A DNA stretch of 64,000 bases, from the sequence record NC_019405.1. The stretch is one strand, 5' to 3'. This document shows, piece by piece, positions 1-64,000 of this stretch (position 1 is the stretch's first letter; each line of letters starts with the position of its first letter). The translations under genes and the position numbers were made by a program. The notes under the pieces are model-generated. The model saw only the letters and a list, made by a program, of their open reading frames with translations, was not told where the DNA came from and made no database searches.

Positions 1-694
1 CAGGCCGCACATAGCGCAGGCGCGGCTCGGAGTCGGGCAGATAATGAGCCACTTCAGCGCACCTATGCGCCATCTCGTGGACATGGCGCTCGTAGCGGCG
101 CAGGGCGTCGTTGTAGCGCCCGCCGGAATAGGGCTCGATCATGTTGATGGTCTTCTCGTAATACTGGCCGGACAGCCAATCCATGGCGTACTTCTGATAG
201 GGGTAGGGCGCGAAGGCCTTGGCCATGTTCTGGGTGATGACGGCCTCGGACTTGTGCATCTGGGCGACGATCTGCTGGAGCCGCGACTTGCCGGCTTTCC
301 GAGGCGCGACGAGCAGATCGCCCAGGCCCAGAGTCGTGTCCTCGATGATCTTGAGGTCCTTCCAAGTCGTCGCACTCACGCCCCCGGACGGCGAGGCAGG
401 GTCGACCGCCAGGATCATCTTGCCGATCTTGCCGTCGAGCGCCGCCACGGTCTGCGCCATCTTCGAGAGCGGCAGGCTGTTGTCGAGAGGAAACACTGCA
501 TCGAGCGTGTCCGTCGGAAACAGCGGCTTGGCGTAGGCGTCCCGCAGCTTCGTAAGCGCTTCCAGGGCCTTGCCGGTCGGGGCGATCATCTGGGCGATCG
601 CCGTTTCAGGCGGGCGCGCGGTCTTGCCTCCCAGGCCCAGATTGCTCAGAAAGTCCGGCTCAGGCGGAGCGGAGGCGGACGACAGGCTGATCAC
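1..694 (-). CDS. hypothetical protein, runs off the left edge (partial; start uncertain)
   Basis: Open minus frame with high-GC3 codons (EPDFLSNLGLGGK...YSGGRYNDALRRYERHVHEMAHRC...) and no stop before base 1, so it is missing from the ORF track; GTG at 694 is tentative. Confidence 0.65.
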   Translation of the reverse strand, partial: MISLSSASAPPEPDFLSNLGLGGKTARPPETAIAQMIAPTGKALEALTKLRDAYAKPLFPTDTLDAVFPLDNSLPLSKMAQTVAALDGKIGKMILAVDPASPSGGVSATTWKDLKIIEDTTLGLGDLLVAPRKAGKSRLQQIVAQMHKSEAVITQNMAKAFAPYPYQKYAMDWLSGQYYEKTINMIEPYSGGRYNDALRRYERHVHEMAHRCAEVAHYLPDSEPRLRYVRP

Positions 695-1298
695 CTCGGA
701 GATAGAGGGGATGGCGCGGGTGGCCGTCCTTGGACTTCCCGAGGCACTTGACCTCGACCCCGGTGATTTCCGCCTGTTGGACCGCGCCATAATCCTGATC
801 CTTGAACTCCCCATGCACGCCCCAGGCGGCGATCACGTCGGCGCCGGCGGTCATGGCATATTCGAACACGTGCTGGAGGACGCGGGCGTTCATCGGCCCG
901 ATCGGGTCCTCGGCCGCCTTCATCGCCGCCGGCGAGGGCGAGCGGAAGGCGAAGAGATTGGCGACGATGATCCCGCCATAGTCATCCCGGCGAGCAAAGC
1001 CCATGCAGCGCCGGATCGTCGGATCGTCCAGCCGCGCCGTCGCGGTCGACGGGTTCAGCATCAGGAAGATCAGCAGCGGCTTGCCAGGGTCCCAGACCCG
1101 CATGAGGAGATAGCGGAAGGTCTCGCACCGCGACAGCAGGGCGGCCTTGATCACGCCATCCTCCACCACCGCGTCGCCGTAGACATCGGTCAGGTCGGGA
1201 TCGAACACGGCCTCCAGCGAGGTTCCGTCCAGGACCTGGAGCAGGCCCTTCCAGGTGGCTTCCACCGCCTCGCCGGTGATCTGGGGTGCTGTCGTCAT
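660..1298 (-). CDS. DUF1643 family protein
   Basis: YRYLLMRVWD, FLMLNPSTA...DDPTIRRC, NLFAFRS, PRHPLY motifs; start moved to ATG 1298 (1307 possible). Confidence 0.85.
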   Translation of the reverse strand: MTTAPQITGEAVEATWKGLLQVLDGTSLEAVFDPDLTDVYGDAVVEDGVIKAALLSRCETFRYLLMRVWDPGKPLLIFLMLNPSTATARLDDPTIRRCMGFARRDDYGGIIVANLFAFRSPSPAAMKAAEDPIGPMNARVLQHVFEYAMTAGADVIAAWGVHGEFKDQDYGAVQQAEITGVEVKCLGKSKDGHPRHPLYLRGDQPVVRLRSA

Positions 1299-1334
1299 TC
1301 CTGACATTTGCCCTGAAACGCCGGGGCCTGTCAA
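1298..1334 (-). promoter_or_regulatory. possible sigma70-type promoter for the DUF1643 gene (possibly leaderless)
   Basis: TTGACA at 1334-1329 just after a terminator; weak -10; predicted start site falls near ATG 1298. Confidence 0.35.
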
Positions 1335-1340
1335 CGCTTG

Positions 1341-1376
1341 AAATCAAAAGGGCCGCCCCAGCGGGACGGCCCTTTC
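1341..1376 (-). terminator. intrinsic terminator
   Basis: AAAGGGCCG...CGGCCCTTT hairpin followed by TTTTGATTT on the minus strand. Confidence 0.85.
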
Positions 1377-1596
1377 TCGATCTTGTCGAACTTCGCCGAT
1401 CCGAAACCGGGGCTTCCCGGCGACCGCCTCGGAGTTCGACCTTGTAGCGCCTCTAACGCTTGCCCCGCGTCGCGGCTTGGGAGCACCGAGCCTTGACGCT
1501 GATCTAGTGGGCGGCAGGTGATCGCGGCGGTCATTGCCTCCTTCAAGGGCGAGGCCCTCTCATGCCCGCGCAGCTTAGGCGGCGGCGCGGATCACG

Positions 1597-1959
1597 TCAA
1601 TCCCCCGGATAGCTGGCGCAGACCTCGCGCAGGATAGAGCGCAGCGGCTCGCCCGGCACCGCCAGGGGCTTGAGCTTGCGGCTCTCGTCCCAGGCCATGG
1701 CGTTGGCGTGCAGAAGCCAGAGCACGAAGGCACGCAGGTCCTTGACCCCGTCGGGCAGCGGGATGCCGCGCGCGGTGGGGACGTGGAAGACCCGCCCATC
1801 ATCCGTGTACGCGAGAACCTCGTCGAGCACCGTGGCCCGCTTCTTAGCTTCGGCGAGGACAGCGACACCCTTCTGGAACTCACTGACCTGGATGAGCGCC
1901 CGGCGCTCCTTAGGGAAGTGGGTCTTGGTCCACCAGGAGGGCTTGCTGTTTGAGGACAC
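1597..1959 (-). CDS. hypothetical protein
   Basis: Operon-like minus ORF; GTG 1959 with GGAG SD; overlaps the upstream gene by 50 nt. Confidence 0.6.
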   Translation of the reverse strand: MSSNSKPSWWTKTHFPKERRALIQVSEFQKGVAVLAEAKKRATVLDEVLAYTDDGRVFHVPTARGIPLPDGVKDLRAFVLWLLHANAMAWDESRKLKPLAVPGEPLRSILREVCASYPGD

Positions 1960-2173
1960 GGTTACGCTCCAGGAGGGCACGCAGCGAGGGGATGTCGCCG
2001 TCCGCCATCTGGTAGAGGCGGACGAACTCGTCGTAGTCGTACTCGTTGATGAGGTCCCGCATCGCCTGCGGGAGCTTGTCGATGGTCTTGAAGAGCCGGC
2101 GCCTATAGCGCTGGGCCTCCATGCGCCGGCGGATGGCGGCGTGGCGCGTCTTGGCCGCCCGAACGCGCCGCAT
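1910..2173 (-). CDS. hypothetical protein (87 aa, basic N-terminus)
   Basis: ATG overlaps the stop of the protease gene (TGATG). Confidence 0.65.
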   Translation of the reverse strand: MRRVRAAKTRHAAIRRRMEAQRYRRRLFKTIDKLPQAMRDLINEYDYDEFVRLYQMADGDIPSLRALLERNRVLKQQALLVDQDPLP

Positions 2174-2682
2174 CAGGCCGCCGGGGCGATCCAGTCCTCG
2201 CGGTCGTCGGCGTAGAGCACCGCCGCCAGCTTCCCCGTGCCGATGTCGCACTTGGCCGCCGCCTCGACCGCCTGGGGCGCGGTGGCCCCCATGTGGAGCG
2301 CGCCCAAGGCCGACCACGTGCCCGAGCCGAAGGCGTAGAACGGCGCGCGCATGGTGTAGGCCGGCGCGCCGCTCTCGAACCGCAGGCAGAGACCGTCGGG
2401 CAGGATGATGTAGCCGTTGGTCTCCTTGTCCGGCTTCTCGGGGCGCCCCATGTCGCAGTAGGCGTCGCGCCCGCCGCTGGCCAGCCACTCGTCGAAGGCC
2501 GGCGAGCGCACCCAGTCGTTGAAGATTTGGACGTAGGCCGATTCGCCCGCCGCGCCGAACAGCAGCGTGCCGCCGGGACCCTTGCGCTTGCCGATCTTCT
2601 GGACATTCCCGCAGGGCGTCCAGAGGTCGAGAACCCGAGCATCAGCGGCCAGCACGCCGTCGCGATAGACGATACACGTCAT
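2173..2682 (-). CDS. HslV/proteasome beta-subunit-like Ntn (Thr) protease
   Basis: N-terminal MT-C-I-V-Y-R-D-G-V-L-A-A-D, QKI, AFGSG..ALGAL, AV..A...D..TG pattern; GAGGAG SD. Confidence 0.75.
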   Translation of the reverse strand: MTCIVYRDGVLAADARVLDLWTPCGNVQKIGKRKGPGGTLLFGAAGESAYVQIFNDWVRSPAFDEWLASGGRDAYCDMGRPEKPDKETNGYIILPDGLCLRFESGAPAYTMRAPFYAFGSGTWSALGALHMGATAPQAVEAAAKCDIGTGKLAAVLYADDREDWIAPAA

Positions 2683-2712
2683 ACGTCCAAACTCCTCAAA
2701 AGCAACTTCAGA

Positions 2713-3405
2713 TCAGCGCGGGGCTTGCGGCAGGCGCTTGGCCGCCGGGTTCCGGGCCGAGCCCGTGGTCGGACCCGCCAGACGCCCGACCTTCTCGGCC
2801 TTGAAGCCCTCGGGGCGCAGGGGCGTGCGCGACTTGCCCGACGCAGCGGACCGCTCCTTGACGAGGTCATCGCCGCCCTGGGTCTGGGGCGTGGCGCCCT
2901 TGATCACGCCGCCCTTGCGGTTGACGTTCGGGGCGTTGACCGACTGGACCTGCCCGTTGGCGCCAGCCGCGATCTGACGCGTCGTCAGATCGACCAGGGC
3001 GTCGGCGAAGGCCGACAGCAGGGCCAGGGCGGAGTCCTCGACCGGCTTGGCCGAGACGCCGGTGAAGCCGGTGTCCTCGTGCTTGGCCTTGCCGCTGATC
3101 CGCACCGAGATCAGCCGGGTCTTCTTGTTGCGGAACAGGCCCGAGACCTCCTCGCGGGTCGAGACGTCGACGCGGGCGCCGGGCGCGACCGTTTCCAGAA
3201 GGGCCAGGGTGGCGTAGTAGCTGTTGACGAAATTGAGGGCCGCGCCCTTGGGATGGCCGACGGCGGCGGCGATCTTGGCGAAGCCGTTGTCGATCACGGT
3301 GCAGGCGAGGCTGGTCGGATAGGACTCGGTCAGCAGGTTGTTGACCTGGGTCTTCAGGGTCTTCAGTTGGTTGATGTCCAGGGTGAGGGCGCGCTTGGCG
3401 ACCAT
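2713..3405 (-). CDS. hypothetical protein (230 aa, Lys/Ala-rich C-tail)
   Basis: AGGAG SD, strong codon bias. Confidence 0.75.
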   Translation of the reverse strand: MVAKRALTLDINQLKTLKTQVNNLLTESYPTSLACTVIDNGFAKIAAAVGHPKGAALNFVNSYYATLALLETVAPGARVDVSTREEVSGLFRNKKTRLISVRISGKAKHEDTGFTGVSAKPVEDSALALLSAFADALVDLTTRQIAAGANGQVQSVNAPNVNRKGGVIKGATPQTQGGDDLVKERSAASGKSRTPLRPEGFKAEKVGRLAGPTTGSARNPAAKRLPQAPR

Positions 3406-3415
3406 GGTCTTTCTC

Positions 3416-3952
3416 CTAGTCCTGCTCGTCGATCAGGCGAGCGCGTTGAGTGTTGCCGTGGCGATAATCGTTCCAGTGGTCCATCTTGACGAACTTCCCG
3501 CCCACCGTGCGTTGGACGAAAATCCCGTCCGGGGAGACCAGCCCGTATTTCTCGTCCGCCTCGTTGATCATGCGGAAGAACTCCGCCTGCCAGGGGATCG
3601 GCATCTCCTGGAGCGACACGCGCGGCAGGCAGAGCCAGGAGGCGTAGGAGAGCCCGAAGAAGTAGCTCGACGGGGTGTCGTGCAGTGGCACGTCGCCGGC
3701 GTAGTGCGTCACGTGCCCGGTCTCGGGATTGCGCGCCGAATGGCTCCAGGCGGCCCAGAGATCGCGGCGGCTGGCCTCGGCGTCGGCCTGACCCCGGATG
3801 ATCGCCTGGACGTCTGGCGTATAGCCCGAGAAGGCGGTGGTGTCGTTCTCGTCCAGGCAGTCGGCCAGGGCCGCGCGCAAGGCCGATCGCAGCTTGTCCT
3901 CGGTCAAGGTCGCGTCGGCGGCGATCTGGGCGATACGGTCGCGGAAGGTCAT
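3416..3952 (-). CDS. hypothetical phage protein (178 aa)
   Basis: ATG 3952 overlaps the upstream stop; C-terminal FGLSYASWLCLPR...MP..WQ block. Confidence 0.75.
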   Translation of the reverse strand: MTFRDRIAQIAADATLTEDKLRSALRAALADCLDENDTTAFSGYTPDVQAIIRGQADAEASRRDLWAAWSHSARNPETGHVTHYAGDVPLHDTPSSYFFGLSYASWLCLPRVSLQEMPIPWQAEFFRMINEADEKYGLVSPDGIFVQRTVGGKFVKMDHWNDYRHGNTQRARLIDEQD

Positions 3953-4377
3953 TGGCAGACGTCCTTGGCGTCGCGCGCGGTCACGGGCGACATGTAGGTG
4001 TCGGGGTCCCAGGCGCCGGGCGTGCTGCCGCCATAGACATAGTCGCCCGGCGCGGGCGGCGTCATCGACCCGCCGTTGCTGGCGACCTTGCCCGGATTGG
4101 CGTAGGCCGAGAGCCACAGGCGCCCGTCGCTGCCGCGCAGGACGAATTGGCCGTTCTGGCGGCAGACGCGAGCGATGGTCATGCGCCATGCGTAGTTGAG
4201 CTTGGCCTTCTTGGCGGCCTCGTCCCGCAACCACTGTTCATGTCCCAGGCGCGCCCAGCGCGCCTTCTTGGCCACGAGGTCCTTATGCTCCTGCGACCAG
4301 AGGGGGTGGTTGTACTCGTCGCACGCCGAGAGGCTGATCCCGGCGACGACGAGCAGGAGGAGAGCGCCGCGCCGCAT
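3949..4377 (-). CDS. putative lipoprotein (142 aa)
   Basis: MRRGALLLLVVAGISLSA-C signal with lipobox; start overlaps the NAMPT stop. Confidence 0.75.
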   Translation of the reverse strand: MRRGALLLLVVAGISLSACDEYNHPLWSQEHKDLVAKKARWARLGHEQWLRDEAAKKAKLNYAWRMTIARVCRQNGQFVLRGSDGRLWLSAYANPGKVASNGGSMTPPAPGDYVYGGSTPGAWDPDTYMSPVTARDAKDVCQ

Positions 4378-5807
4378 CAGGCGATCTCGTAGCCGGCCGC
4401 GACCCGCTCGCGGATTTGGTCCAGGGTCGCCGGCTCCAGCACCTTGCCGGTGTTGAAGACCTCGTCCAGCAGGTCGTGCTCGACGACGTCGCCCTCGTGG
4501 ACCGTGATGGTCTCGAAGCGGCCGTCCTCGGTCGTCACCAGGGCCAGCTTGCCCTTCTTGGAGACCTTGCCCGGATCGGTGATCGGGTCCTTGTAGATTT
4601 CGACCCACTCGCCGTTGATCTCCTGGGCCGAGGACTTCATCGCCCACTTGTTGGTGTCGCGGTCCAGGTCGCCCGTCGCCAGACCGCCGCCGGCGGCCGT
4701 GATGATGCTGTCGGGCGCGACGCCGATGTTGCGGGCCAGGATGAACGGGTCCATGTGGGTGTTCTCGTTCATGCCGTCGCCCTGGAGGGCCTTGGCGCCC
4801 AGGTTCAGCACGTCCAGGCCGTGGCTGTTCTTCTGGGTCCCGAAACCGGCGGCCAGGGTCTGGACGACCGGCGGGATGACCTTGAAGAGGTCGCCCGAAT
4901 CCGGGCGGCAGACCGGGGTCAGGTTCTTGTTGGCGATCAGTTCCTTGCGCTCGGTCAGCTTGCCGGCGAAGCGGAAGATGTCCCAGGTGTCGCCGACCAG
5001 CGAGAAGATCGAGCCGGGAGGCACCTTGTTCAGGCAGTGGTCGATATAGTCGTCGTCGTTGTCGCGCCCGAACGCGCACGAGATCGAGTGCTCCGAGGCC
5101 AGGACCGAATAGCCCGACATCTCGCTGAAGTAGTTGATATTCGCCGCCCGCACGCCGGGGACGTTGTCCGAGCCCTGGAAGTGGAAGAGGTGGGCGATGC
5201 CGGCCAGGACCGAGTGGTCATAGCCCATGGTCCCGCGCGAGGAGAAGTCGAGGAAGGCGAACGGCGACATCGGGGTGTCGCTGTTGGCTTCCCAGAAGCT
5301 CTTGATCCGCGTGGCGATGCCGTTGACGCGCGCGGCGATCGTCGAGGCCGTCCAGACGTCGCGCAGGATCATGGTCTCGAAGTAGGAGGTCAGCCAGGGC
5401 AGGCGCGGGTCGAGGTTCTCGACCGAGATCAGCGCGTTGCGGATCGGGATCATCACGCCCTCGGGCACGGCCTTGATCCGCAGCGGGAGATAGCCGCCGT
5501 ACTCGTTCAGGATGATCTCCCAGCCGTCGCGGTTGAACGGCAGGCCGTGGGCCGGCACGAACGCGGCCATCTCCTCGACGTCGGCGCGGGTGACCGGCTT
5601 GCCGAGCTTCTGGAAGAGCAGGCGCTGGAACGCCGCCAGCATCACCTTGGGATAGCGCCCGCCCCGGCTCTCGATGTAGCTGTAGACGGTGGTGCAGCCG
5701 TCGCGATAGAGCAGCCAGTGCCCCAGCTTGTAGCTGTCGGTGTCGGCGATCAGGTTATAGGTCTCGACGGGCGGCGTGCCGTCCCAGTTGGCGAGGTCAA
5801 AGGCCAT
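4377..5807 (-). CDS. nadV: nicotinamide phosphoribosyltransferase (NAMPT)
   Basis: DTDSYK, DF.SRG, ASEHS, SLVGDTWD, RPDSGD, LQGDG, GGGL, RDT...AMK, KDPITDPGKVSKKG motifs. Confidence 0.95.
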   Translation of the reverse strand: MAFDLANWDGTPPVETYNLIADTDSYKLGHWLLYRDGCTTVYSYIESRGGRYPKVMLAAFQRLLFQKLGKPVTRADVEEMAAFVPAHGLPFNRDGWEIILNEYGGYLPLRIKAVPEGVMIPIRNALISVENLDPRLPWLTSYFETMILRDVWTASTIAARVNGIATRIKSFWEANSDTPMSPFAFLDFSSRGTMGYDHSVLAGIAHLFHFQGSDNVPGVRAANINYFSEMSGYSVLASEHSISCAFGRDNDDDYIDHCLNKVPPGSIFSLVGDTWDIFRFAGKLTERKELIANKNLTPVCRPDSGDLFKVIPPVVQTLAAGFGTQKNSHGLDVLNLGAKALQGDGMNENTHMDPFILARNIGVAPDSIITAAGGGLATGDLDRDTNKWAMKSSAQEINGEWVEIYKDPITDPGKVSKKGKLALVTTEDGRFETITVHEGDVVEHDLLDEVFNTGKVLEPATLDQIRERVAAGYEIA

Positions 5808-5821
5808 GATGAGGTCCCCCT

Positions 5822-7063
5822 TTAAGCGTTGAGGCTGAGCATGCGGTCCACGATGAAGGCGTGGTCCTCGAAGGTGTCGCCGGGGTCGATCTCCGAGATC
5901 GGGTCCCAGTCGGCGGCGGCGGCGTCGTCATGGCCCTGCACGTGCGGCAGACCCAGGCCCAGAGGCGGGGGCGGCAGGACGAAGTGGTAGGCCGTGGAGA
6001 TGATGTGGGCGCGCCGCGAGCGGTGCGGGTCGTCGAACACCTGCGGATCGCCAATCTGATAGCGGCGCAGCAGGTGCATCGCCTTCAGCACGCAGTCGGG
6101 CGCCGGCGGAGCGGCGGACTTGGTTTTCTCGGCCGCCTTGCACGCCTCCAGCCACGCGCGGTATTCCGGCAGGCGGGCGGGCGGGATGAACAGCGCCGCC
6201 TCCTCGATCACCTCGCGCAGGCAGTTGTCCAGCAGCGAGCGACCGGCGTTGACGAAGCCGCCCGGCAGGGCCTTCATCCCGAAGCCCTCGGGGCCGCCGC
6301 GCCGGATGCGCAGGATGTGGCCGGCGCACTCGACGACCGCGTCCACCGCCAGGAAGGGACCAGCGCCCCAGCGCTCGCGATAGGCGTCCTCGGCCTTCTT
6401 CTGCGACATCAGATAGGCGTATTCCGGGCGGTCCCGGAACCGCTCCAGGAAGTCGATCGTGCTCGGGTAGAGGAGATCGGTCCAGGCGTAGCCGTTGTCG
6501 CTCCACGAGGTGTCACGGAAGTTGACGGCGCCGGCGAAATAGGCCTTGCGCAGGGCGGTGGCGTTGACCCCGTTGTCCTCGACCGGGGTGTAGGGCCATT
6601 GCGGGAACCACGTCAGATACTCGCTGGTGGCGTCGCGGATGTTGCCGATCAGGGTGACGCGCGGACGCAGGACCTTGGAGGCGTTCTTGACGTGCTGCTG
6701 GACCTGGGCGATCCACTCGTTCTTCCCGTAGGGGCCGGTGTCATTGAGCGCGATCACCTCGGTGCGGCTCAGGAGATCAAGCACGAGGGCGGCGTGATCG
6801 TCCACGCGGCTCTCGACGGTCTCGGCCTCGCGGCCGGCGTCGGCCTCTTCCTGGGCCAGATCGCTGAGCCCGTTCAGGATCATCTCCTGGCGCTCGCGGA
6901 AGGTGAAGGGGTTGCGGGTGTCGCGGGCGAGATTGGCCGAACCGACGAACCACAGGACCTTGCGAGCCTTGCGGCGCGCGGCCTGGAAGAGGCGGAAGTG
7001 ACCCATCTTGGTCACCAACTGCCCCCGCGTGATCAGCACCGCGATGTCGTATTCGAAGTCCAC
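5822..7063 (-). CDS. nadM: bifunctional NMN adenylyltransferase / Nudix hydrolase (NadM-Nudix type), divergent motifs
   Basis: N-terminal nucleotidyltransferase (GH, GSAN...RNPFTF.ER..MI, NATALR) plus Nudix (AVDAVV, ALPGGFV..REVIEE, PHRS.R, DDAAAA.W, FEDH); next to NAMPT. Confidence 0.9.
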   Translation of the reverse strand: MDFEYDIAVLITRGQLVTKMGHFRLFQAARRKARKVLWFVGSANLARDTRNPFTFRERQEMILNGLSDLAQEEADAGREAETVESRVDDHAALVLDLLSRTEVIALNDTGPYGKNEWIAQVQQHVKNASKVLRPRVTLIGNIRDATSEYLTWFPQWPYTPVEDNGVNATALRKAYFAGAVNFRDTSWSDNGYAWTDLLYPSTIDFLERFRDRPEYAYLMSQKKAEDAYRERWGAGPFLAVDAVVECAGHILRIRRGGPEGFGMKALPGGFVNAGRSLLDNCLREVIEEAALFIPPARLPEYRAWLEACKAAEKTKSAAPPAPDCVLKAMHLLRRYQIGDPQVFDDPHRSRRAHIISTAYHFVLPPPPLGLGLPHVQGHDDAAAADWDPISEIDPGDTFEDHAFIVDRMLSLNA

Positions 7064-7491
7064 TATCGCTTACCCCTCATTCTGAAGCCGGGTCGGATGC
7101 GCCGGATCGGCTTGTTCTCGTCCAAGGAGCGACCTCCATAGCCGCTCAACTCGCTAAAACCGTTCATACGCACCGCGAACTGACGCGTCTTGACGGTCAA
7201 CTGGTCGCGCACGAAATCGCGCTCGACCAGGGTCAGGTCGATGACGTCGCCGAACACCTCCCCGTGGAAGATGCGCCGCCGCGCCCAGGCGATCGCCGCC
7301 CCGAGGTGCGGAAATTCCCGGTGCCGCTCGGCGTCCCGGATCGAGACGCCGTCGGCATAGCTGGCGTCAACCCAGTCCAGCTTGACCTCGCGGCGTGGCG
7401 CGGTCACCTTCTTGAACTCGATCGGCGGCGACGGTTGGCCTAGACCCCCCGTCTCGATGTCAAAAACCGCGTAGGTGATTGTCTCCGTCAT
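7063..7491 (-). CDS. hypothetical protein (142 aa)
   Basis: ATG 7491 with GAGG SD, directly behind a promoter. Confidence 0.7.
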   Translation of the reverse strand: MTETITYAVFDIETGGLGQPSPPIEFKKVTAPRREVKLDWVDASYADGVSIRDAERHREFPHLGAAIAWARRRIFHGEVFGDVIDLTLVERDFVRDQLTVKTRQFAVRMNGFSELSGYGGRSLDENKPIRRIRPGFRMRGKR

Positions 7492-7499
7492 GCCTCGCG

Positions 7500-7532
7500 A
7501 CACTACGCTTTGGGTTCTTGTATTGTCAACAC
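7500..7532 (-). promoter_or_regulatory. phage sigma70-type promoter driving the NAD operon
   Basis: GTGTTGACA-18-TAGTGT in the intergenic gap; no ACGACAA leader. Confidence 0.7.
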
Positions 7533-7533
7533 A

Positions 7534-8007
7534 TCACTTCAGGAGCTTGAGGACGGGGGCGTGATATTTGAACCCCGCCTCGCTGATCGGCCCCACGCCC
7601 ACGAAGGTGATGGTCGGCTTGTCGAACACCGTGCGGCCCGCGTCGAGGACGAGGGTCGCGCCGGCATGGTCGCGGAACCGCTCATAGAGGGCTTCCAACT
7701 CGGCGCTGGTCCCGGTGTGGAGCGCGATCTTCACGGCCGACTGCGAGTAGCGGTACTGCCGCGCGATCCTGGGGAACCGCTCCATGGCGTCCCACCACGC
7801 ATGCAGGTAGGCGTGGCCGGCCTGAGCCGCGAGCTTGCCCAGGTTGAGGGATTTTTCGTCCGGCTTGCGGCGGTTCTTTGCCACGGTCATCGCGTCGAGC
7901 GCGTCCTGGCTCACGATGGCGTAGAGGCGCAGTTCGGCCTCGGGCTTGCCAGCGAAGACCGCCATCAGTGAGTCCCAGGCGTTGCGCCATGCGTCGATCA
8001 GGTTCAT
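7534..8007 (-). CDS. pth2: peptidyl-tRNA hydrolase type 2 (Pth2-like)
   Basis: GKLAAQAGHA, VKIAL, L..DAGRTVF..PT.T.VGVGP motifs. Confidence 0.85.
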   Translation of the reverse strand: MNLIDAWRNAWDSLMAVFAGKPEAELRLYAIVSQDALDAMTVAKNRRKPDEKSLNLGKLAAQAGHAYLHAWWDAMERFPRIARQYRYSQSAVKIALHTGTSAELEALYERFRDHAGATLVLDAGRTVFDKPTITFVGVGPISEAGFKYHAPVLKLLK

Positions 8008-8447
8008 GAAAAGCGGCTTTCGTAGGAGGCCTCCAGGGCGATTGCCGCGTCAAAGGCGACGTCGATGAGGTCCTCGTGTATGAGAACATCGAAGGAGCGA
8101 TCGACCCGTAGGGCGAACTGGGCTTCCATCGAACGGTTGAAGGCCAGGAGGTCCTTGTGGAGCCCCGCCATGCGGTCCAGGAGTTTGATCGCGTAGACGT
8201 CCGGCCCGAAGGTCCCTCGCGTCTGATGCAGACGCTTCTTGACGTCGTTGATCGTCTCCCAGGACTTGACCTTCAAGTCCTCCATGAGGTCGGCCTGCTG
8301 CTCGACCCGGATCAGGTGGCGCAGCAGGCGCCGGAGCCGGGCCTGGATTTGATCAGGCGGGGCCGACGGCGGAGGAGCGCGACACTCCTCCGCCTCGGTG
8401 GCGATCATCTGCCGCGCCCGGTTGACGCAGTCGAGGATCGAAGCCAT
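8004..8447 (-). CDS. hypothetical protein (147 aa)
   Basis: Coupled to neighbours, helical. Confidence 0.7.
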   Translation of the reverse strand: MASILDCVNRARQMIATEAEECRAPPPSAPPDQIQARLRRLLRHLIRVEQQADLMEDLKVKSWETINDVKKRLHQTRGTFGPDVYAIKLLDRMAGLHKDLLAFNRSMEAQFALRVDRSFDVLIHEDLIDVAFDAAIALEASYESRFS

Positions 8448-8872
8448 CAGCCCTCGGCGGCCGGCGCTTCCGGCTCAGCGGTGGTCTTGCCCTTGCCTTT
8501 GCTCGCCGGCGCGGCCTGGACTTCTTCCGCCACCGGCTCGGCGATGGGCGCGGGAGCTTCCATCACCGGTTCGGCGTCCGAAGCCGCCTCGACCGGCGTG
8601 TAGTCGGCCTCGAACGCGGCCGGCTTCAGGATGGCGATCTCGTAGGCGTCCTCGCCGCGCGGGATGCGGACGATATAGTCGTCCTGGGTCGCCGAGGCGA
8701 TCTGGCCGTTGATCGGGACCAGGAGCTTGCCGACGGCGTCCTTGCCGACGTGCATGGTCCCCATGGCGGTGTAGCCCGAGTGCTGGGTCAGCCACGCCGG
8801 CAGGTCTTCCAGGCGCTGGAAGCTGTACTGGACGGCGTCCACGGTCACCGGTTGGCGGATATACTGGGTCAT
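8447..8872 (-). CDS. hypothetical phage protein with acidic/Ala-Pro tail
   Basis: Y.RQPVTVDAVQY N-terminus, DDYIVR; GGAG SD. Confidence 0.75.
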   Translation of the reverse strand: MTQYIRQPVTVDAVQYSFQRLEDLPAWLTQHSGYTAMGTMHVGKDAVGKLLVPINGQIASATQDDYIVRIPRGEDAYEIAILKPAAFEADYTPVEAASDAEPVMEAPAPIAEPVAEEVQAAPASKGKGKTTAEPEAPAAEG

Positions 8873-9471
8873 GCGGTCTCCTGCTGGAGGTTAGCCGGCG
8901 CCGGGATGGCGTCGGAAAGGGCTTGCTCGACCAGGACCAGGATGTCCATGACGAGCTTGGGATTGAGGTCGGGCTCGGTGAGCGCGGCGGCCAGGGCGTT
9001 GATCCGGAACCACGTCGGGTCGGCGTGCGGGATCAGATTGAGATTGTGCAGGTGCAGCAGCGTCGAGCCGTGAGAGGCGGAGCGCTCCGAAAGCTCGCGC
9101 AGCACGCGGGCGCCAACGAGTTGGTCGGCCAGGACCTTGATCACGCTGCCCGAGGGGGCCAGGAGCAGACGCATCCAGTCGCCGTTCGGATCGTCGGCTT
9201 GGCGCAGGTCCGGATGGTCCAGCGTCTTGCCCCAGATCACCTCGTGCGCCTTGGCGGCCAGCGAGCGGCGGCGGCGGGCGAGGTCTTCGGCGTCCTTGGC
9301 GGCGCGCAGGCTGGACAGCGTCGTGGCGATCAACACCGAGGGAAAGAGCGCGACGACGAAGAACGCGGCGCGCTCAAGCGGCGAGGCGTGTGAAGCCACG
9401 ATATTCATGGCCGTGCCAATCAGCACCGTCGGATAGATCAAGCCGCCGTGGCGCTGGATGAACGAGATCAT
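8869..9471 (-). CDS. hypothetical membrane protein (200 aa)
   Basis: Two N-terminal hydrophobic segments; first gene after a promoter cassette. Confidence 0.75.
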   Translation of the reverse strand: MISFIQRHGGLIYPTVLIGTAMNIVASHASPLERAAFFVVALFPSVLIATTLSSLRAAKDAEDLARRRRSLAAKAHEVIWGKTLDHPDLRQADDPNGDWMRLLLAPSGSVIKVLADQLVGARVLRELSERSASHGSTLLHLHNLNLIPHADPTWFRINALAAALTEPDLNPKLVMDILVLVEQALSDAIPAPANLQQETA

Positions 9472-9509
9472 GAAAAGGGCCTCCGGCGTTGTCGTCGGAG
9501 GCCCTTCTA
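9469..9509 (-). repeat. 41-bp hairpin leader element, near-identical to 59504-59545 (inverted)
   Basis: TAGAAGGGCCTCCGACGACAACGCCGGAGGCCCTTTTCATG; the two copies differ by one T. Confidence 0.95.
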
Positions 9510-9545
9510 GCGAGTCGGTGTCAGGCTGTCAACACATGTCAGCCA
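9487..9545 (-). promoter_or_regulatory. phage promoter cassette (upstream-operator type)
   Basis: TGGCT-GACAT-GTGTTGACA-17-TAGAAG then GACGACAACG; GANTC in the spacer. Confidence 0.85.
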
Positions 9546-9548
9546 GGA

Positions 9549-10160
9549 TCAAGCGGCGTTCGTCACCAGGGTTTCCAGACGGTCAAAGCCCAGGTCGAGG
9601 CGGCCCCACATCGACGAGGGCGTATGCGGCTTGACCACCTCGGTGAACCGCGCGCGCTCCTTCAGATACATGCGGGCCATGGGGATGTTCGGCTGGCCGG
9701 TCGCCGGGTCCTTGATCGAGGCCTCGACATTGGCGATCCGGTCGGCGAGCTTGAGGATGCAGGCCTTGGGGTGCTCGCCCAGCTTGCGATAGATGTCCTC
9801 GTTGCGGGCCTTGCGGTTGGGGCCAATGCCTGAGACCGCCCAGACCAGCGCCGCGACGTCCTCGCCGAACTTTTCCTTGATCATCTCCAGCCGCTGCTCG
9901 GGCGTCATGTCGAGATGGGTGTCCTCGATCACGTCGTGCAGCTTGGCGGCGGCCGTCCAGGTAAAGCCCAGGAAGCCGTAGTCGTCGAGGATGCGCTCGA
10001 CCTTCTGGAGATGGTAGAGATAGGGCTGGCCGGCGTACTGCTGGTCCCCGTGGGCGGCGATGGCGAACTCCGTCGGGTCTTCCTGGCGCAGCGGCGCGCC
10101 CGGCGCCGTCGGGAGGCCGGTCAGGATGGAGGCGAGTTGGTCGAGCGAGGCGTCAGACAT
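9549..10160 (-). CDS. HD-domain small alarmone hydrolase (SpoT/Mesh1-like)
   Basis: AH..Q.Y...PY..H, LHDVIEDT, FG.DVA.LV, KLADR..N motifs; no synthetase domain. Confidence 0.85.
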   Translation of the reverse strand: MSDASLDQLASILTGLPTAPGAPLRQEDPTEFAIAAHGDQQYAGQPYLYHLQKVERILDDYGFLGFTWTAAAKLHDVIEDTHLDMTPEQRLEMIKEKFGEDVAALVWAVSGIGPNRKARNEDIYRKLGEHPKACILKLADRIANVEASIKDPATGQPNIPMARMYLKERARFTEVVKPHTPSSMWGRLDLGFDRLETLVTNAA

Positions 10161-10566
10161 GGGGCTTCTCGGAGATCGGGGTGAAGACTTCCAGGCCGTC
10201 GACGACCTGCATCAGATGCGTCGGCGGATGGGCGGGATTGTAGCGGATGTAGCCGGCGAGGCCGCCGTCGATCATCGCCCCGCCCCGCTCCTTGTAGTCG
10301 TGCCGGAAGCGCGAGACCAGGAACGAACCGTCAGGCATCTCGATCGCCGAGAACTGGGCCTGTCGGATCGAGGCCGCCGAGGTGATGTAGAGCCCGCCGT
10401 TCAGGGGATGGGTGAAGAGCCCGAAGTAGTTGTCGTGGCCCTTCTCGCGGTCCGGCGTCTCGGTGTAGAAGACGTGGAACGGCCCCTCGCGGTCGGGCAG
10501 GTCGTAATAGCCGACGTACTTGGCGTTGTAGTGCTTTTCGGCCCCGGCGATGTTGATGCTGCTCAT
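10153..10566 (-). CDS. hypothetical phage protein (137 aa)
   Basis: ATG 10566; SR.RHDY...IDGG motif. Confidence 0.75.
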   Translation of the reverse strand: MSSINIAGAEKHYNAKYVGYYDLPDREGPFHVFYTETPDREKGHDNYFGLFTHPLNGGLYITSAASIRQAQFSAIEMPDGSFLVSRFRHDYKERGGAMIDGGLAGYIRYNPAHPPTHLMQVVDGLEVFTPISEKPHV

Positions 10567-11066
10567 GCGACCCTCAGGAATTCTCCCCAGGCGGGGAGGG
10601 CGTGCTTCAGATAGGCGGCGTGCGCCTCGTCCGGCGTCGTGTAGCACCCGAGATAGCGGTACACCCCGTTGATCGTGACCTGGGCCTGGAACGGCTTCGT
10701 CTTGCTCCGGCTCTTGGTCACGCCCTTTGGAAGCGCGCCGACGTTCGGGCGGTTCACGAGGTTCTGGGACCGCGTCGCCTTTCGGAGGTTCTTGATCCGA
10801 TTGTTGCGCCGGTTCAAGTCCTTGTGGTCGACGTCGTGATCGGGCATCACCCCGTGATGGATCGCCCAGGCCACCTTGTGGGCGGCGATTTGAATTCGCC
10901 GGCCGCCATAGGAGACCTTCATCACTCGATAGCCGTCCTTGGTCACCGAGCCGCAGCGCTTGCGGGACTTGGAGCCCCGCACGGTGATGGCGCCGGTGGC
11001 GGGATCGTACTTGTAGCGCGCCCGGAGGAAGTCGACCGGGATCGAAAACTCTGCATCCCCCGACAT
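10563..11066 (-). CDS. HNH endonuclease with AP2-like C-terminus
   Basis: Y.YDP.TG, AHKVAWAIHHG..P..DVDHKD.NRRNNRI.NLR, YLG.Y.T..EA..AY. Confidence 0.9.
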   Translation of the reverse strand: MSGDAEFSIPVDFLRARYKYDPATGAITVRGSKSRKRCGSVTKDGYRVMKVSYGGRRIQIAAHKVAWAIHHGVMPDHDVDHKDLNRRNNRIKNLRKATRSQNLVNRPNVGALPKGVTKSRSKTKPFQAQVTINGVYRYLGCYTTPDEAHAAYLKHALPAWGEFLRVA

Positions 11067-11070
11067 AGGA

Positions 11071-11310
11071 TTAGTCCTTCTGGGCGTGCCGCTTGAAGAG
11101 GAGGTAGAAGCCGTAGGCGACGAGCACCGGAATCCAGAGCAGGATCAGGGCCACGGTCTGACCGAGGGTCATGAAGAAGAACGCGGCCTTCCAGTCGTTG
11201 TTGTACTGGTTGTCGCGCACCGCATGGACTTTCGGATAGTCGATCGCATAGCGGTAGCCGGCGCGCGCGAGGCCCAGAAGCAGGCCGATGATGAAGTAGA
11301 GATCGGTCAT
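11071..11310 (-). CDS. small membrane protein
   Basis: Two hydrophobic helices. Confidence 0.7.
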   Translation of the reverse strand: MTDLYFIIGLLLGLARAGYRYAIDYPKVHAVRDNQYNNDWKAAFFFMTLGQTVALILLWIPVLVAYGFYLLFKRHAQKD

Positions 11311-11313
11311 GGC

Positions 11314-11580
11314 TTACTTCTCCGAGGCCTCGATCATCTTCTGGGCGCCGGCGTTCAGCTTCTTGCGCAGGAGCCAGAAGACCGGAATCCAGAACAGGGC
11401 GAACAGGCTGGCGGGCCAGAGGGCGCCGAGGACCAGACCGGTGATGAAGACGAACCAGCCGTAGATGCCGAATTCGTCGAGGGTTCTGATCCCCACCTCG
11501 CGGACGAAGGTCGGGACGATGGTCGCGCCGGCGACCCACCATCCGATGGCCAGGAAAAGGCCGACGAGCCAGTAGAACAT
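11314..11580 (-). CDS. small membrane protein
   Basis: Hydrophobic throughout; GAAGGA SD. Confidence 0.75.
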   Translation of the reverse strand: MFYWLVGLFLAIGWWVAGATIVPTFVREVGIRTLDEFGIYGWFVFITGLVLGALWPASLFALFWIPVFWLLRKKLNAGAQKMIEASEK

Positions 11581-11882
11581 CAGGGTTGTTCCTTCTCAAG
11601 ACCCACGTCAGGGTCGTATTTCAGGATGACGCCGTCCTCGTTACGGTGCTCCATCAGCGGGAACCCCGAGACGAACTGCGGCACGAAGAGGTCGCGGCGC
11701 GGCTGCTGGAGCCAGATCAGGCCGGTCTCGGCGACCACCGCGCGCTCGGCCGGGGTAAGCTCCCAGCAGGAGATCACGCCCTCGGGGCCGGTGTAGGTGT
11801 GGAGCGGCGCGACCGTGTCCTCGTTCCCCGGAGCGGGGTTCCAGACCTTGTTGGCGCCGGCGAAGTTACGAGGGACGGCCAT
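11580..11882 (-). CDS. hypothetical phage protein (100 aa)
   Basis: Coupled ORF; ISCWELT..E motif. Confidence 0.75.
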   Translation of the reverse strand: MAVPRNFAGANKVWNPAPGNEDTVAPLHTYTGPEGVISCWELTPAERAVVAETGLIWLQQPRRDLFVPQFVSGFPLMEHRNEDGVILKYDPDVGLEKEQP

Positions 11883-12117
11883 CGGCGTTCTTGCCCTTGT
11901 TGACGAAATACCAGATCGCCAGGGCGATCAGGAAGCCGGGGACGCCCAGCGGCCATGCGATGGCCATGCCCAGCGCGGTGAAGAAGCCCAGCGCCACCGC
12001 GCCCGCCGCGTCGGCGAGCTTCAGGACCCCGGTGCGGCTTTCGTGCTTGATCGTCCAGATGGTCGCGACAAGGCCGCTGACCACGCCCAGGATGATCGAG
12101 AAGATGATGTAATTCAA
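11866..12117 (-). CDS. small membrane protein (83 aa)
   Basis: TTG 12117 overlaps the upstream TGA; hydrophobic helices. Confidence 0.7.
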   Translation of the reverse strand: MNYIIFSIILGVVSGLVATIWTIKHESRTGVLKLADAAGAVALGFFTALGMAIAWPLGVPGFLIALAIWYFVNKGKNADGRPS

Positions 12118-12497
12118 AGCAGACCCGCCGCCTGCTTGGCGGCCTCCTTGGCGCGGACCTTGTCGGGAGACAGGCTCTTCACGCGGTTGATCTCGTCGGC
12201 CTCGCAGCCGTCGGCGCTGATGCCGAGATTTTCGCAGAGGGTGTAGAGTGACAGCAACAGGCCGCCGACCTCTTCCTTGACCTCGCCGACCGGCCGGCTG
12301 TAGGTCCAGTGCGCCTGCCGGATCACGTCCTCCAGGCTCAGGCCCTGGGTCTGGACGAGTTCCATGCACTCCTCCAGGGTGCGGAAGGCCTGGATGCGCC
12401 GGTTGAAGACGCGGCCCGTCAGGACCTCCTCGACCCACTTCCAGCACCACGTCTGGCGCTTGGCCCGGTGCTCATGACAGGCGTCGACCTCGGTCAC
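12114..12497 (-). CDS. MazG-like all-alpha NTP pyrophosphohydrolase (127 aa)
   Basis: LEECMEL ... VKEEVGGLLLSLYTLC acidic helices; GTG 12497 with GGAG SD. Confidence 0.55.
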   Translation of the reverse strand: MTEVDACHEHRAKRQTWCWKWVEEVLTGRVFNRRIQAFRTLEECMELVQTQGLSLEDVIRQAHWTYSRPVGEVKEEVGGLLLSLYTLCENLGISADGCEADEINRVKSLSPDKVRAKEAAKQAAGLL

Positions 12498-12640
12498 GAT
12501 TTTCTCCAGTCGAACAGCGCCCAGAAGGCTTGGCGGGTGTCCCTGGTCCAGGACCAGGGACGGATCGCCAGGATGGAAAGGACGAGGGCGGCGGCGAGAT
12601 AGATCAGCGCCGCCCGCGCCACGATGTCGAGGAATCCCAT
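12494..12640 (-). CDS. small membrane protein (48 aa, not in ORF track)
   Basis: MGFLDIVARAALIYLAAALVLSILAIRPW...; fills the gap after rtcB. Confidence 0.65.
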   Translation of the reverse strand: MGFLDIVARAALIYLAAALVLSILAIRPWSWTRDTRQAFWALFDWRKS

Positions 12641-12643
12641 GGC

Positions 12644-13876
12644 CTAGCCCTTCACGCAGAGGACTTGCTTGAGGGTGTGGACGATGTCCACGAGGTCCTT
12701 CTGGGCCTCCATGACCGCGTCGATGTCCTTGTAGGCCATCGGGATTTCGTCGATCACGCCAGCGTCCTTGCGGCACTCCACGCCCTCGGTGGCCTTGATC
12801 TGGTCCTCCAGGGTGAAGGTCGCCTTGGCCTGGGTCCGCGACATCGTCCGGCCCGCGCCGTGCGAGCACGAGCAGAACGAGTCCGCATTGCCCTTGCCGC
12901 GCACGATGTAGGACTTGGCCCCCATCGAGCCGGGGATGATCCCGAACTGGTCCTTCTGCGCCGACACCGCGCCCTTGCGGGTCACGAAGACCCACTCGTC
13001 GAAGTGGAATTCCTTCTGGACGTAGTTGTGGTGGCAGTTCACCGCTTCCTTGTCCGTCTTGAACGGCGGCAGGCCCGACGCCCGCATGGCCTCCAGGACC
13101 CGGACCATCATCATCTCGCGGTTGATCCGCGCGAAGTCCTGGCCCCAGGCGACGGCTTCCACGTAGTCGTGGAACTCCGGCTCGCCTTCGCAGAGCCAAG
13201 CAAGGTCCTTGTCCAGCGGCTTGCGCCCGTCACGACGCAGCATCATCTCCTTGGCCTTCTCGATGAAGATGCGGCCGATGGTGTTGCCGACGCCGCGCGA
13301 GCCCGAGTGGAGCATCACCCAGACGCGCTGGTCCTCGTCGAGGCAGACCTCGATGAAGTGGTTGCCGCCGCCCAGGGTGCCCAGTTGGACCACGCTGTTG
13401 GCGTTCTTCAGCGCCGGGTACTTCTCGCAGAGCTTGTCGAACCGCGCCTCCAGGCCCGAATCGACCCACTTGCGCAGGATCGAGTTGGGGATGCCGCTGC
13501 GCCCGTTCCAGCCGCCCGACGGACCCGGCCCGCCGTGCGGGACGGCGTGCTCGATCAGCGAGCGAAGCTTGGACAGGCTGTCGGGAAGGTCCGACGCGGT
13601 CAGGCTGGTGCGGACCGCCATCATGCCGCAGCCGATGTCGACGCCGACGGCGGCCGGGATGATCGCGCCCTTGGTCGGGATCACCGAGCCCACGGTCGAG
13701 CCGATGCCCATGTGGACATCCGGCATCAGGGCGACATGCGAGTGAATGAAGGGCAGGGCCGCGAGGTTGTGGGCCTGGACCTGAGCCGGTTGCTCGAAGT
13801 TCACGCCGCGAACCCAGGCCTTGATCACCCCGCCATTCCAGCCGTTGATCTCTTCGTAATGGGTCTCGGCGGACAC
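12644..13876 (-). CDS. rtcB: RtcB RNA ligase
   Basis: MPDVH.G, GVDIGCG, GTLGGGNHF.E, HSGSRG, HHNY, RKGA, IPGSMG, SCSHGAGR, DE.P.AYK motifs. Confidence 0.97.
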   Translation of the reverse strand: MSAETHYEEINGWNGGVIKAWVRGVNFEQPAQVQAHNLAALPFIHSHVALMPDVHMGIGSTVGSVIPTKGAIIPAAVGVDIGCGMMAVRTSLTASDLPDSLSKLRSLIEHAVPHGGPGPSGGWNGRSGIPNSILRKWVDSGLEARFDKLCEKYPALKNANSVVQLGTLGGGNHFIEVCLDEDQRVWVMLHSGSRGVGNTIGRIFIEKAKEMMLRRDGRKPLDKDLAWLCEGEPEFHDYVEAVAWGQDFARINREMMMVRVLEAMRASGLPPFKTDKEAVNCHHNYVQKEFHFDEWVFVTRKGAVSAQKDQFGIIPGSMGAKSYIVRGKGNADSFCSCSHGAGRTMSRTQAKATFTLEDQIKATEGVECRKDAGVIDEIPMAYKDIDAVMEAQKDLVDIVHTLKQVLCVKG

Positions 13877-13893
13877 GGCGGGCTCCTTCTGTG

Positions 13894-13942
13894 GTGTCGT
13901 GATTTACGACTTTTGACCATGCTCCTCGGACGGTGTCAACAC
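13894..13942 (-). promoter_or_regulatory. degenerate promoter cassette for rtcB, inside the upstream ORF
   Basis: GTGTTGACA, weak -10, ACGACAC leader, AAGGAG SD. Confidence 0.5.
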
Positions 13943-14119
13943 TTCTTCAACGGCGGTGATCTGAATTTGCAGCAGACTGGCCGCCGGGTGGCTGGGCGGA
14001 AGAAGGGCCTCGGCCTGTTTCATGGCGTCCAGGGTGTCTTCCAGCGCAGCGCGGAAGGTGTTGCGCTGCTCGGTGGTGGCGCGGACGGCGGAGGGAAATT
14101 CGAAGATCATGGGGATCAC
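13904..14119 (-). CDS. hypothetical protein (71 aa; start may be 14110)
   Basis: Good codon bias, between terminator and rtcB. Confidence 0.65.
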   Translation of the reverse strand: MIPMIFEFPSAVRATTEQRNTFRAALEDTLDAMKQAEALLPPSHPAASLLQIQITAVEEVLTPSEEHGQKS

Positions 14120-14134
14120 CTTGAAGGGGTACGC

Positions 14135-14174
14135 TAAAACGAAAAACGCCGGCGAGGATGGCTCGCCGGCGTTT
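14135..14174 (-). terminator. intrinsic terminator
   Basis: 13-bp stem AAACGCCGGCGAG/CTCGCCGGCGTTT, 5-nt loop, T-rich tail. Confidence 0.9.
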
Positions 14175-14205
14175 CCTAGTCCAGGGCGGGGCTAGAGCCG
14201 CCGCC

Positions 14206-15036
14206 TTACTTCACGTTGATGAACGGGATCGCGCCGCCGGTGGTGTTCGGCAGGTGACCATCCCACTTCTCGATCGCCTTGAGTTCGACGATCTGCGGCG
14301 AGGCCGAGATCGACGCGGCCAGCAGACGGTTCGATTCGGCTTGACCACGGGCCTGCTCGATCGCGGCATTGGCTTCGGCCTTGGCGACCTCGACGCGGGC
14401 GGTGGCCGCCACGGTGTCGGCGTCGGCCTTGGTCTTGGCCTGGATCGAATCGAGGATCACCTGCGGGTAGCGGATGTTGCCGATCCAGTCGAGTTGACTG
14501 ATCGTCACCCCGTCCCTGGCCCACTTCTTCTGCACGCCGGCGAGCGCCCGCTGGATCACCTGCTGGCGTCCGCCCTTGTACAGGAACTCGACCGACACCA
14601 GTTCGGTCTCGCGGGCGATCGCCGAGCGGACGTCGTTGCGGATCGGACCTTCGAACAGTTGGTCGAACGACAGCCGGTACTTCTTGTAGAGCGCCGGCGC
14701 CGCCGCCGGGTCGACACGCATGACGAGTTGGACGTCGGCGGTCATCGGCAGGGCGTTGTTGTCCGAGAACGTGACTTCCTCGTTCTCGGCGCCGCGCTCG
14801 TCGGCGTCGCGGGTGTAGGTGTAGGTGCGCTGGATCGCCGGGTAGTCGACGATCTTCTCGCCCAGGCCGTTGAAGTGCATGCCCGAGGCCAGCGGCGTCG
14901 GATCGACGCCCGAGCCGCCCATGGTGCGAATCTTCACGCCGACATTGCCCGGCTCGACGGTATGGAAACCGCAGGCCGACATGGCCGCCGCCATGCCCAT
15001 CAGGGCGACGGCGGTCAGGAAGGACTTAATCTTCAA
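14206..15036 (-). CDS. SPFH/band-7 (prohibitin-like) lipoprotein
   Basis: Signal ending MSA-C; VEPGNVGV, coiled AEANAAIEQARGQAESN, IEKWDG.LP motif. Confidence 0.9.
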   Translation of the reverse strand: MKIKSFLTAVALMGMAAAMSACGFHTVEPGNVGVKIRTMGGSGVDPTPLASGMHFNGLGEKIVDYPAIQRTYTYTRDADERGAENEEVTFSDNNALPMTADVQLVMRVDPAAAPALYKKYRLSFDQLFEGPIRNDVRSAIARETELVSVEFLYKGGRQQVIQRALAGVQKKWARDGVTISQLDWIGNIRYPQVILDSIQAKTKADADTVAATARVEVAKAEANAAIEQARGQAESNRLLAASISASPQIVELKAIEKWDGHLPNTTGGAIPFINVK

Positions 15037-15376
15037 GGGGTTGCTCCTTGCTTTGTTTCGGGGATTTGTGGAACGCTTTTGCGATGTCGCCAGCCAGCTT
15101 CATCGCGAACATCACGACCGTCGGCAGGCCAACGAACAGGACCGCGAAGGCCGCGAACGAGGCGCCGAGGAAGTGGGCTTCGGTGAGGGTCCAGGCAAAG
15201 CCCATGATGACCAGCGCGCCGGCCATGATCACGAGCATCGGATAGACCGAGAGGCGGTAGAAGAGCCCCGGAAGGCGCTTGTCCTTGAGGGCCGCGCTGG
15301 GACCGCCCAAGGCGTTCACCAGGAAGAAGACCATCAGGATCAGATAGATCGGGAAGAGCGGAAGGAAGAGCCTCAT
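15026..15376 (-). CDS. membrane protein (116 aa)
   Basis: ATG 15376; three hydrophobic segments; precedes SPFH. Confidence 0.75.
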   Translation of the reverse strand: MRLFLPLFPIYLILMVFFLVNALGGPSAALKDKRLPGLFYRLSVYPMLVIMAGALVIMGFAWTLTEAHFLGASFAAFAVLFVGLPTVVMFAMKLAGDIAKAFHKSPKQSKEQPLED

Positions 15377-16110
15377 TGGGCGCGGCCTTTCAGGAGTTCG
15401 TTGACGCGATTGCGCAGGCTGTCGACCTTGTCCTGGCCCCCGAGGATGTCGGCGAGCAGGGTTTCGTCGACGCGGCTGAGCGCCCAGGCGAGATCGACCA
15501 TCAGCGTCGTCTTCTGCTCGGTCGCGATGGCGACCTGCTCCTCGATCGCCTCGACGATCGCGGTGACGAGGACTTCCTGGCGCACGCGCCAGCAGCCGTC
15601 GTCGCCGGCATAGAACCAAGTCGAGATGATGTTGTCGGCGCGGCTGTTGTCGGCGATCTTGCGGGCGGCGTGGTAGGGGCCGTCATCGCGGCCGAGCACC
15701 GTGCCCAGGGCCAGGGCCGCCTCGATGTCCCTGAACCGGTTGGCGACCATGGGGAACCACGACTCGCGGTCCTTGAAGTCGTCGCGGGCGTTCTGGATGA
15801 TCTGGAGGATCAGGGCCACGCGCTTGTCCGAGATCGGCCGGTCCTCGACCAGCCGGCGGGACGCCCACTTGACGCGTTCGAGCGGCGTGACCACCACCGG
15901 CGCGCCGGCGTTGAGCAGCAGCTTGGCGACCTCGTTCTCGTAGGACTCGTACTCGCGGCAGCGCGCTTCCAGGCGACGGATCGTGGCGCGGTCCTCGATC
16001 GCCTGCTTGGTCATGTCGTCCATGGCCTCGGTGGCTTCCCGAAGTTGCTCCTCCAGGGCCGCCACGCGCTGAACGACGCCGAGCGCCAGAGTTTCGGTCG
16101 CGTCGGGCAT
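15373..16110 (-). CDS. hypothetical coiled-coil protein (245 aa)
   Basis: ATG 16110 overlaps the upstream stop. Confidence 0.75.
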   Translation of the reverse strand: MPDATETLALGVVQRVAALEEQLREATEAMDDMTKQAIEDRATIRRLEARCREYESYENEVAKLLLNAGAPVVVTPLERVKWASRRLVEDRPISDKRVALILQIIQNARDDFKDRESWFPMVANRFRDIEAALALGTVLGRDDGPYHAARKIADNSRADNIISTWFYAGDDGCWRVRQEVLVTAIVEAIEEQVAIATEQKTTLMVDLAWALSRVDETLLADILGGQDKVDSLRNRVNELLKGRAQ

Positions 16111-16397
16111 CAGGCCGCGAGCCCGCGCTGCTTCAAGGCGACGATCTGCTCGATCTCCTTGAGGATGTGGTCCGACAGGCGGTCGGTCCGTTCCTTGATG
16201 CCGGCGGGGACGCCGATCTTGCACTGACCGATCTCGTGCAGGCGGTCGGAGACGGCCTTCAGGTCGATCAGGGTGTCGCTGATCAGCACCTCGGCGAGGC
16301 CGATGGCCTCGGTCTGGATGGCGGCGATCCGCTGGGCGGTGGTCTGCGCCGATTGGCCCGCGACGAGGGCCAGGGCGGCGGTGTTCTTCTGGGTCAT
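16110..16397 (-). CDS. hypothetical protein (95 aa)
   Basis: First gene after a promoter cassette; AAGGAG SD. Confidence 0.8.
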   Translation of the reverse strand: MTQKNTAALALVAGQSAQTTAQRIAAIQTEAIGLAEVLISDTLIDLKAVSDRLHEIGQCKIGVPAGIKERTDRLSDHILKEIEQIVALKQRGLAA

Positions 16398-16410
16398 GGA
16401 GGTCTCCTTC

Positions 16411-16459
16411 GTTGTCGTCGGGCGTGACTTCTAGTTGGGTTCCTGGAGGCTGTCAACAC
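16411..16459 (-). promoter_or_regulatory. phage promoter cassette, inside the 3' end of the upstream ORF
   Basis: GTGTTGACA-17-TAGAAG then CGACGACAACG. Confidence 0.85.
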
Positions 16460-16721
16460 TTTCGCTCACCGGCGCGGCGCCGTAGTGCGCGACCAGGACA
16501 AGCCGCGCGCCGCAGGCGACCAGCGCGCCGCGCGCGTCGTAGATCAGCCGTCCGGCCTCCTCGCCGTTCTTGTCCAGGATGATGGCCTCCCTGGCGTAGG
16601 TCGGCTTGCCGCTCTTGCCCCGCTGGATGCGGATCGGAGGATCATCCGTGCCGCGCTTGGTGTTGCGGTCGATGACCTGCCGGTTGATGTTGAGGACGCA
16701 GGTCTTGCGGGTGATCTTCAT
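16431..16721 (-). CDS. hypothetical phage protein (96 aa)
   Basis: INRQVIDRN.K.G...PPI..., CGAR motif; ATG 16721. Confidence 0.75.
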   Translation of the reverse strand: MKITRKTCVLNINRQVIDRNTKRGTDDPPIRIQRGKSGKPTYAREAIILDKNGEEAGRLIYDARGALVACGARLVLVAHYGAAPVSESVDSLQEPN

Positions 16722-17026
16722 TTGGCGGCGGCCTCCATCCTGAGGGTGATGATTTCCTGGCGCAGGCGCTCGTTCTCGCTCCGCAGCCGTTCGAGAGGGT
16801 CGGTGATCGCCCGGACGCGCGCGTCGATCAGGGCCTTCTCCTCGGGCGAGCGCCACTGGTAGCCGTGATAGAGGACGCTCAGCAGGTTGACCTTGCCGCT
16901 GCCGGCGACGATCTTGCCCCGCGTCTTGAGCCATTCCGCCGCCGCCGCCTCATGCAGGAGCCAGGGCGTGGGATGCAGGGGAAGCAGGCGCGCCGGGATC
17001 GGCGCGCCATGGTGGTCCAGGATCAA
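16718..17026 (-). CDS. hypothetical protein (102 aa)
   Basis: TTG overlaps the upstream TGA. Confidence 0.7.
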   Translation of the reverse strand: MILDHHGAPIPARLLPLHPTPWLLHEAAAAEWLKTRGKIVAGSGKVNLLSVLYHGYQWRSPEEKALIDARVRAITDPLERLRSENERLRQEIITLRMEAAAK

Positions 17027-18444
17027 ATCAGCGCTCCTTGGCTCGGATCGGCCGGCGCGTAGACGGCGCGGTTGATGGTGGTCTCCGGCTCGCCCGAGCG
17101 CTTGTTGGCGCCGTGACGCTTGATCGTGGCCCGGATGGCGTAGCGCTTGCCGGCCTCGGGACGGTACTTGCCGGTGTGGAAGTTCACCACCGCCGAGCCG
17201 TCGTCGCAGCGGATGGCCACGATGCAGGTCGTCTCGCCGAAGTCGTTGGTGTAGAGGTTGGTCCGCACGACCTCGCCCACGAAGTCCACGCGCTGGCCCT
17301 CGGCGGCGTCGAGGTGCTTGGCAGGCGGGCGCTGGGGAGCGTCGGCCTTCTTGCGGGCGTCCTCCTCGCGCTCCAGGACGCGGCCGACCGACAGACCGAC
17401 AGCGGCGACGATCACCCCGATGCGCTTGACCAGGACGAAATCTTCCTGGGCGAGCACCATCTTGATGTTCTCGTGGAACGGATTGCCCGGCTTCAGCGAG
17501 CGGATGTAGTCGGTGAAGCCCTCGCGGTCGAATTCCGGCTCGAAGCCCTTGTAGGAGTCGATGATCTCCTGGTTGCGCTTGCGCTCGTAGTCCGACAGGC
17601 CATAGCCCCGGTTGCCGAACATCAGCAGGCCGACATGCTTGCGCGAGTCTTCCTTGCTGTAGCCGCCGAGCCGGCGCGCCACGCGGTACGAGGTCCGCAG
17701 GAGTTCGCCCAGATCGACGTACTCCTCGCCCTTGCGCCAGCCGCCCGGATCACCCTTGAAGTTGTTCAGGTCATCCCAGAACGACAGCATGCGGACCGGA
17801 TCGGCCCCCATATAGGCTTTCAGGCACGAGGCCCCGATCATCTTGATCCCGTCGGCGGTCTCGCAGACGAAGGTGTGTTTGCGGCGCTGGTTGACGCCGC
17901 AGTGGGCGCACTCGCCAGCGTGTACACGCATCCCTTCCACGACGTCGTTGGCGGTCTTGTCGACCAGCTTGAGGTAGTGCCCCGTCTTCTCGGCGGCTTC
18001 GTAGATGCCCAGGACGCGGCCCTTCTCGCCGACCATCGGCGGAACCGACAGGGTGATCTCGATGCGGCGCACCACCATGGCCTCGTCGCTCAGATAGGGC
18101 GAGGGAATGTCGACCACCTTGCGCTCCAGGACCTCCAGGGTCTGGGCGCCGTGGGCGGCCCGCTTCTGGAGCTTGGCCAGCAGGCGCATGAAGCGTTCCT
18201 CGACGGCGAAGCCCATCATGAAGGTCAGGACGGCTTGGCCGTCGCGCACGCCTTCCTGGGCCTCCCACATGGCGGTTCGGTGAGCCTCGCGCTCCTGCTC
18301 GTCCTCGAAGATCGACACGCCCCTGGCGGTCACGACCTCGACGCCGTCGACCAGCACGCTGGCCTGATCGGCGACCGTCTCGGGACGCTCACCGTAGGTT
18401 TCCAGCATGTAGTCCTGGTAGCTGCCTTCGAATTCGCCAAACAT
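17023..18444 (-). CDS. 473-aa protein with Zn-ribbon-like motif and probable C-terminal OB fold
   Basis: CAHCGVNQRR...IGASCL; C-terminal beta-rich GQRVDFVGEVVR...YAIRATIKRH...ETTINRA. Confidence 0.8.
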   Translation of the reverse strand: MFGEFEGSYQDYMLETYGERPETVADQASVLVDGVEVVTARGVSIFEDEQEREAHRTAMWEAQEGVRDGQAVLTFMMGFAVEERFMRLLAKLQKRAAHGAQTLEVLERKVVDIPSPYLSDEAMVVRRIEITLSVPPMVGEKGRVLGIYEAAEKTGHYLKLVDKTANDVVEGMRVHAGECAHCGVNQRRKHTFVCETADGIKMIGASCLKAYMGADPVRMLSFWDDLNNFKGDPGGWRKGEEYVDLGELLRTSYRVARRLGGYSKEDSRKHVGLLMFGNRGYGLSDYERKRNQEIIDSYKGFEPEFDREGFTDYIRSLKPGNPFHENIKMVLAQEDFVLVKRIGVIVAAVGLSVGRVLEREEDARKKADAPQRPPAKHLDAAEGQRVDFVGEVVRTNLYTNDFGETTCIVAIRCDDGSAVVNFHTGKYRPEAGKRYAIRATIKRHGANKRSGEPETTINRAVYAPADPSQGALI

Positions 18445-18458
18445 GATCGGCTCCTCTC

Positions 18459-18518
18459 GCTGTCGTGAGGGAGCTTGTACGGACTCATGCCGATGCTGTC
18501 AACACTCTAACGCCAACA
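18459..18518 (-). promoter_or_regulatory. phage promoter cassette (upstream-operator type)
   Basis: TGTTGGCG-TTAGA-GTGTTGACA-17-TACAAG then ACGACAGCG; GANTC in the spacer. Confidence 0.85.
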
Positions 18519-18526
18519 AAGAATCG

Positions 18527-18847
18527 CTAGGCCGCGTCCTCGGGCGCCATTTCGAGCGTCAGGGTGTACATGTCGTCGACGCCGATCGCCGGCTCGATCC
18601 CGACGATCACGCAGGTCCTGATCTTGCCGCTCTGGGCCTCGTAGATCACCGTGTCGTCCAGGCGCGGACCTTGGCAGTGAACCATCACGCTGGCCCGGTC
18701 GATCAGCAGGGACTTCCTGAACCATCCGCGCTTGACCTTGCGCGGCGGCGCGATCTTGAACGTGCTGGCGTGGAGCGCGTGTCCCCAGCCCTGCTTGGCG
18801 GGCCGGAAGTCGAAGGTGCGCGGGGCTTTATCGAGGCGCAGGAGCAT
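18527..18847 (-). CDS. hypothetical protein (106 aa)
   Basis: AGGA SD, codon bias. Confidence 0.7.
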   Translation of the reverse strand: MLLRLDKAPRTFDFRPAKQGWGHALHASTFKIAPPRKVKRGWFRKSLLIDRASVMVHCQGPRLDDTVIYEAQSGKIRTCVIVGIEPAIGVDDMYTLTLEMAPEDAA

Positions 18848-19055
18848 GGTGGTCCTTTTCCAGAGTGCGGCGCTCCAGGCGCCTGTGGCCGATGAAGGTG
18901 ATCATGTCCTTGGCCTGGACACGCGTGGGCATATAGCCTCCGAACCGCCGCTGGAGCGGGATGCGCCGGTACTTGGCGTCGAACTTCCAGCGCCAGCGCC
19001 ACGCGTCGGGGTTCTGCCGCGCGAGGAGGGCGAAGACGAAGGACGGCGGGATCAT
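18828..19055 (-). CDS. hypothetical basic protein (75 aa)
   Basis: ATGA overlap with the upstream gene. Confidence 0.6.
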   Translation of the reverse strand: MIPPSFVFALLARQNPDAWRWRWKFDAKYRRIPLQRRFGGYMPTRVQAKDMITFIGHRRLERRTLEKDHHAPAPR

Positions 19056-19297
19056 GGATTGTCTCCCGAGAGGACCGAGAAGGTCGCCACCGGCGTCTTG
19101 CCATCCAGCGGATGACCCAGGATCAGTTCGGGGTCCTCGTCGCCCTCGCGGTCCTTCCAGACCACCTTGCCGTGATAGGTCATGACGCCGGCCGGGAGGT
19201 TCTGGCTGACCAGCCGCAGGGTCTCGGCATAGACATGGGTCCAGTCGAATGGGTTCACCTGGGCCGGATTGTTGGTCACGCTGACGATCAAGGGCAT
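19052..19297 (-). CDS. hypothetical protein (81 aa)
   Basis: ATG 19297 overlaps the upstream stop. Confidence 0.7.
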   Translation of the reverse strand: MPLIVSVTNNPAQVNPFDWTHVYAETLRLVSQNLPAGVMTYHGKVVWKDREGDEDPELILGHPLDGKTPVATFSVLSGDNP

Positions 19298-19818
19298 CAG
19301 GAGGTCGAGCCTTTCAGATGGGTGTGGCCGCGATGGAACATGGTGGCGGCCTGCTTTTCGGTCCGGCACGGCCCGAACCACAGGCTGTCGCCCTGGCGGC
19401 GGGCGGCGATCCCGTATTCCCGCCGGGGCTCTTCGAGATAGGGGAGCGTCGTCAGGGCGCTCAGGACCTCGTAGGGCGTCTCGTCCGCCTCGATCTGGTC
19501 GTCGGTCACGGCGATGTAGAAATAGAGGTCGCGATCGGCCAGACCTAGCGGCGACTTGGCCCGGAACGAGCGGAAGCTCGACCAGAACCAGCCTCGCCGC
19601 ATCTCCAGGCCCCGACGGACGCCGAGCAAGCCCTCCTGGGTCTCGCCCTCGGGCCAGCACCCGAGGATCGAGGCGCTATAGGTCGCGCCCTCGGGCTCGC
19701 CGAGGTCGGCGCGGACAGCCGTCATGGCGATCGCCTTGGCCTCTTCCTCGTCGGCCGCCGCGATCTCGATCTCGGTGACCAGGGACTGGGAGACCTTGAC
19801 CAGGAACCGCTCAGTCAC
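19297..19818 (-). CDS. hypothetical protein (173 aa)
   Basis: N-terminal EIAAADEEEAKAIA motif. Confidence 0.7.
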   Translation of the reverse strand: MTERFLVKVSQSLVTEIEIAAADEEEAKAIAMTAVRADLGEPEGATYSASILGCWPEGETQEGLLGVRRGLEMRRGWFWSSFRSFRAKSPLGLADRDLYFYIAVTDDQIEADETPYEVLSALTTLPYLEEPRREYGIAARRQGDSLWFGPCRTEKQAATMFHRGHTHLKGSTS

Positions 19819-20503
19819 GGAGACCTGCGAGTTGGAACGCCGTGGCGCCGACGGCCGCCGCCAGTTCTTGCTTGAGGTGCTCGACGTCCTCCTTCAATTC
19901 CTTGAAGTAGGGCGTGTCGGCGAGCAGGTCCTGCATTTTCCAGGCCAGGGTGTAGGCCCGGTGGACATAGCTCGTCGGATCGTCCTCGACCATCTTGACG
20001 ACGTCGATCGCCTTCAGTTCGATCAGGCCCTCGGGACCCTTGATGAACACCACGTCATGCGGCTCGATGATCCGAACGCCGCCCGAGGCGAGGTTCTTCA
20101 GGACACGCTCGCGGTGCTCGCAGTGGTCGACCACGCCGATCTCGCCGCGCAGGGCGTGCGGCGGGTTGTGGGTCACCATGACGACCCGATCGCCCGGCTG
20201 GAACGCCCAGCGCACTTCGGGGTCGTTGAGGTGGTCGTCGACCATCTGTCGGATCGTCGCCAGGGAAGTGTGGCCGTAGCAGTCGCCGTGGAGGACGTAG
20301 TGGATGATCTTCCACTCCTTCTCGGTCGGCATCGGGACTTCCTTCCCGTCGCCGTCGCGGCCGTGATAGTAGGCCGCCGTGCCCAGGCGATGGATGAGTT
20401 CGAAGGGCTCGCCCTCGTCGGTGACCTCCGGATGCTCGTCGAGCAACGCGATCATCTTGGCGAGGCTGTAGGTGAGCGGTCGGGTGGCGGGGCGCTGGGT
20501 CAC
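19811..20503 (-). CDS. hypothetical protein (230 aa) with KOW/SH3-like segment
   Basis: FQPGDRVVMV...RGEIGVVD. Confidence 0.75.
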   Translation of the reverse strand: MTQRPATRPLTYSLAKMIALLDEHPEVTDEGEPFELIHRLGTAAYYHGRDGDGKEVPMPTEKEWKIIHYVLHGDCYGHTSLATIRQMVDDHLNDPEVRWAFQPGDRVVMVTHNPPHALRGEIGVVDHCEHRERVLKNLASGGVRIIEPHDVVFIKGPEGLIELKAIDVVKMVEDDPTSYVHRAYTLAWKMQDLLADTPYFKELKEDVEHLKQELAAAVGATAFQLAGLRD

Positions 20504-20981
20504 AGGTGCTTCTCCAGGCCCAGGTCGTCGATCACCGCCTGGGCGATCGCTTCCAGATTGAAGTGGCCGTCGATGACCGTGTCCTGCGCATCGTCGGCGT
20601 CGACATAGTTGGACGGCGTCGGCGCCGGGGCTTCCAGGATCGCACGCTTCAGGGCGTCGGCCAGGATGACCGCCGGGGTCCGCTTGACCTTGGCCTTCTT
20701 GACCTTCCAGTTGAGGTCCTGGAGGCGCACGACGCGGCGATCGCCATCGACGATCTCCTTGAAGGCGCCGGCCTTGATCAGTCGCTCGACCGTGTCGTCG
20801 CTGAAATGCGGGTTGGCCTCATCGACCGGGGCAGATCGAGTTGGGCGTCGATCCACTGCTGCTCGCTCATATAGGGCTGGTGGCGCGCCGTGGCGCGGAT
20901 GCCGTATTGTAGACGCTTGTCGTAGAGGGTGAGGCGCAGGCCGGCATGGTCGCGCTCGATCCAGATGTCAGGCCGCTGCAT
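20500..20981 (-). pseudogene. gene split by an apparent 1-nt deletion at 20828-20831 (or sequencing error)
   Basis: Codon bias switches frame at CTGCCCCGG; adding one C fuses both track ORFs into 160 aa. Confidence 0.65.
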
Positions 20982-21999
20982 CGGCGACCTCCTCGGCCTC
21001 TTCCTCGCTCGGGGCGATCGTCGAGCCCGAGTATTCCTGAAGGTGATCGACCGCCTTCTGGGCCAGCGACGCGGCGGTGAAGATGAAGCGCTTGTCGCCC
21101 TTCAGGACCTTCAGCCAGGAGGCGACATAGGAGGCGTGATCCTCACGGACTTCCGGGGTCAACCCAAGAATGGCGCAGAGGAAGGCCGAGCCCAGTTCGG
21201 CGACCAGTTCCTCGGCGGCGTAGGCCTCGTCCCCGAAGCGCTTGCCGAACTCGCGGTTCAGGCGGTCCTCGCGACCGGTCCAGTGGACGAACTCGTGGCC
21301 GAGGGTGGCGTAGTAGCTCTCCTCGTCGCGGAAGGCGTCGAACTGGGGCATCTGGATGAAGTCCAGGTGCGGCGAGAAGAAGGCCCGATGGCCGCCGTGG
21401 CGCACCTCGGCGCCCGTGGCGGCGAAGAACTTCTCGACCGCCGCGTTGCGCTCCAGGACCCGCTTGGCTTCCTCGGCGGGCGTCGCCGGGGCCGGGGCGG
21501 GCTTCTGGTAGAAGCGCTCGGGCAGGCCGTCGATCTGCTCGACGTTGAACACCAGATAGGACTTCAGGAACGGGATCATCCGCTCGACGTCCTTGCCGTT
21601 GGCGTCCTTCTCGGTCTTCTTGAACTTCGAGGCGTAGACGATCAGTTCGGACTTCTCGCCCTTGCGGACCTGACCACCCAGGTCCCTGGCTTGGTTGTAG
21701 GTCATCCAGGTCGGGTTGGTGTAGCCGCGCTCCTGGGCGGCGGCCCACAGGAGGACCACGTTGATCCCGGTGTAGCGCTGGCCGGTCACCCGGCGGGGAT
21801 AGATCGCCATGCCGGCCGAGGCGCCGCCGGGAGCCGACCACGGCTTCAACCAGGGACGCACGCCAGCGTCGAGGGCGGTGATGATCTTGTCGGTGATCTT
21901 CTGATAGAGGTCGACCTTGACGGTTTCGGTCGAGGCCTTGCCGGTCTCCTTGGTGGAGCGCTTGGCCGGCTTCTTCTTGGCGGCGGTGGTCTTGGTCAT
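20968..21999 (-). CDS. ardC: ArdC antirestriction protein (ssDNA-binding plus zincin domain)
   Basis: ITDKII..L..GV.PW.KPW, Y.GINV..LW, W.TY.QA..LGG.VRKGEK, VFN.EQ, HEFVHWTG...RL.R, YA.EEL.AE. Confidence 0.95.
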   Translation of the reverse strand: MTKTTAAKKKPAKRSTKETGKASTETVKVDLYQKITDKIITALDAGVRPWLKPWSAPGGASAGMAIYPRRVTGQRYTGINVVLLWAAAQERGYTNPTWMTYNQARDLGGQVRKGEKSELIVYASKFKKTEKDANGKDVERMIPFLKSYLVFNVEQIDGLPERFYQKPAPAPATPAEEAKRVLERNAAVEKFFAATGAEVRHGGHRAFFSPHLDFIQMPQFDAFRDEESYYATLGHEFVHWTGREDRLNREFGKRFGDEAYAAEELVAELGSAFLCAILGLTPEVREDHASYVASWLKVLKGDKRFIFTAASLAQKAVDHLQEYSGSTIAPSEEEAEEVADAAA

Positions 22000-22010
22000 C
22001 AGGGCCTCCT

Positions 22011-22067
22011 CGTTGTCGTCGAGGGGTTCTAGCCGGCGACCGCGACCTTGTCAACACTCTCGCGCCA
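22011..22067 (-). promoter_or_regulatory. phage promoter cassette driving ardC
   Basis: TGGCG-CGAGA-GTGTTGACA-17-TAGAAC then CGACGACAACG and GAGGAGG SD. Confidence 0.9.
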
Positions 22068-22265
22068 GTTCTTAATCGCTTGGCGTTCCGCGAAGGTGGG
22101 CTGGCGCTCCCAGCAGGCATACTGCTCCGAGCCTCGGGTACAGTTCTCACGGATGATCTCGCCATCCGCGTTGTGCAGCGGCGTGTAGGGCTTCTTCATG
22201 CAGTGCCCGAGATACTGCCCCACCCAGGGGTGCCAGAGGCGGCAGTTGCCGCAGACCTGCCTCAT
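22029..22265 (-). CDS. small Cys-rich protein (78 aa)
   Basis: CGNC..W...HC...C...YAC; its stop TAG is the promoter -10. Confidence 0.7.
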   Translation of the reverse strand: MRQVCGNCRLWHPWVGQYLGHCMKKPYTPLHNADGEIIRENCTRGSEQYACWERQPTFAERQAIKNWRESVDKVAVAG

Positions 22266-22503
22266 CAGGCGCTCATTATCGCCGCGCAGAGGATCATCAC
22301 CACCAGCCCGCCGACGATCGGGCAGACGATCAGCGACATGCAGAACGTCAAGGTCGGGTGGTCGATGAAATAGAACAGGTAGGGAGGCGGTTGGGGCTGG
22401 TTATAGAGAACGGCCGCGCCCAGCGCCAGCGCGATGGCGCCGATGATCCAGCCAGTCCATACCAGAAGGCGCCCTGGAGAAGCGTTTCGACTTTCGGGTT
22501 CAT
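22265..22503 (-). pseudogene. small membrane protein gene with an apparent 1-nt deletion at 22452-22453 (or sequencing error)
   Basis: MNPKVETLLQGAFWYGL then -1 frame WIIGAIALALG...MSA*; adding one G gives 79 aa coupled to both neighbours; absent from track. Confidence 0.65.
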
Positions 22504-22820
22504 CGGCGGTTGTTCTCCAGGTCCCAGATGCGGTTGCGCAGTTGGCGGATGGTCTCTTCCAGGTCGCGGACCTTGCGATAATGCTGGTCCTCGGTCTCCT
22601 GGGTGTTGCGCTTGTAGCGCCGCTCCCGCTCGTCCATCTCCGTCTGGAGCGGATTGGGGATCACGTCATGACCGTGGGCCATGCCGTAGTTCTCGAACGA
22701 GCCCTCGATCCCCTCGGCGATCCCCTGGCGCTTTTCCAGTGGGATGCCGTTCCAGAGGTCAAAGAGGCCTTCGGCGTCAAACGAGGCGTCCAGGCTTTCG
22801 AGCCAGTAATCAGTCGCCAT
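22500..22820 (-). CDS. hypothetical protein (106 aa, coiled C-terminus)
   Basis: Coupled ORF. Confidence 0.75.
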   Translation of the reverse strand: MATDYWLESLDASFDAEGLFDLWNGIPLEKRQGIAEGIEGSFENYGMAHGHDVIPNPLQTEMDERERRYKRNTQETEDQHYRKVRDLEETIRQLRNRIWDLENNRR

Positions 22821-23193
22821 GATGCACGCCCTCCCCGGCCCGGACGCATTGGATCGGGCCTCCGTCGCCCTCTTCGGTGTAGCGCACGAGACTGCCGGCC
22901 TTGATCAGCATCTGGACCGTCTCGTCGCTGACCGTAACGTCGCGCCCCGGCGGGCTCCAGGAGCGGCCGTCATCCATCAGGATCAGACCTTCGCGCCGGA
23001 TCGCCAGGGACATCGCCTGGGCCGCGCGCTGGGCGGCGCTGGTCGCGCCCTCGACCAGGACCTTGAGGTCCTCGATCGGGAAGCACTCCAGGAACCGAGT
23101 GCGGACCTCCAGGCGCTCGGCCGGCGGCAGGCGCATGATGTCGCCCACCAGGATGTCGGCGTACTCCTCGGCGGTCTTGGGGGCGTCGGTCAT
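22810..23193 (-). CDS. hypothetical protein (127 aa), possible winged-helix C-terminus
   Basis: VSDETVQMLIKAGSL motif. Confidence 0.7.
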   Translation of the reverse strand: MTDAPKTAEEYADILVGDIMRLPPAERLEVRTRFLECFPIEDLKVLVEGATSAAQRAAQAMSLAIRREGLILMDDGRSWSPPGRDVTVSDETVQMLIKAGSLVRYTEEGDGGPIQCVRAGEGVHHGD

Positions 23194-23447
23194 GACTTGA
23201 GGCTCTGGCAGGCGAACGTGATCACGTCGCCGAGGGTGTTGAAATCCTCGGGGAACTGGACCGGCTCAGGGACGGCGAAGTCCTCCTCCAGGCACAGCAT
23301 CAACTCGATGATGTCCAGGCTGTCGAGGCCCAGATCATCTTCCAGCCGTAGCCCCTCGTCCATATCGTCGAGGGTGTACGACCGGTCGGTGATCGCATGG
23401 GCGTAGTCGAAGGTCGCCGCCTTGATCTCGTCGCGCGTGAAGGTCAC
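23190..23447 (-). CDS. acpP: acyl carrier protein
   Basis: EDDLGLDSLDIIELMLCLEEDF phosphopantetheine-attachment motif; acidic 85 aa. Confidence 0.9.
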   Translation of the reverse strand: MTFTRDEIKAATFDYAHAITDRSYTLDDMDEGLRLEDDLGLDSLDIIELMLCLEEDFAVPEPVQFPEDFNTLGDVITFACQSLKS

Positions 23448-24178
23448 GGCTCTCCCCCTGGTGTCGTTTCGGCGCTTCTAGCCCTCCCAAGCAGAGCCGT
23501 CAACACATCAGCGCCACGCCAGACCCAGGATAGGCTCAGAACGAGGTCGCGGTCCTCATAGGCGGCGCTGCGCCCGGTGATCACCTTGATCGCCGAGAGC
23601 GGGCCGAACCGCCAGAAGACGACCGTGCGCGAGTCGTTGCGGCCGGGCAGGTGCTCCAGCAGCACGCGACGCTTGATCGCCAAATGTCGCTGCTCCCTGT
23701 GAAGGACGAGCGCGACCTTGCGCGTCGGGTCAGACCCGAACCACCGGCGCCAGTAGCCCGGATTGTCGATGTTCTCGAACAGCCGGCCGATCCGCTTGCT
23801 GACGGGGCGAAGCCCAGGCTCGCGCCGGCGCACGCTCAGCGGTGGGAAGGTGCAAGGCGGCCACTCCGGAAGCAGGCGCAGGCGCAGCCTCCGGAATTCC
23901 CACGCCGGCATGGCGTTGTCCTTGGTGTTGTTGCACGCCACGCAGGCCGCCGCCAGATTGCTCTCGTGGTTCGATCCGCCCTCGGCCCTAGCCTCCAGGT
24001 GCTCGATCGTCACCTCGTCGGGCTCCAGCTTGCCACCGCCCCGGCCGATCCGCCGGCGATAGGCCATCTGCCCCGTGCAATAGGTGCAGAGGCCACCCGC
24101 CTCCAGGAAGAGGCGGTGGCGGCGGTTCGGAGCGGCGGGCGGTAGCGGGTCCTGGACCAGCACCTCAGATGAGGACAT
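23444..24178 (-). CDS. HNH endonuclease domain protein
   Basis: CTYC, TIEHL..R..GG.N..SNL..AC..CN..K. Confidence 0.85.
   Translation of the reverse strand: MSSSEVLVQDPLPPAAPNRRHRLFLEAGGLCTYCTGQMAYRRRIGRGGGKLEPDEVTIEHLEARAEGGSNHESNLAAACVACNNTKDNAMPAWEFRRLRLRLLPEWPPCTFPPLSVRRREPGLRPVSKRIGRLFENIDNPGYWRRWFGSDPTRKVALVLHREQRHLAIKRRVLLEHLPGRNDSRTVVFWRFGPLSAIKVITGRSAAYEDRDLVLSLSWVWRGADVLTALLGRARSAETTPGGEP
23461..23516 (-). promoter_or_regulatory. phage promoter cassette for the ACP gene, inside the HNH gene
   Basis: TGGCG-CTGAT-GTGTTGACG-17-TAGAAG then ACGACAC. Confidence 0.8.
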
Positions 24179-24611
24179 AGCCGTCCTTGCCGTTGTCGAA
24201 GATCAGATCGGAGAAGCGCAGCGTCTCCAGGGCGGTGTTGAAGGCCGCCTCGGAGCCACCCACCCGCGCCCAGACCGTGCGTCCGCCCATGACGACATGG
24301 AAGAGGTCCGGCGCCGTCTGGGAGCGCACCACCGAGGCGGCGTTGTCGACCAGCACCCGATAGGCCGCGCCGGCGACCGTCAGGCGGTCGCGCGTGTCGA
24401 GCAGGCCCAGACCCCGCAGGTCGGCGAGATAGTCGCTCAGCCCCTGCACCGTGACGCCGGCCGCCAGGGCAAGCGTGGTCGGGTTGTTGTTGGCGCCCAA
24501 GGCCTTAAGGACCTCGACCCGGCGCAGGATCGCCTCCTCGCGGGTCTCGACCTCGATCTGGTCGTCGGTCTTCTGGGCGCCCTGAATGGTCTTGCGCAGC
24601 GGTTGCAGCAT
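24165..24611 (-). CDS. putative winged-helix protein (148 aa)
   Basis: PTTLALAAGVTVQGLSDYLADLRGLGLL...LTVAG. Confidence 0.7.
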   Translation of the reverse strand: MLQPLRKTIQGAQKTDDQIEVETREEAILRRVEVLKALGANNNPTTLALAAGVTVQGLSDYLADLRGLGLLDTRDRLTVAGAAYRVLVDNAASVVRSQTAPDLFHVVMGGRTVWARVGGSEAAFNTALETLRFSDLIFDNGKDGYVLI

Positions 24612-24620
24612 GGTCGATCC

Positions 24621-25004
24621 TTAACGAATGAGGCTCCAGGCCTCTTGGGTTTTGCCGTAGGGTTCGGGGAAGATATAGCCCCGGTGGTGGAGGTCGGCCA
24701 AGATCGCCTCGGTGTGCGGAAGGTAGGCCTCTTCGCTCCCGGTATAGGGCGTCTCCTGGTTCCTGGCTCGCCAGAAGAGGCGGTGGTTCAGCCGCAGAGC
24801 CGTGCGCTCGAACGCTCGGCGCGGATTGATCTCGCAGGCCAGGATGTGGCAAATCCAGCCCGCCTCGGTGTGGCGCACCCGCCCGCCCTGCAAGGCGAAG
24901 AAGCCCTCGTCCTTAAGCGCCATGAACTCCGCCTGGAGTTCCGGCAGGAAACGCACGAGGCGCCCGAACGCGTCATGGAAGACGACGACGCGGCGATCAT
25001 ACAT
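24621..25004 (-). CDS. hypothetical protein (127 aa)
   Basis: Coupled ORF. Confidence 0.7.
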   Translation of the reverse strand: MYDRRVVVFHDAFGRLVRFLPELQAEFMALKDEGFFALQGGRVRHTEAGWICHILACEINPRRAFERTALRLNHRLFWRARNQETPYTGSEEAYLPHTEAILADLHHRGYIFPEPYGKTQEAWSLIR

Positions 25005-25356
25005 CGGTTTGATAGCCCAGGAACGGGCGCAGAAAGCCCATCAGGTCCTTGTCGATGCGGATCGCCTTGAGTTCCGAGCAGCGGGCGTTCTCGGCGACGG
25101 TGCGCAGCCACTTCGCCCGCTCGTAATAGGTCGGGGCATGATCCCACCAGCGATAGCTGCTCTGGCGGATAGCCTCGGCTTCCTTCTCGGTCGGCGGGCG
25201 TCGCTTGAAATGCCACCACGGCCCGTCCTGGACAGTGTCCATCGTTATGATCTTGGCCAGGGTCTCGTTGCGGGTCGCATTGCCCAAGGCCTGCGCTTCC
25301 TCGGCCGCCTTGAGAGCGGCTTCGAGCAGGACGAGGCGATCGACTTCGGCGGACAT
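24997..25356 (-). CDS. hypothetical protein (119 aa)
   Basis: ATG 25356 chosen over the track start. Confidence 0.7.
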   Translation of the reverse strand: MSAEVDRLVLLEAALKAAEEAQALGNATRNETLAKIITMDTVQDGPWWHFKRRPPTEKEAEAIRQSSYRWWDHAPTYYERAKWLRTVAENARCSELKAIRIDKDLMGFLRPFLGYQTDV

Positions 25357-25358
25357 GC

Positions 25359-25628
25359 TCACTTCAGCTTCTCCCCAATATAGACGTCCAGGAACCGCGC
25401 TTGCGCATCCTGGTCCTGGAACATCCAGATCGCGTACTTGGTGCGCGGGAACGGCTGGCGGAAGAACTCCACCGGGCCAAGGAGGTCCTTGGCGCCGTGC
25501 GGCGTCGGCGCGACCAGCGGCGTCTTGACCACGAACGGGAAGCGTTCGAGGCGCTTGATCACCGCCATCGAACAGTCGCGCTCGCGCGTCGTCTTTTCGG
25601 GCAGGTCGCGGGTCCAGGTCGTGGTCAT
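25359..25628 (-). CDS. hypothetical protein (89 aa)
   Basis: TGATG coupling. Confidence 0.7.
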   Translation of the reverse strand: MTTTWTRDLPEKTTRERDCSMAVIKRLERFPFVVKTPLVAPTPHGAKDLLGPVEFFRQPFPRTKYAIWMFQDQDAQARFLDVYIGEKLK

Positions 25629-25927
25629 CAGGCTTGCACCTCGAAGGCGTTGATCTTGTGGGCGTCATACCACCAGCGCCGGCCCTGGCAGGCCTTGCAG
25701 GTGACGTCGTCCCAGCCCTCGGCGAAGGCGAGGGGCTTGAGGGTATGGGCCGGCACCGTCTTGATCGTCGAACGCACCCCGCCGTTCTTCAGGTAGGCGG
25801 TGCGGCCATGGACCGTCTCGGGCACGGCGATCGTCTTGTCCGGCGACCAGCGATTGCAGACCGTGTAGCGCCCTTCGCCGCTGTTGCGGAACGGGCGCGG
25901 GGCATGGGCGGTGGCGGGCTTAGACAC
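25628..25927 (-). CDS. hypothetical protein (99 aa), Cys pair VTCKAC
   Basis: GTG start, GGAG SD. Confidence 0.7.
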   Translation of the reverse strand: MSKPATAHAPRPFRNSGEGRYTVCNRWSPDKTIAVPETVHGRTAYLKNGGVRSTIKTVPAHTLKPLAFAEGWDDVTCKACQGRRWWYDAHKINAFEVQA

Positions 25928-26078
25928 GGGCCTTCTCCGAGGTCCGGATGATCAGGGCGACCAGCAGGATCGCGATGATCACCGCCGTCGTCATCGGAGG
26001 CTGGCGATTGTAGCCGTCGATGAAGCCAAGCACGGTCCCCGCCAGCATCGCCGCCCCATAGGCGCTCCAGAACTTCAA
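25920..26078 (-). CDS. small membrane protein (52 aa)
   Basis: TTG 26078 overlaps the upstream TGA; two hydrophobic segments. Confidence 0.65.
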   Translation of the reverse strand: MKFWSAYGAAMLAGTVLGFIDGYNRQPPMTTAVIIAILLVALIIRTSEKARV

Positions 26079-26662
26079 GCCTCGATCTCCTCGAACCGCC
26101 CATCCATGAATTCGGCCTCGCGCCGACCCCACATCTGGCCCTCGGCGTCGAGGTAGGTCAGCAGGGTCTCGTCATCGAGCACCGGGGTCTCGCACTGGAT
26201 GCGGATCGTCCCGACCAGGGCGTATTCGCCGCCGCGCTTCCTGTGGCGGAAGCGCCGCATGCCGCGCGGAAGCTCCGCCAGGAAGGCCTTCAGGGCGTCC
26301 GCCACCTTGGCGACGCCGTGCGGGAAGTGCGAGCCCGGCCCGCGCACCCATTGATAGATCGTCGCCAGGGCGAAGCGCCCGGCGGCGATCTCGCCCGTGG
26401 GGTCCTTGCGGATCATGTCCGGCGCGTAGTCTTCGAGATAGTTCGTCCCGAGGATCGCCATGCAGCGGGCCTCCTCCACCGAAGTCGGCAGACGCAGGTG
26501 ATCGCGATCCAGGCGGTCGGCCTCGGCGAGCGACTTGATCACCCCGACCAGGATCGCCGCCTTCTCGGCGTGCCACTGCCGGCCACCGGGCTCTGCGGCG
26601 CGCTCGGCGTGGTAGAGGTGGTAGTCCAGTATCTCGTGGACGTCTTCGCTCTGTCGGGACAT
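26075..26662 (-). CDS. hypothetical protein with C-terminal DUF1653-like motif
   Basis: FRHRKRGGEY..VG...Y...G.MWGR...EFMDGRFE. Confidence 0.75.
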   Translation of the reverse strand: MSRQSEDVHEILDYHLYHAERAAEPGGRQWHAEKAAILVGVIKSLAEADRLDRDHLRLPTSVEEARCMAILGTNYLEDYAPDMIRKDPTGEIAAGRFALATIYQWVRGPGSHFPHGVAKVADALKAFLAELPRGMRRFRHRKRGGEYALVGTIRIQCETPVLDDETLLTYLDAEGQMWGRREAEFMDGRFEEIEA

Positions 26663-26673
26663 AGGGTTCCTTC

Positions 26674-26723
26674 CGTTGTCGTCACCCGCGACACTAGATG
26701 GTCGGAGGTGTGACTGTCAACAC
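26674..26723 (-). promoter_or_regulatory. phage promoter cassette
   Basis: GTGTTGACA-18-TAGTGT then GACGACAACG. Confidence 0.8.
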
Positions 26724-26724
26724 T

Positions 26725-27246
26725 TCACGTCAGAGCTAGACGGTGACGATAGAACAGGCGCCGGCCGTTGAAGAACAGACGGATGCGGAATTCCTCGTCG
26801 AGGGTCCCGATGTCGAGGCTAAGGCCCAGGAGGCCCAGGCTGACATAGGCATGGCGCCCGAAGCTCCCCGGAATGGCGTCCATGCCGCCGGCGACGAACC
26901 GGATGAGCCAGAGCCAGCCCAGGTCGAATCGCTTGAAGCCCTGCCATTCGATCGAGCGCCAGGAGAAGCCGCCGCCCAGCAGGGTGATGTCGATGTCCAG
27001 GTTCCAGCCGTCGGCCAGCGGATCGCGGCGGCGGTGGTAGCGCAGGCGAAAGAAGCCGCCGTCGAGGTCGAAGTTCGGGATCGCGCCAAAGGCCAGACGG
27101 CGCAGACGCGCCAGGACATAGCCGACCGGGAAGATCACCAGGGCGTAGAGACTCAGGAGGAAGACCAGGGCCACGGCGCACCACAGGCCATGCCAGAAGA
27201 ACCCGAGCATCATCCCAAGCTTTGGCGAATGGTCGGGCATGGTCAT
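26725..27246 (-). CDS. membrane protein (173 aa)
   Basis: N-terminal TM segment, Trp/Phe-rich. Confidence 0.7.
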   Translation of the reverse strand: MTMPDHSPKLGMMLGFFWHGLWCAVALVFLLSLYALVIFPVGYVLARLRRLAFGAIPNFDLDGGFFRLRYHRRRDPLADGWNLDIDITLLGGGFSWRSIEWQGFKRFDLGWLWLIRFVAGGMDAIPGSFGRHAYVSLGLLGLSLDIGTLDEEFRIRLFFNGRRLFYRHRLALT

Positions 27247-27881
27247 GTCCCCTTGGCGAAGTCACCGGCCCGGCCGATGACATGGAAATAGGCGTAGGCC
27301 TCGCCGGGCGTATGCCGGTCGCGATTATCGACGACCGGGAGGTCCTCGGCGTAGCGGGCGAACCACGCGGCCTTGCGCGCCGCCCAGGCGGCGGGGTCCT
27401 CGTCGTGATCCCAGCCGAACAGTCCGCGCCCGTTTTCCCGACCCTTGCGCAGGTGGGCCACTGGCTGGTTGGTCCCAATGTAGCGGGTGTAGGCCTCGGG
27501 CGCTTCGCCGTGCTGGGTCGGGCGGCCGTCGCCATGGTGGTCGACGAAGGCCAGATCGTTTTTGGAGAGGTCCTGGGCGATCCAGCCGCGACGGTCCTTG
27601 ACGAAGGGATCGACCAGGATGGTGATCTCGCGATAGATGTTCGCGCCGACGATCATGGCCCAGGCCTCGTTATCGGCGCGTTCCTTGCCGCCATCGCGCA
27701 GGGAGATCAGGTAAGCGCAGCCGTCCTGGATGGACTTGCCCTCCAGGAGGGCCGCCCAGTTCATGCAGATGTCGCCCCACTTCTTGGCGGCCAGGACATC
27801 CCAGGCGGTGCGTTGCTTGGCGTCGCGCTCGTAATAGACCCTGGCGGCGTCGCGCAGATGATCGGAGAAGGTCTGGATCAT
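27243..27881 (-). CDS. hypothetical protein (212 aa)
   Basis: Coupled ORF. Confidence 0.75.
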   Translation of the reverse strand: MIQTFSDHLRDAARVYYERDAKQRTAWDVLAAKKWGDICMNWAALLEGKSIQDGCAYLISLRDGGKERADNEAWAMIVGANIYREITILVDPFVKDRRGWIAQDLSKNDLAFVDHHGDGRPTQHGEAPEAYTRYIGTNQPVAHLRKGRENGRGLFGWDHDEDPAAWAARKAAWFARYAEDLPVVDNRDRHTPGEAYAYFHVIGRAGDFAKGT

Positions 27882-28174
27882 CAGTCGACCTTCGGTTCGC
27901 GCTTGAAGCGGCCGTTCTCGTCATAGCGGTCCGGGTTGGCGCCGGGGGCGTGGAAGCCCGCCATCGAGCCGATCTCCATGGCCGCGCGCTGCGCCGGCGT
28001 AACGCCCATGCGCTGGTTCATGGCGGTGACGGCGGCCTCGCCCTGGACCCCGTAGTCGGTGGGGTAGTAGCCGGTCTCGTCCTTCTTCAGGATGACCGTC
28101 TCGCCCGTCTCGATGTTGATCGAGTAGCAGAGGTCGGGCAGGGCCGCGAGATTGATCTGGCGTTGGGTCAGCAT
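27881..28174 (-). CDS. hypothetical phage protein (97 aa)
   Basis: LP..CY...GYY...N..MGVT.AQ..AM..GSM.G...PGA.P motif; first gene after a promoter. Confidence 0.8.
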   Translation of the reverse strand: MLTQRQINLAALPDLCYSINIETGETVILKKDETGYYPTDYGVQGEAAVTAMNQRMGVTPAQRAAMEIGSMAGFHAPGANPDRYDENGRFKREPKVD

Positions 28175-28185
28175 GGAGGCCTCCT

Positions 28186-28245
28186 TGTTGTCGTCGAGGA
28201 TGGCTTCTAGCCGGCCCAGGTCAGGTTGTCAACACTCGACAGCCA
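28186..28245 (-). promoter_or_regulatory. phage promoter cassette (upstream-operator type)
   Basis: TGGCT-GTCGA-GTGTTGACA-17-TAGAAG then CGACGACAAC. Confidence 0.9.
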
Positions 28246-28549
28246 AGTAGACGTTTCGGCGCGGCTCATAGGGGAGATCGTTGGCGATCGCCATCAGCCA
28301 GCCGGCGTGGCAGCGCTTGGGAGCGCAGTGGCAGACGAGATGGAAGCCCTTGAAGTTGGCCTTGACCCAGGCGACGAACGCCTCGTCCTTGGACTTCAGG
28401 GCGATGTACTTGTCGATCACCGTGTCGCGATCGCCATCCTGACCGATGCGGAATTCGTTGCCCGCCGGGGTCCCCCGGCCGACGTACTTGGACATCGGCG
28501 GGAGATGGCCTGGGAACTCGCTTCGGCTGAGAACGCGCAGTTCGATCAT
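28229..28549 (-). CDS. DUF4326 family protein
   Basis: YVGRG...GN.F.IG.DG.R..VI.KY, L.C.CAP..CH. Confidence 0.85.
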   Translation of the reverse strand: MIELRVLSRSEFPGHLPPMSKYVGRGTPAGNEFRIGQDGDRDTVIDKYIALKSKDEAFVAWVKANFKGFHLVCHCAPKRCHAGWLMAIANDLPYEPRRNVYLAVEC

Positions 28550-29190
28550 GCCGCCCGGCTCTCCACGTAGTCGGCGAGGATCGCCAGGGTGTCCTCGGCC
28601 GAGGTGTGGAGGATCGAGAAGCCCCCAGCCCGGTTCCAGGCCACGCAGTTGGCGACGCGATCGTCGATCAGGATTTGGTGGTCGGAGTGCTTGCGGTGCA
28701 TGAACTCCTGCTTCTTGGCCGAGGTCGTGCAGATGAAGCGGTGGTCCTCGATCCGGATGCGATCGGGCACCATGCCGGCCACGGCCTCGTCCCCGGAGAA
28801 CATCTCGGCGAACGCCTGGGGCAGAAGCGTCTCCTCGATCCAGCGCCGCTTGCCATAGGCCGCGCCCAGCCAGTAGGGGTGGATCAGGAAGTCCTCGTCC
28901 GTCGCCCCGAACTTGGGCGAGGCGGTCAGGATGATCGGATCGGCCTCGAACACCGCCGTGTAGAGGTCGACGGCGCCGGGCATGAACGGCAGGGTCTCGA
29001 AGAAGTTCGTGCCCTCGATCTTGCGGTACATCCCCTGCTTCCAGAGGTTGGCTTCGTCGTCCATCGCGTGGCTCGACTTGTTGTACTCGGAATCGGGCTC
29101 GAACCCGAGCCGGCGGATGCCCGCGTCGAAATCGGCCAGGACGCCGTCCATGTCGAGATAGATGGCGAAGTTCTTCAGGTTCATGGTCAC
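28546..29190 (-). CDS. HAD-superfamily 5'(3')-nucleotidase
   Basis: YLDMDGVLADF (motif I), ILTAS (II), K, ILIDDR (IV). Confidence 0.85.
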   Translation of the reverse strand: MTMNLKNFAIYLDMDGVLADFDAGIRRLGFEPDSEYNKSSHAMDDEANLWKQGMYRKIEGTNFFETLPFMPGAVDLYTAVFEADPIILTASPKFGATDEDFLIHPYWLGAAYGKRRWIEETLLPQAFAEMFSGDEAVAGMVPDRIRIEDHRFICTTSAKKQEFMHRKHSDHQILIDDRVANCVAWNRAGGFSILHTSAEDTLAILADYVESRAA

Positions 29191-29387
29191 TCCGGAAATT
29201 GCGCGTGCAGCCCCATGGCGATGCGCGCCAGTTCGTAGGCGGTCTTGGTCTCCAACTCGCGGGTCGGCGTGCGCTCGATCTTGAGTTGGTCGCTCATCAT
29301 GTGGATGGCGTGGATGATGTCGCTCTTGCGCCTCTTCTCGTAGTAGCGGTGCGACGCGGTGGCGCGGATTTCGACGATCGCCATCAC
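29187..29387 (-). CDS. hypothetical protein (66 aa)
   Basis: Coupled ORF. Confidence 0.65.
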   Translation of the reverse strand: MMAIVEIRATASHRYYEKRRKSDIIHAIHMMSDQLKIERTPTRELETKTAYELARIAMGLHAQFPE

Positions 29388-29746
29388 AGGGCTCCCGCGC
29401 AGGCCAGAGCCATCGCCCAGCCGCGCTCGGTCGGCTCGAAGCGGGCGATCGGCCCCTTGACGTTCGGATCGTCGGAGAAATGCGGGTCGAGCCAGCCCTT
29501 GTTGGCGTGGATCACCTCGTCGAGCGAGCGCGCCTCATAGACCAGGATTTTGCGGCCCTCGTAGTTGAGGGCGTCGGGGTACATGATCTCGACCACCGTG
29601 CAGCGGCCGACCTCCTGGCCCCGGATGAGCCTCCAGCGCGCCGGGTCGGGATCGCCCGGCGTCAGCGTCACGGGAGACTGCCCGCCGGAGAAAAGCCGCA
29701 TCTTGCTGGGCTCACGCGCCGAGCGTCCGGTCGAGAACAATCGCAT
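29384..29746 (-). CDS. hypothetical phage protein (120 aa)
   Basis: ATG 29746 after the upstream TAG; YP...NYEG.KILVY...LDPHF...PIARF.PT..GW motif. Confidence 0.7.
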   Translation of the reverse strand: MRLFSTGRSAREPSKMRLFSGGQSPVTLTPGDPDPARWRLIRGQEVGRCTVVEIMYPDALNYEGRKILVYEARSLDEVIHANKGWLDPHFSDDPNVKGPIARFEPTERGWAMALACAGAL

Positions 29747-29753
29747 CCCCACC

Positions 29754-30140
29754 CTAGTCTCCCAGGCCCTGCATGGCGTTGTCGCGACTGTCCTCGGCGT
29801 CGGGCCGAGACGCCAGGGCCGCCAGAAGGTCAACCGAGAGGTGGCGGTTGTAGATCGCCACGCCCTTATACTTGAAAAGCTCGCTGGCCTCGTGGATCAG
29901 CGCCCGCTCAACCGCCGCCCAGGCCGTCTGGACGATCTCGGTGTCGGTGGTGTAGTAGGAGAGCTTCCACTTGCGCCCCTTCCACATCTCCGGCTCGCCG
30001 GTGACGGTGTTGACCCCGTCCTTGCAGACGATCTGGAGCCAGACCTCGGTGCGGCTGGTCCCGAGTCGGAACTCGAAGCCAGGATAGCTCAGGCGGTCGA
30101 CGATGGTGCGGATCGATTGGGCGCTGCGACGATTCGCCAT
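29754..30140 (-). CDS. hypothetical phage protein (128 aa)
   Basis: GRKW.LS...T..EIVQTA...HE..E.F.Y.G motif. Confidence 0.8.
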   Translation of the reverse strand: MANRRSAQSIRTIVDRLSYPGFEFRLGTSRTEVWLQIVCKDGVNTVTGEPEMWKGRKWKLSYYTTDTEIVQTAWAAVERALIHEASELFKYKGVAIYNRHLSVDLLAALASRPDAEDSRDNAMQGLGD

Positions 30141-30142
30141 GC

Positions 30143-30604
30143 TCAGGGCCTCGACTTGATCAGCTTCTTCTTGCGTCGGGGCGGGCGCGGCGCGAGCGGG
30201 AAGCCGTGATCCGCGTACACGGGTTCGGGCGGCGGGGCGGGGAGGTCCGCCGGGCGTTCCAGGCTAAAGGCGTCCGCGTCGAGGTCGTAGATCGACACCC
30301 GATCGCTGTAGCCGTAGCGGTTGTCATGGTAGGTGATCCCGACGTCTCCCAGGCTGGAGACCATGATCACCCGGCAGGCCTTGCCCTTGTAGCGGCCGTA
30401 GAGCTTCGGCATGAAGCCGGCCTCCTCGATCGCCAGGGTCTCGGTGGCGTTGCCGGCGTTCAGCGCCAGAAAGCCCCGCACGATGGCCGGCAGCTTGTAG
30501 TCGCAGATCGCGCGGCTGTTGCTGACCTCGTAGGGCATGCCGATCTTGCCCTCCATCAGGGCGCCCAGGACCTCGGCGTCGCTCAGGGTTTCAGTCTCGG
30601 CCAT
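30143..30604 (-). CDS. hypothetical protein (153 aa)
   Basis: ATG 30604; basic C-tail. Confidence 0.7.
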   Translation of the reverse strand: MAETETLSDAEVLGALMEGKIGMPYEVSNSRAICDYKLPAIVRGFLALNAGNATETLAIEEAGFMPKLYGRYKGKACRVIMVSSLGDVGITYHDNRYGYSDRVSIYDLDADAFSLERPADLPAPPPEPVYADHGFPLAPRPPRRKKKLIKSRP

Positions 30605-30860
30605 AGGTGATCCTGTACGGGAGCCCGCCGACGCAGATTTTCCCGCGTCGGCCGTCGGCGGTGGTGAAACGGAAGCCCTGGCGGCTCTTGGTGCCGGCGC
30701 AGGACCACCATGCGCGGTGGAAGCTGACGACCTCGACGCCGGTGTCGCGCTCGACCAGATGTCGAGCATGACGTCCCTCCCAGGTGTAGGCCCAGACCCC
30801 GATGGCGAAGAAGACCAGAGTCAGGGAGCCATAGACGGCCCCTTTGACATAGTCCTCCAT
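30591..30860 (-). CDS. small membrane-anchored protein (89 aa)
   Basis: N-terminal TM helix, two Cys. Confidence 0.7.
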   Translation of the reverse strand: MEDYVKGAVYGSLTLVFFAIGVWAYTWEGRHARHLVERDTGVEVVSFHRAWWSCAGTKSRQGFRFTTADGRRGKICVGGLPYRITYGRD

Positions 30861-31237
30861 CAGGCCGCCACGAGCCCGGTGATCACGTCGGTGACGATGC
30901 GACGCTTCTCGGCCGGCATGCCCGCCAGCGCCAGGATCGTCTTGGCGCCGATCTCGGCGACGGCGGTCTCGACGTCGGCCCGGCCGTCGGTCAGGAACGC
31001 CGGATCGTCGACCGGCGGATAGAAATGCCCGATGTCCTTCTTCAGGAACTGGGCCGCCTCATAGAGCTTCGAGGACGAGATGCGGTTATGCCCGCGCTCG
31101 TATTTCTGGACCTGCTGGAAGGTCACGCCGATCGCCTCGGCGAGTTGGCCTTGCGAGAAGCCGGCCGTCTTGCGGGTGTCGCGCAGCTTGCGCCCCACAT
31201 AGACGTCGACGGGGTGCGGGGTCTTGTCGTCAGCCAT
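30860..31237 (-). CDS. XRE-family HTH transcriptional regulator
   Basis: HPVDVYVGRKLR..R...G.SQ..LA...GVTFQQVQKYERG.NRIS.S.L. Confidence 0.92.
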   Translation of the reverse strand: MADDKTPHPVDVYVGRKLRDTRKTAGFSQGQLAEAIGVTFQQVQKYERGHNRISSSKLYEAAQFLKKDIGHFYPPVDDPAFLTDGRADVETAVAEIGAKTILALAGMPAEKRRIVTDVITGLVAA

Positions 31238-32216
31238 GAGCGGCTTCCTCCTTCTGCTTCTTGGACCGCAGGTCGCGGCGGTGTTTAAAGGCCGCGCGCA
31301 GGGCCTGGGTGGTGTCGTCGTGCATGCCCAGGTCCGCCCCATCGGGCGCGACCACGCTGTTCTGGAGACCGAACCGATAGCCCTCGGCCGTCAGTTCATA
31401 GACCGCCTGCTCCTCGTGCATCTGGGCGAGGTGGCGATAATATTCGGCCAGCGCCAGTTCGTAGTCGCCCAGGAAGAGGCGCGCGTTGCGCTCGACGCCG
31501 GCGACCTCGGCGCGGAAGGTCAGCAGGAACCGCCCAGGCCCGACATGCGTCAGCTTGTAGCCGTGTTCGGCCAGCACCTCGTCGACGGTCTTGGTGACCG
31601 TGTAGATGTGGAAGGTGTAGACGGCTTCGATGTGGGTGTCGTCGTAGAGATACTCGGACCGGTTTTGATGCTCGCCGATGTAGGGACCCCACTTGTGGTA
31701 GCGCCAGCCGCCGGACGCGGGCTGGTGCTCACGCCGGACTTCCACCATCGAGATGAAGTAGGGCGTGTCCGGATCGTCGATCAGGTCGGGGATGCAGGCG
31801 AGAAGCTGCTCGGGGCTGTCGCAGACGCCGTAGCTTTCGACCAGATAGGGGATGCGCCTATAGCCCTCGGGGACCGGCGGGACCTCGTCCAGGTACTCGG
31901 TGTCGAGCACCTCGATCTTGTACTTGTCGTGGAGCAGGTTGATCCGCGCCTCGCGGCGGTCTCCGTCGGCCTTGATCCAGGCCCGGACCGCAGCGCTGCG
32001 CTCCTCCTCGGTCTGGCCGCGTTCGTGGGGCGGACCCCACTTGCTGTCGCGGTCCTCGATCTTTTCGACGATCTCGTACTCGGGATTCCAGGAGCCCATC
32101 GAGTAGACGCCCTGGTGGAGGCGAATGGGCTTGCGGGCGCGGTTGTTCATTTCCGCGATCATCTTGGCGATCGGGTCGACTTCCGAGGCGGGGCGCAGGG
32201 TGATGTCGTAGAGCAT
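31230..32216 (-). CDS. hypothetical phage protein (328 aa)
   Basis: YGVCDS.EQ, GGWRYHKWGPYIG...EYLYD motifs; ATG 32216. Confidence 0.8.
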   Translation of the reverse strand: MLYDITLRPASEVDPIAKMIAEMNNRARKPIRLHQGVYSMGSWNPEYEIVEKIEDRDSKWGPPHERGQTEEERSAAVRAWIKADGDRREARINLLHDKYKIEVLDTEYLDEVPPVPEGYRRIPYLVESYGVCDSPEQLLACIPDLIDDPDTPYFISMVEVRREHQPASGGWRYHKWGPYIGEHQNRSEYLYDDTHIEAVYTFHIYTVTKTVDEVLAEHGYKLTHVGPGRFLLTFRAEVAGVERNARLFLGDYELALAEYYRHLAQMHEEQAVYELTAEGYRFGLQNSVVAPDGADLGMHDDTTQALRAAFKHRRDLRSKKQKEEAAHG

Positions 32217-32497
32217 CAGGCGGCGCCCTGGGCGATTTCGTAGGTGATCTTCGAGACGCCGATATCGACCACGAACCGGTCGGGCGAGCCGTCGAACACG
32301 TAGTTGGCCTGACACCCAATCGGCATCATCTTGCCGTTGTCCATCCAGATCGCGTCCGGCGTGGCCTCGACCACGCCGCGCACCTGCGCCTGGGCCGGAG
32401 AAGGTTGCATCTCCACGCCGCCCACGGTGATCGCCACGGCCGCGAGACGCGCGCCCGGCTGGTTCAACTTGGCGATCAGGTCCTGGATCGAGTTCAC
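32216..32497 (-). CDS. hypothetical protein (93 aa)
   Basis: GTG 32497 with AAGGAGG SD after a promoter. Confidence 0.75.
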   Translation of the reverse strand: MNSIQDLIAKLNQPGARLAAVAITVGGVEMQPSPAQAQVRGVVEATPDAIWMDNGKMMPIGCQANYVFDGSPDRFVVDIGVSKITYEIAQGAA

Positions 32498-32510
32498 GCG
32501 GCCTCCTTCT

Positions 32511-32570
32511 GTCGTTGTGTCGACATAAGCTCTAGCCGTGGTTTTCCGGCCTGTCAACACACAACCGCCA
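32511..32570 (-). promoter_or_regulatory. phage promoter cassette (upstream-operator type)
   Basis: TGGCG-GTTGT-GTGTTGACA-17-TAGAGC then CGACACAACGACAG. Confidence 0.85.
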
Positions 32571-32576
32571 AGGGTC

Positions 32577-32608
32577 AAAAGAAAACCGCCGCCCCGAAGG
32601 ACGGCGGT
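32577..32608 (-). terminator. intrinsic terminator
   Basis: ACCGCCGTCC-TTCG-GGGCGGCGGT then TTTCTTTT. Confidence 0.9.
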
Positions 32609-32634
32609 CATGACAGAGCATGTCAGGAGGGACG

Positions 32635-34758
32635 TCAGACGTCCAGAGCGAAGGCCGGCGGGGAGACGTCCGGCTTCTGAATGATGAATCCCCGATCCAA
32701 GAGGGGCGGGAAGACCTGCTTGAGCACGCCGGCCGCGACCCCGGCTTCCTCGGCGATTTCGGCGAACGTGAAGGCCTCGCGCTGGCCGGCGCTGGCGACA
32801 AACAGATCGTTGAGCGCCAGGATCACCGCGCCCGCCGGACTGATCTCGTAGGCCATGTCGAAATTCGGGTCTTCCGACAGCCGCAGCAGGCCTTCCGCCT
32901 CCAGGTTCGCGATGAGCGCCTTGAGTTGGTCGACCTTGACCGCGCCAAGATGGGTTTGGATTTCCCAGGGCGCCGCCGGCTCCTCGGCGCGCACGGCTTG
33001 CAGCGTCGCGATCAAGGCGATCGCCGGCATGGCCCGCACGATCATCTCGTCGCCAACCGTCAGGTCCGGGGCGTTGACCAGCAGGTCATTGATCACCGCG
33101 TCGCCGTGGGTCTCGACATAGGTCCGCAGCCGCTTGAGGGCGACCAGGAAATCGTCCTTGGTGATCGGCTCGATGCGGAAGGTCAGGAGCGGGTCGGTCG
33201 GAATCTCCGAGAAGTAGGCCCGACCCCGGTGGCTCCAGCCCTCGACCACATGCAGGAAGAGATCGATCGGCATGGCGACGGCGCCAAAGCCCAGTCGCGC
33301 ATCGTCCGTCGCCTCCTCGACCTGCGCCAAGGCGTTGTCGATCGCTTCGAGCGTGAAGCCCCCGACAAGGCCGTTTTCCGCCGCGTCCAGCACGTTGGCC
33401 GCTTCTTCGGTGCCGAGCCCTTCGACGACCATTTCCGAGGCCTCCTGAGCCGTTTCCTGCGGCAGGGCGTCGGCGAGCTTGCTCATCGCCTCGGCGACGC
33501 CGCTCGTGTCGAGTTCCAGCTTCAGGGCCAGCTTCTCGGGACGCGCCGAGTAGGGCACGCCCTGGATCACCACGGCGCCCAGGTCGCCGACGACGCGCTT
33601 GGTCACTTCCAGATAGGCGTAGCGCGAGGCGGCGTTGAGCAGCGACAGCCGTTCGAAGACGATCTGCTGCTCCTGCTCGCGCGACAGGATGCCCGTCTCC
33701 AGGATGAACAGCGGCTCGGAGCCGTCCAACGGAGGCTTGGCCTCGCCGTCGTCTTCCGGAAGGTCCTCGTCGAAATCGGCGCCGCTGATCGGCTCGCTCT
33801 CCGGCGGGGTGAAGCGGATGCCCGGCTCGCGGGGCGGTTCGGCGGGAGTGGCGTCGTCGAGAGGCATGTCGGTCCTTTGAGGCTTGGAGGTGATGAAGAG
33901 CGTGGTGAGATCGACGTCCCAGACCCCGCGCCCGTCGGTGAAGAGCGCCATGAAGGTCCCCAGGCGCGCATCCCAGCGGATGGTCTGGATCACGCCGTTG
34001 ACTTCGCCATAGACGCCGGTCGCCCCCACGAGTTCATCGCGCAGGACCTCCGCATGGTCGTGGCACTCACCAAGCGTCGCCGGACGCACGGCGTGGAACG
34101 GGTATTGCTGATAGGCGCCCGGCGGCGAGACGAGGCGGACATTGACGTAGAGCGGCCCCAGATAGGTGTGGGCGTCGCGCAGGAAGCCGACCACGGTCTC
34201 CCCGTCGTTCTGGGTCGCCACCACGGGCATGCCGGCGCAGTTAGCCGTCAGGACCGCCGGATAGTCCTGGGGATAGGCCACGGCGTACAGGTGGAGATGA
34301 TCACCCCGGCGCTGGGCCTTCCAGTCGGCGACACACCAAGCCGCCACCCGCGTGGCCCCGAACTCCGGCGTCTCCTCGATCAAGACGCCGCCGTCCGGAA
34401 GGTCCGCCTGCCCGACGTAAGGAACGACCTCGCTATGGCTGACGCTCCAGGCGGGCTTGGGAAATTGCGGGGTGATCATGAGCTTCTCGGTGAAGGTGAG
34501 ATTGATGGCGTCGGCGTAGTGAACATACGGGCCGACCGGGGTAGTCCAGGGCGGATCACCCTTGCGGATGTCCGACAGCGGCACTGCGACGTGCCTGCCG
34601 TTGGGCTGGACGATGTCGGCCAGGATGCGCGGCGGCTGGTGCATCAGGGTCACGACGTGCCCCTCGCCCGCCTCGAAGGTGCGGCTCTTGGGCCACCAGA
34701 CCTTGGACCCGGTCCAGTGGATCGACTGGATGACGAGGTCTTGTTCGGTCCCGATCAT
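32635..34758 (-). CDS. 707-aa multidomain protein (SH3-like beta segments, acidic linker, C-terminal winged helices)
   Basis: Long ORF with strong bias; C-terminal L.NLEAEGLL...Y.ISPAG and FTFAEIAEEAG...LLDRGFI. Confidence 0.8.
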   Translation of the reverse strand: MIGTEQDLVIQSIHWTGSKVWWPKSRTFEAGEGHVVTLMHQPPRILADIVQPNGRHVAVPLSDIRKGDPPWTTPVGPYVHYADAINLTFTEKLMITPQFPKPAWSVSHSEVVPYVGQADLPDGGVLIEETPEFGATRVAAWCVADWKAQRRGDHLHLYAVAYPQDYPAVLTANCAGMPVVATQNDGETVVGFLRDAHTYLGPLYVNVRLVSPPGAYQQYPFHAVRPATLGECHDHAEVLRDELVGATGVYGEVNGVIQTIRWDARLGTFMALFTDGRGVWDVDLTTLFITSKPQRTDMPLDDATPAEPPREPGIRFTPPESEPISGADFDEDLPEDDGEAKPPLDGSEPLFILETGILSREQEQQIVFERLSLLNAASRYAYLEVTKRVVGDLGAVVIQGVPYSARPEKLALKLELDTSGVAEAMSKLADALPQETAQEASEMVVEGLGTEEAANVLDAAENGLVGGFTLEAIDNALAQVEEATDDARLGFGAVAMPIDLFLHVVEGWSHRGRAYFSEIPTDPLLTFRIEPITKDDFLVALKRLRTYVETHGDAVINDLLVNAPDLTVGDEMIVRAMPAIALIATLQAVRAEEPAAPWEIQTHLGAVKVDQLKALIANLEAEGLLRLSEDPNFDMAYEISPAGAVILALNDLFVASAGQREAFTFAEIAEEAGVAAGVLKQVFPPLLDRGFIIQKPDVSPPAFALDV

Positions 34759-35180
34759 GCGGACGCCGCCGCGCCGGCCGGCGTCAAGCCGTAGATGGTG
34801 GGGCCGCGCGGCGACTTTCCGAGCGCGACCACTTCCAGATAGCCCATATTATTCAAAGCCTTGGCTGTTTCATGATCGGGGTGATCGTTGAAGACGTTGA
34901 GGCGCCCGCCCTCGCCCATCGCCTGGGCGGCGCGCAGAAGACTCGCCTCGGCTTCGGTCAGGGTGACCAAGGCGACGTCCTCCAGCGCCACGTCGATCAC
35001 GCAGGTCTGACCCTGGTGAACAAACTCGATAATCGCCAGCCGGCGATAGGTCCCCGGCAGGACCGCGAGGCAGACGCCTCGGACCTCGACCTTCTGGCGG
35101 GCGGTGATCGGGAGATAGAGGCTCGTCTTGACGGCCTTGCCCTTGAGGGACAGATGCTCGTGCGTCGCCAGCGGGATCAT
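34755..35180 (-). CDS. hypothetical protein (beta-barrel plus winged-helix-like C-terminus)
   Basis: AKALNNMGYL...IYGLTPAG. Confidence 0.75.
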   Translation of the reverse strand: MIPLATHEHLSLKGKAVKTSLYLPITARQKVEVRGVCLAVLPGTYRRLAIIEFVHQGQTCVIDVALEDVALVTLTEAEASLLRAAQAMGEGGRLNVFNDHPDHETAKALNNMGYLEVVALGKSPRGPTIYGLTPAGAAASA

Positions 35181-35422
35181 GGCTCGACCTTCCGGACAGT
35201 GTAGGAGAATTCGTCGTGGACGCGACCGTCGAAACTAGCCTCGTAGCCGGGGCCGAGTTCGGCCAGGATGCGCGCCTCGATCTCGGCGAAGTCGATTTTC
35301 GCCATCGCCTGTTCGGCCGCCCGCATCTGCTGGAGGAAGCCGTCCTTGATCTGGCGCCCCGCCTCGGTGCGGATCGGGATGTTCTGGATCGGCGGCTCGG
35401 ATTTCGACAGACGCTCGCCCAT
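35177..35422 (-). CDS. 81-aa mini-protein made of family A DNA polymerase palm motifs
   Basis: RLSKSEPPIQNIPIRTEAGRQIKDGF, DFAEIEARILA, VHDEF in Pol I order; coupled to gcrA (TGATG) and the downstream gene (ATGA). Confidence 0.8.
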   Translation of the reverse strand: MGERLSKSEPPIQNIPIRTEAGRQIKDGFLQQMRAAEQAMAKIDFAEIEARILAELGPGYEASFDGRVHDEFSYTVRKVEP

Positions 35423-35970
35423 CAGGCCCTCCGGCGATAGACCCGCACCGGGCGGGTGGGGAGGCGTTTCTCGGGCGGCTTGTAGGCGACCAGGGCATGG
35501 CTGATGCAGTAGACGCCTGCCTTGGCGCGGCACCCGCAATGGCCAAAGTCCGGCGAGTTCGGGTCGCCATAGGGCCAGCGGCACATTCCGCGCTTGAGTT
35601 CGGCCGTCGCGAACAGCCGCGCCGGGCGCGGCGGGATGACCGCCGTTCCTTCGGGGACCAGGGCGAGCTTGGGCTTGGCCGGCGGAGCGGGCTTTTCGAC
35701 CTTCTTGGGCTTGCGCGCCGTGGCCTTCTTGACCTTGCGGACCTGGATGCCCAGGCCGCGCGTCTTCTTGCGGCGGGCGGTCGGAGGCGGAACCTTCTCG
35801 CCCAGTTCGCCGGCGGCCTTCAGTCGGTCGGCCTTGCCGCAGACGGCGCTCTTGGTGCGCGGCACGCTCAGGCGCTGACCGATCTCCTTGGTCCCGACCG
35901 GCTCCGCCCAGAGCTTCTTGAGCAGGGCGATGTCCTCGTCCGGCCAGTCGGAATTCCGCTTCTTCACCAC
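35422..35970 (-). CDS. gcrA: GcrA cell-cycle regulator homologue
   Basis: W.DE.IALLKKLW...EIG..L...TKSAVCGKA.RL N-terminal HTH; CRWP.GDP...F..CG...YC..H...AY C-terminal domain. Confidence 0.93.
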   Translation of the reverse strand: MVKKRNSDWPDEDIALLKKLWAEPVGTKEIGQRLSVPRTKSAVCGKADRLKAAGELGEKVPPPTARRKKTRGLGIQVRKVKKATARKPKKVEKPAPPAKPKLALVPEGTAVIPPRPARLFATAELKRGMCRWPYGDPNSPDFGHCGCRAKAGVYCISHALVAYKPPEKRLPTRPVRVYRRRA

Positions 35971-35977
35971 GCTTGCA

Positions 35978-36157
35978 CTACTCCTTGATCTCGACGCTCT
36001 TGGGCGGATTGGGATGAGGAACGAAGACCAGGGCCACGTCCTGACCGCCGGTATAGCGCGTGCGCCGGCTGTAGAGCCAGCCGCCTTCCACCGCCAACCG
36101 CTCGGTCACCTGACCATCGGCTTCGTCGATCTTTTCCCACTTGGACTTCTTAGCCAT
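35978..36157 (-). CDS. hypothetical protein (59 aa, not in ORF track), paralogue of 43635-43931
   Basis: MAKKSKWEKIDEADGQVTERLAVEGGWLYSRR...VALVFVP; GAGGGG SD. Confidence 0.8.
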   Translation of the reverse strand: MAKKSKWEKIDEADGQVTERLAVEGGWLYSRRTRYTGGQDVALVFVPHPNPPKSVEIKE

Positions 36158-36178
36158 CTTCCCCTCGAATTTGGCGGC

Positions 36179-36207
36179 ACCCTAGAGGAGCGTTCGAGTG
36201 TTGACAA
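36179..36207 (-). promoter_or_regulatory. leftward promoter of the divergent switch (spacer-operator type)
   Basis: TTGTCA-ACACTCGAACGCTCCTC(17)-TAGGGT. Confidence 0.65.
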
Positions 36208-36220
36208 GCACCAATGTCGC

Positions 36221-36279
36221 TGGCTTTCGAGTGTTGACAAGTCCGGTGCTCGTCTATAGGGGAGACCGGGACGACAACG
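36221..36279 (+). promoter_or_regulatory. rightward promoter cassette of the divergent switch
   Basis: TGGCT-TTCGA-GTGTTGACA-17-TAGGGG then GACGACAACG. Confidence 0.85.
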
Positions 36280-36292
36280 AAAGGAGCCTGCC

Positions 36293-36601
36293 ATGCGCTA
36301 TGTGCTCGACTATGCCGACGACCGGGACAAGCCGGTCTACACCAATTTCCAGGCCGGCGACCGCAAGGCGGCCATCGCCAAGGCCAAGCGCCTGCTCGCC
36401 AAGGCGATCAAGACCGTCGATTTCTCGCTCCACAGGGCCTACATCTTCGTCGATCCGACGGGCGTCGCCCGCGACGTCGACGACATGATCCCGTTCGGCA
36501 TGCTGAGCACGATGGCCTACGCCAGCATCGTCACCCCGTCGATGATCTCGTTCGACGACCGCGACGCCAAGGCCGCGATCGCCGCGAGGCTCGCCCAATG
36601 A
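36293..36601 (+). CDS. hypothetical protein (102 aa)
   Basis: First right-arm gene; AAGGAG SD. Confidence 0.8.
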   Translation: MRYVLDYADDRDKPVYTNFQAGDRKAAIAKAKRLLAKAIKTVDFSLHRAYIFVDPTGVARDVDDMIPFGMLSTMAYASIVTPSMISFDDRDAKAAIAARLAQ

Positions 36602-36810
36602 TGGATCGTCAGGACATCCAGCCCGGCTTCATCTATCGCGGCGGCAAGAACGGAACCCTGCGTCAGATCGTGAGCTATGGGGCGACCGAGGATTTCGTCT
36701 GCTGGGCCAATCCCCACGACCGCCTGCCCTACGGCGGCTTCATCTCCACCATCTGCACGTCCAGGACGTCGTTCGCCCGCTGGGCCGACAAGATCGAGGA
36801 AGAGGTCTGA
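36598..36810 (+). CDS. hypothetical protein (70 aa)
   Basis: Coupled ORF. Confidence 0.7.
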   Translation: MMDRQDIQPGFIYRGGKNGTLRQIVSYGATEDFVCWANPHDRLPYGGFISTICTSRTSFARWADKIEEEV

Positions 36811-37091
36811 TGCTGTACAGCATGATCACGGGCGACTCTCCCGAAGACGAATTCGCCGACTATGAGTTCGCCAACGGGACCCAGGTCCACAATTCTCAAG
36901 CCGAGGACGATGGAACCTTCCGTCGCATGATCACCACGCCCAAGGGGATCAACGTCACCTTCTGGAACGTGATGCCCGTCGAGATCGTGGGCGAGGTCGC
37001 GGCCGAACTCGATCGGGTCGCGGCGGTCAACTTCGAGCAGGGCAAGCGTGCGAAGGCAGGTGAAATCATTCGCGTGTTGGGGCTCGGATGA
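36810..37091 (+). CDS. hypothetical protein (93 aa)
   Basis: Coupled ORF. Confidence 0.7.
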   Translation: MLYSMITGDSPEDEFADYEFANGTQVHNSQAEDDGTFRRMITTPKGINVTFWNVMPVEIVGEVAAELDRVAAVNFEQGKRAKAGEIIRVLGLG

Positions 37092-37360
37092 ACACCTTCT
37101 TCCTTCGGCAGACCAAACGGGACGAGCAGGGTCGACGCTACTTTGAGTTCGTCGATCCTGACCTGACCCAGCGCCTCTATGTCCGCAAGCCGCCGGACGA
37201 CTGGTCCGAGGGCTTCCCGATCGTCCTGGAGGACTTCGTCGATGGCAAGCCCGCCGGCTCCATCATCTGCCCGGCCGGGAAGAAGCGGGGGCATGGCTTC
37301 GCGGCCTTCTTCAAGGCCAACCCTAAGGATTTCCGCAAGCTCAAGAAAGGTCGCCTATGA
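37088..37360 (+). CDS. hypothetical protein (90 aa)
   Basis: Coupled ORF. Confidence 0.7.
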   Translation: MNTFFLRQTKRDEQGRRYFEFVDPDLTQRLYVRKPPDDWSEGFPIVLEDFVDGKPAGSIICPAGKKRGHGFAAFFKANPKDFRKLKKGRL

Positions 37361-37614
37361 GGATTCCCCAGCCCGTCGAGTTCACCGTGGCCGACCTCAT
37401 CGCCCACCTTGCGACCCTGCCCCAGGACGCCAAGGTCGGCGTGCGCGGCGGGTTCGGGGGCTTCCGGCCGCTCGACGAGATCGCCCCGATCGAACTCGTC
37501 ACCTTCTACGGCGAGACCGACGTCGACCGCATGACGCTGGCGACCGCCGACCCCATCGCCATCAACTGGAAGGGCAAGCGCGGCGAGCCCTTCACGGCCA
37601 TCATTCTCGACTAG
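37357..37614 (+). CDS. hypothetical protein (85 aa)
   Basis: TVADLIAHL..LP.DA.V motif. Confidence 0.7.
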   Translation: MRIPQPVEFTVADLIAHLATLPQDAKVGVRGGFGGFRPLDEIAPIELVTFYGETDVDRMTLATADPIAINWKGKRGEPFTAIILD

Positions 37615-37622
37615 GAGGACCC

Positions 37623-37862
37623 ATGACCAACCGTGTCTGGATTGAACTCGAACCGTCCGCGTCCGAGGGCCACGCCCGCGCCGCCGCCGCGTCGGCCATG
37701 CTGAAGCGCCTGGGTGTCGACGTCGGCGTCCACAAGCCGGTGTTCTGGCACGAGCGCAATGAGCGCTACTGCTTCACGCTCGACGCCTCGGGCGTCTACG
37801 TCGAGGCCGAGGACCACGGCCACTGGTACAACCTCGATTTCCTGGCGGGCGCCGATGTCTGA
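37623..37862 (+). CDS. hypothetical protein (79 aa)
   Basis: GGAGG SD; ATG 37623. Confidence 0.7.
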   Translation: MTNRVWIELEPSASEGHARAAAASAMLKRLGVDVGVHKPVFWHERNERYCFTLDASGVYVEAEDHGHWYNLDFLAGADV

Positions 37863-38250
37863 GGTCTTCCCGCCGATCCGCCCCCGCGAGGCCAGGGACG
37901 AGGAAATCCACGGCTTCGTCGTCCGCTACGGCTGGTTCTGGAACGTGACCCTGCTGAACGGCACGATCCTGGCCTTCGATCCCGACGATGTCGACCCCTG
38001 CCGCTACGGCGTGACGGGCAAGGACGACTTCCGCAACCTCGCCGGCGCGCCCGAGACGATCGCGGCCTACGAGTGCGTCCAGGGCTGGCACGCCAAGGCC
38101 AAGCACCTCTCGGGCTGGACCGAACGTCACGACGACCGGCTCGAAGCCCTGCGGACGGCTTATCGCCGCCTGGAGGAGCAGCGCGAGCGCAATAGCCGCG
38201 CCCTGGAGGAGCACGGCGGCATCTTCAAGTTTCTGGAAGGTCAGGACTGA
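37855..38250 (+). CDS. hypothetical protein (131 aa)
   Basis: ATG 37855. Confidence 0.7.
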   Translation: MSEVFPPIRPREARDEEIHGFVVRYGWFWNVTLLNGTILAFDPDDVDPCRYGVTGKDDFRNLAGAPETIAAYECVQGWHAKAKHLSGWTERHDDRLEALRTAYRRLEEQRERNSRALEEHGGIFKFLEGQD

Positions 38251-38492
38251 TGCAGAGGACCCTCCATTCGACTGGCCAGGAACTCTCGGTCAAGTTCAAG
38301 TTCCCCAGTGAAAACCTGACCTTGACCGTGCATGCCGAACAGGACAGCCCGATGGCGTTCCTCTGGGTCGAAGGCCGCTCGGTCGACTATTTCGAGAAGC
38401 TCCTGAGCTTCGAGCCGGCCGATCTCGATCTCTTGATCGCCACCCTGTCCGAGGCGCGCAAGATGATCCGCGAGCGCGAGCCGCAGGTCTGA
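38250..38492 (+). CDS. hypothetical protein (80 aa)
   Basis: TGATG coupling. Confidence 0.7.
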   Translation: MQRTLHSTGQELSVKFKFPSENLTLTVHAEQDSPMAFLWVEGRSVDYFEKLLSFEPADLDLLIATLSEARKMIREREPQV

Positions 38493-38493
38493 C

Positions 38494-38748
38494 ATGCTGA
38501 CCAAGGACGAGATCACCTTCGCGGGCCTGATCAAGGCCATGGAGGACGCCCGCCGCACCGCCAAGGCGGCGGGCGATCTCGTCAGCACGGCCGAGATCGA
38601 CCGCTGGTTCAAGGAACACGCGCCGATCATCCGGGAGGTCCGCGACAAGGCCGAGGCCGACGAATTCGACGCTGGCGTGAGAGTGTTGACAGCCTCTGAG
38701 GAAGGGGCTAAAGACACCCTCGACGACAGCGAAAGGAGCCTGCCTTGA
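38494..38748 (+). CDS. hypothetical protein (84 aa) whose C-terminus is encoded by a promoter cassette
   Basis: Good bias until GVRVLTASEEGAKDTLDD. Confidence 0.7.
   Translation: MLTKDEITFAGLIKAMEDARRTAKAAGDLVSTAEIDRWFKEHAPIIREVRDKAEADEFDAGVRVLTASEEGAKDTLDDSERSLP
38673..38731 (+). promoter_or_regulatory. phage promoter cassette (upstream-operator type)
   Basis: TGGCG-TGAGA-GTGTTGACA-17-TAAAGA then CGACGACAGCG. Confidence 0.85.
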
Positions 38749-39764
38749 CCGACTTCCCGATCATCCGCGCCGCCATCTCGCCCCGCCGGGCCGCCCAATT
38801 CGACGCCGCCCTGGCGAACGTGAAGGCCTTCACCGAGGAAGGCGTCCTGATCAAGGCCGAGTGGAACGACATCAAGGACACGTTCAGCCGCGCGATCGCC
38901 GAGACCTGGGACGCGTTCAAGGACAAGGAATACTATCCCCGCGCCCGCCAGGGCGAGCACGAGAACGTCGGCAAGCTCTACTGGGAGCTTCTGAGCCCCT
39001 ACCCCCATGTCCTGGCCGGCTATCTGAAGAAGGTCCAGAACGCCAAGAACATCGAGCCGGCGATCCTGCGCGATTTCCCGATCGCCTTCTTCACCGAGGC
39101 TCTGCCGCTCAACGACATGCTGGTCGCCCTGAAGCCGCTGATCGGCAAGCGCGCGCCGAAGAAGACCAAGGTCCAGATCGAGCGCGAGGGCAAGGAGCGG
39201 ACCTGTCAGGTCTGCGGTCGCGGCATCCTGGCCGAGAACGGCCGGATCGCCCACCACGGCTATCAGCGCCCCGGCATGGGCTATCAGACCCCCTCGTGCA
39301 GCGGCGCCCTGGAACTGCCCTTCGAGATCAGCCGCGACGCCCTGGGCGCCGACATCGAGAACTTGAAGGCCTACCGCGCCCGTCGCCAGACCTATCGCTC
39401 CGACGTCAACCTGGAACTGGTCAGCCTGCCGGTCAAGTATCAGGTCTCCGAGCAGGACCCGCGCCGCGCGCCGGGTTTCAAGCACGTGGTCGACAAGATG
39501 ATCCACGTCACCCGCGCCGACTGGGACGCCCAGAAAGCTGAAACCCCCGAGGCCTTCGCCGGCAAGTACGGGCCGCGCAAGCCCAACTACACCTACGAGC
39601 CCTTCACCTTCGACGCCCTGAAGACCCAGGTCCTGGGCATGGTCGACGGCGAGATCGAGTTCATCACCGGCACGATCCGGGCGCAGCAGAAGCGCTATGA
39701 CGACTGGAAGCAGACGATGGAGTTCGTCGACGGCCAGTATCGGATGCTGGAGGTCGCGGCTTGA
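38745..39764 (+). CDS. 339-aa protein with probable Zn site
   Basis: TCQVCGR...IAHHGYQRPG.G..T.SC.G; TTG start with AAGGAG SD. Confidence 0.8.
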   Translation: MTDFPIIRAAISPRRAAQFDAALANVKAFTEEGVLIKAEWNDIKDTFSRAIAETWDAFKDKEYYPRARQGEHENVGKLYWELLSPYPHVLAGYLKKVQNAKNIEPAILRDFPIAFFTEALPLNDMLVALKPLIGKRAPKKTKVQIEREGKERTCQVCGRGILAENGRIAHHGYQRPGMGYQTPSCSGALELPFEISRDALGADIENLKAYRARRQTYRSDVNLELVSLPVKYQVSEQDPRRAPGFKHVVDKMIHVTRADWDAQKAETPEAFAGKYGPRKPNYTYEPFTFDALKTQVLGMVDGEIEFITGTIRAQQKRYDDWKQTMEFVDGQYRMLEVAA

Positions 39765-39949
39765 CTATCACCGCCCACGCAGAATCCGTCCTGGCGCTCC
39801 AGGCGCAGGCCGCCGACACCCTCAATCGGGTGATCGGAGAGCGCAACGCCGCCACGGGCGCGAAGAAAACGCGCCTGCGCCGCCTGACCCTGATCCTTGA
39901 AGACGTGATGGGTGCCTGCAACGACGCCGTGGAGGAGATGCGCCGGTGA
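39761..39949 (+). CDS. hypothetical protein (62 aa)
   Basis: Coupled ORF. Confidence 0.65.
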   Translation: MTITAHAESVLALQAQAADTLNRVIGERNAATGAKKTRLRRLTLILEDVMGACNDAVEEMRR

Positions 39950-40341
39950 TCTTCAGTTCCAAAACCCAGCCCCACTGCCGCTGCTGCGCCAAGCCGATCA
40001 AGAAGCACACCCGCCGCCACTATTTCGGCTCCAGGGAAGCCAAGGACAACGGCTGGTCGCTCGACCGGATCGAGACCCCGATGTCGGAGGACGAACTGCG
40101 CCGGCTGGTGAACGGTCATATCGTCTCGTTCGCCTGGAGCCACGACGTCACCTACGACGCCAACTACAAGGCCGTGCGGAAGAAGACCCACATCGCCTGG
40201 GCCAACGTCTGGGACGGCGAGACCTACGAGGACGGTTATTTCTGCACCCTGCGGTGCGCCGCCGCGTTCGGGAGCATGGTCGCCGAGCACTATCCCGATA
40301 TCCACACCCAGGCCTACGCCGACTTCAAGGACAAGCGATGA
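39946..40341 (+). CDS. hypothetical Cys-containing protein (131 aa)
   Basis: CRCCAK and FCTLRCA. Confidence 0.7.
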   Translation: MIFSSKTQPHCRCCAKPIKKHTRRHYFGSREAKDNGWSLDRIETPMSEDELRRLVNGHIVSFAWSHDVTYDANYKAVRKKTHIAWANVWDGETYEDGYFCTLRCAAAFGSMVAEHYPDIHTQAYADFKDKR

Positions 40342-41060
40342 ACGACGAGATCAAGAGAACCCACGAGGCCTACGGGATCATCGGCTATAGCCACACCCAG
40401 GGCGACACCGATCTGGTCGGCGTCGACTACGCCCAGGGCCACTATGTGACCCTGACGATCAAGACGGCCGTCGCCTATGAGGGCGAGACCCATGACCGCT
40501 TCCACGGCGACAAGTACATCTGCAAGGTGGCGATGAGCGAGGTCCAGTGGGCCGCCTTCATCGCCAATCCGAACCGGGGCGACGGCGTGCCTTGCACCTT
40601 GCAGTTCTATCGCGATCCGCTGACCGGCGAGACCAAGCACCCAAAGTATCATCGCGAGCAAATGACCCGCGTCGAGCGCACCCGCGAGGCCGTCACCGCC
40701 CGCGCCAAGGCCCTGTCGACCAAGGTCAAGGAGGCCCAGGCCGAGCTTCAGAGGTTGATGGACGGCGGCCCGATCAAGAAGGGCGATCTGAAGACGCTCA
40801 AGGACCTGCTCTACTTCGCCAACCAGGACATGGAGTCGAACCTCGGCTACTTCGTCGAGCGGGTGGAGGAGACCATCGACAAGGCGGTGGTCGACGCCAA
40901 GGCCCAGGTCGACGCCCACGTCGACTTCGTGGTTCGCGAACTGGGGGTGCGGGCTCTGGGCGCGCGGCTCCAGGAGGCCATCGACGCGGGGCATGATCCT
41001 GGCGCCGTGGGGCAGGCCCTGATCGGGCTCGTGGCACCGCCGGAGGCAGACCCGACGTGA
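40338..41060 (+). CDS. hypothetical phage protein (240 aa)
   Basis: HEAYG.I, MSE.QWA.F...N.G.GVPCTL motif, coiled C-terminus. Confidence 0.8.
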   Translation: MNDEIKRTHEAYGIIGYSHTQGDTDLVGVDYAQGHYVTLTIKTAVAYEGETHDRFHGDKYICKVAMSEVQWAAFIANPNRGDGVPCTLQFYRDPLTGETKHPKYHREQMTRVERTREAVTARAKALSTKVKEAQAELQRLMDGGPIKKGDLKTLKDLLYFANQDMESNLGYFVERVEETIDKAVVDAKAQVDAHVDFVVRELGVRALGARLQEAIDAGHDPGAVGQALIGLVAPPEADPT

Positions 41061-41302
41061 GCCGCCGGTTCCTCAACCGCTGGGCCGAGGCGGTCGACGG
41101 CTCGCCCCAGTCCAAGCCCTTCCGGACCAAGGGCCTGTCGTTCGCCCATGCCCGCAGGACGGCGCGGGAGACCCAAGGGGTCGTCGCCGTCGAACACCAA
41201 GAACCCGTCAGCGACGCCTCGCCCAACTGGGCGGTGATCGAGCGCTGGGAATTCTATCCCGACGGCCGTGAGCGCCGCACCCTCAAGCTGGAGACCGTCT
41301 GA
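41057..41302 (+). CDS. hypothetical protein (81 aa)
   Basis: Coupled ORF. Confidence 0.65.
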   Translation: MSRRFLNRWAEAVDGSPQSKPFRTKGLSFAHARRTARETQGVVAVEHQEPVSDASPNWAVIERWEFYPDGRERRTLKLETV

Positions 41303-41303
41303 C

Positions 41304-41798
41304 ATGACCCGCAGCACCGCCGACATCATCGCCCGCATCAAGGCCCTGGAGGAAGACCCCAGCGACTTCTTCGGCTTCCAGACCAATGATCTGGTCTGCT
41401 ACCTCCCGTTCGAGGCCGCCAAGCCCTGGCTGAATGAAAACGCCACGCCCGAGGTCTGGACGCCCAACGTCAACACCCCCGAGGCGATCAAGCAGGTCAT
41501 CCTCGACTACATGGAGTTCGCCTGGGACAAGGCCAACAACCGGCGCGGCCTGTCCGCCGGCCGCTCGCTCGATCACATGAAGGCGTGGCTCTGGATGCTG
41601 GAGGAGGACGCGGCCTGGGTCGCGGCCCTGAAGCTCTCCGACTATACCCACTACGGCAAGCCGCAGCTTCGCGCGATCTGCAAGCGCTTCGGCTGGGACT
41701 GGACGCAGTGGGACGACGGGCGGTGGTCCAGCCGCGAGTTCGGCGATGATCACGCGCCCGAGGACGTCGAGGAAGTCGGGATCATCGAGCCCGCCTGA
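41304..41798 (+). CDS. hypothetical phage protein (164 aa)
   Basis: FAWDKANN.RGLSA.RS..H..AWLW, Y..YGKP.L..IC. Confidence 0.8.
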   Translation: MTRSTADIIARIKALEEDPSDFFGFQTNDLVCYLPFEAAKPWLNENATPEVWTPNVNTPEAIKQVILDYMEFAWDKANNRRGLSAGRSLDHMKAWLWMLEEDAAWVAALKLSDYTHYGKPQLRAICKRFGWDWTQWDDGRWSSREFGDDHAPEDVEEVGIIEPA

Positions 41799-41806
41799 GT
41801 CTTTCC

Positions 41807-41865
41807 TGGCGCGAAAGTGTTGACAGCCTGAAGGGACTCCTCTACACCCACGCTCGACGACAACG
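41807..41865 (+). promoter_or_regulatory. phage promoter cassette (upstream-operator type)
   Basis: TGGCG-CGAAA-GTGTTGACA-17-TACACC then CGACGACAACG; GANTC in the spacer. Confidence 0.85.
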
Positions 41866-41877
41866 AGAGGAGTTCCC

Positions 41878-43638
41878 ATGGCCGAGACCATGTCCCTGAG
41901 TTTCCGGATCGAAGGCGCCGCTCTGGTGGAGCGGGCGCGCGATCGCGTCATCGAAGGTAACTGGGAGCACGGCCTGCGCATCCTGGTCGAGGGCCTGCAC
42001 GGCATGTCCTACGAACTCGCGATCGACATCCTGCTTGGCAAGCACACCCTGGGCGGCTGGTCCTCGGACCCCGAGGGCGTCTATCTCACCGACCAGGACC
42101 CGGAGGACGAGACTTTCAAGCGCTACAAGGAAACCCTCGACTACCAGTTTGCCGGCGTCTTCAAGCTGGACGACGGCCGGATCATGCGCCCCTACGCGGT
42201 GGTCGACAGCTTCTCCAAGATCGACTTCGACTCTAGGGTCCGCTTCCTGCGGCTGGCCCAGGGCTCGGACCCGGTGTTCTCGCGCCCCAAGCGCTATCAC
42301 GACCCCCGCGCCGAGATCAACGGCGAGGAGATCGACTGGGCCTATCGCGCCCTGCACTATGCCGACGAGCCGACCCAGGACATCGTCCGGCTGGTCCGCA
42401 TGGAGGGCTTCCATCCCTCGATCCGGGCGGCGGTCCTATTCAAGGAAGTCCGCGACTATCCCAAGCTCCTGCTCCCGAAGGTCGAGACCGACGCCCAGAA
42501 GGCCGTCGACGTGGCGATCAAGGCCCAACGCGGCCTCTCCAAGCGTGGGCACGTCTACGAGTACGGCGCCGGTCAGGACTTCGACAAGGAGCACTACAAG
42601 ACCACCATGGGGATCGATCAGGTCCCCACCGCGTGGTCCGTGCGCAATCCGAAGTACGTCGATCCCGACGCCAAGTTCGTGAAGGACACCCTGGCCGAGA
42701 TCGACGGCGACAAGCGCCCGGCGCCGGCCGGTGATTACGCCGGCGCCATGAACCGGATGATCAAGGATGAGATGGACGGCGGCATGGACATCAGCGCGGC
42801 CGTCGCCATGACCCAGGCCAAGATGGCGCTGCTGGGCGGCATGGCCGAGGACCCCGAGCAGCGCCTGCGGGCGATCAACGACGCCTACGCCGCCAAGTAC
42901 GAGAAGGCCGAGGGCCGCAGCGTCGAGGAGTACCGCAAGGCCATCATCGCCCAGGCCGGCGATGATTTCTTTGATCTCGCGTACACGGATGTGAACGGCA
43001 AGGACGTCGTCCTGAAGGTCCCGACCGCGCCGTTCGAGCAGTGGGCGCTCTGGCGCACGGCCGGCTCCCACCTCGCCAAGCCCTGGAAGCGGGTGACCTA
43101 CACCGGCTTCAAGACGTTCGGCGATGACCCCTATCACACCGACTGGGTGCTGGGCGCCGGGCTCAATCCCGAGGATTGGCCGATCATCGAGGCCGACAAC
43201 CCGCCGCTCCACAAGGCCGCCTGGGACAAGCGCTTCCGGCTGGCCGAGGAGAAGCTGGGCGGCAACATGCGCGTCCTGCTCGGCAAGGGCTTCGTGACCG
43301 GCAAGATCGTGATGCTCAAGCCGGGCGAGGCCCTGTCACCGGGCGAGATCGGTGTGATCCGCAACGCCGGCCCCGACTACGTTCAGGCCGCCCAGAGCGC
43401 GATCGAGCACAACACCGCCTTGATCTGCGAGAACGGCGGCAGCGTCGCCCACCTCGTGGTCGAGTACCTGGACAAGCCCCTGCGCCTGACCCGGATCGAG
43501 AACGCGCGCAAGATTTTCAAGGACGGCATGACCGTCTACCTCGACTTTGACAAGTCGACGCGAGAGATCGCCAAGGGCGGCCTGGGGCCGAGCCCTGCCG
43601 ATCTTGGCCTCGACACGGAATGGGAGATTTTCGAATGA
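41878..43638 (+). CDS. 586-aa protein with C-terminal PEP-utiliser mobile (phosphohistidine swivel) domain
   Basis: G.VTGKI...PGEIGVI...GP......ALICENGGSVAHL...IENA...FKDGMTVYLD. Confidence 0.75.
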   Translation: MAETMSLSFRIEGAALVERARDRVIEGNWEHGLRILVEGLHGMSYELAIDILLGKHTLGGWSSDPEGVYLTDQDPEDETFKRYKETLDYQFAGVFKLDDGRIMRPYAVVDSFSKIDFDSRVRFLRLAQGSDPVFSRPKRYHDPRAEINGEEIDWAYRALHYADEPTQDIVRLVRMEGFHPSIRAAVLFKEVRDYPKLLLPKVETDAQKAVDVAIKAQRGLSKRGHVYEYGAGQDFDKEHYKTTMGIDQVPTAWSVRNPKYVDPDAKFVKDTLAEIDGDKRPAPAGDYAGAMNRMIKDEMDGGMDISAAVAMTQAKMALLGGMAEDPEQRLRAINDAYAAKYEKAEGRSVEEYRKAIIAQAGDDFFDLAYTDVNGKDVVLKVPTAPFEQWALWRTAGSHLAKPWKRVTYTGFKTFGDDPYHTDWVLGAGLNPEDWPIIEADNPPLHKAAWDKRFRLAEEKLGGNMRVLLGKGFVTGKIVMLKPGEALSPGEIGVIRNAGPDYVQAAQSAIEHNTALICENGGSVAHLVVEYLDKPLRLTRIENARKIFKDGMTVYLDFDKSTREIAKGGLGPSPADLGLDTEWEIFE

Positions 43639-43931
43639 GCGAGAAGTGGCAACCGGTGGAGGAAGCCGCCAATAACCTCTCCGGCTGGAACGTGCGCTCG
43701 GCCCAGATGGCGGTCGCCGGCGGGACCCTCTATCGGACGATCGTCTCGCGCGACAGCCAGGGCGCCGCGCCGGCGGTGAGCACCACCTTCGTCCCGGACG
43801 CCGCGCCGCAGTTCACCGTCCAGGTGACCGACGAGGACCTCCGGAGCCTTGCCGAGTGCAAGGACGTCGCCAGGGCGCGCAGCCTGTTCCGGGGCATCCT
43901 GAAGGCCCACGGCCTGGAGATCATCGCCTAG
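43635..43931 (+). CDS. hypothetical protein (98 aa), paralogue of 35978-36157
   Basis: KWQPV...MAVAGGTLYR...TTFVP. Confidence 0.75.
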   Translation: MSEKWQPVEEAANNLSGWNVRSAQMAVAGGTLYRTIVSRDSQGAAPAVSTTFVPDAAPQFTVQVTDEDLRSLAECKDVARARSLFRGILKAHGLEIIA

Positions 43932-44126
43932 ATGCCGCTGTTCGAGCTTTCCGTCACCGCGATCCATCGCGACACCGTCACGGTGGAGGCCGACAGCGAG
44001 GCGCAGGCACGCGCCCGCATCCTTGAGGGAGGCTATTCCGACGGGGGCGACGTCAAGTCGGTCGTCCACGACATCGAGCCCGAGATCGAGATCGTCGATG
44101 TCACCCTGATCGAAGAGGAGGACTGA
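43932..44126 (+). CDS. small acidic protein (64 aa)
   Basis: VTVEADSEAQARA motif. Confidence 0.7.
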   Translation: MPLFELSVTAIHRDTVTVEADSEAQARARILEGGYSDGGDVKSVVHDIEPEIEIVDVTLIEEED

Positions 44127-44129
44127 CCT

Positions 44130-44288
44130 TTGGCAACAGACGACGCCCAGGCTAAGCGTGCCGCCGAGATTATGGATGCCCGCTACGGTGAGGCATGGCG
44201 ACATCGGCCCATGCTGAGAAGCCCCGAATGGGCGCAGGCTTGGGAAGAAGCCGGCCGTGCGCCTCCAGAAGACCTGAAGGAAGACTGA
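44130..44288 (+). CDS. hypothetical protein (52 aa, not in ORF track)
   Basis: TTG start with GGAGG SD; MATDDAQAKRAAEIMDARYGEAW...; fills the gap exactly. Confidence 0.6.
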   Translation: MATDDAQAKRAAEIMDARYGEAWRHRPMLRSPEWAQAWEEAGRAPPEDLKED

Positions 44289-44289
44289 C

Positions 44290-44796
44290 ATGGCCGACTT
44301 CAGCCGCGCCCGCCGGTCCATGGAGACCGCCGACCTGATCGAGCGCCTCAAGGCTCTCTATGACCTGGAGGACGCCCGCGACATCCCGGACGAGGAGACC
44401 AAGAGCGCCTTGAAAGAGGCGGTGGTCCAGTTGGGCATGCTGACCGAGCAGGTCGAACTCGGGGAGACCCTCCAGAAGTCCTACCAGAACCTGATCAACT
44501 ACTACAAGACCGACGCCCTGGCCTCGTCCCAGGAGCCGGACTTCAAGCGCGCGGCCCGCGAGCTTCACCTGATCGAGTCCTACCCGCCCAGGCTGCGCCT
44601 CGCGGTCGGCGGCTTCCGCAAGGCCATGGACGAGCAAGGCTTCCTGACCGGCGAGACCGGACGGGCGATCAGCCGGCTGATCAGCAAGCATCTCGACCAC
44701 GATCTGGCGGGGCTGCTGGGGTCCGAGATCAATTATTACACGCGTAAGGCTATCGCCGCCTTGCGGGGGTTGGCCCCCGAGGAGCCCAAAGCATGA
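44290..44796 (+). CDS. hypothetical protein (168 aa)
   Basis: Codon bias, helical. Confidence 0.75.
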   Translation: MADFSRARRSMETADLIERLKALYDLEDARDIPDEETKSALKEAVVQLGMLTEQVELGETLQKSYQNLINYYKTDALASSQEPDFKRAARELHLIESYPPRLRLAVGGFRKAMDEQGFLTGETGRAISRLISKHLDHDLAGLLGSEINYYTRKAIAALRGLAPEEPKA

Positions 44797-45365
44797 TCGA
44801 TCCGAAAGCCAAACTCGCCGACCAAGTCGCCGGCCTCGGCCGTGATGGCGCCCGCCTCTGCGCCGAGGTGCAGGAGCGCTGCACCAGCAACATCGCCGAC
44901 GCCGTGCTGGAATTCGTCGCCGACGCCGAGACGATCATCGAGCGCCAGCAAAAGCGCGTCGATGAACTCCAGGTCTCGACGGCGCGGCGGATGCACGTCG
45001 AGCGGGCCTATCTGCGGGTGATCCAGGAGTTCATCGCCGCCAAGCGCCTGCCGAGCCTGACGGCGTTCCATGATGCGGTCGGCATGCTCCAGGCCCAGAC
45101 CGAGCAGATGAACGGCGACATCGAGCGGCTCGCGACCTATCTGCGCGGACTGGACCGGCGCGCCATGGACCCTAAGCTGAAGGACCTCGTGGAGCACCTG
45201 GACTTCTACATCTTCCACGAGTTGATGCGAAAGATACACTACATCGAGCATTTCGTCCTGCGAGACGCCCGCCTCGCCCTGGTCAGCCTGACCGAGGCCG
45301 ACTTCGGGCGGATGGGGCTGGGCGAGCGGCCCGAGCCCCCGGTCAGCCAGGACATGCCGTCGTGA
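44793..45365 (+). CDS. hypothetical coiled-coil protein (190 aa)
   Basis: Coupled ORF. Confidence 0.75.
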   Translation: MIDPKAKLADQVAGLGRDGARLCAEVQERCTSNIADAVLEFVADAETIIERQQKRVDELQVSTARRMHVERAYLRVIQEFIAAKRLPSLTAFHDAVGMLQAQTEQMNGDIERLATYLRGLDRRAMDPKLKDLVEHLDFYIFHELMRKIHYIEHFVLRDARLALVSLTEADFGRMGLGERPEPPVSQDMPS

Positions 45366-45595
45366 TCGAGCATGTCTATCGTCGCGATCCGCGCGGGCGC
45401 GATTACGGGCTCCAATGCCTGGACCTCGACGAGGCGCTGAAGATCGTCGCGGCCGAGAAGCAGGACTTCCTTCTGCGCTTGGTCGCGGTCCTGCACGAGA
45501 ACAACCTTCTGCGCGACGCCGACGTCATGGAACTGCTCGGCAGGGGCTGGGCGCTTGAACCCTATGATCTCCACTACAGCGACGCCGACGATTAG
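45362..45595 (+). CDS. hypothetical protein (77 aa)
   Basis: Coupled ORF. Confidence 0.7.
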   Translation: MIEHVYRRDPRGRDYGLQCLDLDEALKIVAAEKQDFLLRLVAVLHENNLLRDADVMELLGRGWALEPYDLHYSDADD

Positions 45596-45598
45596 GCG

Positions 45599-45643
45599 TT
45601 GACAACACTCTCGCGCCAACATAGAACCGCCCTCGACGACAAC
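45599..45643 (+). promoter_or_regulatory. phage promoter cassette (spacer-operator type)
   Basis: TTGACA-ACACTCTCGCGCCAACA-TAGAAC then CGACGACAACG; 28-mer identical to 59481 and 61967. Confidence 0.92.
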
Positions 45644-45655
45644 GAGGAGGCTTCG

Positions 45656-46039
45656 ATGAAGCTCGCGACCCAAGACCGCACCGACCCGCGCCTGAACGCG
45701 CGCTACCGTCTCGCCAAGGCGGTGTTCTACTATGGCGGCCCGCACGAGTACCCGATCCACCTGAACGACTGGTGGAACGAGGTGACGCCGGCCGACGTCG
45801 AGGACCGCATCTCCGAACTCTGCCGCGAACTGTCCAAGCTGTCGGGCCAGACCCTGGCGCCGGCGACCTTCTACGAACGGATGAAGCTGGGCTTCGTCGA
45901 CCTCCCGGAAGTGAAGGACGAGGACTTCGCCGCCCTGTCGGAGACGACCCGCAACAACCTGCTCGCCATGCAGGACCGCTTCTCGGTCCACGGGAGCGGC
46001 TTCATGCTCTACTGGAACATCGTCAAAGAGGAGGCCTGA
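45656..46039 (+). CDS. hypothetical protein (127 aa)
   Basis: ATG 45656 with GAGGAGG SD (the track start at 45599 is the promoter TTG). Confidence 0.8.
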   Translation: MKLATQDRTDPRLNARYRLAKAVFYYGGPHEYPIHLNDWWNEVTPADVEDRISELCRELSKLSGQTLAPATFYERMKLGFVDLPEVKDEDFAALSETTRNNLLAMQDRFSVHGSGFMLYWNIVKEEA

Positions 46040-46042
46040 GCC

Positions 46043-46402
46043 TTGGATCGCAACGACCCCGCCAAGCCCATGTGCAAGATCGCCGTCCTGGCCGGCCCCC
46101 TGTGGGAGGTCGACACCGACAATTGCGAGACCCTGCTGGTCCCGGTCAAGGATGTTCCCCACCCCTGCGCCGAGAACTTCCAGGACGAGATCGACATGGC
46201 CTTGAACATGAGCGGCGAGGCCATGGACTGGCGCCGCGTCGAGGGCTTCGCCGCCGTCCTGCGCGACCCGCGCGGCTCGGACATGTCGCCCGTCGAGGGT
46301 CCGTTCGCCAGCGCCCAGGAGGCCTTCAACTACGTCAAGGACCAGTGGAGCGACCGCATCCCCGGATCGATGGGGCTGGCTCCCTACGAGGCCCCACAAT
46401 GA
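46043..46402 (+). CDS. hypothetical protein (119 aa)
   Basis: TTG with GGAGG SD. Confidence 0.7.
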   Translation: MDRNDPAKPMCKIAVLAGPLWEVDTDNCETLLVPVKDVPHPCAENFQDEIDMALNMSGEAMDWRRVEGFAAVLRDPRGSDMSPVEGPFASAQEAFNYVKDQWSDRIPGSMGLAPYEAPQ

Positions 46403-46668
46403 TCAAGATCACGCGCCGCATGACCTGGGCTGACGCCGGCCGCTGCTCCAAGACCGACTGGACCGCGTGGCTCATCCCCGCCGGCCCACTGATCGCGGCG
46501 CTGCCGTTCGCCGCCCTGACCGGCGCGTGCCTGTCGATCAAGGACCCGACCCACACCAATCTGGCCATCGCCTTGCTGCCCGGCGCGGCGATGCTCTTCA
46601 ACGGCTGGATGGCGACGTTCGCCTTCGACCAGTTCCTGCGCGGGCGGGCCGGCGAGGAGGTCCGCTGA
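46399..46668 (+). CDS. small membrane protein (89 aa)
   Basis: Two hydrophobic segments. Confidence 0.7.
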   Translation: MIKITRRMTWADAGRCSKTDWTAWLIPAGPLIAALPFAALTGACLSIKDPTHTNLAIALLPGAAMLFNGWMATFAFDQFLRGRAGEEVR

Positions 46669-46669
46669 C

Positions 46670-47098
46670 ATGAAGCTCTTCATCATCATCCTGGCGGCGA
46701 TCCTGTGGCTGGGTGACACCGCCCGCGCCCAGTCCCTGCCGTTCCGCCTGACCCAGCCGCTGAACTACGGCAGTGATCTCCACTACACCGAGACGCGCGA
46801 CGCGTCCGCCTCGCGCGAGCCGCTCAAGCGGGTGATCGTCGACCTGTCGCGCTCGTCCACGGTGGTCATCGAGCGGGCCTGGACCTACGCCGAACTCGCT
46901 GGCGCCCAGACGACCTGCGGCGAGATCGTCCTCAACGGCCGCCATCAGAGATTCGTCCTCCAGGAAGGCCCCAAGACCGCCGTGATCGGCCCGGCGGTGC
47001 CCGCCTACTTCTGGTCGCTCGACGTGCCGGACTACCAGTTCCGCAACGCCGGGTGCCTGCGCGACCGCGCCGCCCTGATCATCCCGCCGAGGTTCTGA
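46670..47098 (+). CDS. putative secreted protein (142 aa)
   Basis: Sec signal MKLFIIILAAILWLGDTARA-Q. Confidence 0.75.
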   Translation: MKLFIIILAAILWLGDTARAQSLPFRLTQPLNYGSDLHYTETRDASASREPLKRVIVDLSRSSTVVIERAWTYAELAGAQTTCGEIVLNGRHQRFVLQEGPKTAVIGPAVPAYFWSLDVPDYQFRNAGCLRDRAALIIPPRF

Positions 47099-47101
47099 TC
47101 C

Positions 47102-47158
47102 TGGCGTTCTTGTGTTGACAAGGCCGGAGCCGCTGGCCTAGAACGTCGTGGACGACAA
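47102..47158 (+). promoter_or_regulatory. phage promoter cassette (upstream-operator type)
   Basis: TGGCG-TTCTT-GTGTTGACA-18-TAGAAC then GACGACAAC. Confidence 0.85.
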
Positions 47159-47169
47159 CAGGAGGGACC

Positions 47170-47526
47170 ATGCCGCTCTACGACTTTCCGACCGGACCGA
47201 CCACGATGGAGGACATCGAGGCGTTCGTCGCCGGCGCCCAGGCGGTGGTGACCGCCCAACTGGCCAAGGCCTTTCCCGGCGTGTCCGCGCCGGTCCTGGA
47301 GATCGCGCCGGTTCACCCGAGCAGCCAGTTCGCCAAGATCGTCGCGGTCGACGCCAGCCAGCGCTCGGCCTGGGCGTTCGTCCGACTGGAGAACGGCCTG
47401 ATCTATAAGCCCTCGTCGTGGAAGGTGCCAGCCAAGCATGCGCGCGGCACGATCCATACCGCCGCGCACGGCGCCGAGTACGTCGACTGGACCGGCCCCC
47501 GCTATGTGAAGGACCTGCGTCGATGA
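47170..47526 (+). CDS. hypothetical phage protein (118 aa)
   Basis: FAKIV...FV....G.IYKP.SWK.PAK.ARG.I motif. Confidence 0.8.
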   Translation: MPLYDFPTGPTTMEDIEAFVAGAQAVVTAQLAKAFPGVSAPVLEIAPVHPSSQFAKIVAVDASQRSAWAFVRLENGLIYKPSSWKVPAKHARGTIHTAAHGAEYVDWTGPRYVKDLRR

Positions 47527-47789
47527 GGAACTTCTCCGTTCTCCTGTCGCTTCATGACGAGCGCCGGCTCTACGTGGTCGAGGCGTCGGACCCCGGCAAG
47601 GCGGTGGCCTTCGCCAAGCGCGTGGCGGCGGCGCACGACACCGTCGGCTCCAACTGGGAGATGGAAGTCGTCTTCCACGGCGCTTCCTACCTCGCCATGA
47701 AGGGCGCTTCCGTCAAGGTCATCGATCTGCGCTCCAGCGCGCAGGAACAGGAACCGGTGCCGCACGCTCAGCGTGGGGGTGGCTGCTGA
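47523..47789 (+). CDS. hypothetical protein (88 aa)
   Basis: ATG 47523. Confidence 0.7.
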   Translation: MRNFSVLLSLHDERRLYVVEASDPGKAVAFAKRVAAAHDTVGSNWEMEVVFHGASYLAMKGASVKVIDLRSSAQEQEPVPHAQRGGGC

Positions 47790-48202
47790 TGCGCGTCGAG
47801 GACGGAAAGGCCATCGTCGATGACGTCTGGGCGGTGGTCAAGGGCCACCTGCCCGGCGCCATCCATTTTGTGCGCCTCAACTGGGTCGGCCGGCTGCTGC
47901 ACGGCGGCGACATGCTCCACTACTGGGGCATCCAACAGCCGACTCAGATTCCCGGCGTCGCCTATGTCTGGGACGACGAGACGAACGGCGGGCCGCTCGG
48001 CGGCTGGATGGGTCCGGAGACCAAGATCATCGCCCGCTTCGCCGACCAGCGCCAGGGCCTGGACGTCCTGCGCGCGGCGATGGAGACCAAGGCGCGCTTC
48101 GACGCCCTGGTCCGCCAGGGCGAGGACTTGCTGCTCGCCCTCAAGGCCCAGCGTGACCAAGCCCTGTTCGCGGCCTTGACCCAGGGGGTTCCCGAGGCAT
48201 GA
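47789..48202 (+). CDS. hypothetical protein (137 aa)
   Basis: Coupled ORF. Confidence 0.75.
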   Translation: MRVEDGKAIVDDVWAVVKGHLPGAIHFVRLNWVGRLLHGGDMLHYWGIQQPTQIPGVAYVWDDETNGGPLGGWMGPETKIIARFADQRQGLDVLRAAMETKARFDALVRQGEDLLLALKAQRDQALFAALTQGVPEA

Positions 48203-48609
48203 GCTTTGCGATCCGCTACTTCCCCGGCCCGCGCCTGGGCTATGGCAAGGTCGTTTCCCGGCACGGGATGCACGTCCTCTTTCAGGCCTATGCCGGGAAT
48301 GAACCCCAGCCGGGGACCCTGCCCGAGGTCGTTCACTGGGACGACATCATCGAAGGTCGCTTTGCCTCGGTCGCCAAGGTCATCCTGGCGATCGACGAAT
48401 CCATGCGCTGGTTCAAGGCCCTGGAAGCCGAGCGCGGCACCGAGCAGTCCGCCGAGGTCCTCATGACGCATCTGCGGCGCTATGAGCGCGACGACTGCGA
48501 GGTTTGCCACGGCGCGCGCGGCGGGGTGCGGGGCAACGAGAACATCGTCGATGGCAAGGTGGTCTGCGACTACTGCACCATGGACATCCTCGACGCGAGG
48601 AAAAGCTGA
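48199..48609 (+). CDS. hypothetical protein with C-terminal Zn motif
   Basis: CEVC.G..GG..GNEN..DG.V.CDYC. Confidence 0.75.
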   Translation: MSFAIRYFPGPRLGYGKVVSRHGMHVLFQAYAGNEPQPGTLPEVVHWDDIIEGRFASVAKVILAIDESMRWFKALEAERGTEQSAEVLMTHLRRYERDDCEVCHGARGGVRGNENIVDGKVVCDYCTMDILDARKS

Positions 48610-48824
48610 TGGGGGCCTACGCCTACTGCCAGAATCCCGACTGCGACGCGCCGCAGGATCGTCCGACGGCCCGCGAGGTCGTGGAGCGCGAGCGCCGCTG
48701 CTACGCCTGCGGTAAGGCCGTTCCGGTCTATGACGACTTGGCCGACGTCCTCGAACGGATGGAGAGCCGGATTGACGATCTGGAAGCCGAGGTCAAGGCC
48801 CTGAAGGAAGGCGGAACCGAATGA
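48609..48824 (+). CDS. small Zn-ribbon plus coiled-coil protein (71 aa)
   Basis: CQNPDC...CYACG, then LERMESRIDDLEAEVKAL. Confidence 0.75.
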   Translation: MGAYAYCQNPDCDAPQDRPTAREVVERERRCYACGKAVPVYDDLADVLERMESRIDDLEAEVKALKEGGTE

Positions 48825-49219
48825 CCGCGACCCGCCAGGAAATCAAGGACGTCCTCGACCGCGTGGCGAACCTGCGCGAGCCTGACCGTGATGTCGAGCT
48901 TGCCGTCTGGAACATCGTCAGCACCCAGGGCCGCTGGGCGTGGCACGCCCGCCACGAGACGATCCACCAGATCGCCAGCGATGGGCGGTATGGCTTCGGC
49001 ATCTGCTCGCTAGAGCGCCTGACCTCGTCGATCAACGACGTGCTGTCGTTCGCCCACTATGCCGATCTCCATCCCCTCGAACTCCTGGAGAAGGGTCTGG
49101 CGCGGGTCAAGCTGCTCCCACGCCACCTCTACGACCAGGACTACGAGGTCCAATTCTTCCTCTGCCGCGACATGCTCAGGGTGATCCTGGAGCATTGTCT
49201 TGAGAAGGCCCGCACATGA
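48821..49219 (+). CDS. hypothetical protein (132 aa)
   Basis: Coupled ORF. Confidence 0.7.
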   Translation: MTATRQEIKDVLDRVANLREPDRDVELAVWNIVSTQGRWAWHARHETIHQIASDGRYGFGICSLERLTSSINDVLSFAHYADLHPLELLEKGLARVKLLPRHLYDQDYEVQFFLCRDMLRVILEHCLEKART

Positions 49220-49605
49220 GCTTCGTCTATCTTGCGATCCCCTATACCTCCCAACTGGAGGACGAGGCCGAAGCCAAGGCCGAGCGCGACGCCCGAATGG
49301 TTGAATTCTGGAAGGCCGCCGCCTTTCTGATCGACCGGGGCGATCACGTCGTCTCGCCCATGACCCTGGAGCCGGCCCTGGTCGCCGTGCCCGACATGCC
49401 CTACCGCTGGGAGCACTGGAAGGAATACTCGATCAAGATGATCGGGATTTCATCGAAGCTGGTGGTCCTGCAACTGCCCGGCTGGTCGACGAGCCGGGGT
49501 GTCATCGGCGAGATGCACGCGGCGGGCGAAGCCGGCATCGAGATCGAGTTCCTGACCCTTCAGACGGTCGCGACGTGGCTGAGCACCAGGGAGATTGAAG
49601 CGTGA
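49216..49605 (+). CDS. DUF1937 family protein (nucleoside deoxyribosyltransferase-like fold)
   Basis: YLAIPYT, VVSP, W...W, VL.LPGW..SRGV..E...A. Confidence 0.8.
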   Translation: MSFVYLAIPYTSQLEDEAEAKAERDARMVEFWKAAAFLIDRGDHVVSPMTLEPALVAVPDMPYRWEHWKEYSIKMIGISSKLVVLQLPGWSTSRGVIGEMHAAGEAGIEIEFLTLQTVATWLSTREIEA

Positions 49606-50057
49606 TCCAGTTCCTCAAGGACATCACGGGCGTCACCGCGCGCGAGGACGCCCTGGAGCGCGCAAAAGCCAAGGCCCTGCATGCCAATCAGTTGGCTCAG
49701 GCGCGCAAGGTCGGGGAATTTCAGGTGGTGCAGGAAGACCGCAAACTCTTCCACTATCAACTGTTTCTCACCCCCTCCACGCTCGACGGGTCTTGGTTTT
49801 ACCTGGGGAGCTACGGCCACATCTGTAGCCGGGTCAACGCCCACTCCTTCTCGTCTCTGGAAGAGGCCAAGGTGGCGGGTGCGGCGGCGGGCGCTCAATG
49901 CCGCGAGCGCATCGCCGGCGAGATGGAGCGCCAGCAGCAGTTCCGCAATATCTACGCCCCGCCGGAGTTCCTGGCCAAATCCGTCAACGCCTTCAAGTCG
50001 AGTGAGGACCTGCTGATCGAGGTCGCGCGGACGGTGTCCCAGAGGTACCAGCGATGA
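49602..50057 (+). CDS. hypothetical protein (151 aa)
   Basis: Coupled ORF. Confidence 0.7.
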   Translation: MIQFLKDITGVTAREDALERAKAKALHANQLAQARKVGEFQVVQEDRKLFHYQLFLTPSTLDGSWFYLGSYGHICSRVNAHSFSSLEEAKVAGAAAGAQCRERIAGEMERQQQFRNIYAPPEFLAKSVNAFKSSEDLLIEVARTVSQRYQR

Positions 50058-50320
50058 GCGCGGTCGCTCTGAAGTTCGACACGCTCGCCGACGCCGAGAT
50101 GGCGGTCGCCCAGGCGCTCTACGAGCACTGGGTGCGGAGCGAGCGCGCGCGTCATGTCACCTGGAACCTCCCCGGCTGGGTCGAGCCGCCCGCCTGGGCG
50201 GACATGAACTGGACCGAGCGCACCCACTGGCTGGTCGAGGCCGGCCTCGTCGTCGACTGCCTGCTCGAATTCGTCAAGAACAACCCCGGCGCCTATGGAG
50301 AGAGCCATGAACCGTCGTGA
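50054..50320 (+). CDS. hypothetical protein (88 aa)
   Basis: Coupled ORF. Confidence 0.7.
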   Translation: MSAVALKFDTLADAEMAVAQALYEHWVRSERARHVTWNLPGWVEPPAWADMNWTERTHWLVEAGLVVDCLLEFVKNNPGAYGESHEPS

Positions 50321-50927
50321 ACTGATCCTGGGCGCCGGCGCGGTCGTCGCGGCCTCGGCCCTGCCGACCGTGGTCGAGGCCGCGCGCGTCAAGCCCATTC
50401 GACGCCTGCTCCTGGAGAGCGGCTTCGTCCAGCACGAGACCTTCGCCACCTCCTGGATGGCGACCTGGACGGAAGACTCCCACGCCTCGCGGCATGCCGA
50501 GGTCGTGCGCGCCTGGATCGACGAAACGGTCCAGAGCGGCTATCTCAAGTGCGGCGGCGAGACCTACATCCTCGATAAGCACGTGCGGCTTCCGCAGGTG
50601 GACTTCACGATCTCGCCGACCGACAAGGTCTGGTCGCACTGGTCGGGCTGGGTCGAGGAGGCGGGGCTGAAGGTCGTCGTGCGCGTGCTCGCGTCCGATC
50701 CCCAGGTCGATGCGACCTTCGATCCGGTCTATCTGATGAAGACCCGTTGGCAGGCCGACGGGACCCAGGCTCCGGAGGAGACGCGCTACCTCGTCCGCCG
50801 GCCGCTCCTGCGTTACCACGAGGAGCGCGAGCTTCGCTACGCCCTCGGAGACACCGCCGGCTACTCGCCGAACTCGTTGATCGAGTTCGACAATAGCTGG
50901 CTTCTCGATATGGCGAAAAGCGCATGA
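50307..50927 (+). CDS. protein with twin-arginine-like signal peptide (206 aa)
   Basis: MNRRELILGAGAVVAASALPTVVEA; GGAG SD. Confidence 0.7.
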   Translation: MNRRELILGAGAVVAASALPTVVEAARVKPIRRLLLESGFVQHETFATSWMATWTEDSHASRHAEVVRAWIDETVQSGYLKCGGETYILDKHVRLPQVDFTISPTDKVWSHWSGWVEEAGLKVVVRVLASDPQVDATFDPVYLMKTRWQADGTQAPEETRYLVRRPLLRYHEERELRYALGDTAGYSPNSLIEFDNSWLLDMAKSA

Positions 50928-51424
50928 TCCGCTCGCGTAACGAGCCGCCCGAGGTCACCGCCAGCAAGATGGCCGAGCGGTGGTCGGCCCAAAAGAACCT
51001 CATCAGCGGTTTCCTGGCGGGGCCGGCGGAGGCGCTGAACGCCAATTGGCAGTATGTGAGCGCGCTCCTCTGGGCGCACTGTGATCTGCGGGTCGTGGGG
51101 GATTGGCAGGACCGCCCGGTGCGAGGCTGGACGGCCGAGTCCATCAACGCGCCGTTCGACATCTGCATGATCGAGGACCGTGCCTCGGCGACGATCCAGA
51201 ACGGCGATCTCGCCGTGACCATGCTCACCACGCTCCTGCCGCATGCGGAGATCACGATCACCAAGGCGTCCGGACGCAACTGGGATTGGGAAGTCCTGGT
51301 CGACACCCGTTTCGCCGCCCACGCCAAGTTCGAGGGCATGGTCTGGGGCTTTGGCCCCAGCATCGCCCTGGCGGCTTGGCGCGCCTATTTCAGCTACGTC
51401 AACAAGGAGCCCACCGATGTCTGA
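50924..51424 (+). CDS. hypothetical protein (166 aa)
   Basis: Coupled ORF. Confidence 0.7.
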   Translation: MIRSRNEPPEVTASKMAERWSAQKNLISGFLAGPAEALNANWQYVSALLWAHCDLRVVGDWQDRPVRGWTAESINAPFDICMIEDRASATIQNGDLAVTMLTTLLPHAEITITKASGRNWDWEVLVDTRFAAHAKFEGMVWGFGPSIALAAWRAYFSYVNKEPTDV

Positions 51425-51635
51425 CGTCTTCGACGAGGTCGAGCGCCGCCTGAACCGCCGGCGTCCTGGCTTCTGGATTCACAAGGTCGCTATCGCGATC
51501 ATCGTGGTGATCGGCCTGTTGGTCGTCGCCGGCGCCGCCGTCCAGGTCTTCAACCCGACCCTGGCGGTCCAGTGGCAGGCCAAGCAGGACGCGGCCTATG
51601 ACCGCGCCTACGAAGAAGCCCGGCGGGCCGAGTGA
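51417..51635 (+). CDS. small membrane protein (72 aa)
   Basis: Single TM helix; AAGGAG SD. Confidence 0.7.
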   Translation: MSDVFDEVERRLNRRRPGFWIHKVAIAIIVVIGLLVVAGAAVQVFNPTLAVQWQAKQDAAYDRAYEEARRAE

Positions 51636-52126
51636 TGGCGATCTTCGCGCCTGAATACACCTGGGAGGCGATCGGCACCGATGTCGCCGTTGGCCTGACC
51701 GAGGCGGTGATCCGGGGCGAGGCCGCGCCGGTCTGCGTCGGCTCCTCGCTGCACGCCATGGAATTCCATGTCATCTGGCGCGGCGATCTCTACCGGGCCT
51801 TCACCGGCATGGGGAGCGATCCCGACTGGACCTGCGCCGAGAAGGGCGTGCGGGTTCCGCATCCGCTGGACGGCAAGAAGATCGACGAGATCGAGAAGGT
51901 CCAGTATCGCGACGAGGAACGCTACCGCCGCGAGATCGAGACCATGCCCGGCCGGCACCTCTACATCTGCCGCAAGACCGACGACCTCCAGGACATCCTC
52001 GCCCGCATCCCGATGGACCTGCGGATGCGCCACGAGATGTCGAACATGATCACCCTCCTGGCCCGGATGATGCTGGTCCAGAACTCCACCCGCACGCTTT
52101 CCCGCTCCAAACTCGACCGGTTCTGA
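51632..52126 (+). CDS. hypothetical protein (164 aa)
   Basis: Coupled ORF (start 51632 or 51635). Confidence 0.7.
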   Translation: MMAIFAPEYTWEAIGTDVAVGLTEAVIRGEAAPVCVGSSLHAMEFHVIWRGDLYRAFTGMGSDPDWTCAEKGVRVPHPLDGKKIDEIEKVQYRDEERYRREIETMPGRHLYICRKTDDLQDILARIPMDLRMRHEMSNMITLLARMMLVQNSTRTLSRSKLDRF

Positions 52127-52127
52127 C

Positions 52128-52649
52128 ATGACCACCCAACGCCTCGATTTCTCCAGCGACGTCAACTGGCCCCCGAAGGTCGACTTCGATCTCAAGAAGC
52201 TGCGCTACGACGTGGCGGTCGAAATCCTGGAGACCCTGTGGCCCAAGCATCGCCACGACAAGCGCCACGACCTGTCGCTGCTGGGCTCGCTCTGCAAGGT
52301 CAAGTTCGGCGCGGCGGGCTTCAAGGCCGACGACATCAAGGAGCAGACCCTGGCGGTCATGCGCACGCTCGAAGCGGCCAACTTCGTGCGCAACGACGGC
52401 GGCGACTGGCACCTGACGGCGACCGGGGCGATCTGGGTCCTGGTGGCCCGGACTGCGCCCTCGGGCTGGGCGACCGAGAGCGCCCTGCTTCACCACATCG
52501 AACTGGCGACCTTCCCCGCCGCCGAGATCATCTGGGCGGTCGAGTCCTGCCCCTATTTCCACATCCGCAAGGGAAGCCTGTTCGACGACAAGGTCTTCGA
52601 TCTCCAGGCCTACCAGCAGCCGCTCGACGGGTGGAACGGATGGCGCTGA
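52128..52649 (+). CDS. hypothetical protein with winged-helix-like motif (173 aa)
   Basis: VMRTLEAANFV....W.LTATG. Confidence 0.7.
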   Translation: MTTQRLDFSSDVNWPPKVDFDLKKLRYDVAVEILETLWPKHRHDKRHDLSLLGSLCKVKFGAAGFKADDIKEQTLAVMRTLEAANFVRNDGGDWHLTATGAIWVLVARTAPSGWATESALLHHIELATFPAAEIIWAVESCPYFHIRKGSLFDDKVFDLQAYQQPLDGWNGWR

Positions 52650-53176
52650 TCCCCAAGACCTGGGACAGCCTGATTCTCGACCTGCGGACCGCCGCCGAGG
52701 ACAAGGACCGCGAGGCCTGGGACGACGCGATCCAGGCCCTGGAAAGCGCCTTCGACGAGCATGTCGAGGGACCGCTGGAGAGCCATCCCAACACCCTGGC
52801 CTGGAAGAAGAGCCTCGACGAGAAGACGCGGTTCCTGGCCGGCTGGCGCCACTGGGGCGGCGGGGCGCGTGACGTCCCCGACGCCTACCGGGGCGACCCG
52901 CACTTCAACCGGGGCCGGTCCGGCGCGGCGATCGCCCAGGACATGAGCGCGGTGAAGGACCTTGACGCGTGTCACCATCCGGTCAAGCATCGGATCGCCG
53001 GCGGGGATAATCAGGTCCTGCCGCGCCACCCGGCCGTCTATGGCTCCTACGCGGTCGAAATCTGCCGCCTCTGCCGGGGGTGGTCCCTGGTCCAGCACGG
53101 GACGCCCCGGTGGCGTCCTGGTCCGTACTATGACGCCTACGAGAAGGCGACGCGCGAGGAAGAGGAGCGCTGCTGA
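52640..53176 (+). CDS. hypothetical protein (178 aa)
   Basis: ATG 52640. Confidence 0.7.
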   Translation: MALIPKTWDSLILDLRTAAEDKDREAWDDAIQALESAFDEHVEGPLESHPNTLAWKKSLDEKTRFLAGWRHWGGGARDVPDAYRGDPHFNRGRSGAAIAQDMSAVKDLDACHHPVKHRIAGGDNQVLPRHPAVYGSYAVEICRLCRGWSLVQHGTPRWRPGPYYDAYEKATREEEERC

Positions 53177-53871
53177 TGCTCTATGTGTTCGGGGATATCC
53201 ACGGCCGCCTCGACCTCCTGGAGAAGGCGCGACACGAAATCCGTGTACGCGGCGACTGCACGCAGATGATCTTCCTCGGGGACTATGTCGATCGCGGCCC
53301 TGACAGCAGGGGCGTGGTCGAGGCCGTGATGGCGCTCCAGGCCCAGGGCGAGATCGCCCTGATGGGCAACCATGAGGAAATGATGCTGACCGCCTGTCAG
53401 ATCAAGTCCTACAACGCCATGTCCAAGCTCTGGGTGTCGAACGGCGGCAAGCAGACCCTGAAGTCCTACGGCGCCGGCGACAATGCCTGGAACGCCAAGT
53501 GGGACCTGATCCCCCAGGAGCACGTCGACTGGCTGGCGCGGCTCAAGCCGATCCACGAGACGCCGGGGCGGGTGTTCGTTCACGCCGGCCTCGCGCCGGG
53601 CGTGGCGGTCAAGATGCAGGAGGAGGAACACCTTCTCTGGATCAGGGACAAGTTCCTCAACGCCTCGGCCGACCAGTTCGAAAAGCACGTCGTCCACGGC
53701 CACACCCACACCCATGCGCGCAAGAAGATCGAAGAGCCCGAGCTTCTCGCCCACCGGACCAACCTCGACACCGGGGCCTTCTATACCGGCGTCCTGGCCG
53801 TCGGGGTGTTCGATCCGGACGGCTATGGCGGACCCGAGGAGGTGCTGTTGATCCGCGAGGACGACGCATGA
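53176..53871 (+). CDS. PPP-family calcineurin-like metallophosphoesterase (lambda phosphatase/ApaH-like)
   Basis: GDIHG, GDYVDRG, GNHE, VHAG, VHGHT, DTG motifs. Confidence 0.92.
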   Translation: MLYVFGDIHGRLDLLEKARHEIRVRGDCTQMIFLGDYVDRGPDSRGVVEAVMALQAQGEIALMGNHEEMMLTACQIKSYNAMSKLWVSNGGKQTLKSYGAGDNAWNAKWDLIPQEHVDWLARLKPIHETPGRVFVHAGLAPGVAVKMQEEEHLLWIRDKFLNASADQFEKHVVHGHTHTHARKKIEEPELLAHRTNLDTGAFYTGVLAVGVFDPDGYGGPEEVLLIREDDA

Positions 53872-54443
53872 TCCCAGACTTCGTCCAGAAGGCGCGCAAG
53901 CTCCTGCGCCTCTATGGCGACAAGCCCAAGGTCAAGCCGGCCGATCCCGCCGCGCCGCTCGGGGGAAGCGTGTCTTCGCCGCCCCTCCCGGCGGCGCCGT
54001 CTCTATCCTCCACCCACGGGTTCTGGGGCGGCCCTGGCGGCGGCTCGATCCACGTGGGCTCCGGCCATGCGACCGCCATGGGCTCGGGCGGGGGCGGTAG
54101 CACCCAAATCCTGGTCTACAACGGCGGGACGGTGGGCTGGGCGACCATGCCCCAGGCCGTGGTCACGGATGTCAAGACGGTCAGCAAGACGCGGCCCGGC
54201 CTGACGGCGGGAGAGGACGAGGTCATCACGACCATGGTTCGCTATGGCGATGTCGAACTGGTCCTGGAGCGCGACCGCAGGTTCGCCTTCGTCCGTTTCG
54301 GCCTGGAGCTTGCCTATCCCCGTGTCTCGGGCCGTATGCTCAAGTCCTTGATCAAGAAGGGCTATCTGAAGGCTATCGAGCATGACGAGATGGGCGGGCC
54401 GCAGGTGGTGGTGGTCGTGGCGGGCAAGGTCGCGGTCTGCTGA
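53868..54443 (+). CDS. hypothetical protein (191 aa; Gly/Ser-rich linker, winged-helix-like end)
   Basis: VSGRMLKSLIKKGYL. Confidence 0.7.
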   Translation: MIPDFVQKARKLLRLYGDKPKVKPADPAAPLGGSVSSPPLPAAPSLSSTHGFWGGPGGGSIHVGSGHATAMGSGGGGSTQILVYNGGTVGWATMPQAVVTDVKTVSKTRPGLTAGEDEVITTMVRYGDVELVLERDRRFAFVRFGLELAYPRVSGRMLKSLIKKGYLKAIEHDEMGGPQVVVVVAGKVAVC

Positions 54444-54447
54444 ATTT

Positions 54448-54507
54448 TGTTGGCGTTAGAACGTTGACAGCCTCGGCGTGATGTCATAAAAGCCTCCTCG
54501 ACGACAA
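54448..54507 (+). promoter_or_regulatory. phage promoter cassette with SD-masking hairpin
   Basis: TGTTGGCG-TTAGA-ACGTTGACA-17-TAAAAG; GCCTCCTCG-ACGACAA-CGAGGAGGC. Confidence 0.88.
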
Positions 54508-54520
54508 CGAGGAGGCCCAC

Positions 54521-54940
54521 ATGGCTTACGCAATTCCGGACCTGAGCACGTTCACGTTCCACGATCCCAAGGTCGAACGTTTCGCCAAGGCGATGATCTC
54601 GACGATCGAGACCGCCCAGACCATCCTCACGGCCTTCGCCAACGATCTCGCCGACAATCCTCTTCAGGCGTTCGAGCATAGCTACGGCGCCAAGATGGCC
54701 GCCGCCCACAGGGACGTCGCCAAGGGGCTGCTCAACGAAGTCCTCGACGCGCTGCTGCACGGTCAGGACAAGACCTGGGCCTACATCGGCCAGGACCTGC
54801 GCGAGCGGCTGATGTATCGCGTGATCTACGCGGCCTCGAACCCGCCGCGCTCGACCAACGTCGAGGGCAACGACATGGCCCGCTTCGTCCTGCGCGCCGA
54901 GGCCGACATGCTCGACCGCATGACCAAGAGCCGCTTCTGA
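54521..54940 (+). CDS. hypothetical helical protein (139 aa)
   Basis: First gene after a promoter. Confidence 0.8.
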   Translation: MAYAIPDLSTFTFHDPKVERFAKAMISTIETAQTILTAFANDLADNPLQAFEHSYGAKMAAAHRDVAKGLLNEVLDALLHGQDKTWAYIGQDLRERLMYRVIYAASNPPRSTNVEGNDMARFVLRAEADMLDRMTKSRF

Positions 54941-55254
54941 TGCGGATCGTCGACTTCGCGACGTTCGTGACGCTTCCGGCTGGGACCCTCTACCAGGAGA
55001 TCGATCAGTACGGGAGCCCCATCAGCGCCCTGGCGATCCGCCACGACGTGCTGTTCGACGGCGATCGCCCGTTCGACTTCATCTACGAGGAAATCCTCTA
55101 CCAGACGGCCGACGGCTTCCTGGGCGACCCGCCGAAGCTGGCCGAGTTGGGGACCAAGCGCTGGGGGCTCTTCGATGACGAGACCCTGTTCATCGTCTAC
55201 GAGACGCAGGACCGCGCCCGGCTGGCCAAGATCATCCTGGGAGACGCCGCATGA
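54940..55254 (+). CDS. hypothetical protein (104 aa)
   Basis: F..LP.GTLY motif. Confidence 0.75.
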   Translation: MRIVDFATFVTLPAGTLYQEIDQYGSPISALAIRHDVLFDGDRPFDFIYEEILYQTADGFLGDPPKLAELGTKRWGLFDDETLFIVYETQDRARLAKIILGDAA

Positions 55255-55634
55255 AGCCGCTCGACGAACGCATCCGCGACGCGATCGACACCCCGCGCCC
55301 GGCCTGGATCGAGCGCGTCGGGAGCCGCTATCAGGTGATCACCAAGGGCGTGCTGTTCCCGAACACGCGCAATCCGGTCGGCAAGACCTGGAGCCTGAAG
55401 AGCGGCGCCCTGACCTACGTTCGCCAGCAATACCTCACCCTGCTGGAGGGCGACTGCCCGCTGCCCGCCCCGACCCAGGAAGAGCGCGACGCCTATCAGA
55501 ACGAAGGGCGCGAGCGCCGCGCCGCCGTCGAGCAACTGTCGATGGAACTGGACCGGCCCTATGCCGAGGTCTGGCGCGCGGTCCGCAACCTGGAGGCCAA
55601 GGGCCTGATCCGTTTCGAGGAGGCTCGCCCATGA
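55251..55634 (+). CDS. hypothetical protein with C-terminal winged helix (127 aa)
   Basis: QLSMELDRPYAEVWRAVRNLEAKGLI. Confidence 0.75.
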   Translation: MKPLDERIRDAIDTPRPAWIERVGSRYQVITKGVLFPNTRNPVGKTWSLKSGALTYVRQQYLTLLEGDCPLPAPTQEERDAYQNEGRERRAAVEQLSMELDRPYAEVWRAVRNLEAKGLIRFEEARP

Positions 55635-55852
55635 CGTCGCAGACCCAGAGAACCCTCATCCTGTCCGGCGTGGGCTTCTTCATCGGCTTCATGCTGGTGT
55701 TTGGCTTTATGAGCGTCTCGCAGGCCTCCTACAACCGAGGCTATCGAGACGCCAAGGCCGACACGCGCCGGGACGAGCCCGCATGCTTTACCTCCCAGCG
55801 CTGCTACCTGGGCCAGGACGCCGACGGGCGGTGGTTCATCGAGCCGAAATAG
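55631..55852 (+). CDS. small membrane protein (73 aa)
   Basis: N-terminal TM helix; Y..GY motif. Confidence 0.7.
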   Translation: MTSQTQRTLILSGVGFFIGFMLVFGFMSVSQASYNRGYRDAKADTRRDEPACFTSQRCYLGQDADGRWFIEPK

Positions 55853-55853
55853 T

Positions 55854-55912
55854 TGGCGTTCAAGTGTTGCCAAAGCTGATCTGATCAGCTAGAACCCTCG
55901 CCGACGACAACG
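55854..55912 (+). promoter_or_regulatory. phage promoter cassette with palindromic spacer
   Basis: TGGCG-TTCAA-GTGTTGCCA-17-TAGAAC then CGACGACAACG. Confidence 0.8.
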
Positions 55913-55931
55913 CAAGAGGAGCCCCCGAGCC

Positions 55932-56312
55932 GTGGAACACCTGAACCGCGCCATCGACCCCCGCATCGGCTACCTGAACTCGGGCGTCTACTACGCCTTC
56001 GTCGACGGCTACGACAAGCCCGAGACGCGGGGCACGCTAGAAGAGGTCGAGATCGCCCTGGGCCTGCGCGCTGCGAAGCCGGCTCCGACCAAGCGCATCG
56101 TCGCCGCCCAGCCGGCCGTCAAGACCTACTCGGTCCACATGCGGTTCGAATATCCGGGCTGGAGCTACGTCGACGGCATCACCTACGACGGTATGCTCGG
56201 CCGCACGAAGGCCGAAGCGATCCGCAACGCCCGCGCCGAGGCCTTTGCCGACGGTCACCTCGGCGTCGGCCAGGGCCGGGTGTGGTTCAAGGCCACGGAA
56301 GAGGACGCCTAG
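55932..56312 (+). CDS. hypothetical protein (126 aa)
   Basis: GTG with GAGGAG SD. Confidence 0.75.
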   Translation: MEHLNRAIDPRIGYLNSGVYYAFVDGYDKPETRGTLEEVEIALGLRAAKPAPTKRIVAAQPAVKTYSVHMRFEYPGWSYVDGITYDGMLGRTKAEAIRNARAEAFADGHLGVGQGRVWFKATEEDA

Positions 56313-56546
56313 ATGAGCCGCATCCGCGTCATCGACCGCGACGGGTTCATGCAGGGCTGGGTCGACGCCCGCGTCGGCCTTCCCACCTATTCCGGTCCCG
56401 TCACCCGCTGGACCGAGAAAGGCTCGTTCTGGACCACCGGCTCGGACGGCGAGGAGCGCCTGTGGAAGGCCGGCAACCACCAGCCCTGCGTCTACAGGAG
56501 CAAGCTCCGCAAGAGCGATATCATCCACGAGCGACGGGAGGGCTGA
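56313..56546 (+). CDS. hypothetical protein (77 aa)
   Basis: Adjacent ORF. Confidence 0.7.
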   Translation: MSRIRVIDRDGFMQGWVDARVGLPTYSGPVTRWTEKGSFWTTGSDGEERLWKAGNHQPCVYRSKLRKSDIIHERREG

Positions 56547-56547
56547 C

Positions 56548-56865
56548 ATGGGCCTGCTGAGCATCTACCTGACCGGCGCGGCGCTCACCGGCGCGGCGAC
56601 GGCCGTCTATCTCTTCAAGGTCCGGGCTCCGGCGACCAAGGAGACCTACACCACCACCTGGGGCTATGTCGAAACCGACGACGTCAATGAGACCGGCAAC
56701 CACCTGGGGGCGATCCTCCTGATGGCGGTCCTCTGGTTCCTCACCGTCCCGCTCGCGATCGTCATGGGCCTCTGGCATCTCCTGGTCCGCGCCATCGACA
56801 AGGCTTGGCGCCGCTGCACGCCGCGCCGCGAGAAGACGCACGTTGGCACCCATCGCTATCTGTGA
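56548..56865 (+). CDS. membrane protein (105 aa)
   Basis: Two hydrophobic segments. Confidence 0.75.
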   Translation: MGLLSIYLTGAALTGAATAVYLFKVRAPATKETYTTTWGYVETDDVNETGNHLGAILLMAVLWFLTVPLAIVMGLWHLLVRAIDKAWRRCTPRREKTHVGTHRYL

Positions 56866-56881
56866 TCGCCGCCAGCCCGGC

Positions 56882-56923
56882 TGGCTTCAGTGTGTTGACG
56901 GCGCGTCGATCGCCCGCTAAGAA
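56882..56923 (+). promoter_or_regulatory. phage promoter (upstream-operator type, no ACGACAA leader)
   Basis: TGGCT-TCAGT-GTGTTGACG-17-TAAGAA. Confidence 0.75.
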
Positions 56924-56981
56924 GGGCTGACGGTCACGCTCTGGCTGCATGAATTTTCAAGAGACAAAGGGCCTTAAGTCC

Positions 56982-59012
56982 ATGGATTTCCACGTCTTTA
57001 AGACGGCCGTCGCCAAGCAGTGGGCCGCGATGACCAAGGATGACGCGACCCTGTTCCGCGTCGACGTCGACAAGGACCTCCTGTGGTCGACCTACCTGAA
57101 GGCGTTCCCGGCTGGGACCGATCCGATCTTCCGCGAGCGCTCCGAGCACGACTGCTCGTGCTGCCGCAACTTCATCCGCAACGCCGGCGACGCCGTGGCG
57201 GTGGTCAACGGCCAGATCGTGACGATCTGGGATGGCAAGATCGAGGGCGAGCCGGCCTATCAGCAGGTCTCCCAGACCCTGGCGGCGCTGGTCCGCTCGC
57301 GCCCGGTGCGCGACATCTTCCTGCACGACCAGAAGACCATCGGGACCGACAAGAACGTCGAGACCATGCTGGGCGGCGACGTCACCTGGAACCACTTCTT
57401 CGTCAATGTCCCCTCGCGCTTCGTCAAGAAGGGCAAGGACATCCCGACCGCGCTCCACCTCCCGCGCACGGCGCAGGAAACGCTCCTGCGCGCCGTCAAT
57501 GAGATCACCGACGAGGCGATCGACACGGTGCTGGACCTGATCGCCCAGAACGCGCTCTATCGCGGCGCCGAGCACAAGGCGGCGGTGGTGGCGTTCCAGA
57601 AGGCCAAGAAGACCTTCGAGGGCCTGTCGGCCGCCGACAAGGCGCTGAAGGCTTGGGTCAACGTCGCCAGCGGCGAACTCTGGGGCTCGGTCTCGGGCAT
57701 CCGGAGCACGGTGATCGGCTCGCTGCTGGTCGACCTGTCGGCCGATGTCGACCTGGAGGAGGCGGTCAAGAAGTTCGAGGCCAAGGTCGCGCCGTACAAT
57801 TACAAGCGCACGACCGCCCTGGTGACCAAGAAGCAGATCGAGAACGCCAAGAAGACGATCTCCGACCTGGGCCTGACCTCGGCCCTGGAGCGGCGCTACG
57901 CCGTCCTCAAGGACGTGTCGATCAACGACGTGCTGTTCGCCGACCGCGACGCCAAGTCGGTGATGAACGACGTCTTCGACGATCTGGCGGCCGACGTCGC
58001 CGAGAAGACCAAGTCCTATGATAAGGTCGAGGAGGTGTCGATCGACAAGTTCCTGGCCGACATCCTCCCGAGGGTGACGAGCGTCGAGGCCCTGGTCGAG
58101 AACCGCCTGACGAGCAATTTCGTCAGCCTGATCGCGCCGGTCGATCCGACCGCCGGCTCCCTCTTCAAGTGGGGGAATAACTTCTCCTGGTCCTATGCCG
58201 GGGAGGTGGCGGACTCGATCAAGGCCCGCGTCAAGGCGGCCGGCGGCAACGTCACCGGCGATCTCTGCTGCCGTCTGGCGTGGTTCAACTATGACGACCT
58301 CGACTTCCACATGAAGGAGCCGGGCGGCAACCTGATCTACTTCCGCCAGAAGTCCTCGCCCTACACGGGCGGGCGCCTCGACGTCGACATGAACGCCGGC
58401 GGGGGCCATACCCGCGAGCCGGTCGAGAACATCTTCTACGGCGACCGCCGGACGATGAAGGAAGGCGTCTACGAACTGATGGTCCATCAGTACAGCAAGC
58501 GCGAGTCCAGCAACGTCGGCTTCGAGGTGGAGATCGACTACCTGGGCTCGGTCACCCGCTACGCCTACACCACGGCCCTGCGCCAGGAGCAGGTCGTCAA
58601 GGTGGCGCAGTTCAAGTACAGCCACGCGCGCGGCATCGAGTTCATCTCCTCGCTCCCGGCCTCGTCGGCGAGCAAGGACGTCTGGGGCGTGAAGACCGAG
58701 ACCTTCCGCAGGGTCAACGTCATCATGCTCTCGCCCAACCACTGGGAAGGCGAGCCGGGCGTGGGGAACAAGCACTGGTTCTTCATGCTGGACGGAGGCG
58801 TCAACGAGGACGGCGCCCGTGGCTTCTACAACGAGTTCCTGAAGGATAGCCTCACGCCCCACCGTCGCGTCTTCGAGATGCTGGGGTCCAAGCTGAAGCC
58901 CGCGCCGGCGACTGAACAACTCTCCGGCCTGGGCTTCTCCTCGACCAAGCGCGACGAACTCGTCGTGCGCGTCAAGGGGGCCTTCACGCGTACCCTCAAG
59001 ATCAAATTCTAA
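56982..59012 (+). CDS. large phage protein (676 aa; start 56949 possible) with Cys cluster and YfaP/DUF2135-like segment
   Basis: HDCSCCRNF; W.NYDDLDFHM.EP.G...GG.LDVDMNAG...PVENI. Confidence 0.85.
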   Translation: MDFHVFKTAVAKQWAAMTKDDATLFRVDVDKDLLWSTYLKAFPAGTDPIFRERSEHDCSCCRNFIRNAGDAVAVVNGQIVTIWDGKIEGEPAYQQVSQTLAALVRSRPVRDIFLHDQKTIGTDKNVETMLGGDVTWNHFFVNVPSRFVKKGKDIPTALHLPRTAQETLLRAVNEITDEAIDTVLDLIAQNALYRGAEHKAAVVAFQKAKKTFEGLSAADKALKAWVNVASGELWGSVSGIRSTVIGSLLVDLSADVDLEEAVKKFEAKVAPYNYKRTTALVTKKQIENAKKTISDLGLTSALERRYAVLKDVSINDVLFADRDAKSVMNDVFDDLAADVAEKTKSYDKVEEVSIDKFLADILPRVTSVEALVENRLTSNFVSLIAPVDPTAGSLFKWGNNFSWSYAGEVADSIKARVKAAGGNVTGDLCCRLAWFNYDDLDFHMKEPGGNLIYFRQKSSPYTGGRLDVDMNAGGGHTREPVENIFYGDRRTMKEGVYELMVHQYSKRESSNVGFEVEIDYLGSVTRYAYTTALRQEQVVKVAQFKYSHARGIEFISSLPASSASKDVWGVKTETFRRVNVIMLSPNHWEGEPGVGNKHWFFMLDGGVNEDGARGFYNEFLKDSLTPHRRVFEMLGSKLKPAPATEQLSGLGFSSTKRDELVVRVKGAFTRTLKIKF

Positions 59013-59031
59013 CGGAAGGACCTGAAAGACC

Positions 59032-59454
59032 ATGAGCACCGACCTCTTCGAGATCGCCGCGCGCGAGAAGTTCCGCTTCGAAAGCCCCAAGGGCCTCCTG
59101 GGCGTGGAAGAACTGTTCGACCTGCCACTGACCAGCACCGTCGCCGGCAAGGCCAACCTGAACGATATCGCCGTCGACCTGTTCAAGCAGATCAAGGACC
59201 TCGACAACATCTCGTTCGTCACGCCCAAGAAGGTCGACCCCTCGATCGGCCAGCGCCTGGACATCGTCAAGCGGGTGATCGAGATCAAGCAGGCCGAGAA
59301 CGCGGCCAAGCTGAAGACCGCCCAGGACAAGGAGACCCTGCGCATCCTCGACGAGGCGATCGCCGCCAAGAAGTCCGAGAAGATCGCCGGCACCTCGCTG
59401 GAAGACCTCGAAGCCCAGCGCGCGGCCCTGCTCTCGGGCGGCGCCTCCGCCTAA
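59032..59454 (+). CDS. hypothetical protein (140 aa), partner of the preceding gene
   Basis: FE.A.R.K.RF.S.KG....E.L.DLPL motif; coiled C-terminus. Confidence 0.85.
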   Translation: MSTDLFEIAAREKFRFESPKGLLGVEELFDLPLTSTVAGKANLNDIAVDLFKQIKDLDNISFVTPKKVDPSIGQRLDIVKRVIEIKQAENAAKLKTAQDKETLRILDEAIAAKKSEKIAGTSLEDLEAQRAALLSGGASA

Positions 59455-59480
59455 GCCTTCGGGCGGGCTGACATAGGCGC

Positions 59481-59527
59481 TTGACAACACTCTCGCGCCA
59501 ACATAGAAGGGCCTCCGACGACAACGC
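59481..59527 (+). promoter_or_regulatory. phage promoter cassette (spacer-operator type)
   Basis: TTGACA-ACACTCTCGCGCCAACA-TAGAAG then CGACGACAACG. Confidence 0.92.
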
Positions 59528-59541
59528 CGGAGGCCCTTTTT
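59507..59541 (+). terminator. terminator-like hairpin overlapping the start site and SD of the cassette
   Basis: 11-bp perfect stem AAGGGCCTCCG/CGGAGGCCCTT, loop ACGACAACGC, T-tract. Confidence 0.6.
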
Positions 59542-59542
59542 C

Positions 59543-59995
59543 ATGCCTTATCCGATCCAGATCGATCCCATCATCCTCGCCCTCGGCAGCGCCTGGAAGG
59601 CGGCCGACGCCTTGGCGCTCGACCTGCGCCACAAGTGGTCCTGTGTCACCAATGACCGCAGCGCCTACGAGGCCTGGAAGATCGCCGACGACGTCCGCAA
59701 CGCCGCCTTCAAGGCCATGACCTACGCCCTGCCCGATCCGGGCAGGCCGGTGTTCATCAGCCCGACCGACTGGCTGGCCGACAAGGACAACTGGCGCACC
59801 GAGTACGCGCCCGTCCGGGTCTGGAATGGCGCGGACCACTACAAGGACTGGTACCCGTGCCTGGGCCACTACGAGTTCAACGTTCGCACCGGCGAGCGCT
59901 TCTACCGTGGGGCCGAGATGTTCGACCGCTGCGTCGAGGAGGCCGCCCGGCGCAATGCCGAGTACGCGGCATACTACGCCAAGCAGGCCGCATGA
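59543..59995 (+). CDS. hypothetical protein (150 aa)
   Basis: GGAGG SD inside the hairpin. Confidence 0.8.
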   Translation: MPYPIQIDPIILALGSAWKAADALALDLRHKWSCVTNDRSAYEAWKIADDVRNAAFKAMTYALPDPGRPVFISPTDWLADKDNWRTEYAPVRVWNGADHYKDWYPCLGHYEFNVRTGERFYRGAEMFDRCVEEAARRNAEYAAYYAKQAA

Positions 59996-60198
59996 CCGTC
60001 TCGCCCGAACTCGCCGCGCTCCTGGATGAGCAGCCCAAGGACAGCCCTCAAGCGGTCACGGCCTGGATGGCGCGGAAACTGGCCGATCGCCTGATCGTGG
60101 CCGTCCGGACGATGGACCGCCAGTCGGCCGATTACGAAGTCCAAGACGTCGCCGATGACCTGATCAAGCTCGCCAACATCGAAGAGTTCGGCGAATGA
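59992..60198 (+). CDS. hypothetical protein (68 aa)
   Basis: ATGA coupling. Confidence 0.7.
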   Translation: MTVSPELAALLDEQPKDSPQAVTAWMARKLADRLIVAVRTMDRQSADYEVQDVADDLIKLANIEEFGE

Positions 60199-60440
60199 AA
60201 TCCGTCCAGGTCCAGCGCGGCAAGACCACCTACCACGTCACCTTCGACGAGGCTGGGCAGGTCTCGTCGATCATCGGCGTCGCGGTGGTCGGCAAGGTCC
60301 CGCGCTACAAGGGCGGCACGCGCCGCGTCACCTATTCCGGCGCCGGCAACGGCTGGCACGCCAGCGCCGGCCGTCCCATCCCCATGCAGCTTCGCCCGAT
60401 CGCGGACGAGGCGTTCCAGATCAAGGAGGCCCAGACTTGA
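60195..60440 (+). CDS. hypothetical protein (81 aa)
   Basis: Coupled ORF. Confidence 0.7.
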   Translation: MKSVQVQRGKTTYHVTFDEAGQVSSIIGVAVVGKVPRYKGGTRRVTYSGAGNGWHASAGRPIPMQLRPIADEAFQIKEAQT

Positions 60441-61234
60441 GCGAGCTTTCCGCCCCGCACCAGCGGATCGTCAACAACGTGATCGACACGCTGGACCAAC
60501 TCGTCTTTCGCAACGGCAAGCCGCCGATGAGCGGCGAGATGCCCGGCAACATCGCCGACCTCGACAGCATCGCCGACAACATTTCGGCCGTCCTGGCGGC
60601 GCTTCCGAGCAACGCCGATCTGCTGACGAAGTATCTCTTCATCGCGCAAGGGATGTTCCGTTCGCTGGTCAATTACGAGACGGTCTCGCCGGACGAACTG
60701 CGCCGGCTGGCGCATGGCCTGCGCCCGTTCCACGCGATCTCCTCGCGCCGAGGGCTCTCGCAGGGCGCCCAGCAGACCCTCGACTTCATGGTTGAGGGCC
60801 TGCGCTTCCTGGCGGAGAACGACTGCGAGCCCCCGTCAGGCGGCGAGCAGATGTACAACCGCATCTCGCTCCTGAGCCGCACCGGCTCGGACGCCAAGCG
60901 CCTGCGCCAGGAGGCCCCCAGCCTCGCCGTGGTGATCACCCAGGTCGAGGCCCTGTTCATCGACCTGTGGCACTATCGCCCCATCGCCCTGAAGGACGTC
61001 AAGGACGCCTTGGAGGCCCTGGCGCCGTTCCGCACCCCGGTCATCCCGATCGTCGCGACGCCCGCGCCGGCGCCAAAGCCCGCCAGCCGCCCGGTCTCAA
61101 AGGCCGAGGCCCTGGAACTGCTCGACCACATCGCGGTCACGGCCTCCACTCTGCGGATGCAGATGGGGCCGGCCAACGCCGACATCACGCTGGAGCGGAT
61201 CAAGACGCTCGAAGCCTTCGTCAATCAGCAATAG
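60437..61234 (+). CDS. hypothetical helical protein (265 aa)
   Basis: TTG with AAGGAGG SD. Confidence 0.75.
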   Translation: MSELSAPHQRIVNNVIDTLDQLVFRNGKPPMSGEMPGNIADLDSIADNISAVLAALPSNADLLTKYLFIAQGMFRSLVNYETVSPDELRRLAHGLRPFHAISSRRGLSQGAQQTLDFMVEGLRFLAENDCEPPSGGEQMYNRISLLSRTGSDAKRLRQEAPSLAVVITQVEALFIDLWHYRPIALKDVKDALEALAPFRTPVIPIVATPAPAPKPASRPVSKAEALELLDHIAVTASTLRMQMGPANADITLERIKTLEAFVNQQ

Positions 61235-61243
61235 GGGACCAGC

Positions 61244-61693
61244 ATGACCACTCCGCTCTGTCTGAACCCGGACGGCGCCGACTTCCAGGCCCAGGCCGTC
61301 CTCGCCCTGGTCCGCTTCATCATCGGCGACGACTTCGAGCCGTCCTGGAACGCCCAGAAGCAGGTCTTCGAGGGCGAGCCCCAGGTCGCCCGCTTCGATA
61401 GCCCTCGCTGCCACGGCTACGTGATCTGGCTGGTCGATCACCGCGCGGCGGCGTTCGGCGGCGAGGCCCGGCAGATCAACATCACCATCTACCAGCACGG
61501 GGTCAGCGACGAGATCGTGATCAACGCGTGGCTGGGCGAGACCAACCGCTGGATGGTTCCGACCTATCACGACATGCCCGGCCTGGACCTGATGTACAAA
61601 CACGTCACCTTCCGCTGCCTGGACGTCAAGTCGGCCGCCTACTTCGTCACCGACCTGATGCAGGAGTTCTGGGTCCAGGGGACCGGCGCGTGA
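61244..61693 (+). CDS. hypothetical protein (149 aa)
   Basis: Codon bias; GA.FQAQAVLA.VR motif. Confidence 0.75.
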   Translation: MTTPLCLNPDGADFQAQAVLALVRFIIGDDFEPSWNAQKQVFEGEPQVARFDSPRCHGYVIWLVDHRAAAFGGEARQINITIYQHGVSDEIVINAWLGETNRWMVPTYHDMPGLDLMYKHVTFRCLDVKSAAYFVTDLMQEFWVQGTGA

Positions 61694-61992
61694 GCGACCA
61701 CGACGCCTGCCTGACCAACTGGGTCCTCTGTGATGCGCCCGGCGGCGGATTGGTGGTGATCGGCGAGATCATGGCCGACAAGCGCGGGCGATGGCCGGAC
61801 GGGCGGCTCATCCACACCTCGCTCCTCCAGGACAAGGCCGAGGCGGTGGCGCCGGGCGCGGTGATCGCCACGCTCAACTCCCGCTACATCCTGGGTCGCA
61901 AGGCCAAGGAGATCACCGTCCGACACTTCGTCGGGGCGATGCTCGCCCGCGTCGCGATCAGGCCGCTTGACAACACTCTCGCGCCAACATAG
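61690..61992 (+). CDS. hypothetical protein (100 aa)
   Basis: G.I..D.RGRWPDG..IHTS motif; its stop TAG is the promoter -10. Confidence 0.75.
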   Translation: MSDHDACLTNWVLCDAPGGGLVVIGEIMADKRGRWPDGRLIHTSLLQDKAEAVAPGAVIATLNSRYILGRKAKEITVRHFVGAMLARVAIRPLDNTLAPT

Positions 61993-62011
61993 AAGGGTCC
62001 TCGACGACAAC
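61967..62011 (+). promoter_or_regulatory. phage promoter cassette (spacer-operator type)
   Basis: TTGACA-ACACTCTCGCGCCAACA-TAGAAG then CGACGACAACG. Confidence 0.92.
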
Positions 62012-62059
62012 GGCTGTCCGAAATTTGTAGACAGATTTCGGACATAGAGGAGCACCCCG

Positions 62060-62443
62060 ATGGCCCAGCGCCTGAAGATCAAGGAAGTCGTGGTGGCGCA
62101 GCAGGACGCTGTCTACCACTGGCGTGGCGAGGAAGGCGACGAGTATCGGGTCATGAGCCTCGTTCACGTCCAGACCGTGGACGGCCGCTGGTTCCTGATG
62201 CCGGCCATGCGCCCCTTCACGCGCGCCGAGGAGGCCGCGTTCGACGAGGCTTGCGGGGAAATCCTGTTCGGGATGAAGACCCGCTACTCGGACCCGCAGG
62301 CGTTCGCCGACATCGTCCGCGCCGCCGGCTCGATCGATCCTGATCTGTGGGTCGAGTACCAGCCCGACACCCGCACCATCGAAGAGCGCTTCCACGACGA
62401 TTGGGTCGAGGAGCAGTTCGATCGCCAACGCTACGCCGCCTGA
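62060..62443 (+). CDS. hypothetical protein (127 aa)
   Basis: GAGGAG SD. Confidence 0.8.
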   Translation: MAQRLKIKEVVVAQQDAVYHWRGEEGDEYRVMSLVHVQTVDGRWFLMPAMRPFTRAEEAAFDEACGEILFGMKTRYSDPQAFADIVRAAGSIDPDLWVEYQPDTRTIEERFHDDWVEEQFDRQRYAA

Positions 62444-62453
62444 GGAGGACCCG

Positions 62454-62921
62454 ATGAGCTACCAACAAGCCATGATGGACGCCCAGGCGGAGTTCCACGC
62501 CCGCGAGATGGACGTCAGCGACCGCGCCTGGGAGCGCTTCGTCAAGAAGCTGGAGGACGTCCTGGGCTTCGACATCGACGCCGACAACTCCGAGGAGGCC
62601 AAGGCCTTCTACTGCGACATGGGCTACTCGCTCGACGAGACCTTCGAGATGTTCGACAAGGGCATGAGCGTCGAGCAGGCCCGCGTCGCCATCCTGCGCG
62701 GCGCCTATGAGGCCGCCGCCCGCGCCGCCGGCGTGGGCCTGGACGCCCTGGTCGAGGCCGAGAAGCGCGCGATCGCCTGCCGTGACGCCCTGCCCGAAAA
62801 GCGCAAGGTGGACCGCGAGCAATACGCCCACTACGCCGACCTGCTGGGCAAGATGATCGCCCGCATCCGCGAGGTCGGCGACGACTCGGGCGCGGCGCTT
62901 GAGAAGGCGTTCGGCCAATGA
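62454..62921 (+). CDS. hypothetical protein (155 aa)
   Basis: GAGGAGG SD. Confidence 0.8.
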   Translation: MSYQQAMMDAQAEFHAREMDVSDRAWERFVKKLEDVLGFDIDADNSEEAKAFYCDMGYSLDETFEMFDKGMSVEQARVAILRGAYEAAARAAGVGLDALVEAEKRAIACRDALPEKRKVDREQYAHYADLLGKMIARIREVGDDSGAALEKAFGQ

Positions 62922-63145
62922 GCGGCGGTCTCCACATGCGCCGGATCGATCACCCGCCGGGCCACGAGCTTCATGGCGTCACCGAGCGCGAGTTCGAGTG
63001 GTTCGGCAAGTCCTACCACGTGCGCAAGGAGTCTGGCGCCGTGCGGGTCTGGGTCCGCAAGAAGCGCGGGAGCCACTACCGCTTCCTGTCGCGCGACAGC
63101 GTGATCGCCGCCTGTGTGCGCCAAGCCTCGGGGCTCTTCCAATGA
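62918..63145 (+). CDS. hypothetical basic protein (75 aa)
   Basis: Coupled ORF. Confidence 0.65.
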   Translation: MSGGLHMRRIDHPPGHELHGVTEREFEWFGKSYHVRKESGAVRVWVRKKRGSHYRFLSRDSVIAACVRQASGLFQ

Positions 63146-63534
63146 GCCGCCCGTCGATCGCGGTGGTCGCCGCCACGCCCGCCCTGGCGCCCATGCACTG
63201 GGAGATCGTCGACCTCAAGGTCTGCGACGACAGCCGGGTCAAGCTGAACGGCGACGGGACGATGTACGCCCGCGCCGCCGATCCGACGGCGACGGGCTGG
63301 ATCGGGTTCAAGATCGTCCTGGGATGCTTCGCCACCTTCGCCGACGCCTACGAGGCGCGCAACAAGGCCCGGTCCCTCTGGTTCAAGATGGGCGAGATGG
63401 TCGACATCGCCGCCGACACCGTGGCCGCCGCCGAACGCGCCCTGGCAGGCGCCCGCGCCGCCCACGCCCTGGCTGAAACCGCCCAGCGCGCCGCCACCCG
63501 CGAGCCGTTCCTCGGCACGCCCACCGACTACTAG
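63142..63534 (+). CDS. hypothetical protein (130 aa)
   Basis: ATG 63142. Confidence 0.7.
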   Translation: MSRPSIAVVAATPALAPMHWEIVDLKVCDDSRVKLNGDGTMYARAADPTATGWIGFKIVLGCFATFADAYEARNKARSLWFKMGEMVDIAADTVAAAERALAGARAAHALAETAQRAATREPFLGTPTDY

Positions 63535-63542
63535 GAGGTCCC

Positions 63543-63920
63543 ATGCGTCAGCCCAAGAAGACCGAGCAGGCCTATATCGTGTCGGGGACGTGGCCGTTCC
63601 CGTCCGACATGCTACGCTATGACGACGCCCGCCCGGCGACCGAGGGCGACGCCAACCTGATCAAGGCCCTGGAGAGCGAGGACCCCTCGCTTTCGGACCT
63701 GCGCAACCGCGTCCAGATCAAGCTCATCCGCCCGGCCAACGGCCTGCCCGCCGTCAAGCGCTGGGAGTCCTTCCTCTGGAAGGTCGTGGGCGGCGACGAG
63801 GAGGTCGCGGCGGACGTGGCGTGGCGCGACGCCCTGGATAACCGCGACGCCCTGCGCAAGTCCGGCCTCGCCAAGCTGACCCCCGCCGAGCGCGCCGCGC
63901 TCAATCTCGACATCCGCTAG
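63543..63920 (+). CDS. hypothetical phage protein (125 aa)
   Basis: G.WPFP.DMLRYD...P...RW.SF.W motif; LAKLTP.ER.AL tail. Confidence 0.8.
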   Translation: MRQPKKTEQAYIVSGTWPFPSDMLRYDDARPATEGDANLIKALESEDPSLSDLRNRVQIKLIRPANGLPAVKRWESFLWKVVGGDEEVAADVAWRDALDNRDALRKSGLAKLTPAERAALNLDIR

Positions 63921-63934
63921 GACAAGGAGGTCCC

Positions 63935-64000
63935 ATGCCCTGCAATTCCGAATATCAACAGCCCAACCAGCGCGAAGCCGAGTCCAAGAAGGTCGCCGGC
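63935..64000 (+). CDS. hypothetical protein, runs off the right edge (partial)
   Basis: AAGGAGG SD then MPCNSEYQQPNQREAES. Confidence 0.7.
   Translation, partial: MPCNSEYQQPNQREAESKKVAG

Follow-up and report, generated by a model that had tools for sequence, protein, structure and literature searches.

To our knowledge, nearly all swivel phospho-histidine domains described belong either to enzymes of central metabolism, namely PEP synthase, PPDK and PTS Enzyme I, or to a small number of dikinases acting on small molecules, among them rifampin phosphotransferase and the phenol or hydroxyphenylethanone kinases, and those that we know of are paired with an ATP-grasp domain or a PEP barrel. PEP synthase and PPDK carry a regulatory threonine two residues before the catalytic histidine, and the swivel domain of Enzyme I carries an inserted helical subdomain that binds HPr. 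The swivel signature T/S-x-x-G-G-x-x-x-H has been defined from characterised dikinases, the roles of the individual domains of rifampin phosphotransferase have been described, and HpeH alone catalyses phosphotransfer between substrates via its swivel histidine (PMC12167813).

Here we describe gp239 of Caulobacter phage phiCbK, in which this catalytic module comes with two conserved domains that have no detectable relatives. Since a real swivel domain is combined with two conserved domains unlike any characterised one, and since the protein belongs to a large phage family, gp239 is probably an enzyme of a new type that transfers phosphate. If active, it would represent a new way to charge or use a swivel histidine and would add a new host-directed phosphorylation activity to those encoded by phages, and phiCbK and Caulobacter offer a tractable laboratory system.

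Results

gp239 belongs to a large family of phage proteins

The gene (CbK_gp239 / D865_gp179) occupies positions 41878..43638 of the window, by which we mean the whole stretch of 64,000 nucleotides from NC_019405.1 that was analysed; the parts of the gene and of its promoter described below, as well as gp240, lie on its plus strand, and all positions are numbered in the same way. It is an ATG-initiated open reading frame of 586 amino acids plus stop, identical to that of phiCbK, the source of the record, and its product is annotated as 'hypothetical protein' in the database. A hairpin resembling a terminator at 42943-42966 lies within the coding sequence and was dismissed as a chance occurrence (one found versus 2.8 expected).

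Over its full length, gp239 is matched by phrog_11532, whose function is unassigned in the database and which comprises at least 730 sequence clusters of proteins of about 450-590 aa. The approximately 25 family loci that we examined are all phage-like in context, and the carrier phages, with genomes of 57 kb to more than 500 kb, infect at least Caulobacter, Brevundimonas and Vibrio; besides the Vibrio phages, the other carriers include very large phages with no assigned host. The family is large and apparently phage-restricted. A literature search found no paper on the family, on gp239, on phiCbK promoters or on GANTC in phiCbK, and neither gp239 nor three of its relatives matched a PADLOC defence model at E<=1. 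Searches with the single gp239 sequence returned only DUF7097 (E 0.079) from Pfam, nothing from the PDB with phmmer and marginal matches only from NCBIfam.

The residue conservation figures given here derive from an alignment of 88 diverse sequences, mostly 24-38% identical to gp239, and the presence of domains was counted among 161 retrieved homologues. The protein divides into three parts with conserved sequence, an N domain, an M domain and a C-terminal swivel domain, with a clade-specific insert between N and M. The mean frequency of the top residue is 0.35-0.44 for N and M and 0.46 for the swivel domain. Homologues of odd architecture were also seen: one is cut off by the end of its contig (P0063), one looks like an M and swivel domain with the beginning of another copy behind it (P0110), and one bears a tail of 274 aa without a Pfam match or informative context (P0154). 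The AlphaFold2 model of full-length gp239 reached a pTM of 0.46, at which the docking geometry of H525 against M or N cannot be read from the model.

The C-terminus of gp239 is a swivel phospho-histidine domain

A first-pass annotation, made from the sequence alone, had assigned the C-terminal ~100 aa to the PEP-utiliser mobile domain with the phospho-accepting histidine kept, on the basis of the motif ENGGSVAH (residues 518-525; H525 is encoded by CAC at 43450-43452), and had set a match to this domain as a test. When gp239 is searched alone, PF00391 (IPR008279) does not match even at E<=10, so the motif reading can be confirmed only at the level of the family. There the match was found: PF00391 was hit individually by 13 of 18 and then by 82 of 88 homologues (best E 3e-13), and the family profile retrieved PEP synthase, rifampin phosphotransferase and pyruvate kinase C-terminal domains from the PDB (E 5e-13 to 1e-11) with the histidine aligned. 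Comparison of the family profile with E. coli PpsA by hhalign gave a probability of 96.9% (E 1.3e-10) over PpsA residues 375-459 and placed H525 on the catalytic histidine, while E. coli PtsI (Enzyme I) reached a probability of 10% (E 3e-3), again with the histidine aligned. Enzyme I chains were absent from the PDB sequence matches at E<=10, and EIN-Ntr appeared in Foldseek as a weak match (E 0.35).

The structural model leads to the same assignment. Residues 463-566 (43264..43575), for which Pfam, the PDB profile search, hhalign, AlphaFold2 and Foldseek all indicate the domain, are modelled with a pLDDT of ~95 as a continuous domain of ~104 aa with no helical insert, in which H525 sits at the N-terminus of a helix (525-529) that follows a strand (514-519). 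The best Foldseek match of the gp239 model is rifampin phosphotransferase (E 2e-5; 5hv1, 109 columns at 2.7 A). Further matches comprise the aconitase X small subunit, dihydroxy-acid dehydratase, and the N-domains of S66 peptidase and of the carbamoyl phosphate synthetase small subunit, all of which we take to have the swivelling beta/beta/alpha fold in common with the swivel domain. Hence, the C-terminus of gp239 is confirmed as a genuine swivel domain that retains the phospho-accepting histidine, with membership in PF00391 established at the family level, and by its closest sequence relatives it classes with the dikinase type (PpsA, rifampin phosphotransferase, pyruvate kinase) and not with the Enzyme I type.

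The signature itself spans C517-E-N-G520-G521-S-V-A-H525 in gp239 (43426..43452), and the family consensus keeps T/S-x-x-G-G-x-x-x-H. G520 and H525 are invariant in the 88 sequences and G521 is kept in 95% of them; invariance of G520 and H525 is the kind of constraint that would be expected for a catalytic phospho-carrier. Position 517 is threonine in the family consensus and cysteine in phiCbK, and an arginine six residues after the histidine, kept in 65% of the family, is replaced by L531. V523 (leucine in the family consensus) lies two residues before H525 and Ala524 directly precedes it. With the missed PF00391 match, Cys517 and the lost arginine, gp239 is a divergent member of its family.

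Two further conserved domains precede the swivel domain

The first-pass annotation had regarded the swivel domain as an orphan, fused to an unknown region of 470 aa. The search results agree in that nothing upstream matched by sequence or fold, but the region is not one block: it consists of two conserved domains and a dispensable insert. The N domain (aa 8-225, 41899..42552) has an alpha/beta fold and is found in 153 of the 161 homologues. Its conserved residues are F9, R21, G54, P105 (invariant), D116, R157, Y161, P195 and G224, and it is modelled with a pLDDT of ~94-97 over residues 11-110, 46-65 around 121-150 and 77-96 over 151-225. The M domain (aa 346-462, 42913..43263) consists of a beta-hairpin and helices, is present in all 161 homologues and is modelled with a pLDDT of 95-97 over residues 351-390 and 70-96 over 391-460. 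It contains the motif K412-x3-D416-D-P-Y-H420-T-D422 (43111..43143), in which all 88 sequences share H420 and D422 and at least 97% of them keep K412 and D416. Invariant or near-invariant charged residues of the N and M domains are R21, D116, R157, K412, D416, H420 and D422.

Between both domains lies a partly helical insert or linker of the phiCbK group (aa 226-345, 42553..42912), which occurs only in four homologues (P0001-P0004), shows an occupancy of 0.48 and low conservation in the alignment, and has a mostly low pLDDT that falls below 50 at residues 238-263 and 275-284. Its dN/dS of 0.84-0.89 is near-neutral, whereas dN/dS amounts to 0.22 for the N domain in the comparison with CcrBL10 and to 0.14 for the M domain. 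N and M are under purifying selection and the insert is not.

Neither the N nor the M domain matched anything in Pfam, in the PDB profile search or in Foldseek, and these three approaches revealed no motif or fold for binding a nucleotide or PEP in either of them. When two full-length models were searched with Foldseek in the PDB and BFVD, the swivel fold and two full-length members of the family were all that came back; N and M gave no match. Region-restricted homology searches for N or M in other architectures gave family members only, within a sensitivity limited by the word index. N and M are two further conserved, selected domains with novel sequence and fold. A complete open reading frame with the M and swivel domains and no N domain (P0157) is consistent with these two parts forming the catalytic core, and the M domain is a candidate catalytic or docking site.

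No charging domain is recognisable in gp239 or beside it

The first-pass annotation had failed to recognise either the ATP-grasp domain or the PEP-binding barrel, and this absence is borne out for gp239 and its family by Pfam, NCBIfam, the PDB profile search, hhalign against PpsA, and Foldseek. Among the 88 members, neither Pfam nor NCBIfam gave a credible match to an ATP-grasp domain of the PPDK_N type; an ATP-grasp_2 match in a single member (E 0.03) was rejected as noise. In hhalign against full-length PpsA the swivel domain alone aligns, and PpsA residues 470-792 are left without any alignment. Foldseek matched no ATP-grasp structure, although most of the N domain is modelled at a pLDDT of 94-97, and its alignments to rifampin phosphotransferase extend past the swivel domain only at an RMSD of more than 11 A. 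The PDB profile search and Foldseek detected no relationship between N or M and the rifampin-binding domain. Catalytic domains of pyruvate kinase are likewise absent, as the matches to 2e28, 3t05 and PRK06354 span just the C-terminal ~90 residues.

The genomic context gives a similar picture. No neighbouring gene is conserved across 19 loci (+/-6-10 kb), none downstream is conserved across 25 loci, and the whole InterPro-annotated 57-kb genome of the homologue-bearing Vibrio phage 1.232.O has no annotated ATP-grasp or PEP-barrel gene. One apparently shared neighbour 'family' turned out to consist of antisense shadow open reading frames overlapping the gene and was discarded as an artefact. Having neither a conserved neighbour or downstream gene nor an annotated partner gene in 1.232.O, the family travels as a single-gene module. 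In phiCbK, the neighbours gp236-243 have no Pfam matches, including gp240 (98 aa, 43635..43931), whose start overlaps the gp239 stop (ATGA). gp240 is probably co-transcribed with gp239; its conservation is limited to phages of the phiCbK group, and it lies outside the conserved unit.

gp239 is preceded by a copy of a phage-wide promoter module

The gap of 79 nt upstream of gp239 holds a -35 element, a GACTC site, a -10-like element and a leader with a ribosome-binding site. The extended -35 element AGTGTTGACAG (41816..41826, with TTGACA at 41820-41825) is invariant in phiCbK, Karma, CcrBL10 and CcrRogue. Its motif occurs in the window in 22 copies with up to two mismatches versus 7.9 expected, and the 14 copies with no or one mismatch match the gene orientation exactly. 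The -10-like element CTACAC (41842..41847) corresponds to CTAGAA in the module consensus and to CTATAG or CTATAC in relatives. The 5' leader CGACGACAACGAGAGGAG (41855..41872), which includes the Shine-Dalgarno sequence AGGAG (41868-41872), is conserved in the orthologous upstream regions and also kept in most copies of the module. gp239 has its own promoter, which is one copy of a phage-wide module; this host-type (sigma-73-like) promoter would drive gp239 inside a long block of small accessory genes.

The GANTC site, GACTC at 41835..41839, lies in the promoter spacer and adjoins the -10-like element. GANTC stands in the same register in two other copies of the module (9526-, 18496-), for which the chance probability is ~5e-6, but the position reads GCCTC in CcrBL10 and CcrRogue, where GANTC is not conserved. 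Of the GANTC-containing promoter that the first-pass annotation had ascribed specifically to this gene, the promoter and its GACTC are present; GANTC is lost in these two relatives and the promoter is a copy of the shared module.

Discussion

The first-pass annotation is partly supported overall, and of its proposals the one that fits the evidence best is a new phosphotransferase with an upstream substrate site as in rifampin phosphotransferase: N and M match the swivel domain in conservation, evolve under purifying selection and hold invariant polar residues. We accordingly read gp239, with a confidence that is about evenly balanced, as the phiCbK member of a phage family of three-domain phospho-histidine phosphotransferases. 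If gp239 works in a way analogous to PEP synthase, PPDK, rifampin phosphotransferase and HpeH, a phosphoryl group would be carried on H525 by its swivel domain, which would swing between a charging site and a site of phosphate delivery. The partner active site would most likely be the M domain, which bears the invariant H420 and D422 as well as the nearly invariant K412 and D416, and the N domain may provide a second site, for donor or acceptor binding, or targeting. Phosphorylation of H525, M and N as the two transfer sites and a self-contained enzyme are inferred. The order N-M-swivel, with the swivel domain last as in rifampin phosphotransferase, would favour this reading, and HpeH may serve as a precedent for activity of a protein made of a substrate domain plus a swivel domain. 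Against it stands that a nucleotide- or PEP-binding motif or fold was recognised in neither N nor M, which leaves the source of the phosphate unexplained, as do the divergence of gp239 itself and the non-catalytic or regulatory roles that swivel-type domains also serve. A more far-reaching version, which we hold to be possible but doubtful, is a new class of self-contained phospho-histidine phosphotransferases in which the non-ATP-grasp N domain and the K/D/H/D residues of M would form new donor and acceptor sites, and which phages of many hosts would use early in infection to phosphorylate a small molecule or protein of the host (a metabolite, immune signal or enzyme) for takeover or counter-defence.

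The lack of a recognisable donor-binding fold could also mean that gp239 is only half of a dikinase, comprising a substrate-binding region and the swivel domain as do HpeH, CreH and the phenylphosphate synthase PpsA, and that its H525 would be charged in trans by a host enzyme, e.g. the ATP-grasp domain of PEP synthase or PPDK, or else by a phage protein encoded elsewhere in the genome, before the target is phosphorylated at the M/N site. Split dikinases with the swivel histidine on a separate polypeptide are established (PMC12167813), the nearest swivel class is that of PpsA and rifampin phosphotransferase, in which an ATP-grasp domain charges the histidine, and Caulobacter has a PPDK system, with CCNA_00001 as the PPDK regulatory protein. 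We nevertheless consider this arrangement rather unlikely, as known systems pair the genes of the ATP-grasp and histidine subunits and such a neighbour is found neither in the 19-25 loci nor in Vibrio phage 1.232.O; moreover, it would leave the large and conserved N domain unaccounted for, and neither the PDB profile search nor Foldseek linked N or M to the rifampin-binding domain. Still less probable to us is that the swivel domain works without catalysis. It could bind or regulate, the role proposed for the additional C-terminal domain of Bacillus/Geobacillus pyruvate kinase, or it could be a decoy inhibiting PEP-utilising enzymes of the host or their regulator; N and M would then act in targeting. 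In favour, the C-terminal domain of pyruvate kinase ranks with the best sequence matches (2e28, E 1.3e-11; PRK06354 in NCBIfam when gp239 is searched by itself), and the phiCbK clade has relaxed the canonical motif at Cys517 and at the arginine after the histidine. However, H525, G520, H420 and D422 do not vary across 88 or more divergent sequences, a pattern that suits chemistry better than a binding surface, and a decoy of the PDRP/PSRP regulators is unlikely because the regulatory threonine is not kept, its position being taken by V523 and the residue before the histidine by Ala524.

The first-pass annotation had further suggested that H525 takes phosphate from the host PTS. As a sink, gp239 would drain phosphate from EI-Ntr, NPr or EIIA-Ntr, alter PTS-Ntr signalling to SpoT and thereby lower (p)ppGpp in infection. 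According to the first-pass annotation, PTS-Ntr control of SpoT is established in Caulobacter, and gp239 combines a phospho-accepting histidine with the lack of a recognisable charging domain of its own, both of which speak for the idea. Yet the swivel domain, which resembles PpsA far better than PtsI and has no Enzyme I match in the PDB at E<=10 and only a weak EIN-Ntr match in Foldseek, is of the dikinase type and, being compact, has no HPr-binding helical subdomain, so that the proposal is unsupported; the occurrence of the family in Vibrio phages and very large phages means that it is not tied to the PTS-Ntr of Caulobacter. A stoichiometric sink would also need no two extra conserved domains with invariant residues of catalytic type. 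We regard such a sink as highly improbable and find no support for linking gp239 with either the stringent response or the host PTS.

Comparison with known systems

The N-terminal domain of PTS Enzyme I and EI-Ntr belongs to the same phospho-histidine swivel superfamily as gp239 and its histidine aligns, but the match is marginal, and gp239 has neither the HPr-binding helical subdomain nor a PEP-binding domain. The extra C-terminal domain of Geobacillus and Staphylococcus pyruvate kinase (2E28, 3T05) is, as in gp239, of swivel type, C-terminal and without ATP-grasp or PEP-barrel partners; the remainder of gp239, however, is not a pyruvate kinase. PpsA and PPDK share the swivel subclass of gp239 (PDB 2OLS, E 5e-13, besides the hhalign match to PpsA), yet gp239 lacks their N-terminal ATP-grasp domain, their C-terminal PEP/pyruvate barrel and the regulatory threonine. 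In HpeHI, CreHI and the phenylphosphate synthase PpsAB, the histidine subunit (HpeH) resembles gp239 in consisting of a substrate-binding region and a C-terminal swivel histidine with no ATP-grasp domain of its own (PMC12167813), whereas the family loci examined come without an accompanying ATP-grasp subunit gene and the N-terminal region of gp239 is not detectably homologous to the substrate domain of HpeH or rifampin phosphotransferase. Rifampin phosphotransferase (RPH; Listeria RPH-Lm, PDB 5FBS/5HV1) is longer (~860 aa) than the members of the gp239 family and differs from gp239 by its ATP-grasp domain; a rifampin-binding-type domain was not detected in gp239, and the gp239 family loci examined are phage-like only. 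At the same time, this enzyme is the best structural match of gp239, is matched by profile at E 1.6e-12 and, together with the PRK06241 'PEP synthase-like' dikinases, shares with gp239 the arrangement of a multi-domain protein in which the partner domains come first and the swivel phospho-histidine domain forms the C-terminus.

The gene and its swivel domain

The window is 100% identical to Caulobacter phage phiCbK, its position 41000 corresponding to genome position 165000, and 41878-43638 (+) delimits exactly one ORF of 586 aa with an ATG start. This ORF is CbK_gp239 (AFU87071.1 in GenBank; D865_gp179, YP_006988135.1, in RefSeq), annotated as "hypothetical protein". It lies in a long co-directional run of small hypothetical genes downstream of a strand switch at ~36 kb, and the start of gp240 overlaps its stop codon (ATGA).

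The first-pass annotation had assigned the C-terminal ~100 aa (C, delimited here as aa 463-566) to a PEP-utiliser swivel domain with the phospho-accepting histidine (here numbered H525) retained. Since gp239 alone matches neither PF00391 in Pfam, even at E ≤ 10, nor any PDB entry with phmmer, this call was based on a short motif. It is confirmed by the homologues: 82 of 88 aligned family members, most of them 24-38% identical to gp239, match PF00391 one by one (best E 3e-13), and in the PDB the family profile retrieves PEP synthase 2OLS at E 5e-13, rifampin phosphotransferase 5FBS at E 1.6e-12 and, at E 1.3e-11, the additional C-terminal domain found in Geobacillus pyruvate kinase 2E28. In these alignments the family's invariant histidine pairs with the catalytic one. 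Comparison of the family with E. coli PpsA by hhalign gives 96.9% probability (E 1.3e-10). In an AlphaFold2 model built from the 88-sequence alignment (mean pLDDT 80.9), the swivel domain reaches a pLDDT of ~95 and H525 is placed where a short helix begins, following a strand and a Gly-Gly loop. The top Foldseek match of this domain is rifampin phosphotransferase (E 2e-5; 5hv1 over 109 columns, 2.7 Å, 23% identity), and other swivelling beta/beta/alpha domains are returned as well. Dikinase swivel domains carry the signature T/S-x-x-G-G-x-x-x-H (PMC12167813). The family consensus retains it, while the phiCbK protein has Cys517 at the first position and has also lost the arginine found six residues after the histidine in most of the family (L531). 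Hence, gp239 is a divergent member of the swivel-domain family.

Domain organization upstream of the swivel

The preceding 470 aa, previously described as a single unknown region, do not form one block. In 161 retrieved proteins they resolve into an N domain (aa 8-225, found in 153), an insert (aa 226-345, seen in the phiCbK group only) and an M domain (aa 346-462, found in all 161). In the 88-sequence alignment, conservation is similar in N, M and C (top-residue frequency averaging 0.35-0.46) but is lacking in the insert and the C-terminal tail. In comparison with CcrBL10, a phage carrying a divergent orthologue, dN/dS is 0.22 for N, 0.89 for the insert, 0.14 for M and 0.10 for C. Neither N nor M has a match in Pfam, NCBIfam, a PDB profile search or Foldseek. 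Most of both is modelled at high confidence, with pLDDT values of 94-97 for residues 11-110 and 351-390; confidence is low in a loop of N at ~120-150. The only invariant positions in the alignment are P105, H420, D422, G520 and H525; H420 and D422 belong to the M motif K412-x3-D416-D-P-Y-H420-T-D422, and N carries R21, D116, R157 and Y161.

Divergence from CcrBL10 within 41878-43638 is mosaic: dS is 0.63 in N (79% amino acid identity) and ~0.2 in M and C (M 95% identical), which suggests that the M+C half was exchanged by recent recombination. One short metagenome contig encodes a complete 235-aa homologue consisting of M and C only (P0157, L031:392-1099), which suggests that M and the swivel are the functional core. 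Its ORF directly follows the 3' end of a tyrosine-recombinase-like (integrase-like) ORF, and it is possibly a minimal family form on an integrating element. In another metagenome protein (P0110, 468 aa), the sequence after an M+C unit weakly resembles the initial ~50 residues of the N domain (E 0.004); this could reflect paralogues in tandem or a gene call that runs two genes together.

Distribution of the family

A word-indexed search returned 18 relatives, many with precomputed PF00391 matches, and when 1.84 billion representatives were searched exhaustively, 730 clusters matched at E ≤ 1e-3, 517 of them also at E ≤ 1e-10. Among the best 150 matches listed, nearly all homologues are 430-600 aa long. 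All relatives tested fall into phrog_11532, to which PHROGs assigns no function, and PADLOC models matched neither gp239 nor the relatives tested. The swivel domain is already implicit in automatic annotation, as UniRef names the phiCbK-group proteins "PEP-utilising enzyme mobile domain-containing" and two Vibrio phage records label the homologue "PEP-utilizing enzyme". The family itself is uncharacterised; we found no paper on it.

All of the ~25 loci examined look phage-derived. Carriers include the phiCbK group, Brevundimonas phage Bajun, Caulobacter phage Seuss, several Vibrio phages including Ackermannviridae, Rctr197k and IMG/VR contigs of 43-578 kb. Contigs of 387-545 kb have phage-like gene content, and in one MAG contig the neighbours match PHROGs; the scan of genomes behind this relied on one narrow peptide pattern and does not prove absence from cellular genomes. 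The very large phage-like genomes L002 (545 kb, GCA_040384025.1) and L005 (387 kb, a JGI contig) also encode tRNA synthetases, an ART-PolyVal ADP-ribosyltransferase domain, TelA, flotillin/Band_7, a primase and a RecD2-like helicase. Outside the phiCbK group, no neighbouring gene family is common to the loci (19-25 compared), and among the 79 InterPro-annotated genes of Vibrio phage 1.232.O there is neither an ATP-grasp nor a PEP-barrel gene. It follows that the family travels as a module of one gene.

The gp239 promoter and a phage-wide module

The 79-nt gap upstream of gp239 contains AGTGTTGACAG, a -10-like CTACAC and the leader CGACGACAACGAGAGGAG, all kept in CcrBL10 and in CcrRogue, another phage with a divergent orthologue, which are only ~78-82% identical to phiCbK here. 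The sequence thus indicates that gp239 has its own promoter, as first proposed, yet one of a type standard for phiCbK. The module reads TGGCG..[A/T]GTGTTGACA[G/A], 14-16 nt, CTA(G/A)AA, then 6-10 nt, CGACGACAACGA(G/A)GGAG, 4-7 nt and the start codon. With up to two mismatches it occurs 22 times in the window (7.9 expected), and the orientation of the 14 copies that have 0-1 mismatch agrees with that of the genes in every case. Copies lie at 1328, 9526, 13933, 16450, 18496, 22048, 26714, 28226 and 32551 on the minus strand and at 36197, 36230, 38682, 41816, 47111 and 54460 on the plus strand. The module, which the phiCbK genome paper does not describe, resembles the Caulobacter housekeeping sigma-73 consensus (TTGACGS / GCTANAWC).

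GANTC, the CcrM site, is ~6-fold depleted in the window (57 sites versus ~366 expected) and occupies the same spacer position beside the -10 in three module copies (9526-, 18496- and 41816+; chance P ~5e-6). These copies could be linked to CcrM methylation and GcrA and may be a subset of the phage promoters that responds to methylation or to GcrA; phiCbK encodes a GcrA-like protein (D865_gp196, 35422-35970 (-)). The GANTC of the gp239 promoter is present as claimed, but its position reads GCCTC in CcrBL10 and CcrRogue; judging from these sequences, the site is therefore not required for gp239 expression across the phage group.

Two tandem copies 33 nt apart occupy the strand switch (36197-36240 (+)), just downstream of the divergently oriented D865_gp196, where AT and GC skew change sign. 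The copy most like that of gp239, with GANTC in the same register, precedes a 473-aa ORF (17023-18444 (-)) that has no Pfam match.

Possible mechanism and comparison with known systems

In this family a known catalytic module is coupled to two domains without known fold, and every canonical partner is absent. The invariant histidine and the Gly-Gly loop indicate a phospho-carrier, and the two further domains, under equal constraint and bearing invariant or near-invariant Lys, Asp and His, indicate partner active sites. The proposal that gp239 drains phosphate from the host PTS fares worst: the swivel is of the dikinase type (only 10% probability to Enzyme I, against 96.9% to PpsA), it lacks the HPr-binding subdomain that Enzyme I has, the family extends beyond hosts that have the Caulobacter PTS-Ntr/SpoT circuit, and a stoichiometric sink leaves N and M unexplained. 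The protein could also act without catalysis, as has been proposed for the C-terminal domain of pyruvate kinase, but this fits the pattern of invariance less well.

As to the source of the phosphoryl group, gp239 may be a self-contained enzyme whose N domain binds the phosphate donor, or a host enzyme may charge H525 in trans. HpeHI and other split dikinases set a precedent for the latter; however, they have the gene for their ATP-grasp subunit nearby, whereas no such neighbour is seen at the gp239-family loci compared. The first-pass interpretation is thus supported in part: our analysis best supports its other half, a new phosphotransferase. In this reading gp239 would be a phospho-His phosphotransferase in which the swivel carries a phosphoryl group from one site to a second, M being its likeliest partner, and which would work like rifampin phosphotransferase or HpeH.
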